From IMG/VR virus record IMGVR_UViG_2721755777_000003, positions 106,096 through 126,095 of that record: a stretch of DNA of 20,000 nucleotides, one strand, 5' to 3'. Shown piece by piece: positions 1 to 20,000 of the stretch. The translations under genes and the position numbers were made by a program. This DNA is from an uncultured virus (IMG/VR IMGVR_UViG_2721755777_000003). Lineage: Duplodnaviria; Heunggongvirae; Uroviricota; Caudoviricetes. Below the pieces are notes generated by a model, which saw only the letters and a list, made by a program, of their open reading frames with translations, did no database searches and was not told the origin of the DNA. The stretch's first letter is position 1, and each line of letters begins with the position of its first letter.

Positions 1-158
1 ATACTAAAGCAGATAGGAATCAATTCGGGTCTAAACAGATTGATGAATCCAAAATCAGTGATGGTAAGGTTCTTGTTTACAACGGAAGTACCGGTAAACT
101 TGAATACGGAAAGATTAAGAAAAGCCTGCTGGGAGACATATCAATTGATTTGCTTTAG
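1..158 (+). CDS. 3' end of an upstream gene (partial), possibly virion/fibre-related
   Basis: Open frame from nt 3 reads TKADRNQFGSKQIDESKISDGKVLVYNGSTGKLEYGKIKKSLLGDISIDLL, with stop TAG at 156-158. Missing from the ORF track because it is truncated. Confidence 0.6.
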   Translation, partial: TKADRNQFGSKQIDESKISDGKVLVYNGSTGKLEYGKIKKSLLGDISIDLL

Positions 159-195
159 GCAGCACTCTTTATGAAATCCCTCTTTTATTCAGAAT

Positions 196-221
196 CAAAA
201 TCCTTCAATTGAGGGATTTTG
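196..221. terminator. Hairpin, possible intrinsic terminator
   Basis: CAAAATCCTTC-AATT-GAGGGATTTTG inverted repeat (one G-U pair) downstream of the partial ORF; weak U tract. Confidence 0.45.
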
Positions 222-280
222 CTTATGGATAAAACTTAAACATGTTTCCATATTTGACGATAATATGGAGAGGTGATTGT

Positions 281-754
281 ATGGAAGCAGTTAAGGCCTA
301 TAAGAATATTTATAAACATAAATTTGCTGAAAAATTAATATGCTCCAGTAATGAAGAGCTCCTTAAATTTATCGAAGAAGAATTCCCTAGAAAGCCTATC
401 AGTTCTTATAATACTTACAAACAAAAAATAGAGGCACTGAGCACCTTAGATGACACAGAATTAAATTTAGCAATAGCTAGAATGACCAATATTGAAAATA
501 TACACGATCACACCAAACTTTGGCCTGTTGGAAGTTTATTAGTAGCCACCTCTTTTATTGCTCTACAAATCATATTAAAAGTGAATATAACAAAAATAGA
601 TAAAGACAACTATCTTAACGCTTTGTACTATGTTTTGTTGGCTATGGCTGTGTGTTTATCATTCTTATTAAGTATGCAAAAAGAAAGAAAAAAAGTAGTA
701 ACGGCAAGCTTTTTCAAGGAATTGTTGATTCAAATTAAGTCAGATAAGGATTAA
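281..754 (+). CDS. yomK: YomK-like small membrane protein (157 aa, two predicted TM helices)
   Basis: SD GGAGAGGTG precedes ATG 281, preferred over 242. Two hydrophobic segments (VGSLLVATSFIALQIIL; ALYYVLLAMAVCLSFLLSM). Lies directly upstream of yomJ and resembles SPbeta YomK as recalled. Confidence 0.55.
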   Translation: MEAVKAYKNIYKHKFAEKLICSSNEELLKFIEEEFPRKPISSYNTYKQKIEALSTLDDTELNLAIARMTNIENIHDHTKLWPVGSLLVATSFIALQIILKVNITKIDKDNYLNALYYVLLAMAVCLSFLLSMQKERKKVVTASFFKELLIQIKSDKD

Positions 755-764
755 TGTTGGGTTA

Positions 765-793
765 TTCTAACTTACTGGAAACCATGATATAAT
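765..793 (+). promoter_or_regulatory. sigmaA-type promoter with extended -10 for the yomJ-like gene
   Basis: TTCTAA (765-770), 17 bp spacer, TATAAT (788-793), with TG at 785-786 (TGnTATAAT). Confidence 0.65.
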
Positions 794-821
794 GTAGGAA
801 AATAATACTGGTGGTGGTTGG

Positions 822-1502
822 ATGGGTTATAAGATTATGGCTTATGGCGGCTATTTTTTATTCAGCCTTTTCTTCTGTTTAATGGATGGTTGGAAACCTC
901 TGGGAGTTTGCTTGACAATCCTAGGCTTACTTATATTAGCTACTGAACCGTACAGGATAAAATCCGCAGCACTTGCAGATAAGATTAGAAAAAATGCTGA
1001 AATGCTAAAGGCCTACGATAGCGAATTTAATCCTGATAATTTCTTTAGCACTTATAAAACCAAAATTGCTTATAATGAAGATAAGAGTATTCTTAAGGTA
1101 TATCAGCTTAATGGCGAAGAAATAAACGAGTATGTTATCCCTTTTGACCAAATTATTCAATCTGAAATCTCACTGGATGATCAGGTGATTTCGAAGGTTG
1201 CCAAATCAGGGATTATTGCTGGAGGATTATTAGGTGGTGGAATCGGTGCAGCAATTGGCGGTTTGTCAGCCTCCTCTACTCAAACAGAAATGGTGAAGTC
1301 AATTACGCTTAAAATTACAGTCGAAAACCTCAAAAATCCTATACACTATATCCACTTCCTTCCTTCTCGTGAGGATGATGGATATGAACCTCAAGGTTAT
1401 AAAAAAGACGGTAATATAATTCAACAGGCTTTGAAAAACGCCGAATATTGGCAAAGTGTTATGGATGTAATTATCAAGAAAACAAGTACAGTCGCTCAAT
1501 AA
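822..1502 (+). CDS. yomJ: YomJ-like membrane protein (SPbeta YomJ; reported as related to the phi3T immunity 'd' protein)
   Basis: 226 aa with N-terminal TM helices and a glycine-zipper GIIAGGLLGGGIGAAIGGL. Sequence, size and position upstream of cwlP match recalled YomJ. Confidence 0.8.
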   Translation: MGYKIMAYGGYFLFSLFFCLMDGWKPLGVCLTILGLLILATEPYRIKSAALADKIRKNAEMLKAYDSEFNPDNFFSTYKTKIAYNEDKSILKVYQLNGEEINEYVIPFDQIIQSEISLDDQVISKVAKSGIIAGGLLGGGIGAAIGGLSASSTQTEMVKSITLKITVENLKNPIHYIHFLPSREDDGYEPQGYKKDGNIIQQALKNAEYWQSVMDVIIKKTSTVAQ

Positions 1503-1518
1503 TTTGAGTGGCTTTTTT
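1490..1518 (+). terminator. Rho-independent terminator after yomJ
   Basis: AGTCGCTCAA-TAAT-TTGAGTGGCT stem (G-U pairs) followed by a T run. Confidence 0.75.
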
Positions 1519-1560
1519 ATTTGCTCTGATTAGCCCCACTTGAAAGGATGTGACTTATTT

Positions 1561-4500
1561 TTGAGTCAAGATTTAAAAATAATATTGACCCCAAAAGCTG
1601 ATACCTCCTCAAAGACTGTCGAACAGTTAAATCAGCAAATTAAATCTTTAGAGAAAAAGCTTAATTCCCTTAATTTAAAGACCAATATTGATGCCTCTGC
1701 TTTAAAGACTCTCAACGACTTCTCCTCTGCGGTTGACACTTACCAAAAACATCTCAAATCCTTCAATCAAACAATTAAAGAAACTACAATGATTACCAGA
1801 AATGCTGATGGTACTGTTGAAAAACTTACGCAGCAGTATAAGAAAAATGGCGAAATCATTCAGCGTGAAACAAAGACCATAGACAATCGCAATCAATCAT
1901 TACGAGAACAAACGCAAGAAGTTAACAGGCTTGCTCAAGCGACTGAAAAACTAGGTCAGGTACAGAAAAGAACAGAACAGAAGAATTCTCAAGGACAAAC
2001 AACGAGGGTTACTCAAAAGAACCGCAATGGCTTCGATGATATAACATATACGACTGATCCAAAAACAAACGCTACTACGTCAAAAGTAACAACGAATTAT
2101 GATCAACAACGAAAAGCTATTGAACAATTAAAGCTAGATTTAGAAAAACTTAGACAGCAAGGAATTGTAACTGACACCACCCTCTCTTCTCTTGGACGGA
2201 AATTAAACACTGCTCAAACAGCTCAACAAATTGAAGCATTACAAAACAGAATTAAAATGCTCGATGATAAGTCTGCTGCTGTAGCTAAAAATAATGAACT
2301 CCGAAAAACTATTGAGCTTTATCAACGGCAAGCGCAGGTAAACGTACAAAACCTTAATACGCGTTATGGCGATACGATGGGCGCTGGAAGTAGACAAGCT
2401 ATCCAAGAATATCTGAATGAAGTTAATAGTCTTAACGTAAGTGTCGGCGGAAGCAATATCAGATCTCAAATGCAAAGCTTGAACATGCAATTCAGGGAAT
2501 TGGCTTCAAATGCGCAATCAGCAGCTAGTCAAGCCTCTTCTTTCGGCGCGGAGCTAACACAAGCTTTCAAAAGTATGTCTACATATTTAATCTCTGGTTC
2601 TTTGTTCTACGGCGCTATATCTGGACTCAAGGAAATGGTATCTCAGGCTGTTGAAATTGATACTCTAATGACAAACATCAGACGTGTGATGAATGAGCCT
2701 GATTACAAGTACAATGAACTTCTTCAAGAGTCAATCGATTTAGGTGACACACTTTCAAACAAAATCACTGACATTCTCCAAATGACCGGTGATTTCGGGC
2801 GTATGGGCTTCGATGAAAGTGAATTGTCCACTCTAACAAAAACCGCCCAGGTTCTACAAAACGTCTCTGACTTAACTCCTGATGACACAGTTAACACTTT
2901 AACTGCCGCCATGTTAAACTTCAATATTGCAGCCAATGATACAATTTCAATTGCAGACAAGCTAAATGAAGTGGATAACAATTACGCAGTAACTACTCTT
3001 GATCTGGCCAATTCTATTCGGAAAGCAGGAAGCACCGCTTCGACTTTCGGCGTTGAATTAAACGATCTGATTGGTTATACTACAGCAATTGCAAGTACCA
3101 CTCGTGAATCAGGAAACGTTGTTGGTAACTCACTTAAAACTATTTTTGCCCGGATAGGAAACAACCGAAGCGCAATCAAAGCGTTGGATGAAATCGGAAT
3201 TTCTGTAAAGACTGCAGGTGGAGAAGCAAAATCTGCGAGTGAGTTGATTAATGAGGTAGCAGCCAAATGGAACACATTAACTGATGCTCAAAGACAAAAC
3301 ACTTCTATTGGCGTTGCGAATATCCATCAATTGTCTCGATTTAATGCCTTAATGAACAACTTCTCTATCGCCCAAAATGCCGCAACAACTGCTTCTAATT
3401 CTGCAGGTAGCGCTTGGAGCGAACAACAGAAATACGCAGATAGCTTACAAGCAAGATTAAATAAACTTCAAAACAATTTCACCGAATTGGCTATAGCTTC
3501 ATCGGATGCCTTTATTAGCGACGGATTGATTGAGTTCACTCAAGCTCTGGGTTCTTTGTTAAAAGCATCTACTGGAATAATAAACACTGTTGGTTTCCTC
3601 CCCCCTCTTTTTGTAACGATTAGCACCGCTACATTGTTACTCAGTAAAAACACTCGAACTTTAGCTACTACTCTTATATTTGGCTCAAAAGCAATGAGAC
3701 AAGAAGCATTAGCTAGCATCGGATTAGAAGCAGGTATGACCCGCGCTGCTATTGCATCAAGGGTTTTGAAAACTGCTCTTAGAGGGCTTCTGGTTTCCTC
3801 AGTGGTTGGGGTTGCATTTGTTGCACTGGGCTTTGCTTTAGAAAGCGTAGTTTCATCATTCGCAGATGCCAAAAAAGCTAAAGATGATTTTGAACAGAGT
3901 CAACAGACTAATGTTGAAGCAATTACAACCAACAAAGACTCCACAGATAAACTGATCAAACAGTACAAAGAGCTTCAAAAAGCTAAGGAATCAAGAACCC
4001 TTTCATCAGACGAAGAACAAGAATACCTTCAAGTTACTCAGCAATTGGCTCAGACATTCCCCGCTTTAATTCAAGGTTATGACTCTCAAGGAAATGCAAT
4101 TTTAAAAAGTAATAAAGCTTTAGAAGAAGCTATTGAGAACACTAAAGAATACCTTGAACTTAAAAAGACGGAAACTAAAGACAGCGCCAAGAAAACTTTC
4201 GAGGACGCTTCTAAAGAAATTAAAAAGTCTAAAGATGAGTTGAAGCAATACAAACAAATTGCTGATTATAATGATAAAGGCAGACCAAAATGGGACTTCC
4301 TTGCTGATGATGAAGATTATAAAATCGCTGCAGATAAAGCGAAGCAAGGTATGCTTAAAGCACAATCTGACATAGCAAGTGGAAATGCAAAGGTTAGAGA
4401 CAGTGTTCTCTCAATCGCCCAAGCATACAGTTCTATAGATATCAGCAATACTTTAAAAACGAGTATCAATGACATTGTAGGTAAACTCACTTTAAAAGAT

Positions 4501-7500
4501 GATTTGAATCCTGATGATCTCGATAAATTCTCTTCTGCATTGGGTAAACTCCAAGAGAAAATGCAATCGGCATTGAATTCAAACGATGAAAAAGCATTTG
4601 ATAGCGCGAAAAAGGATCTGCAAACCCTTTTGGAGACCTATTCAAAATCCGGTTCTTCTATTGATGTCTTTAAGTTGAGTTTTGATAAGGCACAAAAGAA
4701 CATTAAAGATGGAGATAAGGCCATTTCTTCTGTTAAATCGGAAGTTGGTGATTTAGGGGAAACTCTTGCTGAGGCAGGTAACCAAGCTGAAGATTTTGGT
4801 CAAAAGCTCAAAGAAGCACTTGACGCAAATGATATCAGTCAGATTAAAGATGTAATCAAAGGCATGTCAGAATCAATGCAGTTTGACTCTGTTCAAGGCA
4901 TTCTTAACGGGGATATTTTTAATAACACCAAAGAACAAGTTGCTCCTTTAAATGAACTTTTAGAAAAGATGGCTGAAGGAAAGAGCATTTCTGCCAATGA
5001 AGCTAATGCTCTAATCCAAAAAGATAAAGAATTAGCCAAAGCAATAAGTTATGAAAATGGTGTTATAAAGGTTAACCGAGATGAAGTAATTCGTCAGCGA
5101 AAAGTTAAGCTCGATGCCTATAATGACATGGTTCAATATAGCAATAAGCTAATGAAAACTGAAGTCAATAATGCCATTAAAACCTTAAACGCTGATTCTT
5201 TACGAATTGACAGCCTTAGAAAGCTTCGGAGAGAGCGTAAGCTCGATATATCCGAGGCAGAATTGTCTCAGCTCGAAGTTAAATCAATTAATAATGTAGC
5301 TGATGCGAAGAAAGAATTACATAAGATTGAAGAAAAAATGTTGCAACCTGGTGGATTTTCTAACAGCCAAATCTCTGCAATGGATAGCGTTAGAGCTGCT
5401 CTTAAATCCTACATCTCAGCATCTGAAGAAGCTACATCTACTCAGGAAACAAACAAACAAGCGTTAATAGAATCAGGTACTTCCCTTGAAAAATGGACAG
5501 ACGAGCAAGAGAAAGCAAATGAAGAAACCAAAACGTCCATGTACGTGGCTGATAAATACAAGGAAGCTCTGGAGAAAGTTAATGCTGAAGTCGAAAAGTA
5601 CAATAAGCAAGTAAACGACTATCCAAAGTATTCCCAAAGTTATCGAAATGCCCTGCAGAAAGAAATTAAAGCTCTTCAACAAAAGAAAAAACTTATGCAG
5701 GAGCAAGCCAAACTCCTCAAGGATCAAATTAAGTCAGGGAACATTGCACAATACGGTATAGTTACCTCTTCCCTTTCCTCTGGTTCATCTTCTGGTGGTT
5801 CTTACACTTCTGGCGGTGGGTCTTACTCCGGTAAATACTCCAGCTACATTAATTCTGCCGCAAGCAAATATGGTGTCGATCCAGCTCTAATTGCAGCTGT
5901 AATCCAACAAGAATCAGGATTCAACTCAAGAGCTCGTTCTGGAGCAGGCGCAGCCGGATTAATGCAGTTGATGCCTTCCACTGCTAAAAGCTTAGGCGTA
6001 AACAATGTTTATGATCCTTATCAGAGCATTATGGGTGGCACGAAATATTTAGCCCAACAACTAAACAAATTTGGTGGCAATGTTGAAAAAGCACTTGCTG
6101 CTTATAACGCAGGGCCTGGTAATGTAATTAAATATGGTGGAGTCCCTCCCTTCAAAGAAACTCAGAATTATGTTCAGAAGATCATGTCAAATTACACCAA
6201 GTCAATGACTTCTGCTAATTCCTCCATTGCAAGCTACTACACGAAGAACAGTGCGTTTAGAATAAGTTCTAAATATAATGCGCAAGATGGCGCTTACCGA
6301 TCAACTCCACATAAAGGTATCGACTTCGCAGCAAAAGCTGGAACCGCAATTAAATCGGTTCAGAGTGGAAAAGTTCAAATTGCTGGTTATAGCAAGACTG
6401 CCGGTAACTGGGTTGTCATTCAGCAGGATGATGGAAAAGTTGCTAAGTATATGCATATGCTTAATACCCCTTCTGTTAAAGCCGGTCAAACTGTTAAAGC
6501 TGGTCAGACCATCGGTAAAGTTGGCAGTACGGGTAATTCAACAGGAAATCACCTTCATCTTCAAATTGAGGAAAACGGAAAGACAATTGACCCTGAGAAG
6601 TATTTAAAAGGTGTCGGTACATCTATTTCAGATGCATCCCAAGCCGAAGCTGAACGACAACAAGCAATAGCGCAAGCTAAATCCGACCTCCTCTCCCTCC
6701 AAGGCGACATTGACTCAGTAAACGATCAGATACAAGAACTCAGATATGAAATCGTTCAGTCGAAACTTGATGAGTATGACAAGCGCATTGGTGATTTTGA
6801 TGTAAGAATCGCTAAAGACAAAGCCCTCGCTAGTCATTATCTGAGCGACAGTAAAGAATTCCGCAAGTATACAAACGATCAGAAAAAAGCTTTAACTGAA
6901 CAGCAAAAGATTCAGAGTCAGAAGGTTTCTTTTATTGAAAAAGAAATCAAAACAAACAAAACTCTGAATGCCGCTCAAAGAGCACAGCTTGCTGAGGAAT
7001 TAAAACAAGCTAAGATTGATCTCATCAATTTCCAAGAAGAAGTAAGAGAACTTCAGGGACAGCTCATCCAATCCAAAGTTGATGAAACGCTTAACGGCAT
7101 AGAGAAATCAACCAAGAAAACTGAATCCAAGCTTAAAGATGTTGGAAACAAAATATCCATGACCGAGGAAGATAAAGACAAGGTTAAATATTATAGCCAA
7201 CAGATTAAGCTTATTCAGCAACAACAGACTGAAGCGAAGAAGTATATCAAACAGTTGGAAGCACAAAAGAAAGCTGCTAAAGGGTTCCCAGATATTCAGA
7301 AACAAATCACAGAGGAGATTGAAAATTGGAAAGATAAGCAGAAGGATTACAACCTAGAGCTTTACAACACAAAGAAATCAATCAAAGATGTGTACAAATC
7401 TCTTGCTGATGAAGTTGTCTCCATCTACAAAGAGATGTACGAAAAGATGCGTGATATTGAATTAAAAGCGCATCAAAAAGCTACGCAAGACTTGATTGAT

Positions 7501-8451
7501 GAGATTGATAAAACTGATGATGAAGCTAAATACCAAAAAGAGCTCAAAGAAAAGAATCAGGCTATTCAGGAAACCAAAGATAAACTAAACAAACTATCCC
7601 TTGATGACTCTGATGAAGCAAAATCACAGGTTAAAGACTTGGAAAAGCAACTTCAAGAACAGCAAGAAGCATTAGATGAGTTTCTTAAAGATCGTGAAAA
7701 CAGTAAACGAAAAGAATCGTTACAAGATCAGCTTCAAAAAGATGAAGATTCAATTAACAAGAAATACGATGATCTCGTTAATGATGAGCGTGGGTTTAAG
7801 GAACTTGAGAAAAAGCTAATGGATGGCAAAATTACCGATATTGCTAAGCAACTGAATGAATTCTCTAAGTTCATTAACAGCAATATGGAGTCCATTGGGA
7901 AAAGCATCTCTAATAACCTTATCGATAAGCTTAAAGAAGCTTCTAATGCCCTTAATACTGTGACCAAGGGTAATAAAACTGGAAAAAAGGTATCTTCTTT
8001 TGCATCGGGCGGATATACAGGAACAGGACTAGGTGCAGGTAAGCTCGCCTTCCTACACGATAAAGAGCTCATCCTTAATAAAACCGACACTGCAAATATC
8101 TTGGATACAGTAAAAACTGTACGTGAGAACAATGCTCCAAAAGAAGAGACACCTAAATGGGGTCAAGATGGGAAATTAGCAGCCTTGATTAACAAAGGGA
8201 TTACTTCTATTCCATCAATAATTCCGAATATTAATCAATCCAGTCTTTCTAATAGTTTGATACCGAGTATTCAAAGCCTCTCTTCCCCACCAGATGCTAC
8301 TAAGTCAGTAAACGGCACTGTAAACAACAATAATTTTAAAGCTACATTTAACATTAATGAATCAGAAAATCCTCAGAAAACAGCTGATTTTGTATTCAAT
8401 AAATTTGCAAATGGTCTTAAAAACAAGGGCATAAATTTCAACAACTCATGA
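1561..8451 (+). CDS. cwlP: Tail tape measure protein with lytic transglycosylase (SLT) and M23 endopeptidase domains (CwlP/YomI)
   Basis: Likely TTG start at 1561 ([22 protein letters not shown], CwlP-like N-terminus). TP901-type tape measure core and long coiled coils. Ser/Gly linker at ~5764-5830. SLT motifs [25 protein letters not shown] and ALAAYNAG (~5830-6195). M23 motifs HKGID, YMHM and HLH (~6280-6600). Confidence 0.95.
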
Positions 8452-8482
8452 GCCAGTGTATATGCTGGCTCTTCTTATTTTT
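8450..8482 (+). terminator. Terminator-like hairpin after cwlP
   Basis: GAGCCAGT-GTATAT-GCTGGCTC stem-loop followed by TTCTTATTTTT. Confidence 0.6.
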
Positions 8483-8495
8483 GAGGTGATAAAAA

Positions 8496-12568
<4,073 letters not shown>

Positions 12569-12588
12569 GAAAGGACGGTGAATTTAGT

Positions 12589-13404
12589 TTGGATTTTCCT
12601 CAGCTCTATAACGATCCCACCCTTTCTCAAAAAAGGAAGGGCTCAATCAATGACCCTTATTTAAGCTATAGTGAAACTTTAACTGTTTACAATGGTCGAG
12701 TCTTACTTACAGAAGTGCCTAACCGTGAGTACAGAGTCGAGGTTAGTGGTGACAGTAAAGAATGGCGAGAAATTGAAGATGGTGAATTAGAAGACAACTA
12801 CTTTAAGGTTGATTACCTTATGGGAGTTGTCTTTTTCAATGGTTCAAATGAAGGCAAATCACTTACTTTTACATATCAAGGAGAAGGCGCATCCTTCTTC
12901 CCTGCCTCAAGAATTTGGATTAAACGGCAAGGAAATATGGTCATTGAAACACTTCAAGGCTTAATTGATGATGCTGAAGATGCCATTATTCGTATCAACG
13001 AACGTATTGCTGAATGTGAACGTGTCACCAAGAGATGTATTGAAATAACAAATTGGTGCAGACAAGCAACATCAGATTATGAGTATGTAGTTGAAAACAC
13101 TAGGAAGATTTACTTGCCGTTTGTGTACACCTATCAGGATTTATTAAACACTTATCCTTCCCCTCAAATTGGTTGGACTGTCACTGTAAAAGAAACAGGT
13201 ATTGAATATAGATGGGATGGTTTCGACTGGATAAATATTAGCATCTCAGATAAGTATGATGGTTTCAACATTGTTTCTAGCTATGTAGAGCCTTACAACA
13301 TCAGGTCAGTATGGTTGAGAACGAATAATGCTCCCAAAAAGATGAGGATAAAACCATCTGTAGAACCCCCTGACGGAAGCATGGTTTGGATTAGAAAAGG
13401 ATAA
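12589..13404 (+). CDS. yomF: YomF-like tail/baseplate protein
   Basis: 271 aa, TTG start; size and position between the yomG-like and yomE-slot genes. Confidence 0.7.
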   Translation: MDFPQLYNDPTLSQKRKGSINDPYLSYSETLTVYNGRVLLTEVPNREYRVEVSGDSKEWREIEDGELEDNYFKVDYLMGVVFFNGSNEGKSLTFTYQGEGASFFPASRIWIKRQGNMVIETLQGLIDDAEDAIIRINERIAECERVTKRCIEITNWCRQATSDYEYVVENTRKIYLPFVYTYQDLLNTYPSPQIGWTVTVKETGIEYRWDGFDWINISISDKYDGFNIVSSYVEPYNIRSVWLRTNNAPKKMRIKPSVEPPDGSMVWIRKG

Positions 13405-13417
13405 GGAGGAGTATATA

Positions 13418-16009
13418 TTGAACGACAATTTAATTCCCGTAAACACAATGGGTTATATGGACGAAGAAACAGAGCAATGGATACCCATTGATGCTATAGG
13501 GTTAAAATCAAATAATATTAGATATACTGCAGACGATATTCAAGAGGCTTTTGAAAAAGCTTCTAAGGATATTAAAAACGTAATAAACACAGTCGATTCT
13601 GGTTTAACAAATATCACAAACACTATTGGAGACATTTCAAAAATCCCTGCATCCGGTGCAACAATTGTTGATAAAGTCTTAAATGAATTTATCAGACGAA
13701 GTGTCAATGTTCAGGATTTTGGAGCTAAGGGTGATGGTGTCACTGATGACACTGAAGCTTTCAAAGCTGCCTTTGCAAGTGGGAAACGAGAGGTTTTTGT
13801 ACCCGCGGGTATTTATATGGTTCAAGGATTACATATCCCCTCTTATGTCAGACTTTACGGTGTTGGATCAGGATCTATTATCAAACTTCACCCAACTGCT
13901 ACCGGAACATCTTGTGTGTTAACCAATAGCGACTACACAAACGGAAACGAATATATCTTAATTGAAGACTTAGACCTCGATTGGAATTTAGACAAAAAGG
14001 ACAACACCATTACAAATGGAACAAATGCAAACTGTGTGGGTATTGTTAACTCTAAATTTGTTCGGGTTAGAAACGTCAATGCTCGTAATCCAGGTGTACA
14101 CGGTTTTGATGTAAGCTCCCCTGTTTGGAACTCTTCTTCTGATGGAGCAGATCATTATCAGCCAAATGGTAGCAAATATGTTTGGATTGAAAATTGTACT
14201 GCAACTAACTATGGTGATGATGGCTTCACAACTCACTATTCAGACTACATCTTCTTCACTAACTGTTATGCTTATGACGCTAATGGATCCGCCCACAGTA
14301 AAGGAGCTTCAAATTCAAATGGTTTTGAAATTGATGATGGCTCTAAAAATGTGTGGCTTGTGAACTGTTACAGCCGAAAAAACTGCAGAGGTTTTGAAGT
14401 CAAAGCTCACAACAGAGCACCGGCAGCAAGAAACGTAAACCTAATTAACTGCTATTCCGAAAATGATATCCGCGCTTTCGACTTTAGACATATTGGCTTC
14501 CACCTAGCCTCCGAAAAAATCTCCACAAGTGCTTTTGACATTAATGTCGTTAACTGCACTGCACAACACCCTATTTTCAGTGACCTTTACCAAGGTTTAA
14601 ATCCTCGAGCACTTGTTATTTCCGCTTATAGAAATGTCAACGTATCAAACTTCAATGCAATTGGTGATCCGACGTATGATTATAAGAATACTACAGTAAT
14701 CTCTACTCAATATAAGAGCAGAAATATCAACCTAAGCAACATCACTGTTTCGGGGTTTACAACAGCAAGTAACGATATCTATGTAATCGGTGGAGCTCAA
14801 AAATCAGACAATGTAAACATCTCGAATGTAACCATTAATCAATCTGCACTAGTGGGTATTGCTGTTGGAAGTAAAGTTGGCTCAGTCAATATCAGCAACG
14901 TTAACATGACGGGAACAAACAAATCAGGTTCAATTGGCGTTTATTGTACTAACTCCCAGGCCAATATTAATGCTACGATGTGTGAACAATACGCTACTCC
15001 CAGTAAAATTGCCGGGAAAACCTACGCATTTATCCCGAATAATTTCAAAGGTGGTACACGAATTGCGACGACTTCCGGCTACGCTAAAACAAATACTAGC
15101 GTCGTAATGGCATCTTCAGGTGGCGGACAAGCAACTGGTGACGCTTCTGCCGTTATTGCTACAACTGGCGGTTCTAAAGCAGAAGGGCCACGTAATGCAG
15201 TTATTGCTTCCTCTGGTGGATCTAAAACAACAGCTGAAGGAAGTCGCTCATTGGTTGTTGCATCAAATAATTCTTCCATTGAAGGATCAGGATCTTCTAG
15301 GGTTGTTATTGGATCACAATCTGTAATAAACAGAAAAGGGTATACCACTATATGGGGATACGGAACATCAGATACCCCTTCCATCTCGAACATTAAGATA
15401 GAACATGATGCGATGAGAGGAAATATTGCCTTAACCGGTCAGGTTAAAGGCGCTTCAACATTTGCTGATTATGCGGAGTATTTCGAATCTGCAGATGGAA
15501 GAGCAATTCCTACCGGATATATGGTCACACTTGATGGGGACAAAATTAAGAAAGCGAATCTCGGTGACAAGGTATTAGGGGTTATATCTGAAACAGCTGG
15601 TATTGTGCTCGGAGAGTCTTTATTTAATTGGCAAGGAAGATACCTCAAAAATGAATTCGGGGGTCTTATTTATGAAGATAGGGATGTGACATTTGTGGAT
15701 TCGGAAGGTATGCAAAGAACAGAAATAAGAAGGCTACCAAAAGAAAATCCCAACTTCAATGCCAATGAAGAATATGTTCCACGATCTGAACGTCCTGAAT
15801 GGAATATAGTCGGTATGTTTGGACAAATTTTCGTTCGCATTGATGAAACAGTTCAAGACGGCGACAGAATTGTACCCAAAGCCGGCAAAGGATCAAAATC
15901 CTCTGATGCTTCAGGTTATCCGGTAATGAAAATAACAACACCTTATACAAAGGAAAGAGGATATGGTGTCGCTGTTTGCTTAATAACACCCACAGTTTGC
16001 CCTCTTTAA
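13418..16009 (+). CDS. Tailspike/receptor-binding protein: pectate-lyase-like beta-helix plus Peptidase G2 intramolecular chaperone (phi29 gp12 pre-neck appendage-like), in the yomE slot
   Basis: 863 aa, SD AAGGAGGAG plus TTG. VNVQDFGAKGDGVTDDTEAF motif; beta-helix with GDDGFTTH and SNGFEIDDGS; ~16-aa repeats AVIA(S/T)(S/T)GG at ~15100-15320; ADYAEYFES (D at 15467); RSERPEWNIVGMFGQIFVR. Confidence 0.88.
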   Translation: MNDNLIPVNTMGYMDEETEQWIPIDAIGLKSNNIRYTADDIQEAFEKASKDIKNVINTVDSGLTNITNTIGDISKIPASGATIVDKVLNEFIRRSVNVQDFGAKGDGVTDDTEAFKAAFASGKREVFVPAGIYMVQGLHIPSYVRLYGVGSGSIIKLHPTATGTSCVLTNSDYTNGNEYILIEDLDLDWNLDKKDNTITNGTNANCVGIVNSKFVRVRNVNARNPGVHGFDVSSPVWNSSSDGADHYQPNGSKYVWIENCTATNYGDDGFTTHYSDYIFFTNCYAYDANGSAHSKGASNSNGFEIDDGSKNVWLVNCYSRKNCRGFEVKAHNRAPAARNVNLINCYSENDIRAFDFRHIGFHLASEKISTSAFDINVVNCTAQHPIFSDLYQGLNPRALVISAYRNVNVSNFNAIGDPTYDYKNTTVISTQYKSRNINLSNITVSGFTTASNDIYVIGGAQKSDNVNISNVTINQSALVGIAVGSKVGSVNISNVNMTGTNKSGSIGVYCTNSQANINATMCEQYATPSKIAGKTYAFIPNNFKGGTRIATTSGYAKTNTSVVMASSGGGQATGDASAVIATTGGSKAEGPRNAVIASSGGSKTTAEGSRSLVVASNNSSIEGSGSSRVVIGSQSVINRKGYTTIWGYGTSDTPSISNIKIEHDAMRGNIALTGQVKGASTFADYAEYFESADGRAIPTGYMVTLDGDKIKKANLGDKVLGVISETAGIVLGESLFNWQGRYLKNEFGGLIYEDRDVTFVDSEGMQRTEIRRLPKENPNFNANEEYVPRSERPEWNIVGMFGQIFVRIDETVQDGDRIVPKAGKGSKSSDASGYPVMKITTPYTKERGYGVAVCLITPTVCPL

Positions 16010-16080
16010 AGGAGGTGGTTATGTTCTAGTTAAAATATAAATTTTATTCAATTTACAGCATTCAAAAACAGAGATAACAA

Positions 16081-16138
16081 GAGCATATGTGAGATAAAGA
16101 GAGATTGGGATTTGTCCCCTTCTCTCTTTTTTGTGCTC
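16081..16138 (+). terminator. Extended stem-loop/terminator upstream of the endolysin
   Basis: Inner stem AAAGAGAGA-TT-GGGA-TTTG-TCCC-CT-TCTCTCTTT with a T run; outer pairing of GAGCATA (16081) with TGTGCTC (16132-16138). Confidence 0.6.
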
Positions 16139-16167
16139 AAATTTAATTTTTAGGAGAGATGTTTAAT

Positions 16168-17214
16168 ATGGCTATTCAAGTAAGAGAAAATCTTGTCTCA
16201 ACCAGCAAATACTCTATTAAGTGTCCGTATACGTTATCAGCCTCTTATATTACATTTCATAACACAGCCAATGATGCATCTGCAGACGCTGAAATTCGCT
16301 ACATGATCGGCAACAACAATGAAGTTTCTTATCACTTCGCCGTTGATGATGAAGAGGTCGTCCAAGGCTTACCTACAAATCGAAACGCATGGCACACTGG
16401 TGATGGATCAGGTGCGAATTCAGGAAACCGTACTTCTATTGGTGTAGAGGTTTGCTACTCCAAATCAGGTGGAGAGCGCTACAGAAAAGCTGAAGCGTTG
16501 GCTATTAAGTTTATTGCACAACTCCTTAAAGAACGTGGCTGGGGTGTGGATCGAGTTAAAAAGCATCAAGAATGGTCTGGCAAGTACTGCCCGCATCGAG
16601 TTCTTGATGAAGGTCGTTGGAATGCTGTTAAAGCTGCTATTGCTGCTGAATTGAAAACACTGGACGGAAATACTTCTTCCTCATCTTCAAAGCCAACAAA
16701 CGTTGTTAAAACAAATGGTTCTTATGTTAAAAACACAGTTATCGCTGACAGTCTTAATGTGAGAACCCAACGCAATGCAAACTCCTCTATTGTACTCGCT
16801 CTTCCTAAAGGCTCCACTGTCCAATACCAAAAAGGATCAACTCAAAATGGTTGGGGATATATCAAATATACAAACTCTAAAGGTGCTACATACAGCGGTT
16901 ACGTAAATGTGAAATACATTAAAAGTGATGCTGAACTTGGACAATCAACCCCAAAGCCTAAATCCACTTCTAAGCCTAAAAGCAGTGGTATCAAATCTGT
17001 AGGCAAAATTAAAATTGTCGGTGTACAAAGCGCTGCAATCGTTATGGACAGACCCGATAAAAACAAAGCGAAGAATCTCGGCACTGTGAAGCTAGGTGAC
17101 ACACTCAGCATTTCTGGCTCAGTGAAAGGGTCAAACAATGCTAAGGGTTACTGGGAAGTTATCTACAAAGGTAAACGCGGCTACATCTCAGGACAATTTG
17201 GGTCAAAAATCTAA
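16168..17214 (+). CDS. Endolysin, N-acetylmuramoyl-L-alanine amidase (Amidase_2; CwlA/XlyA-like catalytic domain) with two SH3-like cell-wall-binding domains
   Basis: SD AGGAGA (16152-16157) favours ATG 16168. Zn-amidase motifs YITFHNTANDASA, SYHFAVDD, NAWHTGDG, SIGVEVC and KHQEWSGKYCP. SH3b-like segment ADSLNVRTQ...GWGYI...GYVN. BlyA-like C-terminus. Confidence 0.92.
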   Translation: MAIQVRENLVSTSKYSIKCPYTLSASYITFHNTANDASADAEIRYMIGNNNEVSYHFAVDDEEVVQGLPTNRNAWHTGDGSGANSGNRTSIGVEVCYSKSGGERYRKAEALAIKFIAQLLKERGWGVDRVKKHQEWSGKYCPHRVLDEGRWNAVKAAIAAELKTLDGNTSSSSSKPTNVVKTNGSYVKNTVIADSLNVRTQRNANSSIVLALPKGSTVQYQKGSTQNGWGYIKYTNSKGATYSGYVNVKYIKSDAELGQSTPKPKSTSKPKSSGIKSVGKIKIVGVQSAAIVMDRPDKNKAKNLGTVKLGDTLSISGSVKGSNNAKGYWEVIYKGKRGYISGQFGSKI

Positions 17215-17270
17215 ATATATTTAAATATCTTTGAGGATGATTGTAGCTCAAAGTGTATCAATAATTATTT

Positions 17271-17302
17271 AGGAGGTGATGTGTCATTACCTCCTATTTT
17301 TT
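17271..17302 (+). terminator. Terminator-like hairpin between the endolysin and the holin genes
   Basis: AGGAGGTGAT-GTGTC-ATTACCTCCT stem followed by ATTTTTT. Confidence 0.65.
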
Positions 17303-17320
17303 ATGGAGGATGATTGCATT

Positions 17321-17692
17321 GTGGCTGAAAAAGAAAATTATGAAGTTTTAAAGACCGAGGTCTCTCATATTAAAGAACGTCTTAAAGAACAAGCAGAAGA
17401 TAGAAAAATCATGTTAGAAACACAAAAAACAACAAGTGAATCGCTCATTAGGCTTACAACTGTTGTTGAGAATCAGGAAAAAAACCTTGTTGAAACAAAA
17501 AATTTGTTCACCACTGAGATAGCTGGATTAAGAAATGAATTTCAGCAAGTTAATCAGTCGCAGACAAAGTGGCTTCAAAACTTATTAGAAGGAACATTCG
17601 GAAAGACATTAAAGATTTTAGTTTTAATTATTCTCTTACTGCTTGGTGCAGAGATCGCTGGTGTTGATATCACTAAATTAGCTAATTTATAA
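17321..17692 (+). CDS. Coiled-coil protein with C-terminal TM anchor (XhlA/BhlA-like holin-associated lysis protein)
   Basis: SD GGAGGA (17305-17310) plus GTG at 17321 gives 123 aa. Heptad-rich body and hydrophobic ILVLIILLLLGAEIAG. Located between the endolysin and the holin. Confidence 0.6.
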   Translation: MAEKENYEVLKTEVSHIKERLKEQAEDRKIMLETQKTTSESLIRLTTVVENQEKNLVETKNLFTTEIAGLRNEFQQVNQSQTKWLQNLLEGTFGKTLKILVLIILLLLGAEIAGVDITKLANL

Positions 17693-17704
17693 GGAGACGA
17701 TTTA

Positions 17705-17956
17705 ATGACTAAAATTAACTGGAAAGTAAGACTAAAAAAGAAAACATTCCTGGTTGCAATCTTCTCTGCAACTCTTTTGTTTGCACAAGCTATTGCATCT
17801 GCTTTTGGATACGATATTTCTGTATTTAGCGATGATCTTACTGAGAAATTTAATGCTTTGCTTACATTTCTAACTGCAATGGGGGTTGTAGTGGATCCAA
17901 CCACTACAGGTATCTCAGACAGCGATCAAGCAATGGAATACACAGAACCAAAATAA
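17705..17956 (+). CDS. Phage holin, phiLC3 family
   Basis: 83 aa, SD AAGGAG. Signature INWKVRLKKKTF...GVVVDPTTTGISDS with two TM segments. Confidence 0.9.
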   Translation: MTKINWKVRLKKKTFLVAIFSATLLFAQAIASAFGYDISVFSDDLTEKFNALLTFLTAMGVVVDPTTTGISDSDQAMEYTEPK

Positions 17957-17959
17957 CTT

Positions 17960-17983
17960 GGGGAGTTTGTCTCCCCTTTTTTT
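17960..17983 (+). terminator. Rho-independent terminator ending the lysis module
   Basis: GGGGAG-TTTGT-CTCCCC followed by T7. Confidence 0.85.
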
Positions 17984-18009
17984 CATTTTCAAGAAGAAAG
18001 GAATGATTT

Positions 18010-18297
18010 TTGATCATGCAAATAGGATCTGGATATATCGGAAGTCCAATGCTTGAGAAGTCAGAATCTAACCATGAAGTAATCCCTTCCCCACCTGCAA
18101 CCTGGACGATTAAATATTCTTTCTATAAATTCAGCTTTTCGAATGATCAGGAATGCCACGTATCAATCAATGGTGGCGATCCTATCTATTTAAGAGCTGG
18201 ACAAGGCTTTCAAATGGACGCTCATGATTCACCTATCACAAGCTTTAAAATTTCTGAGTCAGGAATAATATATAACTTTTTGGGGGCGCATAAATGA
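18010..18297 (+). CDS. Hypothetical small beta-rich protein (95 aa)
   Basis: SD AAAGGA plus TTG 18010 (or ATG 18016). Its stop overlaps the next start (ATGA). Confidence 0.7.
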   Translation: MIMQIGSGYIGSPMLEKSESNHEVIPSPPATWTIKYSFYKFSFSNDQECHVSINGGDPIYLRAGQGFQMDAHDSPITSFKISESGIIYNFLGAHK

Positions 18298-18572
18298 GTT
18301 TCTTCAATCCAATGGTTAATGTCTCAATTGTCACTGGGAAATCTGCTTATGATATTGCAGTGGACAATGGTTTTTCAGGAACTGTAGAGGAATGGTTAGC
18401 ATCATTAAAAGGTGAAAAAGGCGACACTGGAGCTACAGGTGCAACCGGGGTTAAAGGTGCTACTGGCGCTGCCGGTAAAGATGGAAAATCAGCATATGAA
18501 TTAGCCGTTCAACAAGGTTTCTCTGGAACATTAGATGAGTGGCTTGCTTCTCTAAAAGCAACAGCAAATTGA
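18294..18572 (+). CDS. Mini collagen-like protein with a duplicated GKSAY...WLASLK motif
   Basis: 92 aa: GKSAYDIAVDNGFSGTVEEWLASLK, then (Gly-X-Y)8, then GKSAYELAVQQGFSGTLDEWLASLK. Confidence 0.8.
   Translation: MSFFNPMVNVSIVTGKSAYDIAVDNGFSGTVEEWLASLKGEKGDTGATGATGVKGATGAAGKDGKSAYELAVQQGFSGTLDEWLASLKATAN
18336..18557 (+). repeat. Intragenic 75-bp degenerate direct repeat flanking a collagen tract
   Basis: Copies at 18336-18410 and 18483-18557 encode near-identical 25-aa motifs with many synonymous differences. Confidence 0.75.
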
Positions 18573-18576
18573 TCAT

Positions 18577-18608
18577 ATACCCTTCTCTAACGAGGAGGGT
18601 ATTTTTTT
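18577..18608 (+). terminator. Rho-independent terminator
   Basis: ATACCCTTCTC-TAAC-GAGGAGGGTAT followed by a T run. Confidence 0.85.
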
Positions 18609-18662
18609 CGTTTCGTTCATAATCAAATTATTGATTTGTTTTTAATTTTCACTCAAATTCCC

Positions 18663-18696
18663 TTTACATTTCTTTCCTCCAGTGCAACTATATAAT
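18663..18696 (+). promoter_or_regulatory. Candidate rap promoter (-10 element)
   Basis: Perfect TATAAT at 18691-18696. The best -35 match, TTTACA (18663-18668), is 22 bp away, which is non-canonical. Confidence 0.4.
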
Positions 18697-18723
18697 AAAA
18701 TGGATTTGAAAGGGGTTTAGGAC

Positions 18724-19884
18724 TTGAAGAACGAAAAGGTCATTCCTTATGATTTAGTAGCAACAAAGATGAATCATTGGTATGTGGCTATTAAAAAGAA
18801 TTGGGTCGGTAGAGCAGAAGAAATGCGTAAAGAAGTTATGCAGGAAATAAAAATTATGGAAGAAAACCAAGATGTTTTACTATACTGCTCCCTACTTGAG
18901 TTTAGACATAAGCTAATGTTGGCATATATGTATCCTAACGCTATAAAAGACATTGAGAAAAATTATGGTGAGTTAAAAGCATATGAAGGCCATGAAAACT
19001 TAACAGGAATGCTCGAATATTACTATTATTTTTTCATGGGCATGTTCTATTTTAGACAAAAGGAGTTGGCATTCTCCCTTAATCACTATAGACAAGCTGA
19101 GAGATATTTGGATTCAATTGAGAGCGAAGATATTGAAGTTGAAAAAGCTGAATTTTATTTTAAATTGTCAGAAGTGTATTACCACATGAAACAGACTTAT
19201 TTTTCAATGAATTATGCCATGAGGGCTTACGATATATTTAAAAAGCAACCTGCTATTGACGGGAGCCCTACATACGGGGTACAAAAGGTACGCTGTCAAT
19301 TCGTCATATTTGGTAATTTATTGGACAGTATGAAGTTTGATGAAGCTTTAAAGCAAGCATACAAAGCGTATCAGGAAGCAGTAGAGCTAAACAAAAGTGA
19401 AAAGAATCGTGGGCATTTGATGCGTTCAGCACTGTTTAATATTGGATTATGTTATAATCAAATGGAAGAACTTGATAAAGCATTTTTTCACTTTAATAAG
19501 TCACTTCAAATCATTGAGCCGGAAAATCATGATTACGCTGCTAAAACATTATTTGTTATCTCCTTCTTAAAGGGAAGGCAAAATGACATTGAAAACGCAA
19601 AAAAATTTTATGAACAGGCCAAACAGTTGGCTGAACGGCATAACAATGAAATGGTACTTGAAAAGTTAAAAATGGTTAAAGGACTTTTCTTGGACTATGA
19701 TTTAGACTTAGTTAGGAAAACATTCGAGTTCTTCAAAGAAAGAAGTATATACCCTGACATGGAAAGCTATGGTGTCTCTGTAGCAGATTTTCTCACTGGA
19801 AAACAGGATGCTTGGGGTGCAGTTGAATTTTATCGTTTGGCAAATGAAGCAAGAAGACAAATCAAAAGGGGAGAAGCAATATGA
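18724..19884 (+). CDS. rap: Rap-family response regulator aspartate phosphatase / TPR peptide receptor (RapK/RapI-like)
   Basis: 386 aa, SD AAAGGGG plus TTG. Rap motifs IPYDLVATKMNHWY, MEENQDVLLYCSLLEFRH, GMLEYYYYFFMGMFYF, EKAEFYFKLSEVYYHMKQTYFSMNY and ARRQIKRGE. Confidence 0.93.
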   Translation: MKNEKVIPYDLVATKMNHWYVAIKKNWVGRAEEMRKEVMQEIKIMEENQDVLLYCSLLEFRHKLMLAYMYPNAIKDIEKNYGELKAYEGHENLTGMLEYYYYFFMGMFYFRQKELAFSLNHYRQAERYLDSIESEDIEVEKAEFYFKLSEVYYHMKQTYFSMNYAMRAYDIFKKQPAIDGSPTYGVQKVRCQFVIFGNLLDSMKFDEALKQAYKAYQEAVELNKSEKNRGHLMRSALFNIGLCYNQMEELDKAFFHFNKSLQIIEPENHDYAAKTLFVISFLKGRQNDIENAKKFYEQAKQLAERHNNEMVLEKLKMVKGLFLDYDLDLVRKTFEFFKERSIYPDMESYGVSVADFLTGKQDAWGAVEFYRLANEARRQIKRGEAI

Positions 19885-20000
19885 AAACTAAACTATTTAT
19901 CTGTGCAGTTCTATTATTCGGCGTTGCCGGAACAGTGGGTGCTTCCTATCTCCAACAACAAAATGATACGTTCAAGGTTGCTGAAAGAGCCGAAACGTAA
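19881..20000 (+). CDS. phr: Phr signalling pre-peptide (39 aa; predicted mature ERAET or AERAET)
   Basis: ATGA overlap with the rap stop and SD AAGGGGAG inside rap. Translation MKTKLFICAVLLFGVAGTVGASYLQQQNDTFKVAERAET*: signal peptide, then KVA-ERAET with Arg at position 2 of the pentapeptide. Not in the ORF track. Confidence 0.9.
   Translation: MKTKLFICAVLLFGVAGTVGASYLQQQNDTFKVAERAET

Follow-up and report, generated by a model that had tools for sequence, protein, structure and literature searches.

The 20,000-nt stretch of DNA analysed here (the window) forms the final 20 kb of a provirus record, 126,095 bp long, whose tail and lysis genes are SPbeta-like; the window closes with a gene for a Rap receptor followed by a 39-codon open reading frame. 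The locus raises the question of whether these two genes form a working signalling pair and, if so, on which target the receptor acts and whether its peptide is a channel distinct from the arbitrium system of the same genome. The reading that we favour, with a probability of roughly 0.7, is that of an intact accessory rap-phr cassette, whose Rap is likely a Spo0F phosphatase and possibly an inhibitor of ComA until re-import of ERAET or AERAET shuts it off.

Both reading frames lie where a previous sequence-only reading had placed them, on the same strand and overlapping by 4 bp (ATGA), and the first product matches RapH_N (E 4e-21) and TPR repeats in Pfam and nothing else, with no DNA-binding domain (Table 1). 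A terminator had also been proposed ahead of the cassette, and the hairpin with its T run is indeed found there and is retained 5' of different Rap cassettes; the upstream gene order likewise precedes other Rap cassettes. The proposed TATAAT box fared less well, because the hexamer is present but a consensus promoter scan, which found 6 sites against 5.5 expected, made no call at it for want of a good -35 element at 17 bp. The same block also fits TTTACA-N17-AACTAT with a TG motif, and it is conserved before Raps of 58-69% identity whose flanks have diverged; a promoter upstream of rap is therefore probable, with either TATAAT or TG-n-AACTAT as the candidate -10 element. With a terminator before rap and a conserved candidate promoter block, the cassette is probably its own transcription unit, as had been claimed. 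A separate promoter for phr was considered and rejected: a sigma-H-like AGGA-N16-GAAT at 19805, with a spacing one short of the sigma-H consensus, is absent from the 89%-identical relatives L014 and L030, and the internal promoter is unsupported for that reason.

Table 1. Features of the rap-phr locus and its upstream flank, in window coordinates
Feature	Position	Strand	Description
Upstream context, outside the cassette	16159..18572	+	Amidase, coiled-coil protein, holin, 95-aa protein, small collagen-repeat protein (Pfam)
Intrinsic-terminator-like hairpin	18577..18602	+	11-pair stem and T run; closes the late/lysis operon, left edge of the variable slot
Candidate promoter block	18663..18696	+	TTTACA 18663-18668, TG 18683-18684, AACTAT 18686-18691, TATAAT 18691-18696 (overlapping AACTAT)
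RBS-like AAAGGGG	18709..18715	+	Upstream of the rap TTG start; conserved in relatives
rap	18724..19884	+	TTG start, 386 aa; Rap receptor/phosphatase near RapP and RapI
phr	19881..20000	+	39-aa pre-pro-peptide, Sec-type signal, ends KVAERAET; last base is the window end

Contigs from RNA libraries cover rap-phr in all six runs with contigs. In three of these, from two studies, a deep contig starts at 18721-18738, apart from the shallow contigs of the lysis genes, and in the other three one contig bridges the upstream gene and rap; in one run contig depth is far greater towards the 3' end of rap. Because the contigs are unstranded and may include DNA, they offer a weak hint of a separate transcript, and contig depth was not used for ranking expression. 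Neither of two raw-read RNA runs carried the cassette, and reads from the runs lacking rap match a relative of the gene at 18294-18572 with different downstream sequence. That gene encodes a small protein in which two similar short repeats flank a collagen-like core whose length varies. Further upstream (16159-17692, compared with L001, L011 and L015), phages that are otherwise close differ by swaps of the amidase and of the gene that precedes the holin, and the lysis module is therefore mosaic.

The phr product bears the Sec-type signal ascribed to it, its N-terminus being basic and its core hydrophobic (hydropathy peak of 3.3 over 9 residues), and the published SignalP call on the homologous propeptide AHZ16189.1 is Sec/SPI at 0.70 with cleavage at VGA-SY (PMC10075063 supplement). 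An open frame of 39 codons is weak evidence alone, as it arises in 8.4% of base shuffles; the frame is nonetheless taken as real because it is conserved, with ERAET ending 14 of the 15 members of the phr protein cluster and with 4 synonymous codon changes to 1 non-synonymous between the window and L014 (86 to 41 for rap). The mature peptide is predicted to be ERAET or AERAET, and its basic residue at position 2 (E-R-A-E-T) is matched by the receptor anchors D201 and N239. The suggestion that the peptide was unannotated does not stand, since 194 contigs in NCBI/nr carry the exact 39-aa propeptide and printed catalogues include it. One plasmid record, whose gene table is incomplete, leaves phr out, and NCBIfam has no model for either the Rap or the Phr protein.

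The AlphaFold model of the Rap (pLDDT 89.5) is all-helical, and RapI is both its top fold match (TM 0.81) and the best PDB match by sequence (4I1A, E 6e-89). Identity is 48% to RapP, about 41-43% to RapI-like proteins and 31% to Rap3T and to RapC-like and RapF-like proteins, and the Raps in 33 GenBank phage records reach 31% at most. We presumptively assigned the labels RapA-, B-, C-, F-, I- and J-like from adjacent peptides, length and identity. Phylogeny places the receptor with RapP, more weakly with RapI, and apart from the phi3T Rap. A quick maximum-likelihood tree was built from 84 full-length Raps of the retrieved loci, with broken copies left out; in it the ERAET Raps form one clade (SH-aLRT 99) that sits within a group of 32 including RapP of pBS32/pLS32 (SH-aLRT 99), whose identity is confirmed by Thr at the anchor Asn position; RapI-like proteins are the sister of this RapP/ERAET group at SH-aLRT 82, and the phi3T Rap is far off.

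On the face predicted to contact Spo0F, residues Q49, E47, L52, L57 and F60 equal RapH Q47, E45, L50, L55 and F58 (a subset of the 18 interface positions), and RapH Q47, L50 and F58 are needed for activity (PMC3035606). In the peptide groove, Y68, Y153, D201 and N239 match RapF anchors, and D201 and N239 (RapF D194 and N227) are invariant in all 47 aligned homologues. Recognition of Glu1 is predicted because K314 aligns to the RapF-303 position, at which Lys selects Glu1 (PMC3601957). The ERAET Raps displayed at 97% and 89% identity agree with the window Rap at all 19 pocket positions, and at 70% identity 18 of the 19 agree. Arg at position 234 accompanies Glu4 peptides in 7/7 displayed Raps and appears in 0/17 others (24 of the 84 rows displayed), and also in L150 and in the L058 fragment; the match of R234 to Glu4 counts as a single event because it is confined to one clade. 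Two positions depart from expectation: at V311 a Tyr would be expected for a Glu1 peptide, and S348 replaces the N-terminal anchor Asp. On the ComA-binding surface, RapF F24 and P27 are N26 and G29 here; RapP is also without them, and this surface is not conserved in many ComA-acting Raps (PMC5199041).

Because the catalytic Gln and the peptide anchors are kept, the Rap most likely dephosphorylates Spo0F. The cassette would then work as follows. While ERAET is low, Rap would dephosphorylate host Spo0F and perhaps also block ComA. By analogy with the family, Phr would be exported by Sec and trimmed by a protease after ...KVA, and ERAET or AERAET would be re-imported by Opp. The peptide may then bind in the TPR groove, with Arg2 facing D201, the backbone N239, Glu1 K314 and perhaps Glu4 R234, and binding would close the receptor and end Rap activity, as family members suggest.

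Several characterised systems bear on this reading. The nearest is RapP-PhrP of pBS32/pLS32, with a similar propeptide and a peptide ending DRAAT, and RapP represses Spo0F and ComA outputs (PMC6123732, PMC12935306). RapP shares 13-14 of the 19 pocket positions with the ERAET Rap but has Glu rather than Gln at the catalytic position, and the pBS32 allele is peptide-blind (N236T) whereas the ERAET Rap keeps N239; the peptides also differ. RapI of ICEBs1 (RapI-PhrI), which resembles the ERAET Rap in sequence and fold and keeps the catalytic Gln, acts as a phosphatase on Spo0F and is inhibited by its own penta- and hexapeptide (PMC3601965). The third system, Rap3T-Phr3T (PDB 8RST), comes from phi3T, an SPbeta-like phage with arbitrium, and occupies the same slot, between holin and uvrX, as the present cassette (PMC11343458). 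It has been characterised experimentally, and the phi3T Rap represses sporulation and competence reporters (PMC11343458), whereas one study that overexpressed phi3Ts rap saw no significant change in the timing of sporulation (bioRxiv 2020.05.06.055103), and PMC8044106 calls its role unknown. The present cassette does not belong to the Rap3T/RapBA3 type, being 31% identical, in a separate clade and with a single ERAET where Rap3T has the duplicated peptides RRGHTA/SRGHTS. In our alignment the phi3T Rap (L071:8995-10134) has His, not Gln, at the catalytic position, though it is a reported repressor of a sporulation reporter. Spo0F-contact residues are kept even in Raps not acting on Spo0A and fail to predict activity; among 10 newly cloned Raps, 4 affected neither pathway strongly (PMC5199041).

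One feature of this particular copy leads to an alternative, which we consider unlikely: that the pair is cognate but the Rap is weakened or inactive on host targets, the cassette being a near-neutral or decaying passenger. Codon 55 of rap (18886-18888) is TGC, giving a Cys where close relatives all have Tyr or Phe; the 84 aligned Raps have 66 Tyr, 13 Phe, 4 Leu/Ile and the single Cys of the window. The column corresponds to RapH Tyr53, whose aromatic ring is considered important for Spo0F contact (PMC3035606), and from sequence the Cys may weaken Spo0F binding by the Rap of this genome. A passenger would also be consistent with the frameshifted or truncated copies that occur elsewhere (3 of 10 catalogue rows; L017, L037, L044 and L058), with a slot that can be empty (L113), and with the lack of a sporulation effect in the phi3Ts study cited above. 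Against it, the frame is intact and the other key residues checked are kept, the lineage shows the synonymous excess, Ile or Leu is tolerated at column 55 in 8 of 47 homologues including RapP, and the Cys itself may stem from a sequencing error or from a private mutation of recent date.

The broken copies are of several kinds. In the PMC5199041 supplement, rows 13, 46 and 2896 have a frameshift near an A run at about residue 297 (window near 19600-19610), by which the final TPRs are lost and phr is left intact; such Raps might be peptide-blind or dead. The 13 closest viral loci are intact at the A-run position. Broken Raps of the same clade lie in Bacillus chromosomes, near holin/uvrX remnants or alone (L037:8001-9259, L044:8001-8411, L058:8001-9270), and L058 retains a Phr ending DRAET. 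In L017:2151-6597 and in L072, a 122-kb circular B. velezensis record listed as a plasmid, the tape-measure gene joins the C-terminal half of rap, with phr intact; this fusion marks an SPbeta-like element that has lost its tail and lysis block by deletion.

The last base of the record is that of the phr stop codon, an end shared by 11 of the 13 viral loci with 97-99% identity, and we infer from this that the record boundary had been cut back to a called gene. The possibility that the cassette forms the prophage end was rejected, as longer relatives run on through a hairpin after phr into convergent uvrX and yolD. The other end of the record (G000:C1:1-924) holds a fragment of a host xanthine/uracil permease, which suggests the integration neighbourhood. 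The holin was found in 64 viral loci, of which the 51 at >=75% identity were examined for slot contents: this Rap is in 15, a Rap3T type in 11, an RRGQT type in 2 and a third type in 5 (its peptide, read in one of them, is ERPVGG); 1 has an ERAET Rap of 64% identity on the opposite strand, 1 runs straight into uvrX, 2 have a gene of another kind, and in 14 the sequence is too short for a call. In L161 and L162 a 700-aa ORF, some 870 bases after the holin, fills the slot in place of a Rap. Phages that carry another Rap, or no Rap, cease to resemble the window in DNA at 18607-18613, just past the terminator. The holin-uvrX slot is thus swappable, with at least four Rap types or none.

The arbitrium locus of the same genome lies far from this slot, at G000:C1:62381-63689 (AimR at 62535-63689, AimP ending SASRGA), and no AimR match is found by Pfam at the rap-phr locus. 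AimR is present in 14 of 14 SPbeta-like ERAET records tested, whose AimP endings are SASRGA (4), SAIRGA (4), SPSRGA (3), SIIRGA (2) and GMPRGA (1). Because one Phr peptide is paired with five different AimP peptides, the proposal of a channel separate from arbitrium is borne out: these observations support ERAET as an independent and exchangeable channel.

The co-occurrence with AimR also gives some footing to the idea, in our judgement quite unlikely, that the Rap acts mainly on a phage regulator, as RapI does in ICEBs1 and the pLS20 Rap does in its plasmid, so that ERAET would be a second direct input to induction or the lysis-lysogeny decision. RapI, the nearest solved relative, activates ImmA and ICEBs1 excision (PMC3601965), and known Rap targets include mobile-element repressors (PMC11343458). 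However, no ImmA-type peptidase (PF06114) was found in the prophage, with 0 matches in G000 up to an E value of 1 and, as a control, 10 of 14 genomes positive, and the control of phage decisions entertained by the sequence-only reading is accordingly unsupported. The pLS20 Rap is distant (E 3.5e-24 in the PDB sequence search), and an ERAET Rap of 69% identity resides on a record without AimR (L018). Furthermore, the slot takes unrelated Raps (<=31% identity) or none in near-identical phages, and such exchangeable or absent contents argue against a fixed phage partner. A broader form, in which ERAET is a signal common to prophages with at least five arbitrium peptides and to non-arbitrium elements, and the receptor feeds a phage induction/lysogeny switch, we hold to be very unlikely; if true, phages would gain a cross-dialect census on top of arbitrium.

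Highly improbable as a main role is cross-talk with the host, whereby the Rap would listen to PhrC (ERGMT) or ERAET would act on RapC, RapB or RapJ: ERAET and ERGMT have E1, R2 and T5 in common, K314 corresponds to the Lys by which a RapF mutant gained PhrC binding (PMC3601957), and recent papers report arbitrium cross-talk, but only 10, 12 and 9 of the 19 pocket positions are shared with RapC-like, RapB-like and RapJ-like proteins, the Met4 cleft of Tyr/Phe/Gln in RapC and RapF is here Phe238/Ile264/Lys274 with Arg234 adjoining, and strict orthogonality within a genome, with two cross-talk cases between strains, is described by Even-Tov et al. (PMC5199041). The earlier suggestion of PhrC cross-talk thus survives in part, as the Glu1-Lys314 contact makes weak cross-talk at high peptide levels possible, whereas the position-4 pocket is unlike that of RapC and known pairs are mostly orthogonal.

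The favoured reading of an accessory pair aimed at Spo0F concerns a type that was already on record. Supplementary file 5 of Even-Tov et al. 2016 (PMC5199041) lists 10 ERAET rows, all in cluster 91, with an identical 39-aa propeptide in 6 of the 10, an incomplete Rap ORF flagged in 3, and an empty 'Characterized Rap name' cell; a search of Phr catalogues for ERAET, offered earlier as a check, is thereby answered. The window cassette belongs to this cluster, having the identical propeptide and a near-identical Rap: row 136 is two residues apart by eye, and Cys55, present in the window Rap, is absent from the full-length rows shown. Bernard et al. 2021 (PMC8027211, Fig S2B) depict a B. velezensis prophage with Phr ERAET and AimP SASRGA, which the text of that paper names as a second dual-system phage, and the RRNPP_detector table (PMC10075063 Table S4) gives AHZ16188.1/AHZ16189.1 as a 1161-bp rap and a 120-bp phr with a 4-bp overlap. 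The prophage of B. velezensis SQR9 thus has the same ERAET and SASRGA pairing, gene sizes and overlap, as a prediction only; the SQR9 papers report one such prophage, whereas here 14 records pair ERAET with five AimP types. The same group counted 326 viral Rap-Phr systems (bioRxiv 2021.07.15.452460).

The claim of novelty therefore fails, the pair and its co-occurrence with SASRGA arbitrium having been published as predictions. The narrower claim that ERAET is uncharacterised agrees with what we found: a full-text search, with subscription journals and bioRxiv supplements outside its reach, returned no experiment on the ERAET pair, ERAET does not occur in the 12 of 16 PMC11343458 supplements searched, PMC11532509 has no passage on the ERAET Rap, and cluster 91 is without a named characterised Rap. 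In sum, the cassette is real, intact and correctly identified, yet already catalogued down to its peptide and its arbitrium partner, and it holds no surprise for a specialist because the kind of module is known and the exact type is catalogued.

What the analysis adds is that a single slot of SPbeta-like phages is home to Rap-Phr types of distant clades that can replace one another, and that the distribution of ERAET is independent of arbitrium type. The pair is a handy one for asking what prophage Raps do to lysogens, a question left unsettled after the phi3T work, and it also suits probing the Arg234-Glu4 specificity contact and the Cys55 allele. The likely effect of the cassette would be that lysogens delay sporulation or their output of public goods until carriers of ERAET elements are dense.
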